Shown: piece after piece, positions 1 to 64,000 of the stretch
Layout: every line of letters starts with the position of its first letter
Position numbering within the stretch: the stretch's first letter is position 1
IMG/VR virus record: IMGVR_UViG_3300038428_000082
DNA: 64,000 nucleotides
From: an uncultured virus (IMG/VR IMGVR_UViG_3300038428_000082)
Lineage: Duplodnaviria > Heunggongvirae > Uroviricota > Caudoviricetes
Reading direction: 5' to 3' (one strand)
Notes under the pieces: model-generated
The model's database searches: none
What the model saw: only the letters and a program-made list of their open reading frames with translations
What the model was told of the DNA's origin: nothing
Program-made: the position numbers and the translations under genes

Positions 1-666
1 CGCTCTGATATTCAAACACGAGAAGAACTTGACGAGACCGAGCGGGATTTCATCAAGTTCCTGCGGTCGCAGGAGCCCGAGTATGGGTACAATATATGCC
101 GGGGTGGGGAGGGGAGAACAGGACCACTTTCTTCTAAAGAAAAAGAGAAGTTTCTCGCTGCTAATAGAGCATATTGGATTCGACGAAGTTTAGTGGGGCA
201 AACATTTGGCAAGTTGACGGTACAGTCTGAGCATGGAAGAGATGACAAAGGAAAGAAGCTGTGGGACTGCCGATGTGATTGTGGTAATCATACAATCATA
301 AGAACAAACCCGCTGACGGCTGGTTCCATCAAAAGTTGTGGTTGCTTGATTAGTGAAGCCGGACAAAAACGTTGGGCTAAACTAGATATGGTTGGAAAGG
401 TTTTCGGTAAATTGGTTGTCCAATGTGAGGCGGGAAGGAATAAGAGACAACAACGACTATGGGATTGTCTATGTAGTTGCGGCAACCACACGGTTGTTAA
501 AACTAATACCCTAATGACCGGCAATGCTAAAAGCTGTGGTTGTTCAAGAAAGGGTTTGAAGTGGATTAACAAAAATGGAAAAGAGGTTAGGGTTAAATAT
601 GAAAACCTTGATTCTTTTCTTACTAATGGATGGGAATTAGGACAAGTCTTTGCAAGAAGGTCTTAG
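1..666 (+). CDS. GIY-YIG endonuclease (5'-truncated) fused to Cys-rich 'GxxFGKLTV..WxCxCDCG..SCGC' repeats
   Basis: Frame 1 is open from base 1 (RSDIQTREELDETERDFIKFLRSQEPEYGYNICRGGEG, nearly identical to the GIY-YIG genes at 16198 and 32922) and continues into ORF 193..666. Confidence 0.75.
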   Translation, partial: RSDIQTREELDETERDFIKFLRSQEPEYGYNICRGGEGRTGPLSSKEKEKFLAANRAYWIRRSLVGQTFGKLTVQSEHGRDDKGKKLWDCRCDCGNHTIIRTNPLTAGSIKSCGCLISEAGQKRWAKLDMVGKVFGKLVVQCEAGRNKRQQRLWDCLCSCGNHTVVKTNTLMTGNAKSCGCSRKGLKWINKNGKEVRVKYENLDSFLTNGWELGQVFARRS

Positions 667-674
667 GAGGAATC

Positions 675-863
675 ATGAAAGGTTGGAAGACGAAAAAGGC
701 CGATGGAAAGACATTCAGCACGTTCCGGGTGAATATCGGGGGCTATCACTGCCTCGTGGACTGCGTGAGGATGAAGCAGGCGAAGGATTACGTCCGCAAG
801 CAATTCCCCGCTTTTATTCACCTTCACGGCAATAACTCTTTTACCATCAAGAGGGTGAAGTGA
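675..863 (+). CDS. small hypothetical protein
   Basis: AGGAGG RBS before ATG 675. Confidence 0.6.
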   Translation: MKGWKTKKADGKTFSTFRVNIGGYHCLVDCVRMKQAKDYVRKQFPAFIHLHGNNSFTIKRVK

Positions 864-946
864 ATCTAACTTGGTTGTTGATTTTTTGACTATCAACAGC
901 CCTAATAGGACGACATAGTGGCAGGAATGAATTCAAGGAGGGTAAG

Positions 947-1759
947 ATGAAAAGTACAATTTTGAGAGTACTGATGGTCATTCTGCTTTTTGCTGGATTG
1001 GGGATGGCTCAGTTACCGGAAGTAGAAAAAACCTATGTCAACAAAACCTTGTGGCCCGCCACATCGCTGTTGTACATTCAGACCGCCGAGGGCGCTATGG
1101 ATATGCGCTGCACCGCTACTACCATCGGGCAGGATGACAAAACCTATACGGTGGTCACCGCTGCTCACTGCGGTTGCAAAGATGACCCATCAAAAAATAT
1201 CGTCACGCCTGAGAAGGGATTCTTTTTCATAAGTCCCGATTCTCCCGGAAATAAAATCTACTTGAAGGCGACGGTGAAGGGTTGCGGTTACCGAACCAAG
1301 GGAGATGATTTTTTCCTCCTTACCATCGACAAAACGATACCCTTTCCAGTCATTCCACTTGGCAAAGACCCAAAGCTTCTCGATAGCATAATCAACGTGG
1401 GAGGTCCGCTCGGACTGGGTAAGCAGGTATTCCTCGGCTCCGTAAGCAGTCCCATTTTGGACCGTCCGGTAACGGAGGATGATATCCAATGGACGGGAAC
1501 GGTTTTGTTGCAGGAGTTTGGAGTAAATGGTGGTTCCAGTGGCTCGTCAGTGGTGTGCGTAGAGCAACACGCCATATGCGCTTTCGTTGTCGGGTCAATT
1601 GCCGAGACTACCATGATAGCCATGCCAGTATCCCGACTCATCAAATTTCAAGAGCAGCTTGCTACGGGAAAATACAAATGGTATAGGGCCGACCCGGACG
1701 CCCCGCCCGCTACAGTTTTCGGCGCTGAGGGAGCATCTCCCAACCTCCCTAAGAAATAA
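947..1759 (+). CDS. secreted trypsin-like serine protease
   Basis: N-terminal signal peptide; TAAHC, DF and GGSSGS catalytic motifs; AGGAGG RBS. Confidence 0.8.
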   Translation: MKSTILRVLMVILLFAGLGMAQLPEVEKTYVNKTLWPATSLLYIQTAEGAMDMRCTATTIGQDDKTYTVVTAAHCGCKDDPSKNIVTPEKGFFFISPDSPGNKIYLKATVKGCGYRTKGDDFFLLTIDKTIPFPVIPLGKDPKLLDSIINVGGPLGLGKQVFLGSVSSPILDRPVTEDDIQWTGTVLLQEFGVNGGSSGSSVVCVEQHAICAFVVGSIAETTMIAMPVSRLIKFQEQLATGKYKWYRADPDAPPATVFGAEGASPNLPKK

Positions 1760-1792
1760 TGCTGATGACTACGACCGATAAGGAGGTGCCAA

Positions 1793-2634
1793 ATGCCTGA
1801 GAAAATATTGACCCACGGGTCCCTCTTCTCAGGCATTTGACTGGTATGATGGATTACGGGTTGGAGTTGGCGGGATGGAAAACGGTTTGGCAGGTGGAGA
1901 ATAACGAGTACTGCCAAGCTCTGCTCCGGGAGCATTGGCCGGTTACTCAAAAGTTCAGCGATGTGAGGTCTTGTGGACGACACAATCTTGAACCTGTTAC
2001 CCTTATCAGCGGAGGATTTCCTTGCCAGAATATCTCCGAAGCTGGAAAACTGGAAGGACTCGGAACTCCCGATAGCCCCACCGACCGCAGCGGCCTATGG
2101 TTCCATTTCCGTCGCATCATCCATGAACTCAGACCTGCTTGGGTTCTGGTTGAGAATGTGGTTAGGCTCATGCTTAGAGACGATGGGGATACCGTCCTCG
2201 CCGATTTGGAAGCGGAGGGTTACGAAAGGGTGCCGCTCGTGGTGGGAGCTTCGGATTGCGGAGCACCACATAAGAGGCAACGGGTCTTTGTGCTTGCCCA
2301 CCGCCACGACCCCGACAGCGATTATGTTCCCGCTCCCGGAGTGGAGGCCGCAAGACTTTTTCCAACTCAAATCCGGGAGATTGCGGAAGCGCAGCGAAGA
2401 TGGGCACGAGCGAAGCATGAACTGGGCACAAGAACTTGCGGTGAGAGCGGTGATTCAGAATCCTACGCTCGAACCTACGATGGAATTGTGCGAAGATTTT
2501 TTGGGAATTCCACGTGGCTGGAGCAAACTCACGCCCTCGGGAACACAGTCATACCTGTCATCCCGTGCCTTATCGGAGGCTATGTTGCGGCGGCGGAGGC
2601 GGAAATGGAAAGTCGAAACGTCAGTCCCCGATGA
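1793..2634 (+). pseudogene. C5 DNA cytosine methyltransferase, frameshifted in motif I
   Basis: AGGAGGT + ATG 1793 gives MPEKILTHGSLFSGI* (TGA 1838); the remainder (GGFPCQ, ENV, HKRQRVF) is in another frame from 1837. Confidence 0.7.
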
Positions 2635-3094
2635 CGACGGGGAATAAGGCCCGGACCCACATTTTCACATATCCCATGAAATGACTTGACACCGACTGCC
2701 CCGGCATCCGGGGAGGGGCGGTGATGTACATTTCGATAATGTCTTCAAACTTCTCTTCCTTGAACATCAAGAAGTTGGCGATGATTTCCTGCGTCCAATC
2801 GTCAAGGGAGTCATTCAGCGGCTCGTAGCCGAACTCCTTGGCGATCATGGCGGTAGCTTCCCGGATTTTGTTGGGGTACATGTTCAAAAACTCGGTGAGA
2901 TTGTAAGGCAGGATGAATCCCGGAACCGCTTCCGGCTCCCATGCGACCTTGAGCGTAGCGAGAAACTTGTCGTCCGCTGCCGTCAACTGAATCTCTGGAG
3001 GAGCAATCGGTAACCCCCGGCGCTCCATTATCTGGTATTCCTTTGCTAGAATTTTGGCTTTGAGCCGGGCTACGGGGTCCTGTTCATTGGTCAT
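2621..3094 (-). CDS. hypothetical protein, paralog of the N-terminal half of 18274..19110 (sigma region 2-like)
   Basis: FILPYNLTEFLNMYP..DDWTQEII matches FVVPKNFVEFYERFP..EDWTQDLL. Confidence 0.6.
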   Translation of the reverse strand: MTNEQDPVARLKAKILAKEYQIMERRGLPIAPPEIQLTAADDKFLATLKVAWEPEAVPGFILPYNLTEFLNMYPNKIREATAMIAKEFGYEPLNDSLDDWTQEIIANFLMFKEEKFEDIIEMYITAPPRMPGQSVSSHFMGYVKMWVRALFPVVIGD

Positions 3095-3110
3095 ATATCC
3101 CTCCACTCTC

Positions 3111-3165
3111 AGTATACCTCACTCCCCACAATTTTATGAGGATTTTTTTACCGGCGTGGTATACT
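3111..3165. promoter_or_regulatory. divergent pair of GWGGTATACT extended -10-like promoters
   Basis: GAGGTATACT on - strand (3111-3120) and GTGGTATACT on + strand (3156-3165), each just upstream of an RBS and ATG. Confidence 0.65.
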
Positions 3166-3180
3166 GTAAGTGGAGGCACC

Positions 3181-3534
3181 ATGCCTGCTCAAGTCCGCAC
3201 GTGTATCAAGTGCTATCGTGATTTTGTCCTACTCCCCGGCAAACCGGGGTTATCGACCCATTGTCCCAACTGCTCGGAAGAGACTACCGAAATGAAAATG
3301 GCAAAGGTCGCTTGGGACGGAAAACACACGCAAATCATTGAAATCACGGACAATCGAAAAGAGGCTGAGCGTTTTAATAAGGCGCAGAATCGTGGTTCTT
3401 TCGGTCCACTGGCGACCTTCGGCGGTAAAGGCGAGGGGGCGGTGGGGAAGGAATCGGGGAAAATCGGCACAGGAGCGGAGCTTGGAGCGGTGTATCACTC
3501 TCCCCTGCGGGAGAAGCATTCACTTAAACGTTGA
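3181..3534 (+). CDS. hypothetical protein with N-terminal CxxC..CxxC zinc ribbon
   Basis: GGAGG RBS; CIKC and CPNC motifs. Confidence 0.65.
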   Translation: MPAQVRTCIKCYRDFVLLPGKPGLSTHCPNCSEETTEMKMAKVAWDGKHTQIIEITDNRKEAERFNKAQNRGSFGPLATFGGKGEGAVGKESGKIGTGAELGAVYHSPLREKHSLKR

Positions 3535-3541
3535 GGTGTGT

Positions 3542-4333
3542 ATGAAAGTAGAAACTCAGTTGCGAAGGGCTGACCTGTCCCTTTACGATAGGCTGCTCGT
3601 GGAAGATGCTTTAGACCCTAATCAAAGCCACTCCCTGCCGCCAAACCGGCGTTGGGTGCCCACCTTGGAGTGGTATGACCGGGCGGTGGGCGGGGCGGTC
3701 AATCCCCCCGAACCCATGGATAAGCCTGAGAGGGTCCGGCTAAGGGATAAGGACGTTCCTCAAGATAAAGTGGACCTCACCGTTTTTCTCCTGAAAAGCA
3801 GTACTTTATCTTATGGCGAGATTGCCAAGCTTGCCGAACTCAAATGGAATAGCACGGTGCAGCAAATCGCCAAGAAGTACAAATTACGGAGCTACGCAGT
3901 GGTCACCCCCGTCAATCGCCAACAGTACAAGGAGTCCCGTAGTTTCACTCCCCTCCAGAAAGAACAATTTGAATACAGACGGATTCTGGCGGAGGTTCTC
4001 AGGCGGAACCCCGAAGCCTCTTACCAAGAGGTTGCTGACTCTCTGAACATAAGCGTCTCCACGGTTTTCAAAGCAGCGGAGGAGTTTGGGGTGGTGGAGA
4101 CCCGCAGGCACCGGGGCCGTCCCAACATGGGTAAAGGTGACCGCAGGGGGTTGCATTACCGGGCACGCCGCTGTTGGGTCCAGAATTGTCTGGTGCGTCG
4201 GAAGAAGGGGCTTGCTCCCCTACCCAAGGAAGCCTTCATGGCTGACTTTTATGCGAGGCACGGAGGAACCCCCTCAGCGGTTGAAGGTCCGGCAGCGCCC
4301 ATCCCTTGTCCACAGGATTGGGGAGAGGTCTAG
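3542..4333 (+). CDS. double helix-turn-helix DNA-binding protein
   Basis: SYGEIAKLAEL..STVQQ and SYQEVADSLNISVSTVFK; C-terminal domain shared with 17489..18229. Confidence 0.65.
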   Translation: MKVETQLRRADLSLYDRLLVEDALDPNQSHSLPPNRRWVPTLEWYDRAVGGAVNPPEPMDKPERVRLRDKDVPQDKVDLTVFLLKSSTLSYGEIAKLAELKWNSTVQQIAKKYKLRSYAVVTPVNRQQYKESRSFTPLQKEQFEYRRILAEVLRRNPEASYQEVADSLNISVSTVFKAAEEFGVVETRRHRGRPNMGKGDRRGLHYRARRCWVQNCLVRRKKGLAPLPKEAFMADFYARHGGTPSAVEGPAAPIPCPQDWGEV

Positions 4334-4334
4334 T

Positions 4335-4844
4335 ATGAAAAAGATGGTCTGGCGGATTGGGACTCTTGATTTTCACCCTCGGGTATTAAACCAAGACTAC
4401 CCGCCTATTCGTGTTTACCTCAGTGTTACGAACCACCCTCTTCCCAAGCGTAAGCACAACATGAGGCGCTTTGTAAGAGTGAAGGTTACTCTCCCGGAGT
4501 ATTGTCTCCCTACCTCACCCCGCAAGCCTGATTTGATAACTTTGCGCAATTTGGTAGCGGTGGGTAAGTTGCCCCTGTCTGCTGCTATCGGGGTAATCAA
4601 GTCTTGGGGGGTGAGCAAGGACACAGCGGAGTTCATGGAGGAACAGGTCATCCCCGAGAGAAGCACGTCCTTTACTCCTCCTAACCATCGACCACATGAC
4701 TTGGATTATTACGACAAAAAAGACTACACAGTCGAATCCCCCAAGGGTCCGTTCAACTTTGAGTATTACGATGCCATGAATGATTTCTCAACTACCCCCG
4801 ACGAAACGCAGGGTAGCCCGCCGCAGATGCCCGGCGTAGCATAG
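4335..4844 (+). CDS. hypothetical protein
   Basis: ORF abutting the upstream stop, GAGG RBS. Confidence 0.55.
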   Translation: MKKMVWRIGTLDFHPRVLNQDYPPIRVYLSVTNHPLPKRKHNMRRFVRVKVTLPEYCLPTSPRKPDLITLRNLVAVGKLPLSAAIGVIKSWGVSKDTAEFMEEQVIPERSTSFTPPNHRPHDLDYYDKKDYTVESPKGPFNFEYYDAMNDFSTTPDETQGSPPQMPGVA

Positions 4845-5097
4845 GGCTGAGACTGTAGGGAAGCATGGACCGGCGCACACCGGAGTCTTTCTGTGGTTCT
4901 ACTTCGGGCTTGTACTCGAAGTCCGCAGGCTCGTGGGGATGCATATCCAGCCACTCCGCCACGACACTCCAAACTTCATCGTCAGAATCAAGGACATCCA
5001 AGGTAAGTAGGGGATTCTCCCCGAAGTCTTCCGATTGAAACGACTGCCACGGAAGTTCTCCCGCAATCTTCATTCCCCCTCGGGTCAGGAAAACCAT
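4792..5097 (-). CDS. hypothetical protein
   Basis: Start overlaps the stop of the upstream minus-strand gene. Confidence 0.5.
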   Translation of the reverse strand: MVFLTRGGMKIAGELPWQSFQSEDFGENPLLTLDVLDSDDEVWSVVAEWLDMHPHEPADFEYKPEVEPQKDSGVRRSMLPYSLSPMLRRASAAGYPAFRRG

Positions 5098-5672
5098 TAC
5101 GTCTCCTTAGCATTTATAGCAAGAGTGGTTTTGTTATGATATTTATCAAGATAGATTTTGACGGCTTCATAGCGCATGTGGTTTGCTTCTAGGAGACCCA
5201 CTAGAAAATTACAAGCAGCGCACAGGAGTCCACGATTTTCTCCAGTTAGATGGTCGTGGTCTACCATAAAGGGCAGGTTATTCTTTCCATCTCTGGTCTT
5301 TCCATTATCAGAAACCCCACAAATAGCACATTTTCCGTTTTGCTTGACTAATAAAGAGGCATATTCCTCTAATGTCATTTTATATTTTCTGAGCAAGTGT
5401 CGTGCTCTTGCGATAGATTGATATGCCTTGAGCTTTTCGGGATTGACAGCTATCTCTGTCTTGAAATAGCAATTTCCACAGATTCCTCCCCCCTCTAGTT
5501 TCTTTTGCTTTTTGCAAAGAGAACAAATACCATGGCGTTTACCAGCCCTACAAGCTTTACATTTCCTACTCCAATAAATCCGCACTTCACCGGAAACGAG
5601 AGTACAAGGACGACGAGAAAAGTTATTTTCTAGGTCTAGTTCTTTTTGACATTTCAAACAAGTTCTAAGCAT
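5097..5672 (-). CDS. endonuclease VII-like homing endonuclease
   Basis: QNGKCAIC..VDHDHLTGENRGLLCAACN motif; AT-rich. Confidence 0.8.
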   Translation of the reverse strand: MLRTCLKCQKELDLENNFSRRPCTLVSGEVRIYWSRKCKACRAGKRHGICSLCKKQKKLEGGGICGNCYFKTEIAVNPEKLKAYQSIARARHLLRKYKMTLEEYASLLVKQNGKCAICGVSDNGKTRDGKNNLPFMVDHDHLTGENRGLLCAACNFLVGLLEANHMRYEAVKIYLDKYHNKTTLAINAKET

Positions 5673-7422
5673 TAGAGTCCCTAGTACCAGTTACGAAACG
5701 ATACTTAAGAAGCAATGACTCAGAATCGAGCGTCTCCGCCCGGACAAAGACCTCGTACACAAATCCCCCGCCCGGAGAACTGCACCAGACGGCAGCTTGT
5801 GCCCAGCCATCGTTTATCGCCTCTTGGATTTCTGAATCAGTCAGTTTTTCCACCAGCGCCTTGACCCGGCTGCCGGTGATGTTCAGGGTAGTGCTGCCTC
5901 CCTGCAATTGCTGTTGTTCCATTTGGTCTAACTGGACCTCGCCAATGCCCGGAATCTTATCCAGAGGCGGTCGGCTAGTTAGCTTGTAGGCGGAGATGAA
6001 AGCCGCTGCGAGTTCCGCCATGACGTGCTTGAGGAAGGTGCTGAACTTCTCCTTATCCTGCATCGTGCCTGCGGTCTTCATCAGACCGGCAAGGACGGTA
6101 AGAGCGTCAGGTGCGCCCCCGTACTGGCTGCCAAACTCTTGGGAGAATCCCTCGCCCTTAATTTCGTTCTCGCTGCGGAGGGGGTCGATTCCCTCGTTTC
6201 CTGCCTTGGGGAAATCCTCCATCTCGTTGTGCCGCCTGATTTCATCCGGGGAAGTCTGCTGTTGTCCCTCGGGAATTTGCGGTTTGTAGTCCAGCCCCAA
6301 TCCCGCCGCTCCAGCCGGGGAAGTGCTGATATAAGAAACCTTGGTCAGGTTATCAAAAGTGTTATCCAAAGCAGCGGTGAGGAAACCGGGTCCCTCGGGT
6401 TCATTGCCGTGGAAGGACGGGGCATCTAAAGTATTGCCTGCAATGTCGGCGTCCATAGGAGCATTCGTGGCGTTTGGGTAATCCACTATCTCATGTTGGA
6501 TTTCCGGGTAGAATTCCCGGAGCGCCTGACCGGGGAAAAAGAAGTTGAAGCCCGCCTTCTTATCGGGGGCTTTCCAGTTTTCAATCTCGCCACATCCGCA
6601 GCTTTCTCCCTTTCGTACCACTTGATGGCATTTGGAACAAGTGACAGAGGTGGCGGCAGGTTCTTTCTCGACAGGAGCGCCGAGGGCTTTGGCGGTTACA
6701 ATGTTCTCAGGCTTGGCTCCATCCACATAGCTGATGCCGGATGTGATTGGCTCTGCCTTGAAGTCGTTACCCCACTTCGTTGCCGCCTTGACAACAAAGC
6801 TCCCCGCCTGCTTGGCGTTGGCAAAGTTTGAAGTATATTTCTTACCCTTCAACGTGTACTTGACTTCCATTCTAGCCTCCTTGTATGCCCCTTGAATACC
6901 CATGGCTTTCATCCCCTCAGTCATATCCGGGGGAAGTTCCCGCTCTCTTGTCCTGCCCATAAGACTGTCCTGATAGTTCTGTTCAAGCTCAGCTTCATCC
7001 ATGTAAAAGGAAGCTATTTCCTTCCAGTTTGGTTCTACCCACTCCCTCGGACCCCCACCACCCATGCCGGGGTCGGCCTTCATCAGGTCGATTATCTCAG
7101 CGAAAATATCCGCTGCCCGGTTGCCGGTCGGTTCTGGCGTCTTACCCTCTATCTGGCGAGCCTCGAACTCTCCCCGCTCCTGTAAAGCTTCGGCGTCCTC
7201 TTCATCCCACTGCTGCTTGACTTGATTCCGGTACTTCCTGAACGTCTGGGCGAACTGATTAGCCAAGGTATCGAGGTTGAAGTTGCCCTTACCACGCTGC
7301 TGCAACGCTTGCAACGCCATGGTCTGGGCTTTCTTCTGGTCCCGCTGGTCATTGGAGATGTAACTGTAGACAACCATCGTCTGCCAGTCGGTCCAACCTT
7401 CCACCTCGGCTCGCTTACGCAT
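5665..7422 (-). CDS. large hypothetical protein, probably virion-associated
   Basis: 585-aa ORF in a coupled operon; K-x-A junction motifs. Confidence 0.7.
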   Translation of the reverse strand: MRKRAEVEGWTDWQTMVVYSYISNDQRDQKKAQTMALQALQQRGKGNFNLDTLANQFAQTFRKYRNQVKQQWDEEDAEALQERGEFEARQIEGKTPEPTGNRAADIFAEIIDLMKADPGMGGGGPREWVEPNWKEIASFYMDEAELEQNYQDSLMGRTRERELPPDMTEGMKAMGIQGAYKEARMEVKYTLKGKKYTSNFANAKQAGSFVVKAATKWGNDFKAEPITSGISYVDGAKPENIVTAKALGAPVEKEPAATSVTCSKCHQVVRKGESCGCGEIENWKAPDKKAGFNFFFPGQALREFYPEIQHEIVDYPNATNAPMDADIAGNTLDAPSFHGNEPEGPGFLTAALDNTFDNLTKVSYISTSPAGAAGLGLDYKPQIPEGQQQTSPDEIRRHNEMEDFPKAGNEGIDPLRSENEIKGEGFSQEFGSQYGGAPDALTVLAGLMKTAGTMQDKEKFSTFLKHVMAELAAAFISAYKLTSRPPLDKIPGIGEVQLDQMEQQQLQGGSTTLNITGSRVKALVEKLTDSEIQEAINDGWAQAAVWCSSPGGGFVYEVFVRAETLDSESLLLKYRFVTGTRDSNA

Positions 7423-10400
7423 TACATTCCCCTTGTTTTTCTCTCAGGCTGCACCGGAATGTCAGCCGGGGTAGTCCTGCTCTTCATCTCCCGCTTGCCG
7501 GGAAGTTCCCCCTCCACCGCCATGTTGACGTTCTCACCCTCTTCGATTTCATCCGCCACGGCGTTTAGGAACCAACGCATGTGCTTCACGTTGTCTACGA
7601 TTTGACCAACGTTGGCGGCGACATCGTAGATGATTTCATCATCGTTGTCGATGAGCCACTGGGCCTTTTCCAAGGCTTCGGGGGAAGCGGCGGTCTTACC
7701 CGCCTGTTTTGGTTCATTGTTCAGCCCGCCCTCGCCCGCCTGATAGCTCTCATGCGGCTCCTCCTTGCTGTTGGCTACTTCGGGAAGGTTGGCTCCGAGG
7801 TCAGCAAGGTCACCGATGTAGCCAACTTCCACCGCCTCGTCAAGGTCATCGCCGAGGGGTGCGCACGCCTGCTTCTCAAGCTCCCGAGCATCGGTGGTCT
7901 TGGTAGCGTCCGGGTTGTCAGCTAACTGGTCTTTGGATTGACCCTTGACCGCCGCCCGAGCCTTTTCAATATCCGGGGAAACCGATTGGTCAGCCTGCTT
8001 GGCTAGCTCAATGGGCTGTTTGGTTTCCTTGTAGGTGGGGTCATTGGATACCCCAATGGTCTCCTTTGCCCCATGGGTAAGCTTGGACTTGGCTTTACTG
8101 ATGTCGGGGGTCACCGATTGGTCAGCATTCTTGGTTTTGGCACTGGTCAGTTTTCCCCACGGCTCGGAAGGAGCCGAATTCAGGCTCCGGTCATTCACCC
8201 CTTCGGATTCAATGGCTCGATTGAGTTTCTCCACTTCCCGCATGAGGGTAGTCTTCCTCGCCGGGGTAGCGGTGGACAGGGCGGAGTAGAGCTTATCCCG
8301 CTGGTCCATCAGGTTACCGGCGCTGCCAAGGTCGGCTTTCTTTTTCTTGTCTTTCTTGTCTTTCTTGTCTTCCTTCTTGTCTTCCTTGCCATCTCCAAGG
8401 GGGAGCTTGGACTTTACCTTGGACTTGCTGTCATCGGTGGATACAGAGATGTTGATGTCTCCTGCCAGCCGGGGAACCCCGCCGTGGTCCGGCGAGGTCT
8501 TCTGGTCAGCAAGCTCGCAGACTTCGGTGGTCTTGGTAGCAACCTCGGGTCCGCCTTCGCTCTTCTCCTGTGAGAGGTCAGCTTTGCTCTCGCCCTCAAT
8601 GGCCGCTTTGGCTTCGAAGATGTCCGGTTCAACGGATTGGTCGGCGACCTTGGTTACTTCCAAAGAAGCCCACCGTGCCCGCATACTATCCTTGAGGCCG
8701 TTCCATGCGGCGTCGATAACGCCGTAGAAGTCGTCCCCGTCCTCACCATCCAGCTTGTGCTGGCGGCGGTTGTGACGGAGAGCCGATTCCCGTTGAGCCG
8801 ACGCTTGCTTGAACTTGGTGGAAGCGACAATGACATCTTCCTCCTCATCCGGCGCACGCATAAGCTCTTCGGCAATCAGTTCGGCTGCGTCAACAGAGGC
8901 CGTCTTTTTCGTGGCGTTCTTTTGGTCCTTGGGACGCCGCATTTCGGAGACTTCCTGCGCTGTACCAGACCTCCATCCGCACGAGCAGAAGTACTGCTCG
9001 TCTTCGGGCTTTGCCTTGCGGGCAGTTCCCTTGCACATGGGACAGTGCATCTGGGCTTCGGCGGTCTTTGCAACCTTAACGGGACACTTGACCCCGCCCA
9101 CGATGCTGATGCTGGCGATACCCTCCGCCGCACCTACTGCTTTTTCCTTAGTGGCGTGAACTCCCCGGACTTGGCTGCCATCAAGGATTAACCACCCTTC
9201 CTTGATTTTTCCCAGTGAGTCTTTGACCTTCCCGTACTTTACTACCAGTGGGTCTAAGGAGGCTGTAACCTTCTTCTCCTTGTCGGTCTTGGGGTCCATG
9301 GCTCCTTCCCCGCCCCGTTCGTTGGCGGGATTGTCTGCCGTGTCCGCCTGCACCCGCTTCTTGATGGGCGTGGCGGCGGTCTTGGGGTTCTTCCATACCG
9401 CTACCGGGTTGGTGTAGGTGCCGTCATTCAGATAGATGGCGGCATCAGTGGGGACCATGGGTCCAAGGTGTTCATTGGTTCCGCCCGGCTGGGTGCTCTT
9501 AATGAAGGAGTCAATGTAACGAGCAAGACTTTCGGGTGAAGGCCGACCCATTCCCGGCACCTGTCCATGTCCACCACCGACATTCCATGCCGAGTCGGTG
9601 ATGTGGTATCCCGGCACGTGCATTCGCAGAACGAATTTGGGGGTGGAAGAACGTCCGGCTGCCTTGGGCTGACTCTTGATGAAGTAGCGCTCCAATCCAC
9701 CGGATGCTAGCCAGTTCCTCTCATCGCTCCGGGCAGGACGCCAGTTGTTCTTGACTTCCTCGTACATCTGGTCGGAAGTAAGCGGCTTTCCTTGGAAAAT
9801 GAAAATCACGTCCGCACCGGGGCCGTCTCCCCGGATATAGGTGGGGATTTTAAGGTCGGTGAGGAAGGGGTGATTTTCCTTCGTGTAGCGGAATCCCCTC
9901 TCCATCAACCTCTTTTCAATGGGAGAGAGCGGCTTCTCGGCGGCGGTCTTCTTTTCGTCCTTCTCTTCCTTCTTGCCCCCGATGTCCCCCTTCTTCTTGC
10001 AGAAACCACACTCACAACCTTCCGGGTGTACGCCATAGGCTTTCTTAGTGTAGGGGTCTTCAAAGTTTTTGTTCCAGTCGTGCCATCCGAGGGAGGTTCC
10101 ACGTGTCTGTAATTTCCAACCCCCTTGGGGTTCTTCCTCTTGAGCTAATGCCAACTGCTTTTGAATATAGGTCAACTTAGCAGTATCTCCGGGCTTTACA
10201 TACCATTCTCCGTTACTATATCCATTCTTATCGACAAGGCGTACAGTGGTTTGTGTCATCATATCAGAGGTTTTGATAGAACCAGAATGGACGTGCATCT
10301 GTTGGAGATGAGTCTTAGCCTCGGTTTCTGTTTTATGCGAGGAAATAATATGGTCGTCTTTATGGTCTTTGACAACCCAAGGAGCGGCCTTTCCTTTTGA

Positions 10401-10448
10401 ATCTCGATGGTTTTTCACGTAAGCAACATAAGCTAGTTTAATTAACAT
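7422..10448 (-). CDS. ~1000-aa modular low-complexity protein with ADQSVxPDI repeats (putative internal virion protein)
   Basis: Likely start MLIKLA at 10448 after GGAGG; three KxADQSV(E/T/S)PDI repeats; many K-x-A motifs. Confidence 0.7.
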   Translation of the reverse strand: MLIKLAYVAYVKNHRDSKGKAAPWVVKDHKDDHIISSHKTETEAKTHLQQMHVHSGSIKTSDMMTQTTVRLVDKNGYSNGEWYVKPGDTAKLTYIQKQLALAQEEEPQGGWKLQTRGTSLGWHDWNKNFEDPYTKKAYGVHPEGCECGFCKKKGDIGGKKEEKDEKKTAAEKPLSPIEKRLMERGFRYTKENHPFLTDLKIPTYIRGDGPGADVIFIFQGKPLTSDQMYEEVKNNWRPARSDERNWLASGGLERYFIKSQPKAAGRSSTPKFVLRMHVPGYHITDSAWNVGGGHGQVPGMGRPSPESLARYIDSFIKSTQPGGTNEHLGPMVPTDAAIYLNDGTYTNPVAVWKNPKTAATPIKKRVQADTADNPANERGGEGAMDPKTDKEKKVTASLDPLVVKYGKVKDSLGKIKEGWLILDGSQVRGVHATKEKAVGAAEGIASISIVGGVKCPVKVAKTAEAQMHCPMCKGTARKAKPEDEQYFCSCGWRSGTAQEVSEMRRPKDQKNATKKTASVDAAELIAEELMRAPDEEEDVIVASTKFKQASAQRESALRHNRRQHKLDGEDGDDFYGVIDAAWNGLKDSMRARWASLEVTKVADQSVEPDIFEAKAAIEGESKADLSQEKSEGGPEVATKTTEVCELADQKTSPDHGGVPRLAGDINISVSTDDSKSKVKSKLPLGDGKEDKKEDKKDKKDKKKKADLGSAGNLMDQRDKLYSALSTATPARKTTLMREVEKLNRAIESEGVNDRSLNSAPSEPWGKLTSAKTKNADQSVTPDISKAKSKLTHGAKETIGVSNDPTYKETKQPIELAKQADQSVSPDIEKARAAVKGQSKDQLADNPDATKTTDARELEKQACAPLGDDLDEAVEVGYIGDLADLGANLPEVANSKEEPHESYQAGEGGLNNEPKQAGKTAASPEALEKAQWLIDNDDEIIYDVAANVGQIVDNVKHMRWFLNAVADEIEEGENVNMAVEGELPGKREMKSRTTPADIPVQPERKTRGM

Positions 10449-11388
10449 TAGTAGAAACCTCCACATTCCAAGCTTTGGGCCACCACCCGCTGCCCAATAA
10501 CCTATCTTTTTTAGATGAATTACAAAATGTACATGCTGGCACCAAATTCCACAATGCATGTAACCCACCTTTACTTAGAGGGGTTAAATGGTCTACCGCT
10601 TCATATGGGTCATTGCAATAAATACACTTGCCTTCAAACTCAACCCGCATTCTGTGGGATATAGCCCCCACCGGAATTGGTTCTATAGAGGCCAAATTCT
10701 CAAAAGAACGGCGCTTAGCCCGTCTTTCGTGGTTAAACTCTTCTGTTCCCGTTCTTCCATGCTGATAAAAACGACAGTTCATTCCGCTATATATTAATTG
10801 GCGTAAACACCCGCATGATTGTGTAAGTCCTCTAACTAAATCTGCCGCTAGAAAAGATTTCTCCATTCCACAATCACAACGGCATAACCAGCGTGTTTGG
10901 TATTTTTTATCAATCACTCCTCTACTAATTACAGTAAGTCTACCAAATCTTCTGCCTACTAGATTGTTAAAATTTACCGGAGGCTCTTTTCGTATACATC
11001 CACAAGATGATACACTATCACTAGTTAATGCTGTAGTATTCGTTATCTTAGTTTTACCACATATGCAGGAACATTTCCATAGCTTCCTTTGGCTACCATC
11101 TCTATTAATTTTCATTTCGTCAGCCTTACTTATGACGGTCAATCTTCCAAACTGTCTGCCTGTCAAATCAACCGTGTTTTTTTCAAGGATAATCCTTTTC
11201 CTATAGCACCCACATGACTTTACTCTACCGTTCCTGAGCTTATAACCAACTGCTAGAATACTTCCTCCACAATCACAACGACATTCCCATAGGACGGATG
11301 TTCCCCATCGTTTATCAGTCTGGCGTATAACCGTCAGCATGTTAAACTTCTTACCTGTTAAATCGACAATGGGGCGTCCCATTTTCAT
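10438..11388 (-). CDS. HNH endonuclease with three Cys-rich repeats
   Basis: 3x L(T/V)GxxFxxLTV..WxCxCxCG..SCGC; C-terminal CIYC..DHLTPLSKGG.H..NLVPAC..CN. Confidence 0.85.
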   Translation of the reverse strand: MKMGRPIVDLTGKKFNMLTVIRQTDKRWGTSVLWECRCDCGGSILAVGYKLRNGRVKSCGCYRKRIILEKNTVDLTGRQFGRLTVISKADEMKINRDGSQRKLWKCSCICGKTKITNTTALTSDSVSSCGCIRKEPPVNFNNLVGRRFGRLTVISRGVIDKKYQTRWLCRCDCGMEKSFLAADLVRGLTQSCGCLRQLIYSGMNCRFYQHGRTGTEEFNHERRAKRRSFENLASIEPIPVGAISHRMRVEFEGKCIYCNDPYEAVDHLTPLSKGGLHALWNLVPACTFCNSSKKDRLLGSGWWPKAWNVEVSTNVN

Positions 11389-11390
11389 GT

Positions 11391-13265
11391 TTAATACCCT
11401 TCGGGTGCCATCTCGGGAGTCTTACCCCGAGTGTTGGCCTTCTCAGCATCCGTCTTGGGGTGAATGGGGTTCTTCCCCCCCGCTTCATTGGACGGGTTGT
11501 CAGCGGTGTCAGCCGTCTTCTTGCTGGCACGTACCGGCACTTCGCCGTGTGAAGATTCGTATTGGTAAATCATGCCATCATCACCGATGTAAAGATTGGC
11601 TTCACCGAAAACCTTGGAAGCTTTGGTGAGTTCATTCCCCGTTATGGGGTAGTCACCGTCCCAAAATCCGGCTCCGTGCCCATTGCGGGTCAGCCAGAAG
11701 TCATGAGCAACCTGTGGGAAAGATGCCCCATCCTCGGTCACTGCCCGATTGATGAGTTCCTGATTGTTGTTCTGAAACGCCTCGCAATCCTCCCGCATTG
11801 CCTCAACGGTCTCGAGAGCAAGGTCCTGCGGCCCGTAGTTCTTGTCTATAGGCTCGCCGCCCTGCGGGGTGCTCTCATCATTGCTGGACCATAGTGCGGT
11901 TTCGATGTAGGAATCCAAGAAGAAGTCCCCCGTGCGTGCCCGCTTGCGGGCGTAGCCCAACTTGGAGGCTATCGCCATTTCAGGCGGATGCATCATGGGA
12001 GCCGCTTCCTCCGCCCCGGCTTCCTCAATTTCGTATCCTCCCCGGCTGAGACCAATACCATTGGCTTGGTCATCCATAATCCAATCCAGAGCCTCATTCA
12101 TGCTGAATGGACCGGCCTTGATTTGACCATCCTGCTTGACTACCACACTTCCGTCTTGTGGCTCGGGATGCCCCGGAAAATCCGCCTTCTTGGAACCATC
12201 CTTCTCCTTGAACATCCGGCTGCGGTATTCCGGCGTCCACTCCAGTTCATCCTCGGGGACGGTTTCAACGCCGTCCAACATGGTGCCGACGTAATCCATT
12301 TGTCCCTGCATCTCCTCGTTGCTCATCGGCGTGCTGGGCATGGGTTTGACGGTATAAGGACCCTCTTTGTAGTCGGCCTTCTTGGTCCCGGTGCCCTCAT
12401 CCGACTTGGGAACTTCTGCTCCCACGGCGGGCTTCTTATAGTCCTTGTCGGCGGCATCCTCCGGTGCCTTGGTCTTGGTCAAGGCTCCGCCGAGAGCATC
12501 CTCCAGTGCTTGGAAGGCGTCCATCTCCGCAGGCTCAAGCTGTTCCTTGGCGATAGCGTCCGCCGTCTTGGCGGTGAGGAAAATGCGCTTCTTGCTGCTT
12601 GCCGCCTTGAGCAGTTCCGGGTAGGCCCGGAAGGGACTTTCCGTAATGGCCGGGTAGGTCAGCTTCGGCGTGATGTCGGTGACATCCAGCTTCCACGTGT
12701 CCGCCGTGGTCATCAAAGCATCGAACCCACTGGAGACCGCAGGGTTGTAATAGACGCAGAATACCAAGTGACGGAGGAGGTTACGGAGCTTCTCTTCGTC
12801 ATCGGTGAACTGGAAGGCCACGTACTCCCGGATTCCCACCCAGTTGGGGGCAAAGAGGATAAGGGATACTTCCTTACCATCCTCGGTGGTGAATGCCTTC
12901 TCCTTGAGGGAGGTGAGATGAGCTTTGACATCTTCCTCTTCATCGAACTCACTGCCGGTCTGCATGGCGATAAGGTCCGCCGCCTCGCTGCCGAGATTGA
13001 GCAATTTCACCACTGTCCCGTAAAGGAGGGCAATAGGGAAATCCTTGGGCTTAGAACAAATACTTGCAGGAATAACGAATAGACGACCTATGGAAATGTT
13101 CTGTCGGAAACCAAGGTAGAAAAGTTCAAAAGAGATAACATCTCCAGAAGAACGGGCCTTCTTTTCTCCTTGAACGGTTGCCTCAGTGACCTTCTGGAGC
13201 AACTCCTCGCTTACTTGAAAGCTCTGAAAACTCTTTGCGTTTATGCTATTGCCGCTAACTGGCAT
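11391..13265 (-). CDS. large hypothetical protein, probably virion-associated
   Basis: 624 aa; shares the ADTADNPxNExGG..PKTDxEK module with 7422..10448; contains an HDFWLTRNGHGAGFWD block. Confidence 0.7.
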   Translation of the reverse strand: MPVSGNSINAKSFQSFQVSEELLQKVTEATVQGEKKARSSGDVISFELFYLGFRQNISIGRLFVIPASICSKPKDFPIALLYGTVVKLLNLGSEAADLIAMQTGSEFDEEEDVKAHLTSLKEKAFTTEDGKEVSLILFAPNWVGIREYVAFQFTDDEEKLRNLLRHLVFCVYYNPAVSSGFDALMTTADTWKLDVTDITPKLTYPAITESPFRAYPELLKAASSKKRIFLTAKTADAIAKEQLEPAEMDAFQALEDALGGALTKTKAPEDAADKDYKKPAVGAEVPKSDEGTGTKKADYKEGPYTVKPMPSTPMSNEEMQGQMDYVGTMLDGVETVPEDELEWTPEYRSRMFKEKDGSKKADFPGHPEPQDGSVVVKQDGQIKAGPFSMNEALDWIMDDQANGIGLSRGGYEIEEAGAEEAAPMMHPPEMAIASKLGYARKRARTGDFFLDSYIETALWSSNDESTPQGGEPIDKNYGPQDLALETVEAMREDCEAFQNNNQELINRAVTEDGASFPQVAHDFWLTRNGHGAGFWDGDYPITGNELTKASKVFGEANLYIGDDGMIYQYESSHGEVPVRASKKTADTADNPSNEAGGKNPIHPKTDAEKANTRGKTPEMAPEGY

Positions 13266-13918
13266 TTTGATTCTCCTTCTTCCGCTATGGAAAAATTAAC
13301 TTGTGCCATATGCGGACATCTTCCGAAAAACGATTTTGCACTATTGCAGTTAAAACATAATAGTTGATAGGTGTCTTTTGGGAACCGCTCTTTGATGAGC
13401 CGCTGGTAAAGCGAGGCTCCAATTTTTTTGTTTCCAAACAACTTCCTAAGTTTAGACCCATCATTGTTTATATGGTCAAGAGTCAGAAACTCAGGGGTTG
13501 TAATTTCACATCCGGGACATGAGCACCTACCTCCATAACCTTTTATTATTTGGAGTTTTAGGTTAAAATGCCATTCTTTATGGCGAAGTCTAGAAGACTC
13601 AGCACAGCTATTGCAGTAAACTTTATTACGGTCTGAGACAGGGGCGTAACATCGCCTACAAAGTCCTTGTTTTATAAGCTTAGTTTGTCGTATCCTCGCA
13701 TTTTTGTTTTTCATGTCCAAGTGTACCTGACAATGAATTTTACCCGGCTTGGCTAAGTTTGAACATGCTGTGCATAATCCAGCCTTCACCCGTTCTTCTT
13801 TTACCGCTTTATTCTTGTCCTTACATCTTTGACAGGAAGTTTCACCAATAATAGCGGTCTGACCACATCGACCGCAGAGTCCCGCAGCTATATTCTTCCT
13901 GTAACGTTCCTTGGTCAC
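13241..13918 (-). CDS. Cys-rich HNH-like endonuclease
   Basis: Tandem GLCxxC repeats; LTLDHINNDG..LLCFNCN. Confidence 0.75.
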   Translation of the reverse strand: MTKERYRKNIAAGLCGRCGQTAIIGETSCQRCKDKNKAVKEERVKAGLCTACSNLAKPGKIHCQVHLDMKNKNARIRQTKLIKQGLCRRCYAPVSDRNKVYCNSCAESSRLRHKEWHFNLKLQIIKGYGGRCSCPGCEITTPEFLTLDHINNDGSKLRKLFGNKKIGASLYQRLIKERFPKDTYQLLCFNCNSAKSFFGRCPHMAQVNFSIAEEGESKCQLAAIA

Positions 13919-13929
13919 CCTATTTCCTC

Positions 13930-14550
13930 CTACCGTCTTTTCAAATTCCCCAATTGCAATATATCCCTTCGTAGAGCGGGTTCTTTAATTTCAGAAATAT
14001 CACGAAAATTTTTCATTACACCGTTTCTCGCCTCTTCATGAACACCCGCCGCTTTCATAGCCTCGGTAAACCATGCGAGTAAGGTTGAGGTATAAAAACC
14101 CACCTTGGGACCGTCAAAGTTGAAGATGTCCCGCTTGCTGAGAGCTTCCGTGTCCATAATGGACGCCCGCTCTTCTTTGAGACCCTTGACCGCTTCCGTG
14201 TAAGTCCGTAGCTTCCACGACTCACTCATAGTGGCATCGTTACGAAGCTTGACCAACCCGGCGCTGACATCGTGAATGACCTGTGTGATTAAGCGGCAGG
14301 TCTCGGAAGGGTCAGCTTCGGGGTCCCGGAGCATATCCCGGACTTTGTCCATTAGGGTCATATCCTCTGGTGCCTTGAGACTCTCTACAATTTGACCATT
14401 GGATAGGACCTTAACGTCCAAAGATACGGGAGCCTTGAAGTTTCCAGCCTCATCGAAGTCGATGGGCTTTATCTCTGCCGTGGATTCCACCTTGGCTTCC
14501 ACTGGCTCCTGTGGTTTTTCCATCTCCGGTATTGTTCCCAACTCTTCCAT
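13930..14550 (-). CDS. hypothetical protein
   Basis: 206-aa ORF coupled to its neighbours. Confidence 0.65.
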   Translation of the reverse strand: MEELGTIPEMEKPQEPVEAKVESTAEIKPIDFDEAGNFKAPVSLDVKVLSNGQIVESLKAPEDMTLMDKVRDMLRDPEADPSETCRLITQVIHDVSAGLVKLRNDATMSESWKLRTYTEAVKGLKEERASIMDTEALSKRDIFNFDGPKVGFYTSTLLAWFTEAMKAAGVHEEARNGVMKNFRDISEIKEPALRRDILQLGNLKRR

Positions 14551-16196
14551 TAGATATCTCCTGCTGTGGGCACATTGCCTATCTCTACATCAAGCCGCTC
14601 GGGGGTGTTGTATTCGATATCCCCCACCTCACTCCGGGAAGTCAAGTCATACTCTTCCATGAGCTTCTTGGCATCGGTGGGAGCCTTTGCCGAGGCTACC
14701 TTTCCCGTCTTTTCCATACCGGGGAAGGATACCAAGGTTCCGCCCGTCAACCCGCAGTGCATATCTTGCCGGTAGACGCAATCGGCGCACTTGACCGCTC
14801 CGATGATGGCGTTGTTGACCGCAAGCTTCTGCTTAAGGAGTTTGCAGTCGATTTGAGAAAGGGCAATCTTGAGGCCCTTCGCCTTAAGAGAGGCGACGAA
14901 TTCCTTGATTGCTCTCCCGGCGTGTACCGACCCTATCTTATTGATACCATGCTGGTAGATGGACTCAAGGGACTTTCCTTCCTTGTGCATCTTTTCAATG
15001 GTAGCGACAGTGAATGGAGCGGAGGCTGTCTTGTGCTGTTCTTCCCTCTCCACCCGTAGGCTCTCTATGGTCTTTGCCGAGGTCTTCTGAACCTGACGGT
15101 TGGCAAAGTGCTTGGGTTCTACCCGCATACCATCCCGGTTGGCAAGAGCGACCAAAGCCGCTTTCTTGGACCCGGCTGGCACGCCTGCGGTCAGCCGGTT
15201 GACAACCGTGGCAAGCTCCTTGGCATTTGCTACCACGGGTAGGTGGTAGAGGTTGCAAGTCTTGGCCTTAAAGAAAGCGCAGCCCTCGCACCCGGCTACC
15301 TTCTTCACGGAGGCGGCACGGGGCTTGATTCCTGCGGCTTTCCAAGCGTTGAACTGCCGGACGCAGTCGGCGGAGCTTACCGGTCGAGACCCCTGCTTGG
15401 GGATGGTGAACACCGGCTTGGAGCATTCCGGGCAGAGCGCTACGGCGTCCCGGAACTTCGGCTTGACTTCCTTGTTGCAGTGACGGCAGAAGTTCTTCTT
15501 TTCCGAGGCGATGACTTGGTTGTTCTTCTCGTAGGCCGGGCTTTCCATGTCCATCTGGGAGTTGGGGAGGAAACCCTCGGAGGAACCGGGTTCCATGTAG
15601 GCGAGGCCCAGAACCCCGGCGTTATTATTCAGATAGGACATCCCCATGTTGTCCTTTTTGTCCAGAAGCTCGATTTCAGCGACTTTCTGAACAAGGGCGG
15701 CAACCCGTGCGGGCGGCGTTCCTTGATTGAGGAGTTTCTTCACATAGGCAAGGATTTCGGCGTCAGACCGGTTACGGTTGGCGACCCCTTCCCGTCCATG
15801 CTCATCCTTGGAGGTTGCTTCACTGTGGGCCTTCTCGAAGTCCATGGTGATTTCATCGAATAGAGATTCATCGCTGCCCCGTTCATTCTTGTAGTCCTCG
15901 GCATGAGTGGCGAGCCGGGTCCTTCCCGTTTGTCCGGCACCCAGCCGGGGGAGGGCCGCTTCCTTCTCTGCCATACGGTTGAGGAGCGTGGCGGACTTAG
16001 AGTCGGACGGAAGTTCGGTATGCTTGGACTCCCCGGCGAGGTCGTCAAGGAAACTCTCATCAACGTACTGCTGGGTACGGTCCTGTTGCTCCTCGCCAGA
16101 CTTTACGGCGTCCTTGAGACCGACCAAATCCCAGTCGGGTTTCCGGTCTGAGAGAAATTCGTCAATGATTGAACTATAAACCTTTTGTTGTGCCAT
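14550..16196 (-). CDS. hypothetical protein with two CxxC..C clusters and a zinc ribbon
   Basis: 548 aa; GCEGCAF..CNL, KCADCVY..HCGL, CRHC..CPEC. Confidence 0.7.
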   Translation of the reverse strand: MAQQKVYSSIIDEFLSDRKPDWDLVGLKDAVKSGEEQQDRTQQYVDESFLDDLAGESKHTELPSDSKSATLLNRMAEKEAALPRLGAGQTGRTRLATHAEDYKNERGSDESLFDEITMDFEKAHSEATSKDEHGREGVANRNRSDAEILAYVKKLLNQGTPPARVAALVQKVAEIELLDKKDNMGMSYLNNNAGVLGLAYMEPGSSEGFLPNSQMDMESPAYEKNNQVIASEKKNFCRHCNKEVKPKFRDAVALCPECSKPVFTIPKQGSRPVSSADCVRQFNAWKAAGIKPRAASVKKVAGCEGCAFFKAKTCNLYHLPVVANAKELATVVNRLTAGVPAGSKKAALVALANRDGMRVEPKHFANRQVQKTSAKTIESLRVEREEQHKTASAPFTVATIEKMHKEGKSLESIYQHGINKIGSVHAGRAIKEFVASLKAKGLKIALSQIDCKLLKQKLAVNNAIIGAVKCADCVYRQDMHCGLTGGTLVSFPGMEKTGKVASAKAPTDAKKLMEEYDLTSRSEVGDIEYNTPERLDVEIGNVPTAGDI

Positions 16197-16197
16197 C

Positions 16198-16896
16198 TTA
16201 TACCGCCTCCACTCCCTTGTTTCCTCTTGGACTTAGTTTTCTCACTTCACGCATCCTAATAGCAAGAGATTCCCTTTGTTCATCGGACCACACTCTATGG
16301 GAATGAGCTTCAACCATCTTCTTTCTAGTTTCATTCGAGTGGTGTCTTCCTAACATTGGCGACCTTATTCCTTTCAACTTCCTTGTTTCAGCCCGTTTTT
16401 TCAAAGCATCTGTTGTGGGCTTTATACCTAAATGACTGAGTCTCAACCTCTCTCGTGTTTTCTCCGAAGCTTTACTCCCCAAACGTCCTTTTCTTTTTGC
16501 CATCTTTTCCCGGAAATCTGGTCGTTCCCAAATTTCTTTCATGATACGGCTTTGGTTAATTCCAAAAGATGGGTTATGTGGTCCCGTAAACCCCTCCCCT
16601 CCCCGGCAGATGTTATATCCATACTCGGGGTCTTGCGCCCGCAAAAACCGAATGAACTCCCGTTCGCACTCATCAAGCTCCTCACGGGTCTGGATATCCG
16701 AACGAAGGGCATGAATGGACCAGACTTGGGGGTCCGGGTGCTTGCGCATGGAAGCGAATAAATAAGAACCACCCTTTCCTTCATTGTGTTTTGCAGCGGA
16801 CAACTTCCGTTGCAAGTAAGCCCTTAGATTCCTTCCTTTATGCTGACCGACATAGTACTTTCCAGTCTTATGATTAACAATCAAATAGATAAACAT
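16198..16896 (-). CDS. GIY-YIG endonuclease with NUMOD3-like tail
   Basis: FIYLIVN..YYVGQ, GYNI, GRHHSNETRKKM. Confidence 0.85.
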   Translation of the reverse strand: MFIYLIVNHKTGKYYVGQHKGRNLRAYLQRKLSAAKHNEGKGGSYLFASMRKHPDPQVWSIHALRSDIQTREELDECEREFIRFLRAQDPEYGYNICRGGEGFTGPHNPSFGINQSRIMKEIWERPDFREKMAKRKGRLGSKASEKTRERLRLSHLGIKPTTDALKKRAETRKLKGIRSPMLGRHHSNETRKKMVEAHSHRVWSDEQRESLAIRMREVRKLSPRGNKGVEAV

Positions 16897-16947
16897 TTGA
16901 ACTCTCCTTTAATAACACTGTGGAAAGTCCATTTTTACTTTACAAGG

Positions 16948-17244
16948 CTAAAAGGTTAAATCTCCCAATATTTCATCCATAAAACCAGCCGGATTGTCTT
17001 CCGGTGCAGCCGGGAGATGGTCACCGTTATCAACCTCATCTCCTACCAGCCGAACAATTTTGTTGCCCCGTATCTGCCAGAAGTCCTTGCTGCTTTCGCA
17101 GATGAACGTGTTCCCAGCACAGCGGGAAAGCCCGAGAGAGGCAGCTTTACGCAACAACTCCCTCGGGATTCCCGAGGAGGGTAGAAAGTTGAAAAGCCTT
17201 GATGTTTCTAGTCCAAAGGGCACTTGCATCCGCAGCTTACCCAT
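16948..17244 (-). CDS. hypothetical protein
   Basis: AGGAGAG RBS; first gene of the minus-strand block. Confidence 0.6.
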   Translation of the reverse strand: MGKLRMQVPFGLETSRLFNFLPSSGIPRELLRKAASLGLSRCAGNTFICESSKDFWQIRGNKIVRLVGDEVDNGDHLPAAPEDNPAGFMDEILGDLTF

Positions 17245-17488
17245 GACACTCTCCTATTAGATGGGGTAGGTAGTTAAAATTTCGGTTTTTTACCCCAATT
17301 TCGAGGTATACTGTAAGTGGGAAGATGTTTTCCGGGCTGCTTGGCAGTCCGTGGAAAGGAGGGTGAAACTTTATGCGCCTCTGATGCGTCTAAGGAATTG
17401 CCGATTTTTCCATGATTTCTCTGGTATTATTATTAGCCGGGAGTGTCTTTATTCCCCGGTATCCACTATTAGCTTGGGAGGATTGAGT

Positions 17489-18229
17489 ATGGAAATTACT
17501 CGCAAGGGTCCACCTATCATTAGGCTTGTTCCCGAGGAGTACCCGCCTGAAATCAATGAGTTGCTCTCGCTTCTAGCTCCCTTTTTGATGAAGCTTAAGC
17601 AGCAGCTTAAAGATGAAGTCAAGGCCGAGGTTCTCAACGAATTGACCGGTTTGGTTAAAACCCCCACACCGGCCATCATATCCGATTGGCATTTTGGACC
17701 CATTGTGGAGGAAGTTGTACCCACCCCACCTGTTGTTCTTCCGGGCATTGTGCCTATACAGATTCCCGAGGCAGCACCAGCCGTTCCGCCTGCCCCAACC
17801 CCGGAGCCGGTAATTGAAGTTACTCCTGAACCGGTGATAGAGGTTCCCCCTGAACCAGTGGTGGTCCCGGAGCCGGTGGAAGAAACCGTCCCCGAGCCGC
17901 CGCCTGCTCCATGGACTCAGCCGGGTGACCCACCGCCGCCACAACCACCGCCTGAGAAACCCAAGCGGGGTAGGAAACCCACGAAAGTCAAAGTGCCTAA
18001 GCCGCCCCGGAAGGGTGGTCGTCCGGCGACCTACAAGAGCGACACGGAGAGCGTTCATTACAAGTGCCGTAAGTTGTGGGCGCAGGCAAATCTTCTGCGC
18101 AAGAACAAGGGGCTTCCTCCTATTCCCAAAGCGGAGTTTGAAGCTACCTATTACCTCAAGCATCCTCCAGAGACGGGACAGGTTCCCAAGACGGAACCGG
18201 TCGCACCCGCTCCTCTGGAGGATGGCTAA
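17489..18229 (+). CDS. Pro/Glu-rich protein with AT-hook-like KRGRKP and a C-terminal domain shared with 3542..4333
   Basis: PEPV repeats; HYKCRKLWAQANLLRKNKGLPPIPKAEF; GGAGG RBS. Confidence 0.65.
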   Translation: MEITRKGPPIIRLVPEEYPPEINELLSLLAPFLMKLKQQLKDEVKAEVLNELTGLVKTPTPAIISDWHFGPIVEEVVPTPPVVLPGIVPIQIPEAAPAVPPAPTPEPVIEVTPEPVIEVPPEPVVVPEPVEETVPEPPPAPWTQPGDPPPPQPPPEKPKRGRKPTKVKVPKPPRKGGRPATYKSDTESVHYKCRKLWAQANLLRKNKGLPPIPKAEFEATYYLKHPPETGQVPKTEPVAPAPLEDG

Positions 18230-18273
18230 TTACCTTAAAACAAGAGACTTAGGGTAAAATCAAACAAGCTCCA

Positions 18274-19110
18274 ATGAAGGTTGTTTTTGCTCCCACCGTA
18301 CCTCCACCCGAGGGAGCGGTGGTAGCTACTCAAGACGGGTATACGGGGGACATCATTTACATTGCCAAAGACGGGCACTACATCGGGGATGATGGTTTCG
18401 TAGTTCCCAAGAACTTTGTGGAGTTCTACGAGCGGTTCCCGACCATGGTTCGCAATTGGGTCAAGAAGCGCCTGTCCACTCAGCCGAACAATGAAGTAGA
18501 GGATTGGACACAGGACCTTCTTATCCACCTACAATCTCTTCCTGACGAATCCAAGCACCGGGATGCGGGCAAGACAGACCTTGTGCAGGTGTTCGACCCC
18601 TTCCGTCAGTATGGAGCGAGCGAGCGCCGGTTCCGTCACTTCCTGAACGTGTGCCTCATGCGGAAGTTTCTCACAGTGGGAAGCAAATTCTTCCGCAACC
18701 CCTTGAGCCGTATGGATAACGTGTCTTTGTCGGCAGCGGAACAGGACGAATTCATCATGCAGTCGGGTGGTGTGGACGAGTACGTCTACAAGAATTCCAC
18801 CGAGCTTTCCTTGGGCACTGATAAGGAAGCCAAATCGCAGGACGACCAAATGTTTACCGGGGAGTTCATTGACTTTGTTGTTGATAGGAACCCGGAGGTT
18901 GCCCCGCTTTTGACCGCCGTTCTTCGCTCCGGGGGCAGCTTTGCGGATACCCGGCGTTTTTGGTGTACCACCTGTGACTGGTTGGCGACCGAGAAAGAAG
19001 TCCAGTCCGGCTTGCATTCTGGTCACCAGCTTGGTATTGACCAGAAGGAGTTCAATCGGTTCCGGGGGCGTCTCAAAGAGCTTGCCGGACAGTTTGTGAG
19101 AGAGGAATAG
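18274..19110 (+). CDS. putative divergent sigma-factor-like protein
   Basis: EVEDWTQDLLIHL..FDPFRQYG..RFRHFL resembles sigma70 region 2 (EDLxQE..FDPxRG..F); C-terminal LGIDQKEFNRFRGRLK is HTH-like. Confidence 0.4.
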   Translation: MKVVFAPTVPPPEGAVVATQDGYTGDIIYIAKDGHYIGDDGFVVPKNFVEFYERFPTMVRNWVKKRLSTQPNNEVEDWTQDLLIHLQSLPDESKHRDAGKTDLVQVFDPFRQYGASERRFRHFLNVCLMRKFLTVGSKFFRNPLSRMDNVSLSAAEQDEFIMQSGGVDEYVYKNSTELSLGTDKEAKSQDDQMFTGEFIDFVVDRNPEVAPLLTAVLRSGGSFADTRRFWCTTCDWLATEKEVQSGLHSGHQLGIDQKEFNRFRGRLKELAGQFVREE

Positions 19111-19117
19111 GGGGCGT

Positions 19118-19366
19118 ATGCGGCTCTGCGAAGGCTGTGAGCGAGGCAACCACTTCATGTGTGTGGGGCATTACTGCGAATGTGATGACGCAGAGTGCAA
19201 CGCCATAATGACCGGGCACGTGGTATGCCCGCCTTGTAAAGAAGGCAAGCACATTGATTGCCTTGGGCATAATTGCCATTGCCAGCATTTCAGGTGGAGA
19301 GTCTTTACTTGTGCGGAGTGTCAGGCTTACGGGAAAGGTGGAGAAAATGAATTGAATATTCATTGA
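19118..19366 (+). CDS. small Cys/His-rich protein
   Basis: Two CxxCxxGxHxxC..CxC repeats. Confidence 0.55.
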   Translation: MRLCEGCERGNHFMCVGHYCECDDAECNAIMTGHVVCPPCKEGKHIDCLGHNCHCQHFRWRVFTCAECQAYGKGGENELNIH

Positions 19367-19808
19367 CCTTGACGGTGTCGTGGTGGACTTCGACCGCTAC
19401 AAGCGGGAACACGGCAAGCCGGGTGAGTGGATTAAGATGCAGCCGGGGGCGTACCTCGCTATGGAGGAAATCCCCGGAGCCGTCGCCGCTATCCGACATC
19501 TTGCCAAGATGGGATACGAACCCATCATCGCTACCAAGCCGCCTACGGGCGTGTCGCACGCCTACGCTGAGAAGGCGCAGTGGGTGTTGAACCACATGCC
19601 TGAGATGCAGCGTCACATCATCCTGACGCATGACAAGGGCCTGCTCGGCGACCATGGGGACTTCCTGATTGATGACCGGCCTCACAAGGCGAACTGCACC
19701 ACCTTCAAAGGCAAGTTGCTCATCTTCTGCGAGAACTTTGAGTGGGACCAAATCATTGATTACTTCATTGCCATCCTGATGGCGGAAGCCAAACGGGGTA
19801 AGGACTAA
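19347..19808 (+). CDS. HAD 5'(3')-deoxyribonucleotidase-like protein, with in-frame TGA at codon 3
   Basis: MN*IFIDLDGVVVDF (DxDG motif), EKAQWV, DFLIDDRP. Confidence 0.75.
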
Positions 19809-19810
19809 TT

Positions 19811-20506
19811 TTGAAAACCCACATCCTCGTAGTGTTAGATATCCATGTCGGTTCTCCTGTAAGCCGGGCGAGAGAACTCATAGAACTTCTGGATAAGGTG
19901 GAGTTCGACACCTTGTTGATAGATGGCGACCTGTTTAATGACCTCGCTTTCACCCGGTTGACAAAGGAGGATTGGAAACTCCTATCCTATCTTCGTAAGC
20001 TAACCAAGCACGCCAAGGTCATATGGGTGAAAGGAAACCACGATGACCCTGTAGCAGAGGTTGTAGCCCACTTGCTCGGCATAGAGCTTGTGCAGGAGTA
20101 TGAATGGGAGGAAGGCGAGGAGAGATACCACGCCGAGCATGGCGACCGCTTTGACCACTTCATCAACAAGTATAAGACTGTCACTAACGTGGCGTGCGCT
20201 ATCTACTTCACGTTGCAGATGATGGATAAGAAGACTCATCGGTTCAGCCGGTTCGTCAAGAAGGTTAGCAAGAAATGGCTCCGCCTGTCTACGGAGGTTG
20301 CCACGAAGGCTCTGGCCTACGGGGAGATGAGGGGACGGCACATCATCTGCGGTCATACCCACCGGATAAGTAAGAAAAAGGGGCAGGTCATGTATTACAA
20401 CTCCGGGTGTTGGATGGACATCCCCAGTACTTTTCTTACTGTTGATAAGCACGGTGTGCGGATGTACAACGTGGACAAGGATGGGGGGATTGAGGAGGAG
20501 AAGTGA
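19811..20506 (+). CDS. metallophosphoesterase (LpxH-like family)
   Basis: DIHVG, GDLF, GNHD, HGD and GHTH motifs. Confidence 0.8.
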   Translation: MKTHILVVLDIHVGSPVSRARELIELLDKVEFDTLLIDGDLFNDLAFTRLTKEDWKLLSYLRKLTKHAKVIWVKGNHDDPVAEVVAHLLGIELVQEYEWEEGEERYHAEHGDRFDHFINKYKTVTNVACAIYFTLQMMDKKTHRFSRFVKKVSKKWLRLSTEVATKALAYGEMRGRHIICGHTHRISKKKGQVMYYNSGCWMDIPSTFLTVDKHGVRMYNVDKDGGIEEEK

Positions 20507-20638
20507 GTAGGCGACCAGTGTGCCATTATTGTAAGAAACCCCTCAGCGGAAATATTAAGACTAAGATACACCGAAGGGGGAAGAAACAAAAGTTGTAACC
20601 TAAAAATGAACTATAAACCCCCTTTGTATGGGGGTTCT

Positions 20639-21271
20639 ATGTTACTACGAGAAAATGCTATCCGAGTTGAAAGTATCTTAAAACAGGGGAATTCACATGG
20701 AATAAAGAAGCTTGTTAAAAGACTACGATATATATTCCCCTGTGTGTTAGGCTGTGGAAAAGAAATTTCAGTATATCCCCAAAAACTAAAAACCCACACA
20801 GGTAGGTGTCGTCTGTGCGCAGGCAGAAACCGTAAGGACCGAGTGTTCTGTCATTGTGGGCTTAGGGCAGTGGGCCGAGGACTGTGTCAACAGCATTACT
20901 ATGAGAAATACAAGGAAGAGCTATCGGCTATCGGCAAAAAGTGGCTTCGCAGTCTTAAGGGACGTTGGAGCAACTTGAAGAGAGCAATAAAGTGTAGTGG
21001 GGTTCCTTCAGACATAGACCTGCCCGCATATTCTAACCTCATTAAAAACCCTTGTTGGTATTGTGGTGGGTTGCTAAATGAATCTGGACACGGGTTAGAC
21101 AAGAAAATTCCTAAAAGCGGGTATACTCTACAAAACGTTGTACCTTGTTGTGTGATTTGCAATAGAATAAAAAACAAGTACCTTACCCACGAAGAAATGA
21201 AAGTAGCAATGAAGGCGGTGATAGAATACAGGAGTAAAATGAGTGTAAATAACTATTCGTTTCAAAATTAG
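20639..21271 (+). CDS. HNH-like endonuclease
   Basis: CWYCG..GLD..GY...NVVPCC..CN..K. Confidence 0.75.
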   Translation: MLLRENAIRVESILKQGNSHGIKKLVKRLRYIFPCVLGCGKEISVYPQKLKTHTGRCRLCAGRNRKDRVFCHCGLRAVGRGLCQQHYYEKYKEELSAIGKKWLRSLKGRWSNLKRAIKCSGVPSDIDLPAYSNLIKNPCWYCGGLLNESGHGLDKKIPKSGYTLQNVVPCCVICNRIKNKYLTHEEMKVAMKAVIEYRSKMSVNNYSFQN

Positions 21272-21279
21272 AGACGAAT

Positions 21280-23607
21280 ATGGGCCTAAGCTTTACAGCC
21301 AGCTTTCTCATCACATCCCGCCCTTCGGATGCCAAAATCGACCTCCTCACGAGGCAGATGCAGCTTTCCAAGGAACAGGTGGAAATGTGCATCGCCGCCG
21401 ACCCCAGCCCCAATCAAACGGATTTTGTGACTTGGCTTGCCCGGATGGTGAAGGGTGGTCTCATCCGTCTCCCCGAGGACGCCGAGGGTATCAAGGAGAA
21501 CCTCTCCCGTTTTCAGACGCAGAAGCGCCAGCCGGGCTTTGGCGGCAACAAGGACATCAACAGTTATAAGACCCCCGGAGACCTTGCCCGGACCCTCGAA
21601 GCGAATGCCATGACGGTCATTCGCTCCAAGAATTTTGACACCTTCAAGAACTTGCCGGGACAGCAAATCATCGTTCAAAAGGGTGACTTCGTTATCTTCA
21701 AGGTGACCAATCCCGAGGCGCTCCGCATTCTCTCCGACTCAACGGAATGGTGTACCCGCCATGGTGCCGCCAGCAGCTACCTCAGAACCGGACCCAGCTA
21801 TGTGATTTTCTACCGAGGACTTCCCTTCGCTCAGCTTCACCCCTCCAGCAATCAGTACAAGGACCGCAGGGATGAGTCTCTCATCGTGCAATATCATCAG
21901 CCGAGTACGAGCAAGCGTTACAAGGGTTGGGGGCACTACGAGGACGTTCCGGGACCCCTCATTGGTACCGCCATCACCCATCCGGTAGCTCGGGAAGCAG
22001 CGGACTACATCGCTGCTGTGGACCCGCAGGTGGATGCGTGGATGAAGAAGCAGAGCCTTAGTGACCCAGTGATACTGGGTCAACAGCTTCTCACCAGTAA
22101 TGACCACTGGATAGATGGTCATATACTGACCGGCACCCCGCTCACCCCAGAGGAGATGGAGTATCTTAAAATCCAGTGGCCTTCGGTGGGAATCCCCAAG
22201 CTTAAGAGGTATGCAGACAAGTTCTATCCGAGGCAGCGGTGGGAGTTGTTCGAGTATGTTCTGCTTAAGAACCTTGGCAAGTACATTGGAACGGCTGTAG
22301 AATATGTCAATGACCATATCCGTGGTCGCTGGCCTGCCATTGAACCCACCCTCCTGCGCCGGGCGGCGATAGACAACGACAACGCCACACGGGCACTGAA
22401 TTATGCTGCCACGGTCATCAAAGGACGTTGGACAGCGTTGGAGCACAAGTTCTGGACTACCGCTGGCAATGAGACCATGGGTAAACTGGCTGTTCAGTAT
22501 GCCTTGAAGATTATCAAAAAGCCGTGGCGGGAAATATCCACGCAACGGTCTTTCGAGTTCGGCGGTATGCCCCGGCCTGAAATGCTCATGTGCAAGTATG
22601 CTCCCAAGGAAGCCATGGAGTATGCCAAGGCGTTTCACATTGAATCGTGGGACGAGTTGGGAGAAATTCTGCTTGCTGACCACAACTATACCACCTACTT
22701 TGACTATTTGAATAACATGAAAGGGGGAGCGAGAGACCCCCGGTTGGAAGCCATGCTCACCCAACCCAAGTTAGTTTTCTACAATGTTCAAGAGCCTATG
22801 GATAAGCGGGACCGGAGGCAGTGGATGCGTGATAATCCCGGAAATCCTGTGGTCCCCGCCACGAAATCGACCACGAAATATGTCAATAAAGATGCCGTGA
22901 GGGCCGACTACGCTGAGCAGATTATCAAGGGTCGCTGGCCTGAGTTGGAGGAGCGATACCTCAACGAGATGAGGGATAAAAAGAATGAACTCATCCCGGA
23001 TGATTTTGAGCGTCTGGAGCGTAACTCATACCACGATGACAAGTTCCCCGGTGCCATGGGGGGATATATCAAAGATGTCATCAAGGGCCGCTGGCCTGAG
23101 TTGGAGGCGGTTCTTCTTCAAAGATACAAGGATTATCCCGACATGTGGCAGAGCAACCAAGCTTTGGTTGCCGGGTATCTCAATCTGCTTAAGCCCGAAA
23201 AGCACACCTATGAGGTTCCCAACTGGAATAAGCCCATGGAGCCGGTTGTGGGGGTATGGCCGGATGGTGAAGACATCCTGAAACAGCGTAGCCAACCTTA
23301 TGAGGATAAGCTGGAACGGATTGCCGAGGCTGAGTATCGACAGGAGACCACTTACCCCGAACCTGACCGGGATGACCCCTTGTGGTATCCGGCGCACGAG
23401 ATTGCCGAGTATGTACGCTGGCTTCGTCAAAATGGTGAGGACTGGCCCGAAGGCGTTATCCTGTTGAATAAATTGGAAGATTTCCGTGATGCCAAGCGCC
23501 GGGAGGCGAAGGCACAAGGGAAGTACTACACCTCCCTGACCAATCGAGTGGCCTCCAACGACTTGCTCAACCCCAAGAGAATCCTACCGCTTGAAAAAAA
23601 TCCCTAA
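21280..23607 (+). CDS. large protein with a WCT motif and IKGRWPELE helical repeats
   Basis: 775 aa; TEWCTR; at least four Y..xIxGRWxxxE repeats. Confidence 0.7.
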   Translation: MGLSFTASFLITSRPSDAKIDLLTRQMQLSKEQVEMCIAADPSPNQTDFVTWLARMVKGGLIRLPEDAEGIKENLSRFQTQKRQPGFGGNKDINSYKTPGDLARTLEANAMTVIRSKNFDTFKNLPGQQIIVQKGDFVIFKVTNPEALRILSDSTEWCTRHGAASSYLRTGPSYVIFYRGLPFAQLHPSSNQYKDRRDESLIVQYHQPSTSKRYKGWGHYEDVPGPLIGTAITHPVAREAADYIAAVDPQVDAWMKKQSLSDPVILGQQLLTSNDHWIDGHILTGTPLTPEEMEYLKIQWPSVGIPKLKRYADKFYPRQRWELFEYVLLKNLGKYIGTAVEYVNDHIRGRWPAIEPTLLRRAAIDNDNATRALNYAATVIKGRWTALEHKFWTTAGNETMGKLAVQYALKIIKKPWREISTQRSFEFGGMPRPEMLMCKYAPKEAMEYAKAFHIESWDELGEILLADHNYTTYFDYLNNMKGGARDPRLEAMLTQPKLVFYNVQEPMDKRDRRQWMRDNPGNPVVPATKSTTKYVNKDAVRADYAEQIIKGRWPELEERYLNEMRDKKNELIPDDFERLERNSYHDDKFPGAMGGYIKDVIKGRWPELEAVLLQRYKDYPDMWQSNQALVAGYLNLLKPEKHTYEVPNWNKPMEPVVGVWPDGEDILKQRSQPYEDKLERIAEAEYRQETTYPEPDRDDPLWYPAHEIAEYVRWLRQNGEDWPEGVILLNKLEDFRDAKRREAKAQGKYYTSLTNRVASNDLLNPKRILPLEKNP

Positions 23608-23646
23608 ATTCCTCTCTTCTCGTGGTATACTATAATTGAGGAGAAC

Positions 23647-24126
23647 ATGTCTATGGCTTTTACCAAAGCGCAGGCTGTATCGCCTATCACATTGGAAGAC
23701 CTAAAGCTGGAACCTTCCAGCAAACCCCTCGCCCTAATTTTTTCAGGAAAGTTCAACTACAAGGGCTACGGCAGACAAATCGCTGCCTGTCATCTGGACG
23801 CCTATGTAGGCCCCGACCGCAAAGTCTTTATCGCCACGGAGATTGACACCAACCCCGGTTGTTCCATCACCAATGGAATTGAAATGGTCGCTGATGCCGT
23901 CGAAGAGCAGTTTAGCCTTGGGCACGTATTCGGCCCCACGTCCGACCGCACCAACATCCTTGTGGAACACTATGATAACCGGAGCTATTCCAGCCATCCC
24001 GACCGGGATGACTACTCCATCATGGAATTCAAAGGCGAAAAAGGCAGTTACAAGTACTACAGCGACCCCGGCTGGTGGGGCGTTGAGAAATCCGAAATTG
24101 AGCGCCTGATTGGAGGGCGATTATAA
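23647..24126 (+). CDS. hypothetical protein
   Basis: GTGGTATACT at 23622 and GAGGAG RBS. Confidence 0.65.
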   Translation: MSMAFTKAQAVSPITLEDLKLEPSSKPLALIFSGKFNYKGYGRQIAACHLDAYVGPDRKVFIATEIDTNPGCSITNGIEMVADAVEEQFSLGHVFGPTSDRTNILVEHYDNRSYSSHPDRDDYSIMEFKGEKGSYKYYSDPGWWGVEKSEIERLIGGRL

Positions 24127-24202
24127 ATTTATAAAAAGTTCCACCCATCTAAGGGGTAGCTAGTCCAATTTCCAACTATGTATATCCTTTATAGGAGGTT
24201 AT

Positions 24203-24910
24203 ATGAAAAGAGTTGGAGATTTGACAAACAGGAGGTTGGGGCATTTAGTTGCATTAAGAAGAGATGAATTTATACCCCGAAAGTGGGTATGCAAATGTGA
24301 TTGCGGCAAAGAATGCTGCGTTGAGGGAAGAAAGCTAAACTCCGGGGTCAGGAGTAGCTGTGGTTGTAGGGGGTTTGAAAACATTGTCGGTAAACGATTC
24401 GGATACCTTACCGTCCTTGGATTAAAGGAGATACACAATCAAAAAACTTTCTTTGAATGTCTTTGTGATTGTGGAAAAATAACCGTTGTCGGTAGATGCA
24501 AGTTGTTGGACAGTCACACAAGGAGTTGCGGGTGCTTGTACACGCAAACCCGAGAGAGCGAGCGTAAAGCCTTTGGTGCATCCGCTGCCAGAAAAACTGT
24601 AAGACAGTATGAACGTAACGCCGTGGCGAGAAACCTTGTTTTTGGTCTTACTAATGAGGAAGCGATTGATATCCTTAAAAAAGACTGTTGGTACTGTGGG
24701 TCTCCACCACAGCGGGAAGTGCGGCTCGCAACGGGATACGGATACTTTATGTGCAATGGAATCGACCGCTTAAACAACGACCTCGGATATTTAAAAGATA
24801 ATATCGTTCCCGCTTGTAAGAAATGTAATGAGAGGAAGAAAGCGGATTCCGTTGATGAGTTTCTGCATTGGGTGGAGCGCATAGCGAAATACAGATTGGG
24901 GTTAAAATAA
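24203..24910 (+). CDS. HNH-like endonuclease with Cys-rich repeats
   Basis: 2x CxCDCG..SCGC; CWYCG..GIDR..GY..NIVPAC..CN. Confidence 0.8.
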   Translation: MKRVGDLTNRRLGHLVALRRDEFIPRKWVCKCDCGKECCVEGRKLNSGVRSSCGCRGFENIVGKRFGYLTVLGLKEIHNQKTFFECLCDCGKITVVGRCKLLDSHTRSCGCLYTQTRESERKAFGASAARKTVRQYERNAVARNLVFGLTNEEAIDILKKDCWYCGSPPQREVRLATGYGYFMCNGIDRLNNDLGYLKDNIVPACKKCNERKKADSVDEFLHWVERIAKYRLGLK

Positions 24911-25389
24911 TGAATATCCTATACTATCCCACAGAGATTTTACTCCAAAGGTCTGAGACGGTTACGGAATTTGGCGAATTTTTAGTAAAACTGTGCAATG
25001 AAATGATAGAAATAATGTTATCTTACAACGGTTTGGGTTTAGCTGCTCCCCAAGTGGGTGTTAGTCGAAGAGTCTTTATCATGAAACTTGCGGACGGTAA
25101 AAAAATAATTGCTGTCAACCCAAAAATTACGCCTAAAGGTGAGTATAAGATTATTGAGGAGGGTTGCTTGTCCTTCCCAAATTTTTACGGACCTGTTTCT
25201 CGACGGGATGAATGTACAATTATCTATCAAGAGCCAATGAGCGGGAAAGAAACGACTTTGGAACTCACGGGTTTAGACGCTCATTGCGCTCAACACGAAG
25301 AGGACCACATCAACGGAATTCTTTTTATTCAGAGGATGCCGAAGCATTATCGCAAAAAGCTTTTGAAGGAATGGAGCAAAAAGCATTAA
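24910..25389 (+). CDS. def: peptide deformylase
   Basis: GLGLAAPQVG, EGCLS and QHEEDH motifs. Confidence 0.92.
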   Translation: MNILYYPTEILLQRSETVTEFGEFLVKLCNEMIEIMLSYNGLGLAAPQVGVSRRVFIMKLADGKKIIAVNPKITPKGEYKIIEEGCLSFPNFYGPVSRRDECTIIYQEPMSGKETTLELTGLDAHCAQHEEDHINGILFIQRMPKHYRKKLLKEWSKKH

Positions 25390-25460
25390 GTTGCCCGGCC
25401 CCTGCCGGTTTGTAGGACTCGCATCGCCACGGGTCTGACGTTACGGTGGGGAAACAGGGA

Positions 25461-25525
25461 CGGCTCTTTTAGGAAAGCCAGAAGCCTCATAACCTTCCGG
25501 CATCCGTTCGACTCGGATGGAGCCG
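25461..25525 (+). ncRNA. tRNA-Met(CAT)-like element with almost no D arm and no CCA
   Basis: Acceptor CGGCTCT/GGAGCCG; loop CTCATAA; T arm ATCCG-TTCGACT-CGGAT. Confidence 0.5.
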
Positions 25526-25548
25526 CCGACCATGGGCGCAGAGTTTTC

Positions 25549-25740
25549 GGCGGGTAGCTCAGTTGGAGTTCTTAGACTGGAGGGCGATAGGCCATCGTTG
25601 CCAGTCTGAGACTTATTCGAGGCCGGGGAGGCTAGTGACCATAGCCTTTTCGGAATCGGGTAGAGAGCACCCTCATTCACATGAGGGCGGAGTGAGATTT
25701 CCAATCTCCGTATCAAAGGGCTGGTAACCCTAAGCCCGCC
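25549..25740 (+). ncRNA. expanded tRNA-like RNA with hairpins inserted in the D loop
   Basis: GGCGGGT-A-GCTC-AGTTGG..GAGC-A-CCCTC..GAGGG..GCCCGCC; inserted helices TTAGACTGG/CCAGTCTGA and AGGCTA/TAGCCT. Confidence 0.5.
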
Positions 25741-25759
25741 CAAATTTCAAGGAGGCTGT

Positions 25760-26047
25760 ATGGCATCGAAGCGTAATCCCCATCTATCAAGGTTGAGCAC
25801 CGAGGAGTTGGAAGCCGAACTTGAAGCTCGGGAAGCGGAGGGAAATGCGCCTCCCCCGCTGCTTGAGAAACCCGACTGGAACAATCTGAAAGCTTTCGTG
25901 GTGAGCCAGATTGAGGAAATCTCCAAGCCAGACGGCTATGCCAAGGACTTCGAGCACTATGTGTTCGAGCAAGTCATGAGTACCCTTTATGGCAAGGGAT
26001 TTTGGGCTTGGTACAATGAAGGACCCTGCGAGCGTGCCGGTGGTTAA
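25760..26047 (+). CDS. hypothetical protein
   Basis: AGGAGG RBS. Confidence 0.6.
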   Translation: MASKRNPHLSRLSTEELEAELEAREAEGNAPPPLLEKPDWNNLKAFVVSQIEEISKPDGYAKDFEHYVFEQVMSTLYGKGFWAWYNEGPCERAGG

Positions 26048-26055
26048 GGACAACC

Positions 26056-26478
26056 ATGACCCCGTTTGGAAAGGTGTTCCAAATCCGTTGGAAGGAGGCA
26101 CTCGGCAGACCCGAGTGCCCCTACCTTTATCGGTGGACGCTTATCATCTTCGGGTTCTCCATCCGGCTCCATCACTGGCTCCGGTCAGATGACCGGCGTT
26201 TTTTCCACGACCATGCCAGCAATTTCGTATCTATTATTCTCAAAGGTCATTACAAGAATGTGACCCCGGATGGGACCTTCGAGGTTAAGGCCGGGTCTAT
26301 CTGGAAATCGGACGCCTTGCGCCGTCACTACTTGGACATTCCCAAAGGCGGGGCTTGGACTTTGCTCTTCTGTGGTCGGCCCTACCATAAGTGGGGATTC
26401 TACGTGAAGGGGCACAAGTGGCGTCCTTTACGCTATTTCAGCAAGTTTGGAATCATTCAAGACGAGAATTACCAGTAG
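26056..26478 (+). CDS. cupin-like hypothetical protein
   Basis: LHH..FHDH..GHY..RH pattern. Confidence 0.5.
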   Translation: MTPFGKVFQIRWKEALGRPECPYLYRWTLIIFGFSIRLHHWLRSDDRRFFHDHASNFVSIILKGHYKNVTPDGTFEVKAGSIWKSDALRRHYLDIPKGGAWTLLFCGRPYHKWGFYVKGHKWRPLRYFSKFGIIQDENYQ

Positions 26479-26485
26479 GAGACGT

Positions 26486-26773
26486 ATGGGAAAGAAAATT
26501 CAGATGTTAAGCCCGGTGGTCTGCTTGCATTGCGGAGCGGTCTACGACCTGTGTGCCACGGAACCAATCGCCCGCCACGCCGACTGTGACGTATTCAAAA
26601 CACCATGCTGCCATCGGACCGCCGACACCCACAAGTGGAAGGGTCTGCCAGATTACCAGGACCTGCGGCAGGATGATTTCATGCCCATGGATATCATGGG
26701 GAACATGCGTCATATGCGCATCATCGACCCGGAGGAAACTCGGGCGGCTATCAGGGCCAAGGAGGTTGTATGA
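26486..26773 (+). CDS. hypothetical protein
   Basis: AGGAG RBS; CxxC motif. Confidence 0.55.
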   Translation: MGKKIQMLSPVVCLHCGAVYDLCATEPIARHADCDVFKTPCCHRTADTHKWKGLPDYQDLRQDDFMPMDIMGNMRHMRIIDPEETRAAIRAKEVV

Positions 26774-27042
26774 GCACTGGAACACTGACTTGCACCGTGG
26801 GATGTAACAGCGTCCAAATCAACAAACGGGGCGATGACTGCTTTGGAGCGCCCAACACCATTTACGCCCGAGTCATCAGCCGGGACGGCAACAATGTCTA
26901 CCTTGAAGAGGCGGATGTTGCTAAGATTCTTGAACTTATGGGGGTTTTGAAGGACGTTATCTCCCATGGCCTGACCAGCACCCCCAAGGACAAAAAGGCG
27001 TGGGCAAAGAAACGCAGCACATTTTCCTCCACTGCCGCCTGA
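26770..27042 (+). CDS. hypothetical protein
   Basis: ATGA overlap with the upstream gene; GGAGG RBS. Confidence 0.55.
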   Translation: MSTGTLTCTVGCNSVQINKRGDDCFGAPNTIYARVISRDGNNVYLEEADVAKILELMGVLKDVISHGLTSTPKDKKAWAKKRSTFSSTAA

Positions 27043-27072
27043 CTTCGTGGTATACTGTTACTGAGGAGACCT

Positions 27073-28161
27073 ATGGAACTCGAAAAGACATCGCACAGTG
27101 AACAGTACATGGATTACTCCGGGGGTAAGGAAAATGCCCCCACGCTGACCGTTATGGTCGGCCCGGCTGGCTCAGGAAAGTCCACCCATGCCCGCAGTCT
27201 TGTCAACTGGGCAGCGGGAGCGACCGTCCGGGTAAACCGGGACACCATCCGTGCCATGCTCTACTGTGATTCCCCGTGGAACCACTCGAAGGAAGATGTG
27301 GTCCGCAAGTATGAGGAAGAGGGCATCCGTATGTTCCTCGCCATGGGACTCAACGTCATCGTGGATGACACCAACTGCGTGTCCCGCACCCGGCAAAAGC
27401 TGGAAGAGATTGCCCGTGGCGCTCGGGTAAAGTTCTGCCTGCATGTCATGAACGTGGACAAGGAAGAGTGTAAGCGGCGGAACGCCCTACGCACCGGCAA
27501 AGAATGCGTGCCCGAGGAAGCCATCGACCAACAGTTCAAGCGGCTGCGGGAAACAACCGTCCGCCCGGCTGGCTACGGTCTGGATGAAACCAACCGGGCG
27601 GTAGACGACTGGAACGAGCTTAACGCCGTCATCGCCGGGGGCAGGGACTTTCACGAGCGCCTGCCGGGCGCACCGTGGGTGTTCTGCGACGTGGACGGCA
27701 GCCTTGCCGAGAACGAGGGCGAGCGGAACCAGTTCGACGAGACGAAGGTCCTGCTGGACTCCTGCCGGGAGGGCGTGGCGAAGTGGGTCCGGGGACTGTA
27801 CAGCACCCACAATATCGGAATTCTCAGTGGAAGACACGACTCCTGCTCGACAGACACTTGTTCTTGGCTGAGTTGTTATCGGGTGCCATTCGACCTCCTC
27901 TTGATGCGCCCGGCTACCAACTTTGACCACGATTATATCGTCAAGCGACGGATTATGGAGACGATACTCCGGGTCATTCCGAAGGAACGAATAGCTTTTT
28001 TGATTGATGACAGATGGCAAGTAATCCGTATGTGGAAGGACATGGGGTTCAAGGTTTACCCTGTGGGCGGAACCACGGACCACTCTGCTACTTGCCAGTT
28101 CAAGCCGGAAAAGAAAGGTTGGAGGCATTGCCCCCGATGCGGAGCCTACGAAGATTTTTGA
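27073..28161 (+). CDS. pseT: polynucleotide 5'-kinase/3'-phosphatase (T4 Pnkp-like)
   Basis: GPAGSGKS P-loop, RVNRD and VDDTN kinase motifs; C-terminal HAD DVDG and IDDR. Confidence 0.85.
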   Translation: MELEKTSHSEQYMDYSGGKENAPTLTVMVGPAGSGKSTHARSLVNWAAGATVRVNRDTIRAMLYCDSPWNHSKEDVVRKYEEEGIRMFLAMGLNVIVDDTNCVSRTRQKLEEIARGARVKFCLHVMNVDKEECKRRNALRTGKECVPEEAIDQQFKRLRETTVRPAGYGLDETNRAVDDWNELNAVIAGGRDFHERLPGAPWVFCDVDGSLAENEGERNQFDETKVLLDSCREGVAKWVRGLYSTHNIGILSGRHDSCSTDTCSWLSCYRVPFDLLLMRPATNFDHDYIVKRRIMETILRVIPKERIAFLIDDRWQVIRMWKDMGFKVYPVGGTTDHSATCQFKPEKKGWRHCPRCGAYEDF

Positions 28162-28218
28162 CGACTGAACTATTGGATGCCTATATTGGGGGGTGCTCCA
28201 ATAGAGCATTCATAGACT

Positions 28219-28992
28219 ATGTGGAAACTGAACTGCCCACGCTGTGGGAAGGAAAGGGAATACAAGCGGTATAGCTCCTATTGGCAAGCGATTAAAGACG
28301 GCTCAATATGCCAAACTTGTTCAGGAATCAAGAGCCGTGCTTTGACGCCAGAACAAGAAGAACAAGCAGTAAGCCTCAACAAAGACGGGGTGTCTAATCG
28401 TAAGATTGCTCTGCAATTTGGCGTATCGAGAAACACGGTCAGAGAAACACTGAGTAAGCACGGACTAAGGTCAAGCTCCCGTATCAGGCATAGGCTGGAT
28501 ATCATAGATGCCGAACGGGCGAGATGTTGGAAGTGTAAAGAAGTGAAGCCTGTCGGTGATTTCAAGTTGGTTGCTCGACCGGGAAATGACCCATACAGGG
28601 AGTCGGTGTGCCGTGGATGCCGAGAAAAAGAAAGCACTCTCAGAATGGCCTCTGATTTTCGTAAATACCTGAAAGCAAGATGGGGCAGGCTTAGAAAAAG
28701 TTCTGAGAAAAACAAGGTGCTTTTCAGCATCAACCCAGAGGACCTATATCGACAGTATGAAGAACAGGATGGTAGGTGTTTCTATACCGACTATCCACTC
28801 AGTTTGGAGCCTAATGCAGCTTTAACCCTTTCGGTTGACAGGGTAGTCCCGGAAGGGGGGTATGTCAAAGGAAATGTCGTGCTCTGTGGTAAACGGGTGA
28901 ACACCATAAAAAATGATGTAACCTTGGAGGAAATGATGACTTGGATGCCCGATTGGTATGCTCGGGCGGAAAAGTTCAAGAGGGTCTTATGA
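28219..28992 (+). CDS. HTH plus HNH-like endonuclease
   Basis: SNRKIALQFGVSRNTV; QDGRCFYT..SVDRVVPEGGYVKGNVVLC. Confidence 0.75.
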   Translation: MWKLNCPRCGKEREYKRYSSYWQAIKDGSICQTCSGIKSRALTPEQEEQAVSLNKDGVSNRKIALQFGVSRNTVRETLSKHGLRSSSRIRHRLDIIDAERARCWKCKEVKPVGDFKLVARPGNDPYRESVCRGCREKESTLRMASDFRKYLKARWGRLRKSSEKNKVLFSINPEDLYRQYEEQDGRCFYTDYPLSLEPNAALTLSVDRVVPEGGYVKGNVVLCGKRVNTIKNDVTLEEMMTWMPDWYARAEKFKRVL

Positions 28993-29648
28993 GCATCTGT
29001 GGCAAGCCAATGCCGAAAGCGAGGAATGGAGCCGACCGGGGAATCTGCACTAGACCACATAATCATGGTCCCAAAGGTGGTTGTCACGGCAACGGCACTT
29101 GTTTCGGATGCGGTATTAAACTGACATCTTTAACATCTAGTTTTTCTGTTGCTAACCGTGGACAAGGAGAGTGTAAAGTTTGTAAAAAAGAACGGTGCAG
29201 GAAGGACCGTGGTAGCCAACCACTTAATGTCCAGAATCCCGGAGAATTTCACGCTTTTCCGTGTGGGTGCAGTGGAGTTCTCCCTGTAGAAGGTTCAAAC
29301 AAGTTTTCTATGGCAGGAACTCATCGAGGGAAAAGACAATATGTTTGTCGTGTGTCTTTCATTATCAAGGGTTCTAATGACAGAGCAAAAAAGGGGAGAT
29401 ACCAACCCATTTTTCAAGATACCCCTCATACGGTAATTCGTAAATTGATGGAGGAGCCTAACTGCGAATGTTGTGGAGAAACACTGTCATGGAAAGTGTT
29501 AGCACGTGGAAAAACTCCCCACCTTCATCATGACCATAAAACAGGCGAAATCTATGGATTCGCCCACCCAAAATGTAACCCTTTAGCAATGGAGAAAGAA
29601 ATAGAACGACTGAAAGCCTTGCTTAAAGCACAAGAGATGGATTTATGA
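28989..29648 (+). CDS. endonuclease VII-like protein
   Basis: CECC..HLHHDHKTGEIYGFAHPKCN. Confidence 0.65.
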   Translation: MSICGKPMPKARNGADRGICTRPHNHGPKGGCHGNGTCFGCGIKLTSLTSSFSVANRGQGECKVCKKERCRKDRGSQPLNVQNPGEFHAFPCGCSGVLPVEGSNKFSMAGTHRGKRQYVCRVSFIIKGSNDRAKKGRYQPIFQDTPHTVIRKLMEEPNCECCGETLSWKVLARGKTPHLHHDHKTGEIYGFAHPKCNPLAMEKEIERLKALLKAQEMDL

Positions 29649-30898
29649 AGCTTGAAAATCTGCTAAACATTGACGAACTGAACAAGCAAATCAGGGAGGG
29701 TTTTATCAATGAGCGCCGTCACCCCGCACTGCCCCTGCGAATCCTGAATTACTCGAATCGTTGTACTTTCGAGAATCACTGGTCTCTTGAAGCTTGTATC
29801 TGCCGTGGTCTGATTGTGGATGACGCCGGGGTGATTGTATCCAGACCCCCATCAAAATTTTTCAACCTCAACCAAAGAGGACCCCACATTTTCCGCAACA
29901 ATCAGGGGGAGTTGGAAGTTCAAGACGAGACGTTCACCCCAGAGTTCCTCCTCGGGCAGGCGAAGATGTGGAGGTCTCCTATAACCATCACCCGCAAGCT
30001 GGATGGGTGGGCGGGAATCTCGTGGCACTACGAGGGCATCTACGGGGTCGCCAGCCGGGGTTCCTTTGACTCGCCGGGGGCGCAGTATGCCACGGAGAAG
30101 GTGCAGAAGTTCGTCAAGTATAGGGCGTTCGCTGATTTCCTTCCCGAGGATACCACTCTGTTCTTTGAGATTATCTCCAAGATTACCAAGGTGGTTGTCC
30201 CCTACAACTTCGAGGGGCTGGTGCTTATTGCTGCCATTGCCAACGAGACCGGGGAGGAATTGGAATACCCCGAGCTTGAGGCTTTCCACAAGCAGCTAAA
30301 CAGCTATGCCAAGGACCGGGACTGGTGCCGGTTGGTGCCGAAGTTCGACATGTCGGTGGAAGAGTGCATGGCGGACAAGGACATGACGGAGGAGGGCTAT
30401 GTTGCTGCCGTCTACCGGCCTCACTTCCCGCCTGTCCGGGCGAAGGTGAAGCTCGCCGAGTACTGTAGAATCCACAGGATTGTCACGGGAGTCACACCCC
30501 AGAAAATCTGGCAAGAAATGCACAATCCCATGTCTCCCTGGCTTGACCATAACAGCAAGCTGAACCATAATACAGGTGAAGTCCTCTACGATTTGTCTGT
30601 TCCAAGGGACTTTGCCAAATGGGTCAAAGGTTGGCAGATGGGATTGTACAAGGCGTTCCACGATAAGCTTTTGCAAGCCCTGAAAGCACAGAAGGCTTAC
30701 AACGAGTTAGAGCGTGGCATCTACCCTGAGCACCGAAACAGGCTGCACTACTTGCATGGGTGTTTTCCCGTTGATATTGTCAATGCTGCCATCAAGCTAG
30801 AGAACGGCAACATTGTTGGAGCCTATGAGATTTTATGGAAGATGGTTCGTCCCTATGGTCGGGAGGAAACATACTATTTCGATGGCAAGGGAGAATGA
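29645..30898 (+). CDS. RNA ligase (T4 Rnl1-like)
   Basis: CRGLI, KFFN, motif I RKLDG, SRGSF, FFEI, EGYV, KVK. Confidence 0.85.
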   Translation: MKLENLLNIDELNKQIREGFINERRHPALPLRILNYSNRCTFENHWSLEACICRGLIVDDAGVIVSRPPSKFFNLNQRGPHIFRNNQGELEVQDETFTPEFLLGQAKMWRSPITITRKLDGWAGISWHYEGIYGVASRGSFDSPGAQYATEKVQKFVKYRAFADFLPEDTTLFFEIISKITKVVVPYNFEGLVLIAAIANETGEELEYPELEAFHKQLNSYAKDRDWCRLVPKFDMSVEECMADKDMTEEGYVAAVYRPHFPPVRAKVKLAEYCRIHRIVTGVTPQKIWQEMHNPMSPWLDHNSKLNHNTGEVLYDLSVPRDFAKWVKGWQMGLYKAFHDKLLQALKAQKAYNELERGIYPEHRNRLHYLHGCFPVDIVNAAIKLENGNIVGAYEILWKMVRPYGREETYYFDGKGE

Positions 30899-30959
30899 AT
30901 ATCAAAAAATGAACTACCCAGTGCTTAGATAAATGCAAATTCACTAGGTGGGTTCATAA

Positions 30960-31808
30960 ATGCCGACTAAGACTAATGATAGTATAATCGCACAAATCCT
31001 GAGTCTGCACCAGCAAGGGCTGAAGGACAAGGAGATTGCCGATAAGCTCGGAACGAGCAAGACCAACGTCCAGCATTATCTGGAGGGCAGGAGGGTCGTC
31101 CATAGGCGCAAGAAGGGTGACAAAACCCCCATAACCGATGATATACGGAGACAGATTATCCAGTTGCATGCTGGGGGCCTGAATGATTGGGAGATTGCCA
31201 GCGAACTTGATATAGGAAAGAGCACAGTCTCCTCATTTTTGCTTGGGAAGCGGGTCATCAACCATAAGCCAAGAAGGCAATACACGGGGGATGGTCACAT
31301 CATCTGTTCTATATGCAAGCACTCCAAGTCCTCTGATGAGTTCGGCTCTCCAAGGTCAAACGGAAGGACGATATCCGAGTCATCGTTCTGCAAGGAGTGC
31401 CAGAGAGATAAGACCTTCAAGCGGCTATCCGACCCGTTAACCTATCTCCGCAAGCGGGTGAACGACTTGGCGGCAAGGTCCCGGAAACTCGGGGTCATTT
31501 TCAGACTGACGGTAGAAGACGCTTGGAGGATATATACTGAACAAAGGGGTAAGTGCTTTTACACAGGCGAACAGATGGCGCTTGCCCCCCGTTCAAAGGT
31601 GGCGGGCTTAAGAACATCATTGTCCTTTGACAAGGTAGTTCCAGAGCGGGGGTATGAGGAGAGCAATGTAGTCCTGTGTACCTACAAGGCAAACGCCGTC
31701 AAGCAGGACTTGACCTTGGACGAGATACGTGATTGGCTTCCGGGATGGTATCAAAAGTTGAAGGCATGTAGCCGTCTCGGCATAGGAAACATAATGTGCG
31801 CTCTTTGA
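30960..31808 (+). CDS. double-HTH HNH-like endonuclease, paralog of 28219..28992
   Basis: Two GLxDxEIA HTHs; QRGKCFYT..SFDKVVPERGYEESNVVLC. Confidence 0.75.
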   Translation: MPTKTNDSIIAQILSLHQQGLKDKEIADKLGTSKTNVQHYLEGRRVVHRRKKGDKTPITDDIRRQIIQLHAGGLNDWEIASELDIGKSTVSSFLLGKRVINHKPRRQYTGDGHIICSICKHSKSSDEFGSPRSNGRTISESSFCKECQRDKTFKRLSDPLTYLRKRVNDLAARSRKLGVIFRLTVEDAWRIYTEQRGKCFYTGEQMALAPRSKVAGLRTSLSFDKVVPERGYEESNVVLCTYKANAVKQDLTLDEIRDWLPGWYQKLKACSRLGIGNIMCAL

Positions 31809-32115
31809 CCTCAGACAGCGGCGGCGGTCGCCGCCAGCACGGCAATAGGGATGACTTGGTGGAGATATTGGCGCTACCGAGCCTTTCAGACTTGGAGATG
31901 GGTATGTTCAAGGTGGGAGACAAAGCGGAAACCACAACCGGTCTCTCCGGGACGCTGACTGATTACGATGTGATATTTGGGAGATTTTTTCTCAGGTGTC
32001 CCGATGGATTCGGGTTGTGGGTACACCCCGAGAACCTCAAGTTACCGCTCGGGAACAAATGCCCTGTAAACGAGACAAATGAGACAGATGTTCCCGTTCG
32101 GGAACGGAGCAACAT

Positions 32116-32655
32116 ATGAAACAGAGCCGATTCTATATCCACTATATTCTGACTGACAAGGGGGAGGAATCCATCGAGTTTTCCGACAAGCTTTGTAAGC
32201 TACTCCGGGAGCGCTTTCCTGCGGACACGTTCTTCCAGAAATTCACCCCGGAAGTCATGAATCCCAACCTCCCCGGTACGCCCGGTATGGACCGCACTAC
32301 CCTGACGTGGAAGCCGGTGGAGAATTCTAAGGTTCTGCTCATTGGCATTGGTGTCGGCGGCTTGTTCGGTTACCGATTGCAGCTTGAGAAAGAGTTTGAA
32401 GGTGTATCCCTCATCGCCGTCTGTCCGCCGCCCGGCCTCAGCCTTGCCCCCGCAGGAGGTCCAAGAGCGGTGCTGTACGGCTCCAAGGAAGGCGTGTACT
32501 CCCTTCCCATTGAGAAGTACCATGTGCCGCACACGCAGACCTTTGGCATCCCGTCCCTCCAGCATGGTCCCCAACTGGCGTTCTATGCCATCGCCTACTT
32601 GGTGGACAAGTACATGCAAGAAGAGGACTTACTGCCGGAAATGAGAAAGTTATGA
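32116..32655 (+). CDS. hypothetical protein, possibly alpha/beta-hydrolase-like
   Basis: LLIGIGVGG resembles a GxSxG elbow but lacks the Ser. Confidence 0.5.
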   Translation: MKQSRFYIHYILTDKGEESIEFSDKLCKLLRERFPADTFFQKFTPEVMNPNLPGTPGMDRTTLTWKPVENSKVLLIGIGVGGLFGYRLQLEKEFEGVSLIAVCPPPGLSLAPAGGPRAVLYGSKEGVYSLPIEKYHVPHTQTFGIPSLQHGPQLAFYAIAYLVDKYMQEEDLLPEMRKL

Positions 32656-32885
32656 TACAGGGACCACCGCCGACAAAACGGGAACCTGAGTGGCGTCCAA
32701 TACCGGATTACGGGGACGTATACACCATTGAGGATTTTTATCGCAACATTGCCCCCGTGGTGGGAAGCGACGGTATAGGATACTACGCCCGGCCTCCCTT
32801 GATGTCAGACGAGCGCATCAACCCCTGCGTGTGGGACCACAACTTTGACGAGCTTTACACCCACATAATCTGGTTTAATTGTTAA
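32652..32885 (+). CDS. hypothetical protein
   Basis: ATGA overlap with the upstream gene. Confidence 0.55.
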   Translation: MIQGPPPTKREPEWRPIPDYGDVYTIEDFYRNIAPVVGSDGIGYYARPPLMSDERINPCVWDHNFDELYTHIIWFNC

Positions 32886-32921
32886 AAACAACTTCCTAAT
32901 ACTATTATGGGGGAGGTTGTT

Positions 32922-33656
32922 ATGTTCATTTATCTAATCGTCAATAGTATAACAGGAAAATACTATGTTGGGCAGCACAAGGGAAATAACTTAACAAAGT
33001 ATCTACAGCAAAAATTCAATCATGCCCAGACGGGAATCTCCACCCGTTCCCACCTCTATAATTCAATGAGAGCACACCCTGACCCTAAAGTCTGGTCTAT
33101 TCATGCTCTCCGGTCGGATATCCAGACAAGAAAAGAACTTAATGAAATTGAACAAGATTTTATTAAGTTTCTAAAGTCTCAAGACTCAGAGTATGGCTAT
33201 AACATCTGCCGAGAAGGGGAAGGATTTACGGGGCCTGTATCTCAAGAAAGTCGCCAAAGAATGTCCCAAGCTCAGAAAAAAAGATGGTCTGACAATAAAC
33301 TTCGTGCCGAGAAAAGTGAAACCAGTAGAGAGGTGTGGGCTAAAAATCCAACCCTTCGTGCTAAAGTCACTAAAGCCGTAATTAAAACATGGGCTAACTC
33401 GGAACTTCGTACCCTTCGTTCAGAAATTAGCAAAAAACTGTGGGATAATTCCGACTTTAGAAAAATGGTTAAAGAAAGCAGAAAGAGGGGTAAAAAATGG
33501 AAGTTAACTCCTCAAGGACTTGAAAAAATAAAAAGGTATCATATGGGTATAAAGCTAACCGATGAATCACGAAAGAAAATAAGTGGGGGAATAAGAAGAG
33601 CTTGGATAGATGGTAAGTATAACAAGAGAGTAACTAAACACATAACAAAAACGTAG
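32922..33656 (+). CDS. GIY-YIG endonuclease
   Basis: FIYLIVN..YYVGQ, GYNIC; helical W-repeat tail. Confidence 0.85.
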   Translation: MFIYLIVNSITGKYYVGQHKGNNLTKYLQQKFNHAQTGISTRSHLYNSMRAHPDPKVWSIHALRSDIQTRKELNEIEQDFIKFLKSQDSEYGYNICREGEGFTGPVSQESRQRMSQAQKKRWSDNKLRAEKSETSREVWAKNPTLRAKVTKAVIKTWANSELRTLRSEISKKLWDNSDFRKMVKESRKRGKKWKLTPQGLEKIKRYHMGIKLTDESRKKISGGIRRAWIDGKYNKRVTKHITKT

Positions 33657-33725
33657 AACATTAAGGATAACTGTAGATTTTTGGTTTTTCACTAAAATGA
33701 TGGAGTTTCGTGGTATACTGTAGGT

Positions 33726-34253
33726 ATGGAGACTATTCCACAGGTTATCGCTTCCGAGCTTTCCTACCGCCGCCAGTACTATGACGCCGGGCCGACTTCC
33801 GGGATGAAGTGTCGATTCTGTTCTCAACCCATCCAATTTGTCTTTCTGCTTAAGGACCCGTGGGGCGGAACCCTGCCCATCGGCGAATGTTGTTTCCTCA
33901 AGCTCAAAGAGGTCAATCCTGCGGTCTACACCGGTCTGGTAGCCAGCTTGATTATGTTGCAGGGAGCGGCTAAGGACCAGCAATCAGACATCGACCAACA
34001 GGCTGAGGCAGGACTGGTCATTACTCACCGGGACGCCTACAAGATGCTCCTCCGAAGCGGACGTGCCCGCATCACAGCATACCGGGTAGCCTCCGGGGAG
34101 AAGGAGTGGTTGCCAAAGTCTCTTTTTGAGTTGCGGAAAGAGATGCGAATAGCCCCCACCACCAATGCCCGCAAGACTAATAAGTCCCTTATCCGCTGGT
34201 ATCAACGCCGGATTGGCGTCCTGCAAGAAAAGCTCTCCCAACCCCAACAGTAA
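33726..34253 (+). CDS. hypothetical protein
   Basis: GTGGTATACT at 33710 lies 7 nt before the ATG, so possibly leaderless. Confidence 0.6.
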   Translation: METIPQVIASELSYRRQYYDAGPTSGMKCRFCSQPIQFVFLLKDPWGGTLPIGECCFLKLKEVNPAVYTGLVASLIMLQGAAKDQQSDIDQQAEAGLVITHRDAYKMLLRSGRARITAYRVASGEKEWLPKSLFELRKEMRIAPTTNARKTNKSLIRWYQRRIGVLQEKLSQPQQ

Positions 34254-34298
34254 AGTTTGCCCTATCAGTATCTTTTATAGACGGACTGGAGGCGGCAA

Positions 34299-34577
34299 GT
34301 GGTAAACAAGCTCTATCTCAGGGCAAACGGCATTGACATATCTAAGGCCCGAGTGCGGAACAAACTGGTCAATGGCTCCCCCTTTGGCGGCAGTGAAGTG
34401 GTTATCGAAGTACCTCCCATGGAGCATATGCCCGGCTTGGGGGAGATAACTTTGGAAGATGCTAGAATTCCCGGACTTCCTGATTTTAAGTTAGAGGTAA
34501 AGCAAGGGAACGGCGATTGGAGAACCGTAAGTATTCCTGAACTTAAAGCGATTTTGGCTGGAAAACCAAATGGCTAA
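34299..34577 (+). CDS. hypothetical protein
   Basis: GGAGG RBS, GTG start. Confidence 0.55.
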   Translation: MVNKLYLRANGIDISKARVRNKLVNGSPFGGSEVVIEVPPMEHMPGLGEITLEDARIPGLPDFKLEVKQGNGDWRTVSIPELKAILAGKPNG

Positions 34578-34830
34578 GAAGAAGAGACAACCCGAGCTAG
34601 ACGAGCTTCTTTTCCAAGACGAAACCCCTCCCGAGGAGGAGAGGGACGACCTTCTCTTTGACGACCCGGAGGAGGAATCCCAAGAGTCTGACGAAGAGGA
34701 AGAGGAAGAACTTATCCCCGAGCTTGAAATTGGAGAAAACGGACACATCCGTCCGCACCACAAGCGGGGTCGCCGGGAAGATGACGAAGAAGAGGACTCG
34801 CCGGTAGTACTGGACTGGGATGAACTGTAA
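34570..34830 (+). CDS. small, highly acidic protein
   Basis: D/E tracts; start overlaps the upstream gene. Confidence 0.6.
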   Translation: MAKKKRQPELDELLFQDETPPEEERDDLLFDDPEEESQESDEEEEEELIPELEIGENGHIRPHHKRGRREDDEEEDSPVVLDWDEL

Positions 34831-34863
34831 TTAAAAGTAAGCAAACCACAGTATTAACCGTTA

Positions 34864-36780
34864 ATGAGCGAATCCATTTGTCCTCTTATAACCCAATACA
34901 CTAACGAATTGGGAATAGACCCGCAAGTGCTTGAAAGACTGTATCTTATCCGAAAGTGGGACATTGACCCCAACCACCCAGAAATCACTCCCATACCATT
35001 CAAATGGCCGTCTCTTCTAAGGACCAAAGTACTCAACTTTGATACCGGGCAAGAGGAGGAGCCCCTTAATATCAGGGAATATCAGAAGGTTCAAATTCAT
35101 CATCTATCACGGATGAACCGCTTTATAAATGGAGATAATGTCGGACTTGGAAAGACCATTGATGCCATCGCTGCCTGTTGTTGGCTAAAGGATAGATTAC
35201 CAGACATAAAGACCGTAGTAATTACGACTAGGAGTACTACCCACCAGTGGTTCGATGAATTATCTCGATTCAGCAACCTACGTCCTTTTGTGATGCGGGA
35301 TATTTATCGAGGGAAGAAATCCTCCGAATCCAGGTATCAGCAACTTCGTGATTTCTTGATGGGAAATAAGAAGGATGTACTTATATGCAAATACTCTTCT
35401 ATGATAGGGGTAAGGAAGAGAGTAGAGGGACGGTTTGATGAAGATGGAAATCCCGTAAATAATGGAAAAGAGAGGATTTCGCAAGAGATAAAGACATTTT
35501 CAGAGATTCTCAAAGAGTACAAAGACAAGACTATTCTGATATTTGACGAATGCCATAGATTCAAAAGTCGGGGCACCCAGACCCGTGCCTTAGTTATGGC
35601 TTTAGCCAAGCAGGGGCGGTGGGTGTGGGGGCTTACCGGAACTGTTATGAAGAACTCTCTCGATGAGTTTTATAATGTGGCTTCAGCAATCGGAATCAAG
35701 CCATTTGGGAGCTTATGGGACTTTGATGAGGAATTTTGTCTATTCCGAAAGCAGTATATTGGAAGAGGCCGTCATATCCGGGTTCTTGCTGGGTATAAGA
35801 ATGTAGAGAAATTTAAGCAGGGTATTCGTCCCTTTTACTTAGGTAGGAGTCAGAGGCAAGTCAAGGAGCCGCTTCCACGTCTAGTCACCATCTACCATCC
35901 GGTGGAACTGGACGAAAGACAGAAAAAGCTTTTGCTGGAGGATATACCTTCAGGTAAATTCCAACTTCCTCCATCCTTGGTTAAAGTAGCGGGGGAAGTC
36001 TATGAGCAGGAGAGGGACCCTGATAACCAAATGACTCAGCTTTCAGTTCAGCAATTGGTTGCAAATCATTGGGCATTGCTTGACCCGTCAAATGAGAAGG
36101 ACTTTCATATAAAAACATTAAGCCCCAAAGAAGAGTCGTTGCTTGACCTTCTGGATGGTGATTTGTTGGGGGAAAAAGTTATTGTTTTCACTAAATACCG
36201 AACCTTTATAGACCGGCTTGACTGGCTGACGAAAAATGGGCACTTTACTAGCCGCAAGTTTCTCAGAATTACAGGACGGGAAAATGAGAAGCAAAGAAAT
36301 GAAAGTAAGCGGTTGTTTCAATCTCCTGATTCCGGCTACGACCTAATCGTTATAAACTCCGCTGGATTCGAGGGTATTAACCTTCAGCAAGCTCCCAATA
36401 TGGTATGTCTTGATGTCCCCTGGTCGTTTGGAGACATGCTCCAACTAGTTGGTAGGATGGTAAGGATGGCGTCTCCACACACAGTGTGTACTCTACACAT
36501 TCTTCCGGCAAGGGGAACAGTGGATGAATATGCCATAGATACGCTTAAGAACAAGAGGGGGGTCTTTGCAAAGATTCTGGGGGGGTCTTATACAACAGGC
36601 TTGTTAGATAATGAGGAGTGCCTTGATTTAGATGCTGGTAGTATAGAGTCCGCCGCCTCCGATAATGAGTTTCGTTCTCTACTCAAGGCGCATTGCAAAA
36701 AACTTAGTCTGGGGAAGTTCTTAAAGGGGGAGTTTCTGGGAATTTCTAGCAAAGAAGACGAAAGAGTAATGGATGATTAA
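34864..36780 (+). CDS. SNF2-family helicase
   Basis: DNVGLGKT, DECH, LTGT, GFEGINLQ, QLVGRMVR. Confidence 0.88.
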   Translation: MSESICPLITQYTNELGIDPQVLERLYLIRKWDIDPNHPEITPIPFKWPSLLRTKVLNFDTGQEEEPLNIREYQKVQIHHLSRMNRFINGDNVGLGKTIDAIAACCWLKDRLPDIKTVVITTRSTTHQWFDELSRFSNLRPFVMRDIYRGKKSSESRYQQLRDFLMGNKKDVLICKYSSMIGVRKRVEGRFDEDGNPVNNGKERISQEIKTFSEILKEYKDKTILIFDECHRFKSRGTQTRALVMALAKQGRWVWGLTGTVMKNSLDEFYNVASAIGIKPFGSLWDFDEEFCLFRKQYIGRGRHIRVLAGYKNVEKFKQGIRPFYLGRSQRQVKEPLPRLVTIYHPVELDERQKKLLLEDIPSGKFQLPPSLVKVAGEVYEQERDPDNQMTQLSVQQLVANHWALLDPSNEKDFHIKTLSPKEESLLDLLDGDLLGEKVIVFTKYRTFIDRLDWLTKNGHFTSRKFLRITGRENEKQRNESKRLFQSPDSGYDLIVINSAGFEGINLQQAPNMVCLDVPWSFGDMLQLVGRMVRMASPHTVCTLHILPARGTVDEYAIDTLKNKRGVFAKILGGSYTTGLLDNEECLDLDAGSIESAASDNEFRSLLKAHCKKLSLGKFLKGEFLGISSKEDERVMDD

Positions 36781-37312
36781 TCCATCCATGGCAATAAATA
36801 AGAAAAAACGGGGGCATAACACTGAGTACGCCTTCTTGTGTAGAGGTTGCGGTCGGGAAATTTGGAGACGAGGTTGCTATCTTTCTAAAAACGACTCTCC
36901 TGGGTACTGTCACACGTGCGGAAATAGAAAAATTTGGAGTTGCAAACTTCAACCATTTGAGCACATCTTAACCTATCTGAAAAGACAAAATCACCCCGTT
37001 TTCTTATCCTACGAAGAATTGTTGGAATTCACACATATAGAAACCTGTGAATATTGTGGCTCATTGGTCTCATGGGAGTCAAGAAAATCATTTAAGCGTT
37101 GTACCCATGCAACAAACCTAGATAGAAAAAACAATAGCCTTGGATATTCTAAAGATAACTGTGTTGTTTGTTGTTGGGAATGTAACCGGGTAAGGGGGAA
37201 TGTATATTCATATTATGAAATGAAGAAAATTGGAAAGTTGCTAAAAATCTTGAAAAATTCAAAGAAATCCAGTAATAATAAAGGGGAATGCAATGAGCAA
37301 TATGGTGGTTAG
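36773..37312 (+). CDS. HNH-like endonuclease
   Basis: CEYCG..LDRKNNSLGYSKDNCVVCC..CN. Confidence 0.75.
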   Translation: MINPSMAINKKKRGHNTEYAFLCRGCGREIWRRGCYLSKNDSPGYCHTCGNRKIWSCKLQPFEHILTYLKRQNHPVFLSYEELLEFTHIETCEYCGSLVSWESRKSFKRCTHATNLDRKNNSLGYSKDNCVVCCWECNRVRGNVYSYYEMKKIGKLLKILKNSKKSSNNKGECNEQYGG

Positions 37313-37655
37313 GTCGGTGACTATCTCCTTGGAGCTTGCCGACAAGGAGTTTGGCAACGGCATGAGCCGGTTCTTCAATATCAAGGGGGCTTACCAAGAG
37401 GGCGACACTCCCTTGGAAGAGGTCGCTGATGTGGTCGATGACAGCCTGACCATGTTTATGGCCGCTTGGAAATCTTTGCTCGGAAGTAAGTGTGCGCAGG
37501 GCAAGATTGACGGCAAAACCATGCAGGATGAAGTACGGAAGGTTATCAAGCGGACAACGAAGGTTCAAGCCTATCTCAGGAAAGAAGATGGGAGTGAACC
37601 AATCACAAACGGACCCCCGGCAGGAACAGAGGGTCAATCAGAGGGAACTTCATGA
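37293..37655 (+). CDS. hypothetical protein
   Basis: Coupled ORF with RBS. Confidence 0.6.
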   Translation: MSNMVVRSVTISLELADKEFGNGMSRFFNIKGAYQEGDTPLEEVADVVDDSLTMFMAAWKSLLGSKCAQGKIDGKTMQDEVRKVIKRTTKVQAYLRKEDGSEPITNGPPAGTEGQSEGTS

Positions 37656-38494
37656 CGGGACTTATCAATGTCAAAGCGGCTATAGACTCCTTCCAAGCGG
37701 AACGGCTATTGGTCGGAGCTTACATCTTGGAGCATATCGAAGGGGTGGTCACCAAAATTGCCTACCAGTCCAACGGGGACGCCATTTCCTACGAGGACAT
37801 GTATTCCGACCTCGCTGCCGAGGTTGACAAGCTGCCTAAGCTCAAATTGGAATTGTCGGTCCCTCCGGGCGGTGAGTCCCAATACAGCATCCAGCTTACC
37901 ATGGCGATGGAGACGGTCGCCGACGACTGCGACCGGGTATCCCATAAGGTGAGCAAGTTCGAGAGCAAGATTCGAGAAGCACAGGGCAAGCTCAAGCGGC
38001 TGCATGGGGAGTTTGGGGCATGGTACTCTCTTGCCGCCAGCAAGCTCATGGAAGAAGAAGCATACATCCGCCTGAATGCCGCACAGGTCAAACAGCTTGC
38101 CGACGCTGAGTTTTCCCGTTTGACTAACGACCTTGATGTCACCATGGAGAGCCTCATCAACACCGTGAAGTCTCTCCGGGGGGAAATCAAAGAGCATAAG
38201 CGCACGCAGGCCGACAAGTACAACATGGGGAAAGACCAAGTGAATGCCAGTTGGACTTCCCACATGCCACTATTCAACGGCAGCGGCGAAATCACGACGG
38301 ACACCCCCGGCAAGCTGTTGGGCGAACACAACCCCCAGCTTGAAGAGGCACTAGCCCCGGAGGATTTTGTTCCCGAGGAACCGCCGCCTGAAAAAGAGTG
38401 GGCATTTAAGAAGACCGGAGACGCCCGTCCCATACACCTGATTACCGATGACGAGCGGCTCCCACCTTCGGATGAGGAGGATGAACGAGTATGA
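37652..38494 (+). CDS. coiled-coil hypothetical protein
   Basis: 280 aa; ATGA overlaps at both ends. Confidence 0.65.
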   Translation: MTGLINVKAAIDSFQAERLLVGAYILEHIEGVVTKIAYQSNGDAISYEDMYSDLAAEVDKLPKLKLELSVPPGGESQYSIQLTMAMETVADDCDRVSHKVSKFESKIREAQGKLKRLHGEFGAWYSLAASKLMEEEAYIRLNAAQVKQLADAEFSRLTNDLDVTMESLINTVKSLRGEIKEHKRTQADKYNMGKDQVNASWTSHMPLFNGSGEITTDTPGKLLGEHNPQLEEALAPEDFVPEEPPPEKEWAFKKTGDARPIHLITDDERLPPSDEEDERV

Positions 38495-38694
38495 AGCCGG
38501 GCTGGTGCCGATTCTTTCTTGTGCTTCTCACCCCGCTATGGATAGGGGGAGGGGTGGGGATGTTTCTTATCTACCACCTCCCACTGAGGTGGTTTTGGGT
38601 TGCTCCCATCGTCGTGTTCATTGGGTTTCTTATCTCGTGGCTAATCTTGGTCTACGAAAAGTGGAAGAGGATAAATGGTAACACTGGAAGTTGA
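38491..38694 (+). CDS. small membrane protein with two TM segments
   Basis: Two hydrophobic stretches. Confidence 0.55.
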   Translation: MKPGWCRFFLVLLTPLWIGGGVGMFLIYHLPLRWFWVAPIVVFIGFLISWLILVYEKWKRINGNTGS

Positions 38695-39133
38695 CCCCCA
38701 ATTTCATGGACCCACGATTGCCGAGATAGCCTCTACATTAGCCGACATCAAGGAAGACCCAGTGCGGGTTCGGTGGGGAGGCACCAAGACGGAAATCAAA
38801 CTTCTGGAGAGCAGTGACCGGGCTTTCATTGTGGTCGTTCCCAGTCTCGTGGAGATGAGCACGGTTGCCTTTATCTTTGGAACCCCCCTTCAACTGGGAG
38901 ATAAGATTCTTGCCGAAGGCAAGGACGCTCTTATCAATAAGAAAACCTATAATTGGAAAAGGTTTACCGGGGATAATGGTCCCACGGTCACTAAAAGCAT
39001 AGTAGTCAAACTGGCGGCAAACGCCGTCCGGCAGGGGCTTCGTCCCAAGCTGGCGAGAGTTGCCTCCGATGCTCTGCTTGGAAAAGTAAATGCTACCGAT
39101 GCTGACATTCTGATACGCACTGCCTATGCCTAA
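38675..39133 (+). CDS. hypothetical protein
   Basis: GAGG RBS. Confidence 0.6.
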   Translation: MVTLEVDPQFHGPTIAEIASTLADIKEDPVRVRWGGTKTEIKLLESSDRAFIVVVPSLVEMSTVAFIFGTPLQLGDKILAEGKDALINKKTYNWKRFTGDNGPTVTKSIVVKLAANAVRQGLRPKLARVASDALLGKVNATDADILIRTAYA

Positions 39134-39896
39134 AATACCCCCAATTCCCGCTGTTCGTTGGTCTGAGCAAGACATTGTCGCCGCCCTTCTTAAGCGGCAT
39201 CCAGCCCCGGAGTGGGCCTTCTTCCCGCAGTTAAGGAATGGCACCGGGTTCGCTCAGTTGCCCCTCACCGCCGCCGCCGTAGCGATGAACTGCTACCCCA
39301 GCCGGGGGTTGGAAGTGCATGGCTTCGAGGTTAAGACCAGCCGCAACGATTTTCTCAATGAACTCAAGAACCCTGACAAGGCTGAGTCTATTGCCAAGTA
39401 CTGTGACCGCTGGTGGTTGGTATTGTCCGACCCCACCATAGTCAAGACCGGGGAGCTTCCATCGACATGGGGGCAACTCTCCATGCATGGTGGGGTTCTG
39501 CGTGTTGACGCCCCGGCATTGCCTCTAACCCCCGTTCCCCTTGACCGGCTGTTTGTAGCCTCACTCCTCCGTAACCAAGCCTACTGCCCGGATGAAGAAG
39601 CCAAGAAACAGTACGCAGAGGGGGTGGAGTATGGGAAGAAGTGCGTGGGCGGCGATTACAAGCGTCTCAGGGGGGAAGTAGACAAGTTCGAGGCTGTCTC
39701 GGGGGTCAAGATTGCTGACCGCTGGAGCCTTGGTAATGTAGCGTTGGCGGTCAAAGCACTGACAGAGATGGAGTACGAGGTCAAACACATTGCCCCCGCC
39801 GCCAAATATGCACGGGAGATAGCCGATGCTCTTGACCTGATGCTCAAGAACGCCGGACTGACCGCTTTAGCCACGGAGCTAAAAGAAAAGAGTTAA
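39126..39896 (+). CDS. MmcB-like PD-(D/E)xK nuclease-fold protein
   Basis: GFEVKTSRNDFLNELKNPDKAE motif. Confidence 0.65.
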   Translation: MPKIPPIPAVRWSEQDIVAALLKRHPAPEWAFFPQLRNGTGFAQLPLTAAAVAMNCYPSRGLEVHGFEVKTSRNDFLNELKNPDKAESIAKYCDRWWLVLSDPTIVKTGELPSTWGQLSMHGGVLRVDAPALPLTPVPLDRLFVASLLRNQAYCPDEEAKKQYAEGVEYGKKCVGGDYKRLRGEVDKFEAVSGVKIADRWSLGNVALAVKALTEMEYEVKHIAPAAKYAREIADALDLMLKNAGLTALATELKEKS

Positions 39897-39924
39897 AGTT
39901 CAGTAATATTCTTAGGGGGCTAAT

Positions 39925-40266
39925 ATGGCAGTTACCAAGCTTGATGTTTACAAAGAAGAGAAGCAGGTTGCGGAACCCGAGGTTCTAGCGGGTCAGCAAA
40001 ACACCCATCTGGCGTTTCCCAAGGCCGGTCCCGACATGGAGTCGGAGGTTCGTGACCGCATACTGACCGCCATCCGGGCAGCAAATTTTCTGGTGTTGGC
40101 ACAGCGGGTTCGAGCAGACCAAGACATCATCTATTCCGGCATTGCTGGTATAGCCGATGGAGCGGCGGCGGGAATCATCCGCATATTCAACTTTGAGCCG
40201 GGGTTCGTTAACCTGCGCAAGCCCCCCGTCAGCGATAATCTGCCGGGCAGAATCATCAACATCTAA
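39925..40266 (+). CDS. hypothetical protein
   Basis: ORF with RBS. Confidence 0.55.
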   Translation: MAVTKLDVYKEEKQVAEPEVLAGQQNTHLAFPKAGPDMESEVRDRILTAIRAANFLVLAQRVRADQDIIYSGIAGIADGAAAGIIRIFNFEPGFVNLRKPPVSDNLPGRIINI

Positions 40267-40832
40267 TGGGTAAACTGGCAGAATTCGGAAACATCCTGTA
40301 CTCCCCGCTGCGGTTTATGTTTGGCACCGTGCCGGACTACATTCTCAGCCGCCGTGTTCAGAATTGGCATACCTCCATGAAGGGCTGGAAGGGGGATGAA
40401 GTCCGGGTTATCGTAATGTGCGAATCCCGCCTCTGGCATTGGGCATTTGCCGACTGGCTGTGGGGTTGGCAACAGTGGCTCTGTCATTGGCTCGGTGAGG
40501 TTCCCCTACCCAAGTTTATCACCAACATTCAAGGAAGTTATGATGAGGACGACAAAGAGCACCCCTGCACCTTCGGAGAGTGGTTCGGAGATGATGTGGG
40601 GAGCCTCTGGCATCTGTACATCTGTGAGCCGGTCTTTCAGGCGATATGGAAACACTTCGTCGGTGAGCGGGTGGTAGATTTAGAGCTTACGCTAGAAGAA
40701 GCTCGCCAGAAGTTTGCTCATGACCCCAGTCAATATGAGTGGGTGGAAAAAGAGATTGCACGGCATGAGAAGTGGGATGCGGAAGAGCTTAGTCGGACCA
40801 CTGACCCGGCGTCAGTGCAACCGCAGCAGTAG
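40266..40832 (+). CDS. Trp-rich hypothetical protein
   Basis: TAATG coupling with the upstream gene. Confidence 0.55.
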   Translation: MGKLAEFGNILYSPLRFMFGTVPDYILSRRVQNWHTSMKGWKGDEVRVIVMCESRLWHWAFADWLWGWQQWLCHWLGEVPLPKFITNIQGSYDEDDKEHPCTFGEWFGDDVGSLWHLYICEPVFQAIWKHFVGERVVDLELTLEEARQKFAHDPSQYEWVEKEIARHEKWDAEELSRTTDPASVQPQQ

Positions 40833-40891
40833 AGCAGGGCGAGGGTGCCCCCGGAGGGCGTCGGCTTGTATCTCAACAGGAGGGTACCATC

Positions 40892-41368
40892 GTGTCTGAA
40901 ATCACTTTAGTAAGTAAGAATGACCAAATCAGTTTCGAGTATTTGAAGGGCATGACTGACCGTATGGAAATGGCGTTTTATTCCTACGGGGATTACAAGA
41001 ACAACTACCGGGGACGTTACAGCCGGGCATTCCTTAAAGACCTGAATGATACCATCGGGGCCTTGATGGGGCGGTGGAAAGACGATAAGGGCACTACAGC
41101 GAACGCCAACGCCATCCTCTCAGGATTCAAACGCCTGCTTCTTTATACAGCAGGGGGAGAAACCCGTGGAGGAATCGTCAAACCGGGAAACCGGGAGTAT
41201 GTGTTGGATTACGGTAACTTCGTCGGTATCGAGTATGCTTTCCCCCAAGTTCCCAAAGCATGGTTTGAGGCGGGGGACTCTTCTACTTCCCCCGGCTTAC
41301 ATGGAGAGGGAGAGGGGGAAGTAAGCGTAGCCGCCGATGCCCTGTACCGTGGAAAAAGTGGTGACTGA
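40892..41368 (+). CDS. hypothetical protein
   Basis: AGGAGG RBS, GTG start. Confidence 0.6.
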   Translation: MSEITLVSKNDQISFEYLKGMTDRMEMAFYSYGDYKNNYRGRYSRAFLKDLNDTIGALMGRWKDDKGTTANANAILSGFKRLLLYTAGGETRGGIVKPGNREYVLDYGNFVGIEYAFPQVPKAWFEAGDSSTSPGLHGEGEGEVSVAADALYRGKSGD

Positions 41369-41633
41369 CGGATTGGACAGAGGTTGATAGGGTGCAGGTC
41401 CCGAAGGAATATGGAGAGTTCTTCGGGCTTGCAACCTTACGCAGATACAACTACCTGCTGATTATCGCCCGGTTTGCCAAATGTGATGTGGTGGTGGGGC
41501 AACAGTACTTAGACGCTTGGAAAGACGTTGACGCCATCGAATACGCTATTGCTCACGCCAAACCGGAAAATTCTTCAGAATAGAGTAATAACCCTTATGA
41601 TTACCGTATCGGTCGATATCAGAGAAGCGGTGA

Positions 41634-42332
41634 TTAGGTGCTTGAATAAAGGAGACATTTTCTACGATGTCCCCCATAGGAAGAACGAGTCACTCCCGTA
41701 AATATCCGGCTACAATGGTCACAGGTAAAGTTATATGTTTTGGTAGCTAAGGTATGAGACATCTTGTTCCTTTGTTTTTCACCCCACCTATGCCCAAAGT
41801 TAGGATTGTTTTCTCCTTTAATGGTTTGGCTTAGGCTTATAGCTTGTCGTTTGTGGGCTTCTGGGGAGAGGGAATCCTTGCCCTTTTTTGCTTTAGATAT
41901 ATTTTGTCTATGCTCATAAGTTTTAGGTATACCCCTTAGACGCAAAGATTGTGCTAATTTTTCTTTTTCCGTGTATGGACGGTGTTTTTTACTTTTCATC
42001 TTAGCTATTGTTTCGGGGGTGTGGTGCCAACCTCGCCTTACATTCCCGGTTCCTTTTTCGCTCAAATTGTAGTTGAACATCCATGTCGCCTGAATCCAAT
42101 AGGTTTCTCGTTCCCTCATCCCTTGTTCTGGACATGGTTCGATTACCTCAAAAGAAAAGGCTTGTTCTCCATGCTTATTCCAAGAGTTTTGTAATTTTTG
42201 GTTTCCATGTGTATTATGTCTCAGTTGTTTAAGGTGAGTTCTCCATCGACAGGGGATGTTTTTAGAACTTCCAATGTAAAACACCCCCGTGACAGTATTA
42301 ACTATACGATAGATTCCACAACGAGTTGTCAT
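41634..42332 (-). CDS. GIY-YIG endonuclease with NUMOD3-like repeats, inserted antisense
   Basis: GIYRIVN..FYIGSS..RW..H; HHTPETIAKM. Confidence 0.85.
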   Translation of the reverse strand: MTTRCGIYRIVNTVTGVFYIGSSKNIPCRWRTHLKQLRHNTHGNQKLQNSWNKHGEQAFSFEVIEPCPEQGMRERETYWIQATWMFNYNLSEKGTGNVRRGWHHTPETIAKMKSKKHRPYTEKEKLAQSLRLRGIPKTYEHRQNISKAKKGKDSLSPEAHKRQAISLSQTIKGENNPNFGHRWGEKQRNKMSHTLATKTYNFTCDHCSRIFTGVTRSSYGGHRRKCLLYSST

Positions 42333-43339
42333 ATATGAGAATCGAAAAGTCGGAATATGTGAAAATCAATTTTGTTTGGTCAACAGATTGGCATCTTAGC
42401 GCCATTCCGCCCGGACAACGTGGCGATGACTATGAATCGGTCATTTTGGAGAAGCTTGATTTCATCCGGGACTTGACCGAAAAGGTTAAGGGTTTCGCAC
42501 TCTGTGGTGGGGATGTATTCCACGTGAAAAAGGCCCACCACCCTGCTAACAGTCTGTCTCTCCTTGTGCGGACGCTGCGGACATTGCGGAAGTTCCCCAT
42601 GGGCCGGGTGTATGGGGCGGTGGGCAATCACGACTTGGCATGGGGCGAGCGGATGGATTCGCTCTCGGGTCAGCCCCTCGGCCTTCTTATCGCTTCCGGG
42701 GCCTATGCGGACCTGACCGAAGAGTGCCTGATGGTGAGTTCGCAGTTTGCTTCCTTGAAGGTACAGGTACAGTCCTTTCCCTATGACCACGGTCAGGAGA
42801 CGCTGCATAGGATAAAGGCTTCCCACAGACATGGGGATGCCAACTACTTTGTGGGCATCGTTCATGCCTATGGTCAGCCGGGCGGACCCAGCGATTACTT
42901 TGGTGAACGGGTCATCGGCTACGACGAACTTGCTGGCTCAGACTTTGATTTTTTGCTTTGGGGTCATGACCACGGGCGGCAGGAAACCAAGAAGGTGGGT
43001 AACACCACCCATGTGCATTTGGGGAGTCTCGCACGAGCGGCATTAGACAGCGACCAAGCGGAGCGCCCCGTGTCTGTAGCCGTGCTGTCATTCTCCGAGC
43101 AGGGACCGAAGTACAAGGAAATCGCCCTGCCCGTAAAGCCATTGGCGGAGGCGTTCGTTACTGCCGACCGGGAAGTCCGTCATATCGACAAGTCGGAGGA
43201 AGTCAAACAGTTCTTGACGCAGATGGAAGTAGCCGTGGGTGGTGTGGAAACATCCGACCCCGGCGAGGTTCTCAGGGAGCTTTGCCCCAAGGAAGATATC
43301 CGGTTGCTAATGCTGGTAAAGGAGCTATGCGGCCTATGA
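42326..43339 (+). CDS. SbcD/Mre11-like metallophosphoesterase nuclease
   Basis: TDWH, GGDVFH, GNHD, VHA, WGHDH, LGS. Confidence 0.8.
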   Translation: MSYMRIEKSEYVKINFVWSTDWHLSAIPPGQRGDDYESVILEKLDFIRDLTEKVKGFALCGGDVFHVKKAHHPANSLSLLVRTLRTLRKFPMGRVYGAVGNHDLAWGERMDSLSGQPLGLLIASGAYADLTEECLMVSSQFASLKVQVQSFPYDHGQETLHRIKASHRHGDANYFVGIVHAYGQPGGPSDYFGERVIGYDELAGSDFDFLLWGHDHGRQETKKVGNTTHVHLGSLARAALDSDQAERPVSVAVLSFSEQGPKYKEIALPVKPLAEAFVTADREVRHIDKSEEVKQFLTQMEVAVGGVETSDPGEVLRELCPKEDIRLLMLVKELCGL

Positions 43340-43536
43340 AAATCAGCATCTACTCGTGGTTCGGTGAAGAAGACTTGGTGCTTCCCTACAAGCATAACGA
43401 GGTCATTGAAGTAGCCGAGGAACAACTGTGGAATATCGTCAAGGGTTTTTACATGAAGGGACTCTCGGTGATGGTCCGCAGCCTCAACAAGCTCACGCTG
43501 GTAGCGGTATCACGGGATACTTTCGGGCAAAGGTAG
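43336..43536 (+). CDS. hypothetical protein
   Basis: ATGA overlap with the upstream gene. Confidence 0.5.
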   Translation: MKISIYSWFGEEDLVLPYKHNEVIEVAEEQLWNIVKGFYMKGLSVMVRSLNKLTLVAVSRDTFGQR

Positions 43537-43547
43537 AAGGAGACTAT

Positions 43548-44036
43548 TTGATAAACATCTATCTATCGGGCGGCATTAAGGGGTTAACTGACGAGCAAGC
43601 TTACGGCTGGCGAAAGGCCGTCATTAAGCACTATCAACTTGCCACAGGGGGCTTTGGGCACAGCGGTATGGCCCCGGAGGAGCTTCAAGCCTCCAGCAAA
43701 TGCCTTCACTACGGAGTGAATATCATTGTCCCCAGCCGTATGCAATATCGAGATGATGTTGACCTCAAGTCCGCTTCTCTTTGGGTAATCAAACGGGATA
43801 AGATTTCCATTACTCAGTCGGATATCGTCCTCACTTACTGTCCTGTGCCAAGCTGGGGCACGGCAATGGAAATCATGTACGCTCACGAATTGGACAAGTG
43901 GATTGTTGTCATCTGCGATGATGACAATCCAAGTCCTTGGCTGGTCGCTCACGCTGATGTCATCGTGCCCGGCCTTGACCTTGCTTATGACGAAATAGAT
44001 AAGATAGCAAAGGATATGAGGAGCCAAATGCCATGA
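43548..44036 (+). CDS. nucleoside 2-deoxyribosyltransferase / nucleotide N-glycosidase-like protein
   Basis: IYLSGGI..DKISITQSDIVL..SWGTAMEIMYA; TTG start after AGGAG. Confidence 0.7.
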   Translation: MINIYLSGGIKGLTDEQAYGWRKAVIKHYQLATGGFGHSGMAPEELQASSKCLHYGVNIIVPSRMQYRDDVDLKSASLWVIKRDKISITQSDIVLTYCPVPSWGTAMEIMYAHELDKWIVVICDDDNPSPWLVAHADVIVPGLDLAYDEIDKIAKDMRSQMP

Positions 44037-44356
44037 ACAGCGAAAAAATCATGAAGGTAGTCTCCGCTGTCTTGATAATTCTCACTCTCTTGCTTGTCAT
44101 GGTGACGTACCAATACAGCGAGTACGCCGGGCAGTGCGAGCAGGCGGCTGAACACGCCGAGCTTATCTACCTCCGGGCGTGGAAGAATGCTCATCCTGAT
44201 ACCATTAAGGTGGAGACACAGGGCGAGTGCATACAGGATGCGTTTAAGATGCTGCGTCCATTCCTGATGCCGCCTTTTGGCAATGCGATGCCGCAGCTTC
44301 CCACTATCCCACCGCCCGAGGATGCGAGACCGAAGAAAGGTACGAACATAGCGTGA
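44033..44356 (+). CDS. membrane-anchored hypothetical protein
   Basis: N-terminal TM helix. Confidence 0.55.
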   Translation: MNSEKIMKVVSAVLIILTLLLVMVTYQYSEYAGQCEQAAEHAELIYLRAWKNAHPDTIKVETQGECIQDAFKMLRPFLMPPFGNAMPQLPTIPPPEDARPKKGTNIA

Positions 44357-44970
44357 TAATCCTTAACGGACAACCGAATCTATGGGTCACCGCCGACTGG
44401 CACTTGGGATACCGGTACTTTATCACCACCAAGAAGCGGCCCTTCTCCAGCGTGGAGGAAATGAACGAGGCGTACATCGCCAACCACAACGCTGTAGTTA
44501 AGAAGGGGGACCTTGTCTACGTTCTCGGGGACCTCTACCTCCAGATGAAACTGGAGCAGTGCGTGGAAATCCAGAAACGACTCAACGGCAACTTCTACGT
44601 CATACAGGGAAACCACGACGGTATTGCTGTTCAGATGATGAAGAAACACAACTCTTTTGTCTGGATACGCCAGCTTGAGGAAATCAAAATTGGTCAGCCA
44701 TGGTTTGATGACAAGAGCAAGAAGATGGTTACGCTCTGCCACTATGCCATGCGCACGTGGAGAAATTCTTGCTATAACAGCTATCATCTTTATGGGCATT
44801 CTCATGGAATGCTCCCTGATGAGCCGCACCTTCTCTCTATGGATGTAGGAGTTGATTGCAATAACTTCTACCCTGTTTCTATCGAACAAGTTATACAGAG
44901 AATGGAGTCCAAGATGCCTACTAGGTTGGAATACTTAGAGAGTTTAAAGAGTTCTGGACGGGTGGAATAG
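44353..44970 (+). CDS. calcineurin-like phosphoesterase
   Basis: ADWHLG, LGD, GNHD, LCHY, GHSH, DVGVD. Confidence 0.85.
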   Translation: MIILNGQPNLWVTADWHLGYRYFITTKKRPFSSVEEMNEAYIANHNAVVKKGDLVYVLGDLYLQMKLEQCVEIQKRLNGNFYVIQGNHDGIAVQMMKKHNSFVWIRQLEEIKIGQPWFDDKSKKMVTLCHYAMRTWRNSCYNSYHLYGHSHGMLPDEPHLLSMDVGVDCNNFYPVSIEQVIQRMESKMPTRLEYLESLKSSGRVE

Positions 44971-45634
44971 GCTTACCCGATTTCAACCGCCTCATTAGTT
45001 TAGGACGTGTTATGTTAAGGTCCTTGGCTGCAAGAGAAATAGACCCATAATTCTTTCCGTTTATCGTTATCGGTATTGACCTTGGGTGAAGGAATCCAGA
45101 CTTGAATGAGGTAACGGTTGGTTTTCCGTACAGATGGTGGTTTTTGCCACGGGCATACTTTCGGTTACCAATTTTCTTACAAGTTTCTTCAGTGTGGTGT
45201 TTCCCGTAGAACGGGTTGTTTTTGCCTGTTATACAAGGCCGTGGTCCACACAGGTGAGCACGATGCTCAAGAGATTTAGGAATTCCCTTGAGAACCTCGC
45301 TCATATGCTTACGGCGCTCAGCACTGAACGGTGCCCGTGATGTGGGACCACCATCACCACCGGGTGTTATGTTGTATCCATTTCCCCGTGTGTGGTTTTC
45401 AGCTATCAATGAGATTTCCAGCTCAATGGCTTCAGATTTGTCGGGGGTACGTACAATAGGCTCAATCCTAAAGGCATCTTTGCCATGTTTCCTTATGGCA
45501 TTAGCCAGTTTGGTGGTTGCCCCACGGTTTGTATACTTTATATGATTCCACCATCGTTCCTTCAAGGAAAGTTTTGTGTAGCCGATGTACAATTTTCCAT
45601 TCTCAAGGCAAGTGATTTTGTAAACGGTGAACAT
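44921..45634 (-). CDS. GIY-YIG endonuclease with NUMOD3/NUMOD1-like tail
   Basis: VYKITC..LYIGYT; GYNITPGG; FYGKHHTEET; YGSISLAAKDL. Confidence 0.85.
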   Translation of the reverse strand: MFTVYKITCLENGKLYIGYTKLSLKERWWNHIKYTNRGATTKLANAIRKHGKDAFRIEPIVRTPDKSEAIELEISLIAENHTRGNGYNITPGGDGGPTSRAPFSAERRKHMSEVLKGIPKSLEHRAHLCGPRPCITGKNNPFYGKHHTEETCKKIGNRKYARGKNHHLYGKPTVTSFKSGFLHPRSIPITINGKNYGSISLAAKDLNITRPKLMRRLKSGKPIPPVQNSLNSLSIPT

Positions 45635-45737
45635 AGCTCCCCCTACATAAGAAATAGAAAGTTAAGTTATTCGGTCATTGTCATTTGTTACTCTAGAAAG
45701 CTCAAAAATTTGAGTAATAAGAGGATGAGGAGGGCAG

Positions 45738-46418
45738 ATGAGCAAAGGGTACCGCACGTTCTTTTGTCAAGACAACTACACTCAGTATTTCATCGAAGCG
45801 CCGGGAGAGCCGGAGGCGTGGGAAGCGTTTAGCCAGTCTATTACGCCGGATTGGGAAGTCATCCCCATCATCAATGAGCATGGTGGAATGATAGAGGTGG
45901 GACCGGGGAGAAAATATGAGACCATCTCCAATATCCCTCAAGGCGACCGGAATATTCGTTCACACCTTAGATACCAGCCGCCGACTTATGTTCGATATCA
46001 GGAGGGTGGTGACCTTCATGGCAAGAACGTAGTTACTCTCCCTGAAAAACTGGACCCCACGCTCGCCGAACCCATGCCCACCGCCCCACCCAATGAAGAA
46101 GACGTGGGCCGGTATGTACAGCGGGTGATGACTGAGATGCACCTCAAGCGGGTCGCCGAGGACCATGAGGCTCGTATCGTGTGGGGGGAGAAAAAATACG
46201 GTCAGCGGCTTCGTCCCCATAACGGCAGGGATTGCCTCAAAGACCTTTATCAGGAAGCTCTGGACGGCTGCTCATATGGCGGGCAGGCCGTTCTGGAAGG
46301 TAGGGACGGAGGTTATTTCCTACGTCAGTTCGCCCGCCTCGCCGACGAAATCCGGGATGCCATCTACAAGTATCCCATGAAGGGTCAACATGGCGACAAT
46401 CACCCTTGCGCAAGCTGA
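45738..46418 (+). CDS. hypothetical protein, C-terminus possibly an all-alpha NTP pyrophosphatase
   Basis: GEKKYG..DLYQEALD..Y. Confidence 0.5.
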   Translation: MSKGYRTFFCQDNYTQYFIEAPGEPEAWEAFSQSITPDWEVIPIINEHGGMIEVGPGRKYETISNIPQGDRNIRSHLRYQPPTYVRYQEGGDLHGKNVVTLPEKLDPTLAEPMPTAPPNEEDVGRYVQRVMTEMHLKRVAEDHEARIVWGEKKYGQRLRPHNGRDCLKDLYQEALDGCSYGGQAVLEGRDGGYFLRQFARLADEIRDAIYKYPMKGQHGDNHPCAS

Positions 46419-46573
46419 GTTCATTCTCGGAGACTTGGGTCCCGCCAAGCGGCACCTTGTCCGGCTATTGCAGGACCCCAAGGATTGGGCTAATCCCAGC
46501 ACCTATCGGGAAATCCAGCAATCTATCCAGCGTATGGAGGCTAGTCTGTTGAAACACGTTCTGGAGATAAAAG

Positions 46574-47038
46574 ATGAGTAACAGTGCCCAGCAGATGTTC
46601 ATCGACAAGATTATGGAGATAGACAGGACCGGACGTGTCCTCACAACAAAGGAAAATACAGACCTCTTCTTCGAGATGGTCAAGTTGGCTTGCAATCCGG
46701 GGTGCCTGGTTATTCACGGGCATGAGTTCTGCATCAGAGAGAAGAGCAACGCCACGCAAGAGGATTGGCGCAAGGAAGAAGACGAGATGAACGCTCGTGA
46801 ATCTTTGGAGTCCATCGTGGATGAGAAAGACCATCCGTTCATGAAAGAAGCCAAGTTGGACACATGGCAGAAACGATTGATGTATTTCCTCAAGCCCGTC
46901 GCCCGGCATTTCAAGGTTGACGACGAATCCCTTCTACAAAGATACATGCGTCATAATCTCCCCACTCATGCCATGGAAGCGGGATTGAGTCCCCTTCCGT
47001 TCATTCAGATGGGGGAAGGAAAGGATAAAAATGGGTAA
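46574..47038 (+). CDS. hypothetical protein
   Basis: Coupled ORF. Confidence 0.55.
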   Translation: MSNSAQQMFIDKIMEIDRTGRVLTTKENTDLFFEMVKLACNPGCLVIHGHEFCIREKSNATQEDWRKEEDEMNARESLESIVDEKDHPFMKEAKLDTWQKRLMYFLKPVARHFKVDDESLLQRYMRHNLPTHAMEAGLSPLPFIQMGEGKDKNG

Positions 47039-47645
47039 CCAAGACGATTCCCTGCAAGTTTACGAGAACAGCAAACATTTGGGGTTTACCGACCAGTGCC
47101 CCGATTGTAAAGGGGAGGGGGAAGTCCCTCTCACCGATGAGGAGCGCTGCGGTTGTGAGCAGCCTTGCTCCTGCTACAATTACAAGACCTGTGAGTGCTG
47201 CGGCGGGGATGGGAAGGTTGAAGCCACTCTCCCCGGTAGAGCGGGACAAGCCGCTGCCCGGCAAGCGGAGCTTTTAGACCGCCCTCCTCAGATGTTAGTT
47301 GGTACTGACGGGAGAGGTAAGGAACCATTCATCGTAAATGGCCGCTTATCCGAAATTCAGAGCGTTGTTTACAAAAACGTAATTGGAACTTCCATACCGG
47401 TCATTATCCGCCCGGCACCGCCCATTTCCCGCTGGCTACAACGGAGGGAGAAGTTCTTCAAGGCTCTGGATTGGTTGAAGCTCAAGTGGTTCAACTTCAA
47501 GCTGTGTTTCCACCCGCAATGGGTTGATGACCCTCTCTATGACTTAATGAATGAGGATAGCATCATTCCTCCGGGAGAGCGGGAGCCGCTGTATGAGTTG
47601 GCACAAGAGGTGGTGGATGCTCCCGGTGGTGACCCCACGGAATGA
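47031..47645 (+). CDS. hypothetical protein with DnaJ-like CxxCxGxG motifs
   Basis: CPDCKGEG and CECCGGDG. Confidence 0.55.
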   Translation: MGNQDDSLQVYENSKHLGFTDQCPDCKGEGEVPLTDEERCGCEQPCSCYNYKTCECCGGDGKVEATLPGRAGQAAARQAELLDRPPQMLVGTDGRGKEPFIVNGRLSEIQSVVYKNVIGTSIPVIIRPAPPISRWLQRREKFFKALDWLKLKWFNFKLCFHPQWVDDPLYDLMNEDSIIPPGEREPLYELAQEVVDAPGGDPTE

Positions 47646-47684
47646 AAATCCGAACTATTGGATTAATTAGTGGGGGATACGGTA

Positions 47685-48422
47685 ATGAACAACGGAAAAT
47701 ACCATCGTGAGGATTTAACTGGACAACAATTTGGGTGGTGGACGGTGGGGGAACGTCAACCCGTAGGTTCAAGTCACTCGGGAGTAGTTTATAAATGCAG
47801 GTGCAAATGTGGCACTGAAAAGCTGGTGTCCGCTAGTGTCCTCCATCAAGGGGTATCTACAAGCTGCGGATGCAGGCGAAAGCAGCGTATGGATTTGACT
47901 AGTAAACGTTTCGGAAAATTAGTTGTGGTAGAAAGAACCAAGGCACCCCCACATTATAAAAGCAAAAATGCACAATATTGGTTATGCCGATGTGATTGTG
48001 GAAACACCTTGATTGCTACAACAGGGAATCTCAATTTTTATCCCCGTAGTCAATCAGGGGGGTGTAAGGCTTGTTCACCAAGACGAAACAAATATAGGTT
48101 GGAAAAACATAAGTCTACCCCGGAATTCAGGCTGTGGGAAAAAGCTAAGAGCCGTGCCAAAAAGCGGGGGATTTTATTCAACATTTCTCCAGATGACATC
48201 ATCATTCCAGAGGTTTGCCCCCTCTTGGATATAAAACTTACCCATAAAAAACATGGTTGGGATGGAAATACTCCCTCGTTAGATAGGAAAAACCCCTCAT
48301 CCGGGTATGTTAAAAGTAATGTTTGGGTGGTGAGTTTTAGAGCTAACTTGTTAAAAAATAACGCCAGCCGGAAAGAGCTTGAAAGGCTTATAGAAAGGAT
48401 GAAAGCCCATGGAATCGACTGA
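47685..48422 (+). CDS. HNH-like endonuclease with Cys-rich repeats
   Basis: DLTGQQFG..CRCKCG..SCGC; SLDRKNPSSGYVKSNVWV. Confidence 0.8.
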   Translation: MNNGKYHREDLTGQQFGWWTVGERQPVGSSHSGVVYKCRCKCGTEKLVSASVLHQGVSTSCGCRRKQRMDLTSKRFGKLVVVERTKAPPHYKSKNAQYWLCRCDCGNTLIATTGNLNFYPRSQSGGCKACSPRRNKYRLEKHKSTPEFRLWEKAKSRAKKRGILFNISPDDIIIPEVCPLLDIKLTHKKHGWDGNTPSLDRKNPSSGYVKSNVWVVSFRANLLKNNASRKELERLIERMKAHGID

Positions 48423-49380
48423 AATTTATGACCGAGTAGCGGTAAGTTTTTCAGAGAAGGTTAATGAGGTATTTGAGTCTGAACAAACCCTCAAGGATTG
48501 GTTTTTAAAACACTTTTCTAACCTTACCTTTGACCGAACAAATAACTGGGGTGGTCTTATTTACCTGCTTTTTAGAGATTCTTGGCTGGAGGCCGGGCCA
48601 GAAGTTAAGGCGGAGCCGACCGGCTATGACCGGAGTGTAGTTCTCAAGAAGCTCACAACCCTGCTGGACTACAACCTCTTCACACAGGTGATGCTCAACC
48701 TGCAATCGTATGTTGGCATGGCATACCAAGCTTTGAGCGCCGAACAGGACCTCAAGACCATGGAAGAGTGGTGGAAGAACAACAAGCGTAGCCCCTTCAT
48801 GCCGGGGTCGAAAATGGTGAAGCTTTCCGCCAACATGACGACGGAGGATGAGAAGTTCAATCAGGACCTCAGCACCATCCGGTCATTGAAAATCATCGCC
48901 AACTTTACCCCCAACCTTTCATGGCGGGTCAGCCCCAAGGGCAGCACCCCGGCGCTGGTGGACAGCAATAATGTCAGCAGCCTTGGTATCGGGGCGGACA
49001 GGTATCTTAAGGTGATGCCCGGCCTGCGGGCCTCTTATGTCTTTTGGGGGCCGGGGAGCGGGCCGACCATGGCAACTATTCCCCCGGCGTCTTCTGACCA
49101 CATCACTTTCCAAGCGGAAGGTATTCCCTATGTGTTCCGTTCCAAGTCGGGCGGAGAAATCCTCAATCAAGTTCTGTTCTCCCGCCGTATGGCCTACAAC
49201 ATTTTCTGTGCTCACGATGTGGCAAACGAGACGTGCATCATCGTCCCGAGAATGAGTTCCATCCTCGTGGTGCATGACGACAACAGTTACAACTTACGCC
49301 ATGCTATCGAGCCTTATTTGGATGGTGGTGTGATTCAGTTGGCAGAGGGGTCAAGAAGTGACCCCGCTTCAAAGGAGTAG
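48409..49380 (+). CDS. hypothetical protein
   Basis: 323-aa ORF. Confidence 0.65.
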   Translation: MESTEIYDRVAVSFSEKVNEVFESEQTLKDWFLKHFSNLTFDRTNNWGGLIYLLFRDSWLEAGPEVKAEPTGYDRSVVLKKLTTLLDYNLFTQVMLNLQSYVGMAYQALSAEQDLKTMEEWWKNNKRSPFMPGSKMVKLSANMTTEDEKFNQDLSTIRSLKIIANFTPNLSWRVSPKGSTPALVDSNNVSSLGIGADRYLKVMPGLRASYVFWGPGSGPTMATIPPASSDHITFQAEGIPYVFRSKSGGEILNQVLFSRRMAYNIFCAHDVANETCIIVPRMSSILVVHDDNSYNLRHAIEPYLDGGVIQLAEGSRSDPASKE

Positions 49381-49629
49381 CCTGTGCCTGTAGCCAAGAA
49401 CAGAAAGTGCGGGCTTTTTATTAAGGGAAAAATCTGTGGCAAGCCCGCCTATAACATAGAGGGAAACTGGTTTCCTCTACAGGGTTGGGGACAACTCTGG
49501 TTCTACTGCGATGAGCATTGGGCTGTCCGTAACAAACTACGACGTATCCTCGGTCAAGGGTACGCCCATGCCGTCGCCGTCTTGAACTACTGCTCCCTCG
49601 GGAGCGGCTACAATCGCCAGGGTGGTCTC

Positions 49630-49995
49630 CTAGCTCTGCTCTTTGTAAGCAGTGGCCTTTACGTTGATGAGCGGCTGGGTTGCAACCGCCGATGATTTGG
49701 TGGTCTTGCTGTGGGTGTGTTCCACACCCATTTGACAATACTGACAATCCGGGAATTTTTCCACCCTCTTTATTTCCGGCTTGATTTCCACGAACACCGG
49801 GCACTCATAGACCGGCGTGGTCATGCCATGCTTGACACAGTATTCATAAAGCTCCTGCTCCTTGGGGCAGTTTTCCGGGGTCCCCGGCTTGAAGGAGGCG
49901 CACTTGAAGCACAGACAGTTGCCCCGGTGCGTTCCCTTGAGCCGGTCTTCCACAAACACCTTTACTCCGTGATGCTCGTACTGAACGATTGCCAT
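49630..49995 (-). CDS. Cys-rich hypothetical protein
   Basis: CLCFKC..C..C..C. Confidence 0.55.
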   Translation of the reverse strand: MAIVQYEHHGVKVFVEDRLKGTHRGNCLCFKCASFKPGTPENCPKEQELYEYCVKHGMTTPVYECPVFVEIKPEIKRVEKFPDCQYCQMGVEHTHSKTTKSSAVATQPLINVKATAYKEQS

Positions 49996-50063
49996 TATTT
50001 TCTCGCTTTCTTTGCTTTCTTCTCGGCGGTCCGCAGCTTCTTAATGCCGACTTCCTCAATTTT

Positions 50064-50330
50064 CTATCCAGCGGCAATGCAGGCATCGACCTTCTTCTTG
50101 ATTTGCTCTTCCGGTCCCCACCAGCATTCGCCGCCCCACACGGTGTTTCCATTGTCTAGCTTGATGCGGGGGTTGGTGACTTCGGCCTCGTGGCACATCT
50201 GAGCAAAACCCCCGGCCCCGGCTGGGGGAACGAAGTCTCCCTCGTACACGCCGTACCCGAAAAATTTCAGGATTTTGGTCTTTTCATCACCACTGCAAAT
50301 TGCTCCTACCCGTATACCTACTTCCCTCAT
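50064..50330 (-). CDS. hypothetical protein
   Basis: NPRIKLDNG..WGGECWW; GAGGAGG RBS. Confidence 0.6.
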   Translation of the reverse strand: MREVGIRVGAICSGDEKTKILKFFGYGVYEGDFVPPAGAGGFAQMCHEAEVTNPRIKLDNGNTVWGGECWWGPEEQIKKKVDACIAAG

Positions 50331-51880
50331 TTTGCCTCCTCGGTGGGTTCGTCTTTCTTCTTTTGCTCGTAGACTTCCTTGAGGAGACAAGGGTCACCGG
50401 GTTTGCCGCCGCCGAGGACCGTCTCCTTGACAACCTGCACAGTGGGTTTACCATAGTAGCCGAGCCGGTTGGCTTGGTCCATGTATTCCCAGTACTTCTT
50501 TTCGTCCAACTCGAACTCCGGGTCCGTGAACATGGGAGTGAGGATGGAGTTCAACCGGCGCATGTTGAGTTTCTCTTCCTCGGTCTTACCATTCTCTCCC
50601 CGTTCTTCCGCCCCTACCCAAATAAGAAACAGTTCCGCCTTGATGGGGTTGCGGAGGATGGACTCCAATACAGCGGCGTGGGGGTCAAGGTCGGTTTCCA
50701 CAGCCGGTTCGGTTTCTTGATTGATAGGTTCGAGCTTGCCGGATTGCAGGTCCCGGCAGTCTTCGAGCGCATCCTCGGAGGCACGAGCAAGTTGTTCCCT
50801 TAACCGGTCCTCATAGGGCCTTCTTGTTACGCCGCTTAAATAGGTCATCAAATTCATGACCAGAGGGACCTTCTCGTCAGGCCAGTCAGACTGATAGACC
50901 ATGCGGAGCATGTGGTCCCGTTCAAAATCGGTGAGCCGGGGGTCAGGTAGTGACCGCAGTTGTGCCACGATTCCCACCTGCTTCAAAATCTTTGCCGCCG
51001 TGGCTCGCATGGTTGCCCGGTAAGTCAGCGCCTTCTCCAAGATGTCGGCTTCGAGGAAGACCTTGGGTTTTTCATCCTCTGTAGCCCCGGTGGTTATATC
51101 CCCGGTTTCGAGTTCGATGAAGGCGTCCACTAATGGCGTGGGTGTGTAGTCGGCGATAAGCCCCAAGAGGTCCGCCCGGAACAAGTCGAATAACCGTCTT
51201 GCCAATGGATTGGGGCTGCCTCCCTGTGAGAAGTAGTTGGGGCATTCCCGTCTAATGAACGCCCACAGGAAGTCGTCGGAGGCATCTTTAAGCTGCCGGG
51301 GGTCCTTGACCCATGCTACCAATTGAGAGTCGGCGTTGATGACCAGACCCTCTTGTTTCTCGCTACAGGTGCATTTCAGGTCTGGTTCGGGCTTCGGGAC
51401 TTCCCACTTGTTGGCGGCGAGCATATCCGGGTAGAGCCGGAAATTCCATAGACGCACGGGGCAGGTTTCGTTGGGGTGGGCAATGATGGTATGGAAATAC
51501 CGGCCTTCCCCAAGGATTTCCGTGTATTCTTCCAAGTCCGCCGTGGTGATGGATACGAAGATACCATCCGCTGTCATGTACTGGCGTCCAATGCTGGCGT
51601 TGCCGCCGAATACTGCTTTGCGCTCGGTGAGGAACAGGTTCTCAATCTTCTGGAAACGAGGGTCGTGAATCATCTCCCACGTCTGTCCGAGGGTATCCAC
51701 GTAGCCCTTGTCGCCAAATACCAGTTGGTCCAACATCTGGCAGTACTGGTACTCTTCTTTCTGCACATCACCTTCGATGAAACGATAGATGCGCTTGGCA
51801 TCATCAGCTATACCCAATAATTTTTGAATCGACCGGTCCATTATGCCTCTCTCTACTTCCGTTCCATATTGGTTGTCCAT
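50327..51880 (-). CDS. hypothetical protein
   Basis: 517-aa ORF. Confidence 0.7.
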   Translation of the reverse strand: MDNQYGTEVERGIMDRSIQKLLGIADDAKRIYRFIEGDVQKEEYQYCQMLDQLVFGDKGYVDTLGQTWEMIHDPRFQKIENLFLTERKAVFGGNASIGRQYMTADGIFVSITTADLEEYTEILGEGRYFHTIIAHPNETCPVRLWNFRLYPDMLAANKWEVPKPEPDLKCTCSEKQEGLVINADSQLVAWVKDPRQLKDASDDFLWAFIRRECPNYFSQGGSPNPLARRLFDLFRADLLGLIADYTPTPLVDAFIELETGDITTGATEDEKPKVFLEADILEKALTYRATMRATAAKILKQVGIVAQLRSLPDPRLTDFERDHMLRMVYQSDWPDEKVPLVMNLMTYLSGVTRRPYEDRLREQLARASEDALEDCRDLQSGKLEPINQETEPAVETDLDPHAAVLESILRNPIKAELFLIWVGAEERGENGKTEEEKLNMRRLNSILTPMFTDPEFELDEKKYWEYMDQANRLGYYGKPTVQVVKETVLGGGKPGDPCLLKEVYEQKKKDEPTEEAK

Positions 51881-52862
51881 CCTCGTCCCATGCGATGGTC
51901 CATCCCAACTCTTTGAGTACGGAAGTTATCTTGTCTCTTACGTGATTTAATTCCAGCCTTGTGGCACAGGCGTCAGCGAGCCGTCTTACTCCCGTCACTT
52001 CTTCTTTACCTACAGCGTGTGCGTGGCGGCATTGGTCCCTGATATCCTCCAAACCCGGCAACTTCTCGCCAACGAGGACCCGGAGACGACCCATTTCGGC
52101 ACTGCTCTTGTCCACCTTGGATGCCAAAGCATTCAAATCCGGGTGGACCTTTTCCAACTCGTGTACCTTGCCCTCCAGACGGGTAAGCCGCTCCTCCGGG
52201 GTTTCCTGTGTTGCATTCGGTCCCCATCTCTTCTTGGGGTGTCGTTTGTCCCACTCTTCCATTACCGCCTTGATGCATACCTTAAAGCAGGTCTCCCACG
52301 TTGCCGTCTCGAAGTTGACTACAGTGTTGCCTGATGCACGGCAGCTATCGAATGCTTGCCGGATAGCCCGCTCGCTCTCCCAGACGCAAATCCACGCCAG
52401 TGCATCCACGAGGGTGGTTTCCCCGCAGGCACGTTCGGTAGCTTCGATGAGACTCAAGTGGTCTATCATATTATCGGCTAACTCCGCCGTTTTCTTCTCC
52501 TCATCTGTGGGGTTCGGGCTATCCCCCGCACAATCAAGCTGAGAACAACGTCTTGCCATTAAGGTGAGACGTTGCTCCACTTCTTCCATGCAGCAGGATT
52601 GCGCTTTTTCTTGCAGAAGGGTGAGAAGGTCTTTGATGGGAAATTTCTTAGGAATGTCGGTGAAAATAGTGCTTAGTCCCAGAACCACGCCGCTGGCGTA
52701 CCCCGGCATTTCTCCGGGTTGATGCGGGTGGTGGTAACCCATGGCGAGGAATTCAGCATCCCATGTCAATGACTCGAACTCAAATAGCCGGTCCCACCGG
52801 GCGTGGATAATCTGGTCGGTGTCGAAGTCCGACCGGTGAACCATCACGGGAGTAAGTTTCAT
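51804..52862 (-). CDS. hypothetical protein
   Basis: 352-aa ORF. Confidence 0.65.
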   Translation of the reverse strand: MKLTPVMVHRSDFDTDQIIHARWDRLFEFESLTWDAEFLAMGYHHPHQPGEMPGYASGVVLGLSTIFTDIPKKFPIKDLLTLLQEKAQSCCMEEVEQRLTLMARRCSQLDCAGDSPNPTDEEKKTAELADNMIDHLSLIEATERACGETTLVDALAWICVWESERAIRQAFDSCRASGNTVVNFETATWETCFKVCIKAVMEEWDKRHPKKRWGPNATQETPEERLTRLEGKVHELEKVHPDLNALASKVDKSSAEMGRLRVLVGEKLPGLEDIRDQCRHAHAVGKEEVTGVRRLADACATRLELNHVRDKITSVLKELGWTIAWDEDGQPIWNGSRERHNGPVDSKIIGYS

Positions 52863-52913
52863 AAAGAATAATACTGGGATTTTTCCAATTTTTGTGTATT
52901 ATTTATACAGCCG

Positions 52914-53498
52914 TCAATCATCGTCCGGCTTGACTTTGTAGTGTTCTTCTCCATGGCAATTTTTACATAGTGGTTCTAGGTTATCGGGATTGTTACTTCC
53001 CCCATCTACAACATAAATTTTGTGGTGAAGTTCGATATTATAGGGTTTGTCATACTTACATCGAACACAAATAAGGGCAGCCTTGCCGAACTGACGAACC
53101 CACTTTAATCTAAGACTAGCTCGATTAGTAATGACACCCCAATCCATGCGTTGTCCAACATTTTTGCACTGTTTTGAACAATAGTTCTTCTTTCTTTTTC
53201 GGAAACGAATGGCCGATTTATATCGTTTATATGATTTCCCACAGATGCAACACTTAAATTCAACTTTACCTCGACAGTTGGGGCAATAGTGGTTTTTTAT
53301 CCTATCAGTTGGCATCCCGACCTTGATGAAGTAGTTTTTGCATACGGAACACCCCACTGTGTGGGTCTTTACAGTTAATTCCCGCCGACATTTTTTACTG
53401 CAAAAGTGCCTCTGATTCCTACGTTTTAACCACGTTTGTATCCGATTTTCAGACTTTGAAAACGTTTTGTTGCAACCACTACAAATTACGTCAGGCAT
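52914..53498 (-). CDS. HNH endonuclease with Cys-rich repeats
   Basis: FCSKKC and YCSKQC; ELHH..GGSNNPDNLEPLCKNCH. Confidence 0.8.
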   Translation of the reverse strand: MPDVICSGCNKTFSKSENRIQTWLKRRNQRHFCSKKCRRELTVKTHTVGCSVCKNYFIKVGMPTDRIKNHYCPNCRGKVEFKCCICGKSYKRYKSAIRFRKRKKNYCSKQCKNVGQRMDWGVITNRASLRLKWVRQFGKAALICVRCKYDKPYNIELHHKIYVVDGGSNNPDNLEPLCKNCHGEEHYKVKPDDD

Positions 53499-53668
53499 AA
53501 TCACCCCCACTATATGAAAGTCATAGTCAACGTATATTTTGTTTGTAGAGTATTTTATAGTGGAGGGTTACGCCAAGGAAAATCACCTTGACCCCACCAG
53601 CCGAGAGTACGCCTTGACGGGCATATCCACGGCGAAGTCCAACGCCATTTCGTTACGGGAGGCACAGA

Positions 53669-53992
53669 ATGCGGAAATCAGCACCGGTAAAAAAACCAAA
53701 GCTGGTAGGAAAGCCAGCGTCACAGTATAAGCTGCTGGACGTGATACGAGCCGCCCTCGATTGCCGCAGCCATTTCGGCGATGTCAAGATTGTTCAATCG
53801 AAAGAGGACAAGCGGGACGGATTTCTTGTTGGTGAGAGTGCCACAGTCATCTGCGGTCTGTGCGTGGACCGGATGTGGGAGGCGCTGGGGCTGGAGAAGA
53901 GTGAACACATCCCCCAGCATGGGGAGTATTTCAACTTGCTGTGGGAGGCGAAGCAACGTGCCAGCAGCGCTCGCAAAAATCGAAAAGAGTAG
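53669..53992 (+). CDS. hypothetical protein
   Basis: GGAGG RBS. Confidence 0.5.
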   Translation: MRKSAPVKKPKLVGKPASQYKLLDVIRAALDCRSHFGDVKIVQSKEDKRDGFLVGESATVICGLCVDRMWEALGLEKSEHIPQHGEYFNLLWEAKQRASSARKNRKE

Positions 53993-54350
53993 TTGGCTGT
54001 GTTCCATCTGCCCGGAACCGGGAGCTTGTTGTCGCAGGTTTTGCCTGCCTTTCCATGAGAAAGACCCGGTCATCCCCGAGACTTTCTGGAAAGTTTCCAT
54101 GTTTGAAGATGGGCAGGCGATGCTGACCGCTGCCGGGATGCCTTTTAAGGTGGGAGGGATAGAGGAGGAGTTTCAATCCAAGGAGGGGGAAATTGTGAAG
54201 CTTTGGTACTACTGCCCCAAGATTACCCCCGAGGGCCGATGCTCCATCTATGAGAACCGCCCCGAGTGCTGTTCGTCCTACCAACCCATGACCGACAACC
54301 TGTGTGTATTTTGGAGACCCGATGTCCCGAGAGAATTGTCCGGTACATGA
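53781..54350 (+). CDS. YkgJ-like Cys-cluster protein (true start probably further downstream)
   Basis: CSIC..GACC..C..GRCSIYENRPECC. Confidence 0.6.
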   Translation: MSRLFNRKRTSGTDFLLVRVPQSSAVCAWTGCGRRWGWRRVNTSPSMGSISTCCGRRSNVPAALAKIEKSSWLCSICPEPGACCRRFCLPFHEKDPVIPETFWKVSMFEDGQAMLTAAGMPFKVGGIEEEFQSKEGEIVKLWYYCPKITPEGRCSIYENRPECCSSYQPMTDNLCVFWRPDVPRELSGT

Positions 54351-54700
54351 CGTAACCTGCTGGCAATGCGGATGGAAATTGTACCGGTGTTCCCGCTGCC
54401 GGGGATGCTATCAGTGTGAGCATGAGGTACTGTACGAAAATGGCGTGTGGATTTGGCTTTGCCGGGACAATCGCAAGCGCCCGGCGATATGTGAAGAGTG
54501 CGGATGTGGGCAGCAAAAACAGACCCAGCCTATCCTAACCGGTTGGAAATTTCCCACCCCTATTATGCAAGATTGGCCGGTTAAATTCTGATGAAAATTA
54601 GCCGGTTTTCTTTACACCAAAATTAACAACTACCCACCCCTTTAGTGAATCCGCCAGAGGATGCGGTCCCTATCCTCTAATTCAAACCACAGGAGGAATT

Positions 54701-55009
54701 ATGGCTTCAATTATGATAGAGGTAGACCTCTGGGAAGGCACCATGACGGTCATGAGTGATGCTGAACTGGAGGAGTTGGATGAGGTGACCGAAGGTGAAG
54801 AGGTTGCCGAGGTTGAAGAAGTAGCCGAAGACGGTGAAGTCTCCGCCGACGTGGAAGTGGATGGAGAGACCGAAGAGTTCGCCGAAGAAGAGGATGAAAT
54901 CGAAGCCGAGCAGGCGGAGATTGACGCTGAGCAGGCGGAACTGAACGAGCGGCAGGAAGAGCTTGACGCACGCCGGGCTGACTTCGAGGACCGCCTCAAC
55001 AATGCGTAA
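54701..55009 (+). CDS. extremely acidic small protein
   Basis: AGGAGG RBS; E/D-dominated, no Lys; own terminator. Confidence 0.7.
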   Translation: MASIMIEVDLWEGTMTVMSDAELEELDEVTEGEEVAEVEEVAEDGEVSADVEVDGETEEFAEEEDEIEAEQAEIDAEQAELNERQEELDARRADFEDRLNNA

Positions 55010-55016
55010 CTGACAT

Positions 55017-55042
55017 CCCCGGAGGGCAGCCTCCGGGGTTTC
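55017..55042 (+). terminator. intrinsic terminator between convergent genes
   Basis: CCCCGGAGG-GCAG-CCTCCGGGG-TTT. Confidence 0.7.
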
Positions 55043-55051
55043 AGCTTGGCG

Positions 55052-55444
55052 TTATAGCTCTACAAATTCAATGTCTAAGACGTAGTAGGAAATGAGTGGG
55101 AGAGTTCCCGTTACTGTGATGAATCCCTCGTCCAGTTCCGGTTCTTCTTCAAGGTAATCGAACGGGTTGTATCCAGAGATGGTTTCGGCCCCGATGATTT
55201 CGACCAACTTGTCAATGAACGCCGGGTCGTCGGACTTCACTGTGAAGTCTTCCTTTTTCAGCGTCCCAAAAATTTCCGAATGCTTGCCGAGAATTTCCCC
55301 GAAGTAAACTTCCTTGCCGAGGGACTTCTCGATTTTTTCCTTGGTGGTGACGAACAAGCCTTCAACATCGCCCATCCGTTCTTCATCCCAAAAGAATGAA
55401 ACCAGTACCCTGTGCTCCGACTCAGCGTCCTTCTTTTTGCTCAT
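55052..55444 (-). CDS. hypothetical protein
   Basis: YFGEILGKHSEI block; GGAG RBS. Confidence 0.6.
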   Translation of the reverse strand: MSKKKDAESEHRVLVSFFWDEERMGDVEGLFVTTKEKIEKSLGKEVYFGEILGKHSEIFGTLKKEDFTVKSDDPAFIDKLVEIIGAETISGYNPFDYLEEEPELDEGFITVTGTLPLISYYVLDIEFVEL

Positions 55445-55479
55445 GGCTCTCCAGTCTTCTGCTGCAAACTTGGAACTCC

Positions 55480-55869
55480 CTATGGACATGGGTTGGTTTT
55501 GATGTCCAGCAACTCCGGGGGAAGCTCGGGGTCGGTATAAAATAGAATGGCTCCGTTTTTTCCCCAAAAATCCAGAACTTTAAGCAACTTCCCCACGAGT
55601 TCGGGATGGGTTGGATTGTACCACCTGTCCGGTCCAATGTTGACCCAAACAATCTTACGTTGCTGGTCTCCCGGTACAAGGTCAAAGAGGAAGCGTTCCC
55701 CGACAATAACAATAACATCCGACCAATCGAACAGCACTCGCTTGGTAGCCTCGGAGGTGTATCCCAATCCTACTGATAGAACGTCTCGCTGACCATGGTT
55801 CAGCTTTAGCAGCATAGCCAACGATACCGACCTGCTGTTTCCACCGTAGTAGCAGCAAAGAATCCTCAT
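55480..55869 (-). CDS. low-molecular-weight protein-tyrosine-phosphatase-like protein
   Basis: MRILCCYYGGNSRS..WSDVIV. Confidence 0.55.
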   Translation of the reverse strand: MRILCCYYGGNSRSVSLAMLLKLNHGQRDVLSVGLGYTSEATKRVLFDWSDVIVIVGERFLFDLVPGDQQRKIVWVNIGPDRWYNPTHPELVGKLLKVLDFWGKNGAILFYTDPELPPELLDIKTNPCP

Positions 55870-56078
55870 GCGGTCTCCAATCCCTCCGGGCGACCCTTCG
55901 TCCAGGTCTTCGCCACGGGGTACTGGATTACCCGCCCTCCAGGGTAGACCTTGTACAGCCACTCCGGGCGGTCGTCTACCTGCGCCCATACGACACGCCC
56001 GAGGTTCTCCGAGTGCCCCTTGGCATCGTTCAAGGAGGCTACGACCCTCACGTTTCGCTTATCGCAATCGAGCAGCAT
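55866..56078 (-). CDS. hypothetical protein
   Basis: AAGGA RBS; overlaps the next start. Confidence 0.5.
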   Translation of the reverse strand: MLLDCDKRNVRVVASLNDAKGHSENLGRVVWAQVDDRPEWLYKVYPGGRVIQYPVAKTWTKGRPEGLETA

Positions 56079-56096
56079 ATGGTGTTCCTTGGGAAT

Positions 56097-56171
56097 TGGA
56101 AGGGGAACCGGGAGTCCAACCCGGATTGCCCGTTTAGAAGACGGGTGCCTTTTGCGTTAGACGATTCCCCC
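56097..56171 (-). tRNA. tRNA-Arg(TCT)
   Basis: CCCGT-CTTCTAA-ACGGG; CCA end; variant T loop TTGGACT. Confidence 0.8.
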
Positions 56172-56178
56172 GTAAATT

Positions 56179-56268
56179 TGGTACCCCCGGCAGGACTCGA
56201 ACCTGCGATGCCTTTCGGCATAGACAGTTTAGGAAACTGTTGCGATGTCCATCTCCGCTCACGGGGGC
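56179..56268 (-). tRNA. tRNA with CCT (Arg) anticodon and long variable arm
   Basis: ACAGT-TTCCTAA-ACTGT; extra arm ATGCC-GAAA-GGCAT; ACCA end. Confidence 0.8.
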
Positions 56269-56278
56269 GTAAACTTGT

Positions 56279-57076
56279 TTATTTCCTTCCTAGCCTCCAA
56301 CCATCACAGAGGCGGTTAATAACTTCGGATGCCGCAATTTTGATTGCTACGCCATCTTTACATAACCAGCGCACAGGTGGTCTTTTTCTATTAGCTTCCC
56401 TCAAGGCTGCTATTACATGCACCGGTCGTGGTTTCCCACGCTTTGCCTTGGCTATTTTTTCACCAAAGCCTTCTGGCATTTTTTTGCCTTTATTCCAAGC
56501 CGAGGTTCTTCCTTTTAATGCTTCCCGCATTTTTTGCTTACTGGTATCGGAGTGTTTCCAGCCAGACTTGTGGGGAGCTTGTGGTTTTCCAGCTCTTCTC
56601 CTGTTTGATTCTGCAACAGCCTTTCTAGTGCTTTCTGGGACTGAGTGTCCCCTTTGGGAGGCACTCATCCTTTGTCTAGTCTGCTCTGAACAATGCTTAC
56701 CAAACATTGGATTTCTTTCGCCTTTGTTCGCCTCTTTGAATTTTTGACGAGTAGCCTCATTCGCAACTACCCCTCCGCCTCCAAGAGTTGAGTTGTATCC
56801 ATATTCAGGGTCGCACGCCTTAAACTTTTCAATATAGGAGACCTCAAGGGTATCCAATTCTTCTTTGGAGAAGGCAACATTTATACGATAGGCTTTGAAG
56901 CTACCTTCTCCATATTTTCGGATGGCATTATAGAAGTATGCACAATTTGTCCCACCCGCTTTGGCTCTCCTACAATGAGCCAGCCATCGCTCGTGCAGGG
57001 TTCTTATGGTTTGCCCGATATATACCTTGTTGTTGACTTGGTTTACGATAATGTATACTTCCCCATATGGCTCCAC
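56279..57076 (-). CDS. GIY-YIG endonuclease with NUMOD3 repeats (Seg-like)
   Basis: VYIIVN..YIGQT; GYNST; MFGKHCSEQTRQRMS. Confidence 0.85.
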   Translation of the reverse strand: MEPYGEVYIIVNQVNNKVYIGQTIRTLHERWLAHCRRAKAGGTNCAYFYNAIRKYGEGSFKAYRINVAFSKEELDTLEVSYIEKFKACDPEYGYNSTLGGGGVVANEATRQKFKEANKGERNPMFGKHCSEQTRQRMSASQRGHSVPESTRKAVAESNRRRAGKPQAPHKSGWKHSDTSKQKMREALKGRTSAWNKGKKMPEGFGEKIAKAKRGKPRPVHVIAALREANRKRPPVRWLCKDGVAIKIAASEVINRLCDGWRLGRK

Positions 57077-57109
57077 TTAAACTCTCCTTCAATGAATGGG
57101 GTAAGTAGT

Positions 57110-57661
57110 TCATTTATCAAGTACAACATTCCAGTATAGGTACGGTGCGTAATCTTTCCACTCGTTCCTTATCTTGCTGATATGCAGCTTGAAGTTGAAG
57201 CGGGGGTCCGTGGGCTTCGGCGTATAGGGCTTGCTGAGCAAGGTCATGCCCGCCTGCGCCGGGGTACGTCCGGCCTTTTCCTTGTTGCACGGCATACAGG
57301 CGATGGCAAGGTTGTCCCAGTCGGACTTGCCCTTCTGGCAAAGCGGGATGACGTGGTCAATCGTGTATTCCGAGGTGTGGACCACCTTGCCGCAGTACTG
57401 GCATGTTGCATTGTCACGCACTAACAGGTTGCGCCGGGTGCAGGGGACGGACTGCTTCTTACGGCGATGCCAAGCGTTGCGAACGACTATCACCCTTGGC
57501 ATGCCCATTTCAAAGGACGGTGAGTGCAGGACCTTCCCGCCCTCGTCCTCCTTGACAATCTTGGCACGGTCCTCGAACCAGAGCTTGACGGCGTTCTGCC
57601 AGCCCATGAAGCCCACGGGTATCCAGTTCATGTCTAGTACAAGTACGTCAGCGTATCCCAT
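57110..57661 (-). CDS. McrA-like HNH endonuclease
   Basis: VLVLD..RDNATCQYCG..TIDHVIP..WDNLAIAC..CN.EKAGRTP; AAGGAGG RBS. Confidence 0.85.
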   Translation of the reverse strand: MGYADVLVLDMNWIPVGFMGWQNAVKLWFEDRAKIVKEDEGGKVLHSPSFEMGMPRVIVVRNAWHRRKKQSVPCTRRNLLVRDNATCQYCGKVVHTSEYTIDHVIPLCQKGKSDWDNLAIACMPCNKEKAGRTPAQAGMTLLSKPYTPKPTDPRFNFKLHISKIRNEWKDYAPYLYWNVVLDK

Positions 57662-57679
57662 AGAGCCTCCTTATCTAAG

Positions 57680-58245
57680 ATTCGGAAAACCGTTAATCCT
57701 CGCTCGTTGCCACACCGAATGTGATCGATGGCTAATTGCCGGTAAGCCTGCGCACGACCCCTATAGCCGTCCATCGCTCTTCGCACTCCGGTATCCGCCC
57801 ATAGGACTAGGCGGCGAGTCAAGCTTTTAGGGTTTGGGCGGGGTGTAACCGGTCTTCTCTCAGGTTCATATCCATCGAATTGGCCGGTCTCATTGCCGTA
57901 CACCATACGGGTTGATGTGGTCGGGTTTCTTATGGTGTCTCACCCCGAGGCCCACTGCGTTGTCCTAACGCTCTCACCCCGCCCGAACAGCGCCCCTGTG
58001 ACCACGCCCTTAAGACATCGCCCCCGGTTATGTCAACTCACCAGAGACTTAGGTCGGTCAGGAGCACCAACTTAAACCCAACGGCGTGCAGCCAGCGTAC
58101 TGGCGGTTTGGCTTCGCTTTCTACGGGGTTAATGACCGGTCCCCCTCGTCGCCCGGAAGCCGCTTGTGCAGGCACGGTATCCCGATTTCTGCCACGACAA
58201 CCGTTCCCATCAGTCTTGCCGACCCTACGGGACCTTGCACGCCAT
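57680..58245 (-). ncRNA. large structured non-coding RNA (unidentified)
   Basis: No credible ORF; helices GGCGTGCA/TGCACGCC and GGGCGGGGTG/CACCCCGCCC plus many hairpins; GTGGTATTAC promoter motif at 58251-58260. Confidence 0.6.
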
Positions 58246-58284
58246 TCTTGGTAATACCACAGAGATTGAGAAACAAACGAATAA

Positions 58285-58629
58285 TTAAATTTCAGGATGG
58301 TGCTCCTTCCTGTGACAGTTAGAGCATAGTATTTCGCATTTTCTTATCTCAGCAAGGATTCGTTTCTTTCCCCAACCTTGGTTCACAGCTTGCCTTATTG
58401 ACATGTCTTTTTTGCTTGAATCTCTATGATGAAAATCTAAACATGCAGGATGATTTTCCGGGCAACGAGCACATTTTAGAGAGCGTTTGAACTCCTTGAA
58501 CCAATCTCTAATTTCTTTCCTTTGGTTCTTTGCTCGGATAAGATATGGCTCTTTGTGATTTTGATAATGTTTTCTCCTGTATGCTTTCATTTCTTCTTGA
58601 TGAGATGTTTTCCAAGCTTCTGTCGCCAT
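58285..58629 (-). CDS. HNH-like endonuclease
   Basis: CARC..LDFHH..KCEILCSNCHRKEH. Confidence 0.8.
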   Translation of the reverse strand: MATEAWKTSHQEEMKAYRRKHYQNHKEPYLIRAKNQRKEIRDWFKEFKRSLKCARCPENHPACLDFHHRDSSKKDMSIRQAVNQGWGKKRILAEIRKCEILCSNCHRKEHHPEI

Positions 58630-58704
58630 ACAATCCTCCAATATATGAGTTGCATAGCGTAGATTTGGAGACTCTATCTGCACCAAAAATTTACATTAGA
58701 ATCT

Positions 58705-58794
58705 TGGCAGGGGTGGAGGGATTTGAACCCCCAGTATCCCGAAGGAAGACGGTTTTGGAGACCGCTGGGCCGAACCAGATTGCCCGTCACCCCT
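58705..58794 (-). tRNA. tRNA-Trp(CCA) with long variable arm
   Basis: GCGGT-CTCCAAA-ACCGT; extra arm TCC-TTCG-GGA; GCCA end. Confidence 0.8.
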
Positions 58795-58802
58795 AAACTC
58801 AC

Positions 58803-59117
58803 GCCGGTGTCTTATCCAAATAAACGAAGGTCAAGACCAAGAGTACCATGGTTATCTTGGTCACAGCTACCATGAGGCTACGCTGTACCATGTCCTACGG
58901 GGACTCGAACCCCGTTTTTCCGGCTGCATCATGGGAGACGCTCTACCATTGAGCTACGCCCCGCATGGCGGGGCGACGGGACTCGAACCCGCAACCTTCT
59001 CCCTGAATCAATCCCCGGTATCCTACCATTGAATGACGGGTCGCTGGGGGCGTTCTGCCTGACGGGAAGGCTACTCCATGCGATTATCCGGTGGGACTCG
59101 AACCCACATTTTCCGGG
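58803..59117 (-). ncRNA. three tandem circularly permuted tRNA-like units
   Basis: Each unit reads anticodon-stem 3' strand, T arm (TTCGAGT), acceptor, D arm, anticodon-stem 5' strand. Confidence 0.75.
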
Positions 59118-59123
59118 CTAGCT

Positions 59124-59198
59124 TGGCTCCGAGGGGAGGACTCGAACCTCTCATTAACCGGGTCAGAGCCGGTTCTCCTACCGTTAGAGGACTCTGGA
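59124..59198 (-). tRNA. tRNA-Gln(CTG)
   Basis: ACCGG-CTCTGAC-CCGGT; slightly irregular acceptor; GCCA end. Confidence 0.8.
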
Positions 59199-59261
59199 AT
59201 ATCTTGCTATTTACGTCAACTTTTAGCCCCAGAGGGGTAAACTTGACGTATAAATCAATCT

Positions 59262-59340
59262 TGGTCGGCGTGGGGAGATTTGAACTCCCGACCCCTCCGC
59301 CCCGAACGGAGTGCTCTAAACCGGGCTGAGCTACACACCG
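59262..59340 (-). tRNA. tRNA-Pro(CGG)
   Basis: CTCCG-TTCGGGG-CGGAG; ACCA end. Confidence 0.9.
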
Positions 59341-59350
59341 AAAATTTAAA

Positions 59351-59941
59351 TCAGACGACCCCGGAATAATCTTTGCTTTTATTTCCCGGAACCCAATCCG
59401 CAAATAACCCAAGCTCCCTAACTTTTCGCATTGTATCAGCGATTAGTAACCACGCTTTGTAGGGCATATTTCCTCGAACAATGTTACATCTTGTGCAACA
59501 GGGAATTACGTTACTTTTCAAATGACCCCGCATGTTATCTAATCGGTCCAACCCAATGCGTAGTTCTCTTTGGGTTACTCCACAGTATCGGCAGCCAGTG
59601 GATATAAGAGCAGCTACGTAGTTCCGGTCAAGGTCGCAGGCAAACCCATGGCGTTTATCCCAACTCTTGCAGTCGTTTGTAACATGCCTTGCTTCGCCTT
59701 TATACCTTTGGGTGCTTAGAGTCTGTTTCCTTCGCTCGTAAACCCCCTCGGTCATTCCATGTCGAGGTTTCCAACGTTTGTTATGCTTATTAAAGCAAAT
59801 ACGGCATAGAAATCGGTAATACTTATTCCCATTAGACCAACGTGTTGGGAAGTTCTTACCGTCCTCAGTTAATGCCTTCCCACATTTTTTGCAGATGTGT
59901 GGAAGTCTTACATTCACTCCACCAACTTCTTGACTCTTCAT
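59351..59941 (-). CDS. HNH-like endonuclease
   Basis: CRYCG..GLDRLDN..GH..NVIPCCTRCN. Confidence 0.8.
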   Translation of the reverse strand: MKSQEVGGVNVRLPHICKKCGKALTEDGKNFPTRWSNGNKYYRFLCRICFNKHNKRWKPRHGMTEGVYERRKQTLSTQRYKGEARHVTNDCKSWDKRHGFACDLDRNYVAALISTGCRYCGVTQRELRIGLDRLDNMRGHLKSNVIPCCTRCNIVRGNMPYKAWLLIADTMRKVRELGLFADWVPGNKSKDYSGVV

Positions 59942-59985
59942 ACTAATAGATACTGAAGTCAGAAGATTGGTCGGAGTGATATTTT

Positions 59986-60060
59986 TGGTCGGGGCGAGAG
60001 GATTTGAACCTCCAACGACTTGCTCCCAAAGCAAGTGGGTTACCGTTACCCTACGCCCCG
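59986..60060 (-). tRNA. tRNA-Pro(TGG)
   Basis: CTTGC-TTTGGGA-GCAAG; ACCA end. Confidence 0.9.
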
Positions 60061-60097
60061 GCACAAGTTAGGCCGTTCAGCTACAGCCCGTAAACTT

Positions 60098-60172
60098 TGG
60101 TCAGGTCCGGCAGAGTCGAACTGCCAATCACTAGTCCCCCAGACTAGGGCATTACCATTATGCTAGGACCTG
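60098..60172 (-). tRNA. tRNA-Pro(GGG)
   Basis: CTAGT-CTGGGGG-ACTAG; ACCA end. Confidence 0.88.
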
Positions 60173-60328
60173 ATAATGGAGGTTTGGCAGTACTCCCCCA
60201 GCTAATCAGAGCCAGTACTCGTCAACCTCCAAACGGTGACGGACAATGGGAGGTTTTCACCTCTCGGGCCTCAGCCCACATACTCAAACCGGTTAGCCTT
60301 GCCAGTCCAGTATGCTTCCGCCATAACT

Positions 60329-60403
60329 TGGTAGCTCGCACAGGAATCGAACCTGTGACATCCGCCTTATGAGAGCGGCGTTCTGCCACTGAACTAGCGA
60401 GCC
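60329..60403 (-). tRNA. tRNA-CAT (elongator Met or Ile2)
   Basis: CCGCT-CTCATAA-GGCGG; paired 1:72; ACCA end. Confidence 0.88.
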
Positions 60404-60520
60404 AGAACGTACGTGGTGTTTGGGAGCCATGATGGTTGCGCTGCGCCACACCATGAGTATGTTACCCGACAATTACGCCGCCCAAACAATGGCCTTTTAA
60501 GGGGCACTCACGTACGGCTT

Positions 60521-60595
60521 GAGTTGCATGGGTGGAATCGAACCACCGACCTCCCGGTACCCCGGTCGCTCTTCCGCTGAGCTACAAGACAACCC
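60521..60595 (-). ncRNA. anticodon-less tRNA-like element
   Basis: Normal D and T arms, but the anticodon arm is CCGG-GGTA-CCGG (4-nt loop); elongated acceptor; no CCA. Confidence 0.65.
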
Positions 60596-60600
60596 TAAGA

Positions 60601-60677
60601 TGGTAGCGGGGATGGGAATTGAACCCACCTTTACAGAGCTTATGAGACTCCGAAACTCACCAGAGTTATACCCCGCA
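60601..60677 (-). tRNA. tRNA-Met(CAT), initiator-like
   Basis: TGCGGGG 5' end with 1:72 mismatch; CTCATAA loop; ACCA end. Confidence 0.82.
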
Positions 60678-60730
60678 TCAAACCATACGCTACACCGCAT
60701 ATCTGTTGCTAATACGCTGTAGCGTATCAA

Positions 60731-60806
60731 GGTTGCGGAGGCTGGATTTGAACCAGCGGCCTGTTGGTTATGAGCCAACCGAGCTACCTGACTGCTCTAC
60801 TCCGCT
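60731..60806 (-). tRNA. tRNA-Met(CAT), initiator-like
   Basis: AGCGGAG-TAGAGCAG..GGTAGCTC; A1:A72 mismatch; GTTGG-CTCATAA-CCAAC; ends ACCT. Confidence 0.85.
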
Positions 60807-60812
60807 ATAACT

Positions 60813-60889
60813 TGGTGCCTCCCCAGAGAGTCGAACTCTGTTCTCCCGCTCTTCAGGCGGGCGCTATGCACCGCATCAGCTAAAGAGGC
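60813..60889 (-). tRNA. tRNA-Phe(GAA)
   Basis: CCCGC-CTGAAGA-GCGGG; ACCA end. Confidence 0.88.
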
Positions 60890-60964
60890 AAAACCAAACT
60901 TTCAAACTTCTCGGCATTATCTTGAGAGCACCTTAAGTCCTATAATACGCTCTCAAGAGCATCT

Positions 60965-61040
60965 TGGTGGGTCGGGAGGGAATCGAACCCTCAACCTTGG
61001 GCTTAAGAGGCCCCTGCTCTGCCAGTTAAGCTACCGACCC
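60965..61040 (-). tRNA. tRNA-Lys(CTT)
   Basis: GGGC-CTCTTAA-GCCC; ACCA end. Confidence 0.9.
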
Positions 61041-61045
61041 AAATT

Positions 61046-61122
61046 TGGTACCGCCGAGAGGACTCGAACCTCCAACTCCTCGGGCAAGAGCCGAGTACTC
61101 TGTCCAGTTGAGTTACGGCGGC
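61046..61122 (-). tRNA. tRNA with CTT (Lys) anticodon on an Arg-like body
   Basis: CTCGG-CTCTTGC-CCGAG; D loop AACTGGACA; ACCA end. Confidence 0.8.
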
Positions 61123-61128
61123 ACATCT

Positions 61129-61208
61129 TGGTGGAGCCGGTGGATTGGGTGCCCACGACCGTCCGCTTAAAAGGCGGCTACGCTTAACCACATCTGCGTC
61201 ACGACTCC
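61129..61208 (-). tRNA. tRNA-Lys(TTT) with aberrant T loop
   Basis: CCGC-CTTTTAA-GCGG; T arm GTGG-GCACCCAAT-CCAC; ACCA end. Confidence 0.7.
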
Positions 61209-61214
61209 ATATTT

Positions 61215-61289
61215 TGGCTCTGGAGGAGGGAATCGAACCCCCAACCATTCGGTTAACAGCCGAACGCTCTACCGTTGAGCTACTCCAGA
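61215..61289 (-). tRNA. tRNA-Asn(GTT)
   Basis: TTCGG-CTGTTAA-CCGAA; GCCA end. Confidence 0.9.
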
Positions 61290-61454
61290 AGAAACTGTCT
61301 CCTTCTCAGGCGGATATATAGACGAGTTGTTATGACACATCGTCCCTGAGTGCTCGCCTGAACCATACAACGGCTGGTGCTGTTTGCCCTCACAACCTGC
61401 CAACCAAGGGCGACCCTCATCACACCAGCGACACTCGCTCATACGACCTCAAAC

Positions 61455-61528
61455 TGGCTGGGACGGCAGGACTCGAACCTGCATTCTCCGGGTAACAGCC
61501 GGGCATCTTACCATTGGATGACATCCCA
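61455..61528 (-). tRNA. tRNA-Asn(GTT), Gln-like body
   Basis: CCGG-CTGTTAC-CCGG; TGGGATG 5' end; GCCA end. Confidence 0.82.
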
Positions 61529-61675
61529 ACAAACAGTGACCAGTGACAACCGCCCTCCGCAGGGGCGGGAAGTGCATAGCTGGGGACCTCGCCTGTTCCG
61601 AAGAACTGGTGCCCTGCTTACCACCGAACCCATCAGACTCGCCATCCCTTTGGGTGCGTCACGTGGTCTCAATCT

Positions 61676-61755
61676 TGGAAGCCCCGAGGGGATTTGAACC
61701 CACTGACCTTCGGTTTCGTAGACCGCTGCTCTAGTCCGGGCTGAGCTACGGGGCC
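61676..61755 (-). tRNA. tRNA-Arg(ACG)
   Basis: CGGT-CTACGAA-ACCG; TCCA end. Confidence 0.88.
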
Positions 61756-62162
61756 TCAATCTTGTACCAACCTCTTTCTTTCGCTGTTTTACGACGGTGA
61801 CAGTTGGCGCATCGCACGTCGCACTTAACTATCTCAGCCTTTATCGTCTTTAATGATGCCTTCATTTGTGTCATTAAAGTTGAAACGGCTGCTAATTTCT
61901 TTTCTCCTTCCCGATGGTCAAACTCAAGGACTATCGGGTCAGATTCTCCACAGTCGATACAGGGGTGAGTCATCAAATACTGTAAGACCCACTCTATGGC
62001 TTCTTTCCTATACCTTGCACCATTCCGTTTCGCTTTTTCAACATACGAGGTCTTATTCCTCTCGTAGTTTTGCTTATTGTAGCCTCGCTGGCATTCGAGG
62101 CAGTATGGTGCTGACCGGTGCTCTTTTTCCTTACCACATTTGTAACAGTTCTTAGACCTCAT
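61746..62162 (-). CDS. HNH-like endonuclease whose stop codon lies inside tRNA-Arg(ACG)
   Basis: CIDCG..LEFDH..KCDVRCANCHR. Confidence 0.8.
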   Translation of the reverse strand: MRSKNCYKCGKEKEHRSAPYCLECQRGYNKQNYERNKTSYVEKAKRNGARYRKEAIEWVLQYLMTHPCIDCGESDPIVLEFDHREGEKKLAAVSTLMTQMKASLKTIKAEIVKCDVRCANCHRRKTAKERGWYKIEAP

Positions 62163-62201
62163 ACTAAAGGACTACGAAGTCCAATTACTGTTTTCAAATC
62201 T

Positions 62202-62277
62202 TGGAACCCCTGACAGGATTCGGACCTGCGACCATCCGGGTCGAAACCGGGCGCTCTGTCCACTGAGCTACAGGGGC
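62202..62277 (-). tRNA. tRNA-Arg(TCG)
   Basis: CCGG-TTTCGAC-CCGG; TCCA end. Confidence 0.85.
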
Positions 62278-62283
62278 CTAATC

Positions 62284-62361
62284 TGGAAGTCCCGGTCGGA
62301 TTTTAACCGACGACCTTCTCCTTCGGAGGGAGTTGCTCTATACGGGCTGAGCTACGGGACC
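62284..62361 (-). tRNA. tRNA-Arg(CCG)
   Basis: CTCC-CTCCGAA-GGAG; TCCA end. Confidence 0.82.
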
Positions 62362-62367
62362 ATATAT

Positions 62368-62439
62368 TGGGGTGAATGACGAAGTGGGCTGCCCCCGCCC
62401 CCTCGGACCAGACCGAGTACCCTGTGGGGTTCACTCACC
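62368..62439 (-). ncRNA. His-like tRNA mimic with degenerate loops
   Basis: GGTGAGTG/CATTCACC-CCA acceptor as in tRNA-His; 6-nt loop TCTGGT; no TTC loop. Confidence 0.6.
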
Positions 62440-62444
62440 AAACT

Positions 62445-62519
62445 TGGGGTGACTGAGGGGAATCGAACCCCCGTATCCTGATTCACAGTCAGGCACTCTG
62501 CCACTGAGTTACAGTCACC
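62445..62519 (-). tRNA. tRNA-His(GTG)
   Basis: G-1:C73; CCTGA-CTGTGAA-TCAGG; CCA end. Confidence 0.9.
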
Positions 62520-62574
62520 ATAAACGCAAAAAACCCACCCAAAAACCCATCTTATGACTTCCACTGTCTTTAAT

Positions 62575-62931
62575 ATGGGACAGTGGATTCATAGAATGCT
62601 TTTTGTTAACAAAGAAACTAAAACCGGGCTTTGTGCCGCCTGTGGAGATGTTAAAGTGCGACTCAAAGGTGGTAAGTATCTTTGCCGTAACTCACAAGCC
62701 CGTTGGACTGGAAGGTGTAACTACCCCTCTCATCCATACCGAGATAAGTCAAACCCCCCGAGAGTCTGCGATGAATGCGGCTTTGTTGCTAAATGCTCGT
62801 GCCAGATTGACATCCATCACATTGATGACAACCACGCTAACAATCAGCCAGAGAACCTCCGTCCTCTATGCGTATGTTGTCACCGACTCATTCACTGCAA
62901 GTGCAAAATAAAAAAGCCCACAGAACCTTGA
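62575..62931 (+). CDS. HNH endonuclease, antisense to the tRNA operon
   Basis: CDECG..IDIHHIDDNHANNQPENLRPLCVCCH. Confidence 0.8.
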   Translation: MGQWIHRMLFVNKETKTGLCAACGDVKVRLKGGKYLCRNSQARWTGRCNYPSHPYRDKSNPPRVCDECGFVAKCSCQIDIHHIDDNHANNQPENLRPLCVCCHRLIHCKCKIKKPTEP

Positions 62932-62942
62932 GTTCGGTGGGC
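62905..62942 (-). terminator. attenuator terminator of the tRNA operon
   Basis: GCCCAC-C-GAAC-TCAAG-GTTC-T-GTGGGC-TTTTTTATTTT. Confidence 0.85.
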
Positions 62943-62968
62943 ATCCTTGCACTCTGTTCGCTTTTTCG

Positions 62969-63064
62969 CTATGCGACTCCTGCGAACGGAAGCCCACCGA
63001 AGCTTGGGCGGCTAAAATGCCGCTTAGGCTGCCACTGCATCGGGTTTGGTTTCCTATTTCGCAT
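62969..63064 (-). CDS. leader peptide MRNRKPNPMQWQPKRHFSRPSFGGLPFAGVA
   Basis: GGAGA RBS; codons match the downstream tRNA set; overlaps the antiterminator TTCGGTGGGC (62992-63001). Confidence 0.8.
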   Translation of the reverse strand: MRNRKPNPMQWQPKRHFSRPSFGGLPFAGVA

Positions 63065-63077
63065 GTCTCTCCAAAAC

Positions 63078-63145
63078 TGGTGCCCCTTTCGGGGCGTAAA
63101 ATGGTAGGGGCTTTCGCCCCCTCAAACTGGTGGGCCTTTCGGCCC
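63078..63145 (-). repeat. three GAAA-tetraloop hairpins, each followed by ACCA
   Basis: GGGCC-GAAA-GGCCC-ACCA; GGGGGC-GAAA-GCCCCT-ACCA; GCCCC-GAAA-GGGGC-ACCA. Confidence 0.85.
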
Positions 63146-63248
63146 GGAATCTTGTGAGGCTGACCGGGTAACAATATCGTCCGGCTCCCCGCCTCAATTT
63201 TACCCCTACAAGTATAGGGTCGGTAGTTCGTTTTCTTCCTTCACTTAC

Positions 63249-63258
63249 ATAATACCAC
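63249..63258 (-). promoter_or_regulatory. putative promoter of the tRNA operon
   Basis: CGTGGTATTATGTAAGTG matches the GTGGTATACTGTAAGTG motif seen at 3156. Confidence 0.65.
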
Positions 63259-63509
63259 GGTTTTGGGAGAATATGGGGATTTTTTTAATCGGCCATTTAT
63301 TTACTGTGAACCTAACTTTAGTTCCCGATAACTTGTCTGATTTCCATTGGTTAGCCGTTCAGCCCGTATATCCCCGGTATTACCTCAAGGGCTGTCCAAA
63401 TACTTCCCACCGGTCAACAAACCCGTCACTTCCTTTGTAACCCCGGATAAGCCGATTGGAGTTAATGACCGGATTAGAGTAAAGCGGCATCGTGGGAACC
63501 ATAATGTAT

Positions 63510-63971
63510 TCAGGTTCCCTCCCATGAAATTTCCAACCAAGTATGATACATGTTGTAGGGTGTCTCGGAGCCGCATTCGCCGCCGCTGTTCAAATAAGCG
63601 GCACTGTCATCATGCTCCACCCACCCTTCTTTGACCGTGACTTTGTAGCCGTCTCGGCGTAGCTTGGTGATGATTTTCTTTAGCTCGGCAGCGAACTCAA
63701 AATTCTTGAAAAACTTCTGTTCCCCGGCAAGCGGGCGGTCAGTCCAATTCTCCGTGGATAGCCGGTAGTCTTCAATTTTTGTTATGCCGTCTTTTATACG
63801 GGCGTCAATACGCCATTGAATGTCTTCGAGAGTTTTGGCGTAGTACTCTTTCCGCTTTTTCTCTTCCGCAGCCGCCCGCTGAACCTTGCGCTTGGCGGAC
63901 TCCTCCACTTTCTCCCGAGCAATACGTTCAGCGTTGGTCTCAGCGAGCGCCCTTGCTTCCGCTGCCCTCAT
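63510..63971 (-). CDS. hypothetical protein
   Basis: GAGG RBS; charged helical N-terminus. Confidence 0.6.
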   Translation of the reverse strand: MRAAEARALAETNAERIAREKVEESAKRKVQRAAAEEKKRKEYYAKTLEDIQWRIDARIKDGITKIEDYRLSTENWTDRPLAGEQKFFKNFEFAAELKKIITKLRRDGYKVTVKEGWVEHDDSAAYLNSGGECGSETPYNMYHTWLEISWEGT

Positions 63972-64000
63972 AGCCACTTCCTCTCTTTCCAATGTTTCAC

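Follow-up and report, generated by a model that had tools for sequence, protein, structure and literature searches.

A conserved chain of structured RNA modules directly upstream of a putative IshB-like HNH nuclease gene in a phage tRNA array

Results

Organization of the locus

A gene-free stretch of about 600 bases, directly 5' of a small HNH nuclease gene in an uncultured phage, was found to be a real, conserved and folded RNA region, organized as a chain of separate modules (D1-D2-D3-D4) and not as a single giant RNA. We estimate at roughly 45% the probability that this stretch forms a long 5' leader, rich in structure, on the mRNA for the putative IshB-like HNH nuclease, a leader in which module D2 would act as the cis-regulatory core. 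The source is an uncultured peat phage, called a jumbo phage, that carries the locus inside its tRNA array; a stretch of 64,000 nt was analyzed (IMG/VR record IMGVR_UViG_3300038428_000082), hereafter referred to as the window. The following features of the window are relevant to the locus:

58705..58794, minus strand: tRNA-Trp(CCA), the final tRNA ahead of the locus (ARAGORN)
58285..58686, minus strand: small AT-rich HNH homing-endonuclease-like gene (PHROG 3106, E 7e-23), a neighbor outside the RNA
57662-58260, minus strand: gene-free structured stretch, non-coding and GC-rich, ~600 bases, 5' of the small HNH nuclease gene
58251..58260, minus strand: GTGGTATTAC, a promoter-like motif that resembles an extended -10 (TGgTATTAC) and marks the 5' limit of conservation
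58083..58243, minus strand: module D1, multi-stem domain of 161 nt with closing helix GGCGTGCA/TGCACGCC
57985..58072, minus strand: module D2, core of 88 nt that comprises helices P1-P4 and an invariant segment, CGAUGUCUYAAGGGCGUGG
57836..57984, minus strand: module D3, multi-branch domain of 149 nt with closing helix GGGCGGGGTG/CACCCCGCCC (sequence and fold)
57673..57835, minus strand: module D4, comprising two hairpins (CCGCCUA/UGGGCGG, CGAUGG/CCAUCG) and, 3' of these, the final ~40 nt of the leader
57666..57672, minus strand: Shine-Dalgarno sequence (SD) AAGGAGG of the HNH gene (sequence), 4 nt ahead of the ATG at 57661
57110..57661, minus strand: 183-aa nuclease, predicted PLMP-like N-terminal fold and Cas9/IscB-type HNH domain (IshB-like)
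56279..57076, minus strand: GIY-YIG and NUMOD3 homing endonuclease gene (Pfam), a neighbor outside the RNA

The sequence elements from which a structured RNA had originally been predicted, namely the promoter-like motif, two closing helices, the ribosome-binding site and the hairpins GCCAG/CTGGC, GCGTT/AACGC, TCGGG/CCCGA, CCGTA/TACGG, CCGCCTA/TGGGCGG and CGATGG/CCATCG, were all present on the minus strand. ARAGORN detected 19 tRNAs across the window, which share the strand of the RNA and flank the locus on both sides, which agrees with the proposed setting in a phage tRNA array, as in GOLLD and ROOL. Synteny of tRNA-Trp at the locus was the same in phages L004 and L016 (ARAGORN). The upstream small HNH gene is an insertion relative to the L016-type phage, which has no counterpart of it, and the GIY-YIG gene showed no aligned counterpart at the L016 locus, where the blastn alignment stopped at window position 57114. 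GC contents of the RNA and the 183-aa HNH gene were 0.55-0.60, as opposed to 0.39-0.40 for the upstream small HNH gene and 0.43-0.47 for the downstream GIY-YIG gene, consistent with the backbone-like GC previously noted for the nuclease gene. The RNA had also been placed directly 5' of this gene; both are on the same strand, and a terminator scan of the minus strand found no terminator-like site in the interval from the RNA to the HNH ORF.

Fold, strand and non-coding nature

The sense strand folded with a minimum free energy (MFE) of -237.5 kcal/mol (z -1.41) and 2 of 20 shuffled sequences folded equally well; by itself, the folding energy of the stretch is not beyond chance. Comparison with other phages and compensatory changes in helices raise the region above chance. 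The antisense strand gave an MFE of -206 (z -0.82), and this difference in energy, together with G-U pairs, pointed to the HNH-sense strand as the strand of the RNA.

None of the longest sense ORFs (90, 51 and 45 aa) had a Pfam match at E<=1, and the 90-aa frame is shifted by a 2-nt insertion in the second (L016-type) phage, consistent with the non-coding nature of the stretch. In Rfam 15, no family matched the stretch either at the gathering score or at E<=10, with tRNAs and chance matches as the only results, which supports the earlier view that the structured RNA is unclassified; searches at E<=1 with the homologues L095, L100 and L149 also yielded only tRNAs and chance matches. Neither ARAGORN nor the Rfam tRNA model detected a tRNA-like fold in 57662-58284. 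A blastn search with 623 nt against 50,697 GenBank phage records gave no match.

Conservation relative to a second phage

The RNA stretch was 97% identical to that of the second phage (18 differences in 599 nt), as compared to 85-91% for coding stretches and 94-99% for tRNA stretches of the same pair. At a divergence of 10%, the probability of 18 or fewer differences is 4e-11. Ten of the 16 substitutions occurred at positions that are unpaired in the MFE structure, while 4 kept and 2 broke a pair. Identity to the second phage was 53% in 58300-58251 and 96% thereafter, and its borders were sharp at 58260 and about 57599. The block of 97-100% identity extends 63 nt into the HNH ORF; this border can be attributed equally well to a swap of HNH alleles or to an RNA that runs into the ORF.

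Sharp identity borders, the mosaic nature of the HNH alleles and the presence of homing endonuclease genes on both flanks would also fit a block that has no RNA function and is either similar through recent DNA exchange (recombination or a mobile element) or a decayed gene. This explanation, already disfavored, is regarded as extremely improbable. The outlier in the comparison was the body of the HNH gene (60-82% identity per 50 nt), while identity of the RNA matched that of tRNAs; no repeats, transposase or ORF with a family match were found at the RNA block; and diverged homologues of D1 (71% identity) and D2 (about 67-72%) keep their helices via compensatory changes, as described below.

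Modules of the structured stretch

The closing helix of D1 is formed by GGCGTGCA (58243-58236), which begins seven bases past GTGGTATTAC (58260-58251), and TGCACGCC (58090-58083). A related phage carries a D1 homologue at a different locus (L149:1458-1621; 71% identity along 167 nt, E 2e-21), and RNAalifold predicted 49 pairs, 10 of which were changed on both sides, including 4 of the 7 in the closing helix. For D2, 97.7% of cells paired in three distinct sequences and 9 of the 29 pairs were changed on both sides, a number reached by none of 500 shuffles and compared with 1-3 in slid controls; L094, a chance match, was left out of this pair count. Covariation, one of the features proposed as a check of the RNA, was seen in both modules, in just 2-3 lineages and, for D2, in an alignment fitted to the model. 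The many G-U pairs of D2 fix its strand.

D2 is the only module that is linked to the HNH gene in all 4 lineages: model R1 matched the window, L016, L095/L100 (62.8 bits) and L004 (49 bits). The junction between CUAAG and UCU, as well as the adjoining 19 nt, was invariant across lineages. A candidate pseudoknot in D2 (CCUAAG/CUYAAGG) was rejected as unsupported, with both of its sides invariant except at Y, where C weakens the pairing.

D1 and D2 have diverged homologues; D3 and the 3' part of the stretch are variable or missing. In the window, D3 is closed by pairing of GGGCGGGGTG (57984-57975) with CACCCCGCCC (57845-57836). In L095, a shorter domain with the same 8-bp helix core (CCGGGCGGGGA/UCCCCGCCCGG) takes its place, between D2 and about 450 nt of unrelated folded sequence, and in L004 D3 is absent. 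D4 occurs only in the window and the L016-type phage, and its last ~40 nt align with the L004 leader. The latter consists of D2 followed by about 40 nt, in which a CCCCUU/GGGGGG hairpin covers the SD. No copy of D3 or D4 of the window, or of the 3' 460 nt of the L095 leader, was found elsewhere in G000-G004.

Each module was present as a single copy per record (models R1 and R2, whole phage records), with one copy of D1 detected by model R2 in each of G000, G001 and G002. In G002, D1 occurs alone, ahead of an ORF for a DNA methylase (PF01555) that had no match in G000 or G001, both of which are incomplete. A D1 19-mer scan of viral contigs returned the same phages only, and model R2 found nothing new in 34 sources and five whole phage records. 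Since D1 stands alone before a methylase gene elsewhere and D3 and D4 are variable or absent, the original prediction of a single RNA of ~570 nt was abandoned.

Promoter-like motif and RNA-library contigs

In 4 of 5 cases, (G)GTATTAY was located 6-7 nt ahead of the first paired base of D1 or D2; the fifth sequence was GTATTGA. A sigma-70 scan detected no promoter at 58251-58260 and no sense-strand match, missing GTGGTATTAC because it has no -35. The RNA had been proposed to have its own promoter; recurrence of the motif at the 5' edges of modules in other lineages agrees with this proposal, and GTGGTATTAC is regarded as a candidate promoter. Transcription would most likely begin 6-7 nt past the TATTAY -10-like element, thereby placing the first helix of the first module at the 5' end of the RNA.

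Contigs from 4 of 4 metatranscriptomes, which may carry DNA, covered parts of the stretch. One of these (depth 39.3) ran from 58047 across the leader into the HNH gene and would be consistent with co-transcription, and one entered from the upstream tRNA region, crossing 58260, which weakens the case for a start at the motif. Short contigs separately covered D1 (58079-58229) and D2/D3 (57837-58046); in all 4 libraries none of them bridged 58048-58078, a gap in cover that is a hint only. In the D3 area, contigs with zero differences extended from 57837, 57838 and 57847 to 58013, 58042 and 58046. Three libraries had contig ends within 58042-58047, and three had them within 57837-57847.

Such separate contigs with shared ends, as well as the occurrence of D1 alone at another locus, would also fit separate stable RNAs. 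Independent small stable RNA genes (D1; D2 and D3; perhaps D4) might be co-transcribed with the tRNA array and processed by the host, with the HNH gene merely as the next gene. The tRNA-array setting and a conservation equal to that of the tRNAs favor this reading. We nevertheless consider it unlikely, albeit worth serious attention, in view of several observations: no module is tRNA-shaped according to ARAGORN and Rfam; D2 was found solely before this HNH subclade; only about 40 nt separate it from the SD in L004; the leader and the HNH gene are connected by one RNA-library contig; and the contig end near 57836 adjoins a polymorphic site (57835) that could break assembly.

The ends at 58047, 58046 and 58042, which came from contigs of three studies with no loose ends listed there, could alternatively indicate that D2 is an RNA-processing element, either a self-cleaving ribozyme or a nuclease site, that is cut between CUAAG and UCU. 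Invariance of this junction and of the adjoining 19 nt would be in line with such a role, and DNA runs contain 0.99 of the words of the stretch. As evidence, however, contig ends are weak, and all three studies could belong to a single campaign; no ribozyme family was matched in Rfam. Cleavage within D2 is judged highly improbable.

The HNH nuclease and the distribution of D2

The 183-aa protein matched Pfam HNH (E 1.4e-13). Its best partial NCBIfam matches, IscB and Cas9d, covered the HNH part only and remained below cut-off (E ~1e-11). A profile of the nuclease matched TbaIscB in the PDB (E 1e-16), with no sequence-level match for the N-terminal part. In an AF2 model (pLDDT 85.8), residues 66-149 were closest to Cas9d-type enzymes (VIA, Z 10.0 and 9.4), followed by IscB (6.6-5.9). 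Residues 4-66 superposed on the PLMP domain of two IscB structures with middling scores, on residues 2-49 of one (Z 6.0, rmsd 1.9, 48 aligned, 27% identity) and residues 1-48 of the other (Z 5.7, rmsd 1.5), which points to the IshB architecture (PLMP and HNH). At the position of the PLMP motif the protein reads PVGF, of which P15 alone is invariant. Based on these models, the nuclease is probably IshB-like, with a PLMP-like fold and an HNH domain, and not IscB. The earlier statement that the protein lacks PLMP and is not IscB hence remains valid in its second part, while PLMP is absent only as a literal motif and the predicted fold matches the PLMP domain of IscB.

Members of this HNH family had a tRNA within 1.5 kb in 40 of 67 distinct viral loci, and relatives inside tRNA arrays include one in a cultured Acidobacteriota phage. 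The proposed test of co-occurrence between the RNA and the HNH clade largely failed. Model R1 detected D2 in 5 of 68 sources, each of which belongs to the nearest HNH subclade (75-100% identity), whereas about 55 loci of more distant HNH relatives gave no match. About 60 more distant viral relatives, most of them inside tRNA arrays, are without the RNA. These counts leave out contigs encoding HNH proteins P0002-P0006 and P0009-P0016 (67-82% identical). Many of these distant relatives begin 19-43 nt after a tRNA, which leaves no space for such an RNA. Upstream regions of the next HNH relatives (L017, L024, L148 and L020) contained small ORFs or short spacers and no RNA, an HNH-centered collection of loci contained no additional RNA-bearing lineage, and model R1 found nothing new in the 68 sources and five whole phage records. 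In viral contigs, a 20-mer scan returned 6 stretches, which represent 3 phage lineages, and a 19-mer scan of metagenome contigs gave 19 stretches, of which 10 were real and 9 were chance matches by reading. With a gapped pattern, 5 of 11 viral stretches were chance matches, and all 26 stretches in genomes were chance-like, so that no bacterial copy was found.

The predicted PLMP-like fold (Z 6.0 and 5.7 to IscB), an HNH domain nearest to those of Cas9d and IscB, and the position of the RNA directly upstream of the ORF, as for the omega-RNAs of IscB and IsrB, raise the question whether the RNA is an omega-RNA-like partner that binds the PLMP-like domain and serves as scaffold and/or guide for HNH cleavage. 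In IscB, according to the available text of PMC9640706, the PLMP domain touches terminal hairpins of the omega-RNA. Several results make such a partnership highly unlikely. Neither HEARO nor any other Rfam family matched, and no guide-like variable segment was found across the four lineages. In L004 and L095, the predicted start site coincides with the beginning of D2, so that no guide would fit on the 5' side. In addition, the RNA is missing from the distant HNH relatives mentioned above, module content differs among close relatives (130 to 630 nt) and no IS200/605 genes were found among the neighbors (ORF list, Pfam, PHROG), which are tRNAs and homing endonuclease genes.

Discussion

Under the preferred reading, in which the stretch is a leader of the HNH message, the leader would be a chain of folded modules that evolve independently. 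D2, a junction element of 88 nt that contains an invariant stretch of 19 nt, would be its conserved core, tied to the HNH gene, and might act in cis as a site bound by a protein, perhaps through the PLMP-like domain of the nuclease itself, or by a small ligand. Such binding would control how well the HNH message is translated or how stable it is. D1 may represent a portable promoter-proximal cassette, which another phage would use before a DNA methylase gene, while D3 and D4 would be lineage-specific expansions. The distance of 330-540 nt between D2 and the SD in the window and L095 is unlike that of a classical riboswitch or operator and counts against the leader reading.

The locus adds at least two undescribed, covariation-supported structured RNA motifs (D1 and D2) to the small set known from phage tRNA regions, and indicates that ornate RNA stretches can be chains of portable modules instead of a single molecule. 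It further suggests that members of the putative IshB-like PLMP-HNH family regularly occur, co-oriented, within the tRNA arrays of large phages. The locus is suited to asking whether the PLMP domain binds RNA outside IscB and IsrB, and whether omega-RNAs could derive from autoregulatory leaders. Should it prove to be no more than a leader, the RNA will mainly be of specialist interest. In the remote event that the leader with its D2 core is the RNA subunit of a phage OMEGA-like particle, 130-630 nt of RNA would serve substrate binding, and perhaps targeting, for a 183-aa PLMP-HNH protein without the other IscB domains. Such a particle would be the most RNA-dominated Cas9 relative so far and would act on DNA, or on RNA of the tRNA array.

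Comparison with known systems

In HEARO/omega-RNA systems of IscB and IsrB, as at the present locus, a small nuclease gene is immediately preceded by a folded RNA several hundred nucleotides long, and the protein has a PLMP-type N-terminal fold, here predicted, and a Cas9/IscB-type HNH domain. The locus differs from HEARO (RF02033) by the absence of an Rfam match, of an IS200/605 context and of a recognizable guide; a guide segment that lies next to a transposon end and differs between copies was not found, and each record contained one RNA copy. In contrast to IscB and IsrB, the nuclease lacks RuvC, bridge helix, WED and TI domains, and most of its homologues are without the RNA.

IshB, a protein of about 180 aa consisting of PLMP and HNH, was named by Altae-Tran et al. 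(2021), as described in the available parts of later texts (PMC11610941, PMC10734217, PMC13284715). On the basis of this description, the 183-aa nuclease, with a predicted PLMP-like part followed by HNH and without RuvC, is set beside IshB, from which it differs by PVGF in place of a literal PLMP and by its occurrence in phage tRNA arrays and not in an insertion sequence. A literature search, which did not extend to the original IshB paper and its supplements, retrieved no IshB biochemistry, and nothing on structured RNA preceding HNH genes in phage arrays.

GOLLD and ROOL often occur in phage tRNA arrays and, like the present RNA, are large, ornate, non-coding and phage-encoded beside tRNA islands. 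The available text on GOLLD describes a conserved and a variable part (PMC12286853), a further likeness. In the present case, there is no Rfam match, the spread is narrow (4 lineages) and the modules are separable and located in a proposed 5' leader before a gene.

The tRNA regions of phages T4 (species 1 and 2) and T5 encode unexplained stable folded RNAs, which are short and partly tRNA-like. The present modules share with these the location of folded RNAs among phage tRNA genes, but lack a tRNA shape, and one of them is linked to a specific gene. HNH endonuclease genes are the most widespread coding sequences in tRNA arrays, and in one group of arrays a gene bears the annotation Cas9 endonuclease (Morgado and Vicente, 2018; PMC5966550); the available text of this study describes neither a PLMP-like domain nor an associated leader RNA.

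No known class of riboswitch or protein-binding mRNA leader is matched here, and in two lineages 330-540 nt of other structure lie between D2 and the SD. Such leaders share with the present RNA a conserved junction element at the start of the predicted 5' UTR, covarying helices and an invariant core, as well as, in L004, a hairpin that covers the SD directly after D2. With cis-regulatory leaders the RNA has in common a predicted 5' UTR position, the sense strand, a conserved core and covarying helices.

Layout of the locus

The window represents the minus strand of a 140-kb peat virus record in IMG/VR, and the whole locus sits within an array of 19 co-oriented tRNAs. Its features were:

58705-58794, minus strand: tRNA-Trp(CCA), first in minus-strand order
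58285-58686, minus strand: small AT-rich HNH gene, after tRNA-Trp
57662-58284, minus strand: 623-nt gap without credible ORF, between the two HNH genes
57110-57661, minus strand: 183-aa HNH gene, directly after the gap
56279-57076, minus strand: GIY-YIG/NUMOD3 gene, after the 183-aa HNH gene
minus strand: two tRNA-Arg genes, after the GIY-YIG/NUMOD3 gene
59351-60064: endonuclease VII-like gene, a further interruption of the array

Besides the 183-aa HNH gene, three endonuclease genes (small HNH, GIY-YIG/NUMOD3 and endonuclease VII-like) break the array. The first two, both AT-rich, look like recent homing-endonuclease insertions, since neither has a counterpart at the same locus of a second phage (L016 type). 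GC content was 0.55-0.60 across the gap and the 183-aa gene, versus 0.39-0.47 across the two flanking endonuclease genes. The tRNA-Trp(CCA) of the window and of a related locus (L004:2211-2299), as well as a tRNA-Arg(CCT) (56179-56268), measured 89-90 nt and carried a variable-region insertion of ~13 nt, unusual for both isotypes; the L016-type phage had two ordinary 76-nt tRNA-Trp genes in place of the long one.

Conservation of the gap

All helices named in the original prediction, which described one ~570-nt RNA with its own promoter, were found in place by sequence check. The sense strand of the gap folded at -237.5 kcal/mol (z -1.41; 2 of 20 shuffles equally stable) and the antisense strand at -206 (z -0.82). 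Fold energy by itself is little evidence; comparison between phages was decisive. The second phage (L006/L016; 237-kb and 317-kb records) carried the same stretch with 18 differences in 599 nt (58260 to 57662), for which the probability of at most 18 differences at 10% divergence is 4e-11. The first 63 nt of the HNH ORF were identical and its remainder (57110-57599 vs L016:1563-2049) was 60-82% identical per 50 nt, while over 20 kb coding stretches were 85-91% and tRNA stretches 94-99% identical. By these identities, the gap is conserved like the tRNAs, with the HNH gene body as the outlier. Divergence of this body beyond that of the genome, together with a homologous protein (P0005) that combines the N-terminus of one HNH allele with the body of another, indicated that HNH alleles are swapped frequently, the junction lying ~63 nt inside the ORF.

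Sense ORFs of 90, 51 and 45 aa in the gap gave no Pfam match, and the longest was frame-shifted in the second phage by a 2-nt insertion. An absence of any RNA function was considered very improbable. As had been predicted, the RNA is unclassified: a search of the gap against Rfam 15 returned no family at gathering score, nor at E<=10.

Module order and covariation

Pattern scans and HNH-centred fetches yielded four lineages. In the window and the L016-type phage, the modules D1 (58083-58243), D2 (57985-58072), D3 (57836-57984) and D4 (57673-57835) follow each other in that order. At L004 (HNH protein 79% identical), the stretch from tRNA-Trp to the HNH gene held, in this order, two small ORFs, GGTATTAT, D2 and a 40-nt leader with a hairpin covering the Shine-Dalgarno (SD) sequence. 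In metagenome contigs L095/L100 (HNH 76% identical), the order was GTATTAT, D2, a smaller D3 sharing the 8-bp helix core, and ~450 nt of different folded, GC-rich sequence reaching to the ATG. Three T-arm-like stretches between tRNA-Gln and this leader (L100:636-900; L095 reverse strand 1-100), for which ARAGORN called no tRNA, may be degenerate or tRNA-like elements. D1 and D2 occurred once each in three phage records (G000, G001, G002), neither was found in two complete relatives (455-kb and 463-kb), and D3/D4 of the window and the 3' part of the L095 leader had no further copy in the examined phage records. The proposed single RNA was not sustained, as modules occur separately (D1 alone in the L004 phage; D3/D4 lineage-limited).

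Structure with covariation was borne out for D2 and D1 (both-side changes in 9 of 29 and 10 of 49 pairs, respectively). A covariance model built from D2 of the window recovered L095/L100 (62.8 bits) and L004 (49 bits) and, across 68 sources, no further match except a chance one at E 0.68. In a clean alignment of three distinct sequences, 97.7% of cells were paired; none of 500 shuffles reached the real number of changed pairs and slid alignments gave 1-3. Helices P1-P3 covary, while P4 and 19 nt (CGAUGUCUYAAGGGCGUGG) are invariant. This covariation evidence is good but not final, because it covers only three lineages and uses an alignment that had been fitted to the model.

The D1 homologue (71% over 167 nt, E 2e-21) lies at an entirely different site of the L004 phage (G002:59257-59422), with AGTATTGA before it and, 12 nt after it, the start codon (ATG) of a DNA methylase ORF (PF01555). 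RNAalifold predicted the 49 pairs; in the closing helix noticed originally, 4 of its 7 pairs were kept through both-side changes. D1 acts like a portable cassette behind the same promoter type, ahead of different genes. No SD was present in the 12 nt between its closing helix and the methylase ATG (L149:1458-1635; G002:59257-59434).

Promoter-like motif and RNA libraries

Pairing in the first module began 6-7 nt after a TATTAY-like hexamer in all five cases (TATTGA in one), which matches the spacing of a -10 element and start site. The hexamer is a promoter-like element; a generic sigma-70 scan did not call it, and found no sense-strand terminator before the HNH ORF. GTATTAT also directly followed tRNA-Trp, before small ORFs or spacer, at L004:2300-2320 and L006:1108-1125, and may recur as a promoter across this group of phages.

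The stretch was present in 24 runs, six of them RNA libraries; contigs on it occurred in all four RNA libraries compared. One (depth 39.3, L016 type) began at 58047 and extended across the leader into the HNH gene; another entered from the tRNA region upstream and stopped at 58148, and a third spanned 58079-58229. Short zero-difference contigs in three libraries covered 57838-58046, 57847-58042 and 57837-58013. No contig of any kind bridged 58048-58078. Ends at 58042-58047 coincide with the invariant CUAAG|UCU junction of D2; those near 57837 mark the 3' base of D3, yet also lie beside a polymorphic site (57835). Since only contigs were compared and such libraries may contain DNA, they give a weak hint of expression and processing. 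Separate stable RNAs excised from the array transcript would fit the short contigs, less so the one continuing into the HNH gene, and were judged rather unlikely; a processing or self-cleaving element, to which the D2 junction might point, was judged improbable on so weak a hint.

The HNH nuclease and its family

The 183-aa protein matched Pfam HNH; its best partial NCBIfam matches, in the HNH part and under their cut-offs, were IscB and Cas9d. A profile of 62 family members matched solved structures of TbaIscB (E 1e-16) and Cas9d-type enzymes (~6e-15). In the AlphaFold model (pLDDT 85.8), residues 66-149 resembled Cas9d-type HNH domains (Z 10.0/9.4) and IscB (Z 6.6-5.9). The original prediction saw no PLMP motif; the literal motif does read PVGF, but modelled residues 4-66 match the N-terminal PLMP fold of IscB (Z 6.0, rmsd 1.9 Å, 48 residues, 27% identity; second IscB structure, Z 5.7, rmsd 1.5 Å). 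Zinc cysteines and HNH residues are invariant across the family.

Homologues numbered 290 at E<=1e-3, many from 200-450-kb contigs. Among 67 distinct viral loci, 40 carried one or more tRNAs within 1.5 kb, and in 28 the number was three or more; almost all of these tRNAs shared the orientation of the gene. In many (tRNA-array loci observed: L012-L091, L148, L166:2379-3081), the gene begins 19-43 nt past a tRNA and stops a few nt short of the following one. Tunturi_5, a cultured Tunturiibacter phage, has its homologue (42.6% identical) inside an 11-tRNA array, with 22 nt separating it from the preceding tRNA-Thr and 7 nt from the following tRNA. HNH genes are described as the most common CDS within tRNA arrays (PMC5966550). 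This regular, co-oriented, tight placement in arrays of large phages suggests that the PLMP-like plus HNH nuclease may act in connection with the array, or that its mRNA is released by tRNA processing. With family loci so packed among tRNAs, the nuclease normally lacks a dedicated upstream RNA. The expected co-occurrence of RNA and HNH clade largely failed: D2 was limited to the closest subclade (75-100% identity), and most family loci searched are without the RNA. An omega-RNA-like partner of the nuclease, which the IscB-like folds would suit, therefore has a small chance; if true, a link to OMEGA-type nucleases would be much more interesting.

Interpretation and comparison with known systems

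The anatomy is very probably that of a composite leader, close to its promoter, on the HNH mRNA. The whole explanation, in which D2 also sets expression, is tentative (probability roughly 0.45). D2 resembles a protein- or ligand-binding site that would set expression, because of its fixed position at the predicted 5' end in two lineages, its invariant 19 nt and the adjacent SD hairpin in L004. The PLMP-like domain of the nuclease itself would be the obvious candidate binder, since the IscB PLMP domain is described as contacting RNA hairpins (PMC9640706).

The modelled nuclease appears to have the architecture described for IshB (PLMP plus HNH; PMC11610941, PMC10734217, PMC13284715); it differs in the PVGF reading and in a gene context that is not an insertion sequence. 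The setting of the RNA region recalls GOLLD and ROOL and its position omega-RNAs, and the region is a member of none of them because it did not match their models. D1 and D2 are new RNA motifs of narrow distribution, and in its putative function the region comes closest to a structured regulatory leader.

Follow-up and report, generated by a model that had tools for sequence, protein, structure and literature searches.

A phage tRNA array preceded by a codon-matched leader ORF and an intrinsic terminator, a candidate attenuator of tRNA expression

Organization of the locus

The window, the whole 64,000-nt stretch analyzed here, belongs to the 140,398-bp genome of an uncultured virus of the Caudoviricetes. 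Near its end, the minus strand carries a large tRNA array (array A), preceded by a promoter-like motif, a 5′ untranslated leader, a short open reading frame (leader ORF A) and a terminator. In the direction of the minus strand, the features of the locus are as follows:

63241..63258 (-): promoter-like motif GTGGTATTATGTAAGTGA, extended -10 type TGnTATTAT; conserved in sequence, putative promoter
63065..63240 (-): 5′ untranslated leader with one long hairpin and three GNRA-tetraloop hairpins (sequence and folding)
63145-63132, 63120-63107 and 63095-63082 (-): the GNRA-tetraloop hairpins, each then followed by ACCAGTTT or ACCATTTT
63069..63072 (-): Shine-Dalgarno-like GGAG, 4 nt 5′ of the ATG of leader A
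62969..63064 (-): leader ORF A, 31 codons plus TAG, MRNRKPNPMQWQPKRHFSRPSFGGLPFAGVA (sequence and ORF list)
63014..63064 (-): polled core, codons 1-17, all decodable by the anticodons of array A (codon-anticodon comparison)
62554..62931 (+): HNH-like homing-endonuclease ORF of 125 aa between terminator and tRNA-His (Pfam HNH_3, E 7.6e-4, below the cut-off)
62522..62540 (-): second copy of the terminator 3′ half and T-run, GGGTGGGTTTTTTGCGTTT, directly before tRNA-His and homologous to the terminator end of the relative L004
56097..62518 (-): tRNA array A, with His, Arg x3, Asn x2, Lys x3, Phe, Met x3, Pro x3, Gln-CUG, Trp, Arg-CCU and Arg-UCU (ARAGORN and Rfam)

The genes downstream of leader A are the 19-20 tRNAs of the array and the homing-endonuclease genes scattered among them. 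ARAGORN finds 19 tRNAs with 15 distinct anticodons. The original prediction for this locus had counted 16 distinct anticodons; 15 of them stand on ARAGORN, and the 16th, Lys-UUU (61132-61208), on an Rfam match of 35.8 bits and a reading of its anticodon loop. A gene for an RlaP-type RNA-repair nucleotidyltransferase adjoins the array. Genes for a polynucleotide kinase (Pnk, 27073-28161) and a T4-type RNA ligase (29645-30898) lie elsewhere in the window.

The original layout, with the ORF between the motif and the first tRNA, is correct in that respect, but the terminator does not lie directly before the first tRNA because the HNH-like ORF intervenes on the opposite strand. This ORF is absent from L004, which has 53-56 nt in place of the ~445 nt seen here, and it is an insertion between terminator and tRNA-His. 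The G002-type leaders A′ and B′ are likewise free of the HNH insert. The geometry of the window genome is thus disrupted, with ~445 nt and a convergent HNH gene separating the terminator from array A.

When up to two mismatches are allowed, the promoter-like motif has three copies in the 140-kb genome: one before leader A, one before the leader region of another array (array B), and one in divergent orientation. In the relative G002, it precedes leaders A′, B′ and C and a tmRNA. The motif pointed out in the original prediction is therefore real as a conserved element, with GTGGTATWATRTRAGTGA ahead of leaders A, B and C. Within the 5′ leader, hairpin 1 carries a compensatory change in L004 (GGGCCgaaaGGCCC to GGCCCgcaaGGGCC).

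Codon match between leader A and its array

Leader ORF A was found exactly as first written, at 63064-62969 on the minus strand. It reads ATG CGA AAT AGG AAA CCA AAC CCG ATG CAG TGG CAG CCT AAG CGG CAT TTT AGC CGC ... TAG, and it has what is expected of the leaders of leader-peptide attenuators, namely a short frame, a start codon and a candidate ribosome-binding site. Under standard wobble rules, the 16 anticodons of array A correspond to 21 readable codons. All 17 codons of the leader core are readable by the array, and the ORF as a whole samples 15 of the 16 anticodons. The sole anticodon missed is tct (AGA codon), although Arg-tct is present. This recomputation agrees with the codon counts given originally.

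To place the score in context, stop-free 17-codon windows were scored in all six frames of the genome. Leader ORF A is the only one of the 159,848 windows that reaches 17/17. The codons of the leader thus correspond to what the operon supplies, as do the regulatory codons of known attenuators.

The frame of leader A is kept across five lineages while the overlapping ORFs are broken. Two longer ORFs cover leader A, one of 102 aa (62866-63174, minus strand) and one of 79 aa (62868-63107, plus strand); a 1-nt indel in L004 disrupts both frames, and for this reason neither was accepted as a gene. L004/G002, G003, L065 and L066 all retain the peptide core, and the changes are mostly synonymous. For instance, codons 1-15 of the window and of G003 specify the same amino acids and differ only synonymously. 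This conservation at the amino-acid level could alternatively reflect a function of the peptide itself.

Terminator and alternative helices

Folding of the leader A transcript places four further elements within and after the ORF:

63032..63049 (-): region 1 (protector), formed by codons 6-11; its partner in the minimum-energy fold of the full-length leader is region 2
62987..63005 (-): region 2, predicted 5′ strand of the antiterminator, codons 20-26, including TTCGGTGGGC (63001-62992)
62956..62987 (-): hairpin GTTCGC...GCGAAC around the stop codon TAG (62971-62969), within the antiterminator helix (sequence and folding)
62905..62942 (-): intrinsic terminator, with a stem-loop at 62942-62916 (-15.5 kcal/mol) and a T-run at 62915-62905 (sequence and folding)

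The terminator (62942-62905, minus strand) consists of the arms GCCCACCGAAC and GTTCTGTGGGC followed by the T-run TTTTTTATTTT, and lies between the leader ORF and the genes that it would regulate. Across five lineages, 92.3% of its alignment cells are paired and five of its 11 pairs are changed on both sides, which is reached by 4 of 500 shuffles. It was not listed by a simple consensus scan limited to gapless stems and loops of 3-8 nt.

As originally stated, TTCGGTGGGC (63001-62992) is a perfect 10-bp complement of the terminator 5′ arm, which both the sequence and the folding confirm. The duplex of region 2 and region 3 has a predicted energy of -25.8 kcal/mol, against a mean of -13.0 for shuffled sequences (z -5.8), and the antiterminator of leader A forms in folding when the terminator 3′ arm is omitted. 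In the predicted folds, the antiterminator thus shares a strand with the terminator, and its other strand can be masked by a ribosome. The stop codon sits in an apical hairpin, an arrangement also predicted for the six leaders that the window genome and G002 have between them. The protector pairing first proposed, with AGCCTA in codons 12-14, was rejected; it is absent from the minimum-energy fold, in which codons 6-11 pair with region 2 instead.

The antiterminator and protector helices are conserved yet hardly covary. In five sequences, 80.9% of the antiterminator cells are paired with one compensatory pair (144 of 500 shuffles reach the same percentage), and 84.7% of the protector cells are paired, also with one compensatory pair (53 of 500 shuffles). 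The shuffle control is not significant for either helix, and structural support for the two is weak.

None of the leaders matches a curated leader or riboswitch family of Rfam. A search of positions 55500-64000 of the window (E ≤ 1) gave no match within 62900-63260, and searches of the regions of leaders B, C and D (E ≤ 0.05) gave tRNA, tmRNA, RNase P and chance matches, with no leader family or T-box.

Matched leaders before other arrays

The arrangement recurs before another array of the same genome. Leader B (MKNLSSNSLSYSSSLLLSGLVLPDGWDG) and its terminator lie at genome 57852-57990, directly 5′ of tRNA-Tyr of a Tyr/Leu/Ser array. It is a leader of Leu, Ser and Tyr codons, matching its own array, and ranks first among the 169,526 windows scored for the codon set of that array. 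In the window genome, an insert of 1.43 kb lies between the array-B promoter and leader B, and the TTA codon is polled, yet a Leu-taa tRNA was not found there.

Related phages show the same pairing. G002, which is 99% complete, has four arrays, each with a matched leader, and the four leader peptides are unrelated to one another. The table of leaders against arrays, compiled for 13 leaders, is block-diagonal. For instance, A leaders score 11-17 out of 17 on their own arrays where the locus covers most of the array, and 0-5 out of 17 on the B, C and D arrays; L71_A, whose locus has just two tRNAs, scores 2. Glutamine codons are divided in the same way, with CAG in leader A together with Gln-ctg (Gln-CUG) and CAA in leader D together with Gln-ttg (Gln-UUG). 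Each of the synonymous Arg, Pro, Lys, Leu and Ser codons is sampled about once in the leaders.

The design is kept in relatives down to 42% identity of the neighboring RlaP protein, and the composition of the leader follows that of the array in these distant relatives. In L096, the class-II array comprises Ser x3, Met and Leu-taa and is without Tyr; the corresponding leader contains 12 codons for Ser and a single one for Leu (TTA), with none for Tyr. The core of the A-type leader of L096 has no Phe codon, from which we predict an A-type array without tRNA-Phe. Codons for Leu, Ser and Tyr are reordered among B-type leaders, and individual codons are gained or lost, but the composition is kept. 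There are also mismatches: L96_B polls AGC and AGT, with Ser-gct not detected, and G3_B is without TTA despite the presence of Leu-taa.

The layout is the same in all 13 leaders, with an ORF of 24-33 codons and a stop codon 24-30 nt 5′ of the terminator. In each of them, it is in the distal ORF that the terminator 5′ arm has its best complement (p ≤ 0.023 against dinucleotide shuffles in 10 of the 13). In the relatives, the first tRNA follows immediately on the terminator, and no further promoter lies between the two.

Single-protein searches returned only five close relatives. A scan of viral contigs for the promoter motif gave 35 loci. Of these, 11 are followed by tRNAs, all of them in the same two lineages, and the remaining 24 were taken as chance matches. 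Among cultured phages, no relative was found in the phage collection (RlaP identity at most 27%), and no comparable codon-matched window lies upstream of the 16 tRNA blocks of seven cultured phages. The phages mar003J3, Vibrio D484, BUCTxx99, Spud, BRock and Moby were scored by script, and RAS14, in which the script found no block of at least three tRNAs, was judged by eye. The best cultured case is Vibrio D484, with 10 of 12 codons and a share of windows of 0.0015. As cultured phages with tRNA clusters are without a convincing codon-matched leader, the design is not universal.

Folding with a masked ribosome

We folded the leaders with a ribosome masked at different positions. With the ribosome on the distal ORF, the terminator probability is 0.96-1.00 in 13 of 13 leaders. 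With the ribosome on core codons, it is lowered in 11 of the 13; leaders C and D did not switch in equilibrium folding with the mask. Transcripts were also truncated ahead of the 3′ arm; in these, the probability that the 5′ arm pairs upstream is 0.8-0.97 for core stalls versus ~0.1-0.7 (mostly 0.2-0.55) for distal positions, in all six leaders folded in this way. A ribosome on the polled codons thus favors the antiterminator, which is the trp-type logic that the original prediction had expected of the alternative structures. When a 27-nt mask is placed on the stop codon, the antiterminator re-forms in W_A and G2_B, so that the model has to invoke kinetic coupling or steric exclusion.

In two RNA libraries, each from a different study, there are contigs that cover the G002-type leader and share an end at 63195/6, and one of them, of 281 nt, is consistent with an end near the terminator T-run. 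We regard them as no more than a weak hint, as strand, level and true ends are not readable from such contigs and DNA carry-over is possible. RNA-contig depths and contig-free parts of the stretch were excluded as evidence.

Proposed mechanism and alternative explanations

We consider it likely that leader A is a ribosome-mediated transcription attenuator that gates the phage tRNA operon, with the decoding speed of the codons served by its own tRNAs as the signal. The phage probably makes the array tRNAs only when the leader codons are decoded slowly. Promoter use, leader translation, stalling, read-through and feedback are what we infer from the features described above. Transcription would begin at the conserved promoter-like motif, and a ribosome would translate the 31-codon leader. 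If the polled aminoacyl-tRNAs are all plentiful, the ribosome would pass the 17-codon core and cover region 2 while regions 3 and 4 are being transcribed; the terminator would then fold and transcription would end at the U-run. If any polled tRNA is scarce, a ribosome stalled in the core would cover region 1, region 2 would pair with region 3, no terminator would form, and transcription would read through into the array. Fresh tRNAs would in turn quicken decoding and shut the operon again, resulting in negative feedback. Within the phage family there would be one such leader per isotype-sorted array, that is, four in the complete relative. The initial reading of the locus as trp/his-type attenuation has gained support from the second leader, the leaders of the relatives, the 13-leader table and the ribosome-mask folding.

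The same machinery might instead respond to amino-acid starvation through uncharged tRNA, as in trp, his and ilv. The structure is indeed blind to the cause of a shortage of charged tRNA, be it a missing amino acid or a missing tRNA, and multivalent amino-acid attenuators are established. However, a shortage of amino acids is not relieved by extra tRNA, and output and signal would therefore not correspond. The split of the Gln codons by tRNA species between leaders A and D and the single sampling of the synonymous Arg, Pro, Lys, Leu and Ser codons fit the sensing of tRNA species, not of amino acids, and we judge a starvation signal unlikely. Slightly less likely still is that the ORF encodes a small functional peptide or acts as an expression aid, with the hairpin serving as a constitutive terminator or insulator for upstream transcription and the codon match arising as a by-product. 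The amino-acid conservation of the A-type peptide would suit such a role, and the terminator of the window genome also faces the convergent HNH gene. Against this, B-type leaders reorder, gain and lose their Leu, Ser and Tyr codons at constant composition, and four unrelated peptides each match their own array. In addition, the terminator of the relatives lies directly before the first tRNA with no intervening promoter, and the complementarity of region 2 to the terminator arm exceeds that of shuffles.

It is also conceivable that the logic is reversed and that read-through needs efficient leader translation, with the ribosome melting the terminator or blocking Rho, so that the array would be made only when decoding works. 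Translation-coupled antitermination does exist in bacteria. The distances speak against it here, as a stop codon 24-30 nt 5′ of the terminator in all 13 leaders leaves the hairpin out of reach of a terminating ribosome, and a ribosome on the distal ORF never lowers the terminator probability in any of the 13. We therefore hold this explanation to be very improbable. The least credible explanation is an accidental ORF beside an ordinary terminator. The ORF was admittedly picked after inspection, but it ranks first genome-wide, and a second leader ranks first before the other array. Moreover, the pattern recurs in 13 leaders, the leaders of the relatives keep the match, and the L004 indel leaves the leader frame intact while breaking both longer ORFs.

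Comparison with known regulatory systems

Leader-peptide attenuation is the textbook case of a cell sensing its own translation speed. The enterobacterial examples include trp, his, pheA and leu, as well as the multivalent leaders of thr (Thr, Ile) and ilvGMEDA (Leu, Val, Ile). At the level of sequence features, the phage leaders share with them a short leader in which regulatory codons are frequent, protector, antiterminator and terminator helices that exclude one another, a U-run, and a region 2 that would be freed by a stall. They differ in regulating tRNAs instead of biosynthetic enzymes. The phage core has no run of one codon and samples up to 15 anticodons about once each, and its stop codon lies inside the antiterminator loop. 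Furthermore, the leaders are phage-borne, occur once per isotype-sorted array and match no Rfam leader family. Because the downstream genes are tRNAs and homing endonucleases, and not genes of amino-acid biosynthesis or transport, we classify the phage leader as a variant and not as a classical attenuator.

T-box riboswitches bind one uncharged tRNA directly, without translation, and regulate mostly aminoacyl-tRNA synthetase or amino-acid genes. As proposed for the phage leaders, they sense tRNA status and choose between terminator and antiterminator upstream of translation-related genes. Unlike T-boxes, the phage leaders have an ORF and poll many tRNAs, and the Rfam scans of the leader regions gave no T-box match. 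The leaders of Salmonella mgtCBR and mgtA (proline-codon and other leader ORFs) sense charged-tRNA levels, read one amino acid and control transporter or virulence genes. A short leader ORF in which decoding speed at given codons selects the RNA structure would be common to both systems, whereas the phage leaders read many codons and control the tRNAs themselves.

Phage T4 sets its tRNA cluster, polynucleotide kinase and RNA ligase 1 against the PrrC anticodon nuclease. The phage studied here similarly has Pnk, a T4-type RNA ligase, an RlaP-type repair gene and large tRNA arrays; demand-driven tRNA expression, as proposed here, would set it apart from T4. To our knowledge, leader-peptide attenuation has been described for amino-acid operons and a few others but not for tRNA genes, and we know of no case of regulated, demand-driven expression of phage tRNAs. 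Full-text literature searches likewise returned no description of leader-peptide control of tRNA genes or of demand-driven phage tRNA expression.

Implications for phage tRNA arrays

If the attenuation model is correct, phage tRNA sets would be demand-regulated and self-limiting instead of constitutive cargo, which bears on the reason for tRNA genes in phages, whether codon bias, host shut-off or evasion of defence. It would also provide a regulatory explanation for the sorting of tRNA genes into isotype blocks. More tentatively, the four attenuators together, polling almost the whole genetic code per tRNA species, may constitute a viral surveillance-and-replacement circuit for the host tRNA pool. 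A species cut or drained by the host or by the phage takeover, e.g., by anticodon nucleases, would switch on only the affected block. Alongside the repair functions of Pnk, the RNA ligase and RlaP, joined in the relative by a phage-encoded RNase P RNA and a tmRNA, the attenuators would then form a semi-autonomous feedback regulon that maintains translation. We regard this wider role as possible, with the odds somewhat against it.

A single leader would report on up to 15 tRNA species, a principle not seen in classical attenuators, and could be used as a compact, naturally occurring sensor of tRNA availability. The parts of the leader span ~160 nt and can be transferred to reporter assays and to defined systems for in-vitro translation.

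A leader ORF matched to the tRNAs of array A

The tRNA block that we call array A (56097..62518, minus strand of the window) carries tRNAs for His, Arg, Asn, Lys, Phe, Met, Pro, Gln (CUG) and Trp. It is preceded by a short leader, with the following elements:

63064-62969, minus strand: leader ORF of 31 codons, reading MRNRKPNPMQWQPKRHFSRPSFGGLPFAGVA (sequence reading)
4 nt 5' of the ATG of this ORF, minus strand: GGAG (sequence reading)
62942-62905, minus strand: terminator hairpin GCCCACCGAAC-TCAAG-GTTCTGTGGGC, then TTTTTTATTTT; -15.5 kcal/mol, starting 26 nt past the stop codon

ARAGORN detected 19 tRNA genes with 15 distinct anticodons in array A (62518-56097). Rfam added a tRNA at 61132-61208 (35.8 bits) with UUU in its anticodon loop, which brings the total to the 16 anticodons of the original prediction. 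Under standard wobble rules these 16 anticodons read 21 codons. The same count reproduced the claims that codons 1-17 of the leader ORF are all decodable by the array and that 15 of the 16 anticodons are represented in the ORF, the sole miss being AGA (anticodon tct). The window comes from the reverse strand of a viral contig of 140,398 bp, with an estimated completeness of 70%. Among the 159,848 stop-free 17-codon windows in all six frames of this contig, only one scored 17 out of 17, and it is the leader A ORF. The codon match of leader A is therefore real and far beyond chance.

Matched leaders at other arrays and in relatives

The second array of the same genome (array B, outside the window) also has a leader and terminator, here with Leu, Ser and Tyr codons; the original prediction had proposed searching other arrays of this genome. 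Array B contains class-II tRNAs only: Tyr, four Leu and three Ser with default ARAGORN, and a fourth Ser (tga) at a lowered threshold.

Genome 57852-57990, directly 5' of tRNA-Tyr: leader B, ATG AAG AAC CTA TCG TCC AAC TCG TTA TCG TAT AGT AGC TCA TTG CTG CTT AGC GGC CTC ..., peptide MKNLSSNSLSYSSSLLLSGLVLPDGWDG
Within genome 57852-57990, 3' of leader B: GGCGGCTAACAAGCCGCC, then TTTTTT

For the codon set of array B, leader B is the single best of 169,526 15-codon windows in the genome, and it samples all eight default-detected anticodons.

The relative G002 (316,945 bp, 99% complete; upstream protein 85% identical to that of the window genome) has four tRNA arrays, every one of which is preceded by a matched leader and then a terminator.

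Table. tRNA arrays of G002 and their leader peptides
Array A': same tRNA set as A; MRNRKPNPMQWQPKRHF...
Array B': Tyr, Leu, Ser; MKNLSSNSLSSLSYSSSLLS...
Array C: Val, Gly, Ala, Asp, Glu, Cys; ...VDLIEAVAAVCEGGD...
Array D: Ile, Thr, Gln-UUG; MLTITMPHTQTQTTIS...

The sharpest detail of the match is the split of the Gln codons by tRNA species: leader A uses CAG twice, and the sole Gln tRNA of array A is Gln-CUG, while leader D uses CAA twice, and the sole Gln tRNA of array D is Gln-UUG.

The G002 arrays (pieces L006, L007, L008 and L009) divide the code in an orderly manner. All class-II tRNAs (Tyr, Leu, Ser) sit in one array, all amino acids with GNN codons in another together with Cys, and Ile, Thr and Gln-UUG in a third; the fourth takes the rest. 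The two Gln isoacceptors lie in separate arrays.

Wider relatives were reached by aligning the RlaP-type nucleotidyltransferase encoded beside array A. Leaders of the same design occur in all five: G003 (58% RlaP identity), L065 and L066 (64-65%), L071 (48%) and L096 (42%). Matched ORFs in related phages, which the original prediction had proposed to search for, thus extend from all four arrays of G002 down to 42% RlaP identity. In the A-type core the order of codons varies and the amino-acid set is kept (for instance MRFRNPNPQMHWQPKRN in L065); in the B-type cores, Leu, Ser and Tyr codons are gained, lost and shuffled between relatives. The class-II block of L096 comprises three Ser tRNAs, Met and Leu-UAA, with no Tyr tRNA found by ARAGORN or Rfam, and in its leader (MKNTLSISTSSSSSSSST...) Leu is encoded once (TTA) and Tyr not at all.

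Each of 13 leaders (labelled by genome and array; W, window genome; G2, G002; G3, G003; L65 to L96, the other relatives) was scored against each array by the number of its codons 2-18 that the array's tRNAs decode. Where most of the own array is present in the sequence, A leaders reach 11-17 of 17 on it, against 0-5 on B, C and D arrays; L71_A reaches only 2 on its own array, since the contig stops after 2 tRNAs of that locus. For B leaders the scores are 8-14 on B arrays and 2-6 on A arrays. On their own arrays, leader D scores 10 and leader C scores 7, the latter because its core sits at codons 11-25.

Table. Anticodons of the own array sampled by each leader
A leaders: W_A 15/16, G2_A 15/16, G3_A 12/14, L65_A 13/15, L66_A 13/16, L96_A 7/7, L71_A 2/2
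B leaders: W_B 8/8, G2_B 9/9, G3_B 8/9, L96_B 5/5
Other leaders: G2_C 11/12, G2_D 5/5

The match is good, not perfect. AGA is polled by no leader, TTA is polled in the window genome without a detected Leu-UAA tRNA, and L96_B polls AGC and AGT although no Ser-GCU tRNA was detected.

Conservation of codons and helices

Six core codons are exact in all five A-type lineages (Arg CGA, AGG and CGG; Pro CCG; Lys AAG; Gln CAG), and Lys AAA is unchanged in the nearest three. The synonymous core changes mostly exchange codons of one tRNA (AAT/AAC, TTT/TTC, CCT/CCC; the exception is CCA to CCC). Such swaps fit selection on which tRNA is polled; they are also expected from simple transitions.

Table. Helix conservation in alignment A4 (five A-type lineages)
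Terminator: 92.3% of cells paired; 5/11 pairs changed on both sides; 4/500 shuffles reach the both-sides count; slid controls <=53.8% paired
Antiterminator: 80.9% of cells paired; 1/14 pairs changed on both sides; 144/500 shuffles reach the cells-paired value; slid controls <=50.7%
Protector: 84.7% of cells paired; 1/17 pairs changed on both sides; 53/500 shuffles reach the cells-paired value; slid controls <=49.4%

The antiterminator and protector helices are conserved, but without proof from covariation.

Shared layout, folding and proposed mechanism

In all 13 leaders the ORF is 24-33 codons long, the terminator follows 24-30 nt after the stop codon, and the best complement to the terminator 5' arm lies in the distal ORF (codons 17-30). 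In 10 of the 13 this complementarity exceeds that of 300 dinucleotide shuffles (p <= 0.023); in W_A the duplex of region 2 (the distal-ORF strand of the antiterminator) and region 3 (the terminator 5' arm) reaches -25.8 kcal/mol, where shuffled sequences average -13.0.

Folding of W_A gave alternative structures: protector plus terminator, or the antiterminator if the 3' arm is absent. In the full-length minimum-energy fold, codons 6-11 pair with region 2 and the terminator forms; without the 3' arm, region 2 (TTCGGTGGGC) switches to pairing with the terminator 5' arm, in a helix that encloses a small hairpin bearing the stop codon. We then masked a 27-nt ribosome footprint, moved codon by codon, a crude mask applied to equilibrium folding. 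In W_A, a ribosome on codons 4-14 gives a predicted terminator probability of 0.02-0.29, and one on distal codons gives 0.98. With a distal ribosome it is 0.96-1.00 in all 13 leaders, and with a core ribosome it falls below the distal value in 11; no switch appears for leaders C and D in this equilibrium masked folding. When transcripts were cut 5' of the terminator 3' arm, all six leaders tested behaved alike: the probability that the 5' arm pairs upstream is 0.8-0.97 at core stalls, versus about 0.1-0.7 (mostly 0.2-0.55) with the ribosome on the distal ORF.

In trp-type attenuation, a stall leads to the antiterminator and read-through, and smooth decoding leads to termination. The leaders likely follow this logic, with translation, pausing and coupling as predicted components. 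A stall on a polled codon would favor the antiterminator and allow read-through into the tRNA array, and smooth decoding would form the terminator and stop transcription. Because the operon product is the polled tRNAs themselves, this would constitute a negative feedback loop on tRNA supply.

Specificity and relation to known attenuators

As an automated control, the best 12-codon window <=350 nt upstream of each tRNA block was ranked against all windows of the locus. This test recovers the leaders of the family at a share <=0.0005 wherever the leader falls within 350 nt. In 16 tRNA blocks of seven cultured phages, no window reached a share <=0.0005 (best 0.0015). The design thus belongs specifically to certain phages whose arrays are sorted by isotype, and is no general property of ORFs before tRNAs.

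Vibrio phage D484 (OZ195935.1; block L055:7497) has a 12-codon window, KKQNNNFYVRKE, upstream of a mixed tRNA block, with 10 of 12 codons readable and a share of 0.0015. It may be a weak leader, or reflect mere AT-rich composition.

The feature is real, and the attenuation mechanism is proposed on sequence and folding grounds. Its predicted class is that of leader-peptide attenuators, with which it would share the mechanism, whereas it falls outside the described families by target (tRNA genes), sensor (many anticodons, about once each) and host (phage). No Rfam family matches any leader, and a full-text literature search, with subscription journals largely outside its scope, turned up no description of tRNA genes controlled by a leader peptide. 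The design in this phage lineage appears to be unpublished.

Transcription and genomic surroundings

A promoter-like motif, GTGGTATWATRTRAGTGA, of the extended -10 type lies about 190 nt 5' of leader A. It recurs 5' of the array-B leader region and, in G002, 5' of leaders A', B' and C and of a tmRNA.

Contigs of a G002-type variant occur in two metatranscriptome runs from two studies (X1 and X2); their differences from the window match those of the G002-type locus L004. Both stop at window position 63195/6 without a loose end, although such contigs give no strand, level or true ends. The X1 contig (1,353 nt) runs on through tRNA-His and Arg tRNAs. The X2 contig (281 nt), if collinear with L004, reaches approximately the terminator T-run, a few nt before tRNA-His, a boundary that could equally be an RNase P cut. 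Together, the contigs are a weak hint that the leader is transcribed.

Both attenuators of the window genome have been hit by mobile DNA, with leaders and terminators intact, and homing-endonuclease genes, of HNH types and one GIY-YIG type, are scattered throughout the tRNA arrays.

62554-62931, plus strand: antisense HNH-like ORF between terminator and tRNA-His (about 445 nt versus 53-56 nt at the same place in L004)
62540-62522: duplicated terminator half left beside the HNH insertion
G000:C1:56413-57839 (whole contig of the window genome): 1.43-kb insert between the array-B promoter and leader B
61746-62162, 59351-60064, 58285-58686, 57110-57661 and 56279-57076, all minus strand: further homing-endonuclease genes

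The genome also encodes a tRNA/RNA-repair gene set, which is consistent with, and no proof of, pressure on tRNAs.

27073-28161 and 29645-30898 (window), both plus strand: polynucleotide kinase/phosphatase and T4-type RNA ligase
G000:C1:75413-76435, directly upstream of array A: RlaP-type 'RNA repair pathway' nucleotidyltransferase

Just 3' of array C, G002 carries two further RNA genes (covariance-model matches); neither was found in the window's genome (70% complete).

L007:2483-2791, minus strand: bacterial class-A RNase P RNA, 191 bits (gathering score 100)
L007:4949-5302, minus strand: tmRNA, 124 bits, with the promoter-like motif of the leaders in front of it

In the 5' UTR of leader A (window 63082-63145, minus strand), three GC-rich hairpins capped by GAAA tetraloops stand in tandem, and ACCAGTTT or ACCATTTT follows each of them. 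In L004 the first hairpin shows a compensatory stem change and its loop goes from GAAA to GCAA.

Array A also holds two tRNA-like elements (window 58917-59015 and 60524-60591, both minus strand): one is a sub-threshold YrlA (Y-RNA-like) match (41.9 bits versus a gathering score of 69), the other matches tRNA at 32.8 bits and has an aberrant anticodon arm. Its tRNA-Arg(CCU) and tRNA-Trp (window 56179-56268 and 58705-58794, both minus strand) measure 90 nt each by ARAGORN, far above the usual length for such class-I tRNAs.

Follow-up and report, generated by a model that had tools for sequence, protein, structure and literature searches.

Three tandem hairpins, each tailed by ACCA, lie in the leader of a tRNA gene array within the 64,000-nucleotide stretch of uncultured phage DNA analysed here (the window). 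The hairpins are real and are maintained by selection, and they look like mimics of the tRNA acceptor end that, judging from their sequence, RNase P and 3′ trimming could process. The leader that carries them appears, in the folds predicted for it, to be a leader-peptide attenuator gating a His/Arg/Asn/Lys/Phe/Met/Pro/Gln/Trp tRNA array. We favour, at a probability of roughly 40%, the reading that tRNA-maturation enzymes cut and trim the three units, whereby the 5′ UTR would become shorter and CCA-ended microhelices would be set free. What makes the arrangement of interest is that conserved, triplicate microhelices are wired to a switch that appears to gauge the supply of exactly those tRNAs that are encoded downstream.

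The tRNA genes of the window are on the minus strand, and the trio is thus to be read on that strand, as follows.

63128..63145, minus strand: hairpin 1 with ACCA; stem 63145-63132 GGGCC-GAAA-GGCCC, ACCA 63131-63128, spacer GTTTGAG 63127-63121.
63102..63121, minus strand: hairpin 2 with ACCA; (G)GGGGC-GAAA-GCCCC(T), ACCA 63105-63102, spacer TTTTAC 63101-63096.
63078..63095, minus strand: hairpin 3 with ACCA; stem 63095-63082 GCCCC-GAAA-GGGGC, ACCA 63081-63078, then GTTTTGG.

Across 63145-63078 (minus strand) there are three evenly spaced units of 25–26 nt each, and each unit consists of a 5–6 bp G+C stem with a loop-closing C-G pair, a GAAA loop, the ACCA and a U-rich spacer of 6–7 nt. Hairpin 2 has 5 bp when taken as 63120-63107 and 6 bp, including a G.U pair, when taken as 63121-63106, and its stem abuts the ACCA only if this sixth pair is counted. 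The GTTTTGG that follows hairpin 3 continues into a Shine-Dalgarno sequence. An earlier note on this DNA had described three GC stems with GAAA loops, ACCA and U-rich spacers, and this description is borne out, with coordinates that fit exactly and the strand now fixed as minus. Hairpins of at least 5 bp with a GNRA loop are common in the 140,398-bp phage genome (53 on the plus and 50 on the minus strand), and those tailed by ACCA are the trio only. Taken singly, the hairpins have folding energies of −10.0 to −11.6 kcal/mol; within the full leader fold, every pair of the trio has a probability of at least 0.99, and the 336-nt leader region folds with a z of −5.5 relative to shuffles. The trio folds independently of the attenuator switch that lies downstream of it.

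The trio occurs with identical sequence in three IMG/VR contigs. In two relatives, G001 (237 kb) and G002 (317 kb), the leader is 94% identical to that of the window, and the adjoining 160-amino-acid protein, for which no PHROG or Pfam family was found, is only 85% identical to its counterparts there. Hairpin 1 of both relatives is GGCCC-GCAA-GGGCC followed by ACCA, which amounts to one G-C to C-G swap with the GNRA loop retained, and hairpin 2 is unchanged. In an alignment of four rows, made up of the three copies of the window and the relatives' variant of hairpin 1, pairing holds in 20 of 20 cells and three of the five pairs are altered on both sides, a covariation score that was reached by 5 of 500 shuffles; the invariant pairs are the first G:C and the loop-closing C:G. 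The claim of the earlier note that the stems vary while pairing, loop and ACCA are kept thus stands, in that the changes among the copies are compensatory and the loop of the relatives, GCAA, is still of the GNRA class. The ACCA, on whose conservation in homologues that note had staked its reading, is kept in the sole diverged homologues, and since these are merely 4–6% diverged, its conservation carries little weight. Furthermore, a single unit was probably duplicated to give the three copies, and the shared ACCA tails therefore do not represent three independent events.

Two other explanations of the repeated arms are ruled out. A 102-amino-acid ORF is listed over the trio, and the G after the ACCA of hairpin 3 is missing in the relatives; the loss of this one base frameshifts the ORF, so the trio is not coding. 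A DNA-level operator or iteron is excluded because the arms differ among the copies while the pairing persists. Scans for more distant homologues of the trio, by pattern and by protein seed in IMG/VR, in metagenomes and in genomes, gave none among the matches listed: all true matches belong to this lineage and fall into two sequence types, that of the window and that of G001/G002. The loosest IMG/VR pattern matched at least 117 stretches, and among the matches listed five loci had a trio after filtering; chance matches made up two of seven stretches in one IMG/VR scan, four of eight in the metagenome scan and two of two in the genome scan. Among cultured phages there is no DNA match to the stretch, near or distant. 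Rfam has no match at E ≤ 1 in 62519-63500 and, at gathering score, nothing besides tRNAs in the whole genome.

The genes with which the hairpins are best compared are those of the array itself.

56097..62518, minus strand: tRNA array B, with His, Arg (six), Asn (two), Lys (three), Phe, Met (three), Pro (three), Gln and Trp.

The gene count of array B is 19 by ARAGORN plus Lys-UUU by Rfam; this tRNA-Lys(UUU) (61132-61208, minus strand) has an unusual T-loop, was missed by ARAGORN and scores 35.8 bits in Rfam. An encoded CCA followed by a spacer of 6–9 nt, first A or G and then T-rich, is present in 18 of the 19 ARAGORN tRNAs of array B and in all eight of the second array of the genome. The tails of the hairpins follow the same pattern: GTTTGAG is identical to the trailer of tRNA-Asn, and TTTTAC is similar to the AATTTAC that follows tRNA-Arg(CCU). 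When a position matrix built from 26 tRNA trailers was scored against 5,470 genomic CCA sites, the three tails ranked in the top 7.4%, 8.2% and 2.3%. In all three hairpins, as well as in the relatives' variant of hairpin 1, a purine discriminator, A, and the CCA directly follow the helix. At the other end, the G at +1 pairs with the last base of the stem (G1:C14) invariantly in four of four rows, and its 5′ flank is the preceding single-stranded spacer. The claim of an acceptor-stem look-alike is hence upheld by the G at +1, the G+C stem, the GNRA cap, the A followed by CCA and the tRNA-pattern spacers. Two free CCA-ended mini-hairpins with tRNA-type trailers are also found in array B of G002 (110932-110952 and 114664-114680, plus strand), the stems being 6 and 5 bp long, the loops 5 and 3 nt and the spacers of the AGTTT type, and one of them ends 8 nt before tRNA-Pro; the arrays of the window itself have no free CCA-ended mini-hairpin beyond the trio. 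The 5′ arms match the first five bases of Arg-tRNA acceptor stems, and we do not build on this match, which is weak because G+C five-mers that begin with G number only 16 in all.

The hairpins occupy 'tRNA slots', and from this we infer that the tRNA-maturation enzymes of the host handle them as they do tRNAs. Anchored via the RCCA contact, RNase P would cut 5′ of each G+1, and 3′ trimming enzymes would halt at the CCA. The long 5′ UTR would thereby be trimmed to give a leader mRNA with a hairpin-protected 5′ end, and CCA-ended species of about 18–20 nt would be released. If the units are processed in this way, phages use the tRNA-maturation machinery of the host to shape transcripts that are not tRNAs. 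There are precedents in which partial tRNA mimics within transcripts serve as entry points for tRNA-processing nucleases, namely the t-elements of plant mitochondria and mitochondrial tRNA punctuation. These mimic the acceptor and T-arm and are without an encoded CCA, whereas the phage trio consists of bare, tetraloop-capped microhelices with an encoded ACCA, in triplicate.

Efficient substrates of RNase P use a T-loop contact, and a 5-bp helix without it speaks against processing. Some model substrates of the enzyme reportedly carry a GAAA cap. Bacterial RNase P cleaves hairpin substrates with a 3′ RCCA, even those with 3-bp helices, at rates near those of pre-tRNA, and anchors its substrates by the 3′ RCCA contact (PMC3299987, PMC11221534). 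The model substrates described there (pATSerUG and 3-bp minihelices; PMC3299987, PMC11221534) resemble the trio in having a short helix, a 5′ leader, a 3′ purine-CCA that pairs with the P15 loop and a G at +1; they are laboratory constructs, on the other hand, while the trio comprises natural tandem copies in an mRNA leader that have no T-loop and whose −1 base is C, A or G, and its cleavage is a prediction. Three further points count against processing. First of all, array tRNAs commonly have U at −1 (T/U in 12 of 19), where the hairpins have C, A (or G) and C, although U is a preference of the enzyme and not a requirement. Second, a search of the whole genome at the Rfam gathering score shows no encoded RNase P RNA. 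Third, one cut mark would suffice, so that three in tandem are not explained by cutting alone.

The leader in which the trio is embedded has the following elements, together with an inserted gene.

63249..63296, minus strand: leader promoter, with an A-tract/UP-like element ATGGCCG..TAAAAAAA and an extended −10 TGGTATTAT at 63257-63249.
63220-63202 and 63195-63156, minus strand: two 5′-UTR stem-loops upstream of the trio, in the MFE and centroid folds.
63072-63067 and 63064-62969, minus strand: Shine-Dalgarno GGAGAG and leader ORF MRNRKPNPMQWQPKRHFSRPSFGGLPFAGVA, 31 codons plus stop.
63032..63049, minus strand: segment 1, codons 6-11, which pairs with segment 2 without a ribosome (full-length fold).
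62992..63001, minus strand: segment 2, codons 22-25 TTCGGTGGGC, the antiterminator strand, a 10-bp perfect complement of the terminator 5′ arm.
62905..62942, minus strand: intrinsic terminator, GCCCACCGAAC 62942-62932, loop, GTTCTGTGGGC 62926-62916, then TTTTTTATTTT; −15.5 kcal/mol.
62554..62931, plus strand: HNH homing-endonuclease gene between the terminator and tRNA-His, with PHROG HNH matches; absent in the relatives.

The A-tract and the extended −10 element are also found upstream of a Tyr/Leu/Ser leader in the same genome, an identical extended −10 lies upstream of leaders A, B and C in G002, and the promoter is conserved in the alignment with the relatives. Given this recurrent promoter element, the transcript probably starts near 63242, which would place the trio at about +98 to +165. 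Of the two stem-loops that precede the trio, the first (63220-63202) is preserved in a relative by a U.G to C-G change, and the second (63195-63156) has ACA and a tRNA-type spacer, AGATTCC, directly downstream. Downstream, 5 nt separate the ACCA of hairpin 3 from the Shine-Dalgarno GGAGAG, and the ATG follows. Over the first 28 codons of the leader ORF, the relative differs at four bases, and all four changes are synonymous and at third positions. Residues 1-17 of the leader peptide, MRNRKPNPMQWQPKRHF, consist only of the nine amino acids of array B; among all 280,792 residues of the six frames of the genome, this 17-residue run is the longest of its kind, followed by a low-complexity run of 16 in an apparently non-coding frame. 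All 17 of these codons have a cognate anticodon in the array, counting the Lys-UUU gene missed by ARAGORN, and the leader samples four different Arg codons and three different Pro codons.

In the full-length fold, the 1:2 pairing (codons 6-11 with 22-25) and the 3:4 terminator are formed, and once segment 4 (the 3′ arm of the terminator) is omitted, pairing of segment 2 with the 5′ arm of the terminator becomes the MFE. G002 retains 8 bp of the antiterminator despite its differing terminator sequence, and the terminator of the relatives has the same design with another sequence, ending 8 nt upstream of tRNA-His. The earlier note had thus rightly placed the trio in a tRNA operon leader, upstream of an attenuator, and a promoter, a leader ORF and an antiterminator/terminator pair are now identified. 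By its design, what lies downstream of the trio is a genuine leader-peptide attenuator; its small leader ORF is not mentioned in that note. That the trio would be transcribed even when the array is off is also correct, in that the hairpins lie between promoter and terminator: they would be made whenever the promoter fires, and the tRNAs only on read-through. Two long-range contacts of the hairpins were considered and rejected. A 7-nt match between hairpin 1 and a terminator arm, by which the ACCA tails might pair with attenuator segments, is not kept in the relatives, and for a GAAA tetraloop-receptor fold a CCUAAG half-site is present and the partner strand is absent (by eye).

The trp and his leaders and the multivalent ilv and thr leaders are classical leader-peptide attenuators with short 5′ UTRs. 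The phage leader is like these amino-acid operon attenuators in having a Shine-Dalgarno sequence, a short ORF in which the regulated codons are enriched, 1:2, 2:3 and 3:4 pairings and a terminator just upstream of the regulated genes, a likeness that concerns the context of the trio and not the hairpins themselves. It differs in that the genes under control encode tRNAs and the peptide draws on nine amino acids, and in that classical leaders are without acceptor-end mimics. The attenuator would thus extend ribosome-sensed control of the trp/his type to tRNA genes, and it provides a directly testable model of when large phages make their own tRNAs. A full-text literature search gave no published account of codon-matched attenuators of phage tRNA arrays, and a literature search likewise gave none of CCA-ended mini-hairpins or of natural genes for bare acceptor-stem microhelices. 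To our knowledge, acceptor-stem microhelices have until now been laboratory tools for the study of RNase P, aminoacyl-tRNA synthetases and EF-Tu.

Leaders of this kind recur in the lineage. The second array of the genome (Tyr, four Leu and three Ser) is preceded by a leader peptide, MKNLSSNSLSYSSSLLLSGLVLPDGWDG, and a terminator. The 60 tRNAs of G002 are grouped by amino acid into four arrays, and leaders A, B and C of this relative draw 18 of 29, 22 of 28 and 17 of 32 residues from their own arrays; comparison of the three leaders with the three arrays in a 3 × 3 chi-square gives p = 2.7e-9. Array D of G002 (Ile/Thr/Gln) has no leader ORF and is adjoined by a protein gene. Leader C has five Thr/Ile codons, which are amino acids of the leaderless array D. 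Codon-matched leaders head three of the four tRNA arrays of the lineage, at 62969-63064 (minus strand) with 62905-62942 in the window, at L152:852-990, and near 80577, 108040 and 258400 in G002. The leaders of arrays A and C have the same promoter type and are without any hairpin trio, so the attenuation switch does not require the hairpins. The attenuator accounts for the terminator without the trio, and with leaders A and C lacking it, the trio is an add-on to leader B.

This add-on character bears on an alternative that we regard as possible, though short of probable: the hairpins may be structural furniture, stable C(GNRA)G hairpins that guard the 5′ UTR from RNases, exclude Rho or insulate the folding of the attenuator, with ACCA tails inherited from a tRNA-spacer module. 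The three sister leaders all have long (about 125–215 nt), hairpin-rich 5′ UTRs of unrelated sequence, and the UTR of leader A contains a hairpin-less remnant, CACC-GTTTGAG, which suggests modules that decay. The independence of the trio from the switch, both in folding and in that the switch works on paper without it, is also as expected of structural elements. Such a role, however, leaves unexplained why the A-CCA abuts the stem in three of three copies, why the G+1:C pair is invariant and why the spacers score like tRNA trailers. Moreover, the stems diverged by compensatory change while the loop class and the ACCA stayed, which points to constraint on the tails too.

Repeated RNA-protein sites usually look like three units at 25–26 nt with variable stems and a fixed loop class and tail. 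The trio might accordingly comprise tandem sites for a phage or host protein that binds the GNRA hairpin and the single-stranded ACCA(G/U)UUU at 25-nt spacing and modulates initiation at the leader ORF or read-through, and the end of the last ACCA 5 nt before the Shine-Dalgarno would suit such a function. We nevertheless consider it unlikely. The lambda nut site consists of boxA and a pentaloop boxB bound by N. It shares with the trio a 5-bp G+C stem, a GNRA-type loop and a position between promoter and terminator; the trio is unlike it in having tetraloops, no boxA, no recognised N-like protein, three ACCA-tailed copies and a ribosome-dependent antiterminator. In 63260-62895 there are no matches to four core boxA motifs, and the best site, with 7 of 13 positions, lies in the T-run of the terminator. 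A Pfam search of 167 ORFs gave no N-like or other RNA-binding regulator, a search that small basic proteins, which are poorly modelled, would escape. The basic composition of the leader peptide is explained by the amino-acid set of the array, and the peptide is proline-rich. Finally, the terminator already has a ribosome-dependent antiterminator. The suggestion in the earlier note of boxB-like antitermination hairpins is therefore not supported: the search gave no boxA-like motif, the loops are tetraloops, and the leader ORF itself contains an antiterminator.

G+C hairpins with 3–4 U within 5 nt could also act as leaky intrinsic terminators, or hold up RNA polymerase ahead of the leader ORF as hairpin-dependent pause sites, and we hold this to be very improbable. 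A terminator scan lists no site at 63078-63145. The U-tract of an intrinsic terminator starts 0–2 nt after the stem, and here the ACCA intervenes between the stem and a short U run. A pause at the hairpins could not synchronise a ribosome, since they come ahead of the Shine-Dalgarno sequence. In addition, one RNA-library contig passes through all three hairpins. This contig comes from the one metatranscriptome run that matched part of the stretch (share of words 0.10). It is 1,353 nt long, of the relative's sequence type and at a depth of 21.7, and it covers 63196-62985 and 62539-62400, with the HNH insert absent and 56 other letters in its place. It spans the trio, the leader ORF, the terminator region and tRNA-His; DNA carry-over is possible, and the contig cannot show a single transcript or its ends. 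It begins at 63196 with nothing matched on 63220-63600, a gap that is no evidence for a transcript start.

A further proposal accepts the release of CCA-ended microhelices that processing by tRNA-maturation enzymes would bring about and assigns them a role in trans, as decoys or sponges for tRNA 3′-end enzymes, supplied constitutively while real tRNAs are made on demand. Each transcript would yield three copies even if attenuated, and having three in tandem would make sense as a matter of dosage. The phage is richly equipped for tRNA defence and repair (an Rnl1-type RNA ligase, a polynucleotide kinase-phosphatase, RlaP, and 28 tRNAs with tRNA-shortage sensors), and its array holds further anticodon-less tRNA look-alikes. 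Against this, a 5-bp helix offers less of the tRNA body than many acceptor-end enzymes require, the host has no known target enzyme, and the RlaP neighbourhood is not kept in the relatives, with an insertion of about 4.8 kb at that place. A role in trans is in our view quite doubtful, and so is its extension, in which the leader is a gene for three sacrificial CCA-ended microhelices plus a tRNA-shortage-sensing peptide, together a two-tier counter-measure against tRNA-directed defence; we treat that extension as a long shot. If the microhelices do act in trans, they would be a new kind of RNA counter-defence.

The RNA-repair set is encoded at 27073-28161 and 29645-30898 (plus strand) and at genome 75413-76435 and 59620-62052, and comprises the polynucleotide kinase-phosphatase, the T4 Rnl1-type RNA ligase, the RlaP nucleotidyltransferase and an 810-amino-acid protein with major-vault-protein shoulder and repeat domains. 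The RlaP gene is two genes upstream of the leader, and relatives of RlaP in cultured phages are all below 30% identity.

Several tRNA-like elements occur within the array. Between tRNA-His and tRNA-Arg lies an 83-nt cloverleaf-like element (62362-62444, minus strand) with a 9-bp acceptor-like stem, a 6-nt 'anticodon' loop and an encoded CCA; it has no ARAGORN or Rfam call and a fold z of −1.8. At 60524-60591 (minus strand) there is a tRNA-like gene (Rfam tRNA, 32.8 bits) in which a 4-base loop replaces the anticodon loop and no CCA follows; it could be a tRNA mimic that does not decode, or else the remains of a gene. At 58917-59015 (minus strand), a Y-RNA-like (YrlA) match scores 41.9 bits, where the gathering score is 69; the surrounding 131-nt stretch has a fold z of −3.6 and tRNA-like arms, and no Ro/TROVE protein was found among the ORFs scanned.

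Mobile elements have also entered these regions. The HNH gene reaches, with its last codons and stop, across the terminator loop and 3′ arm, which lie on the opposite strand, and past the HNH insert (62519-62931) a remnant of the T-run still adjoins tRNA-His. In the other leader, at L152:652-855, the stop of an HNH ORF overlaps the start of the leader ORF (ATGA). Further GIY-YIG/NUMOD3 and HNH genes interrupt the tRNA array, and elsewhere in the genome, at 46216-48702 (minus strand; L151:8216-10702), a ClpB-like AAA protein is split by an intein with a LAGLIDADG domain.
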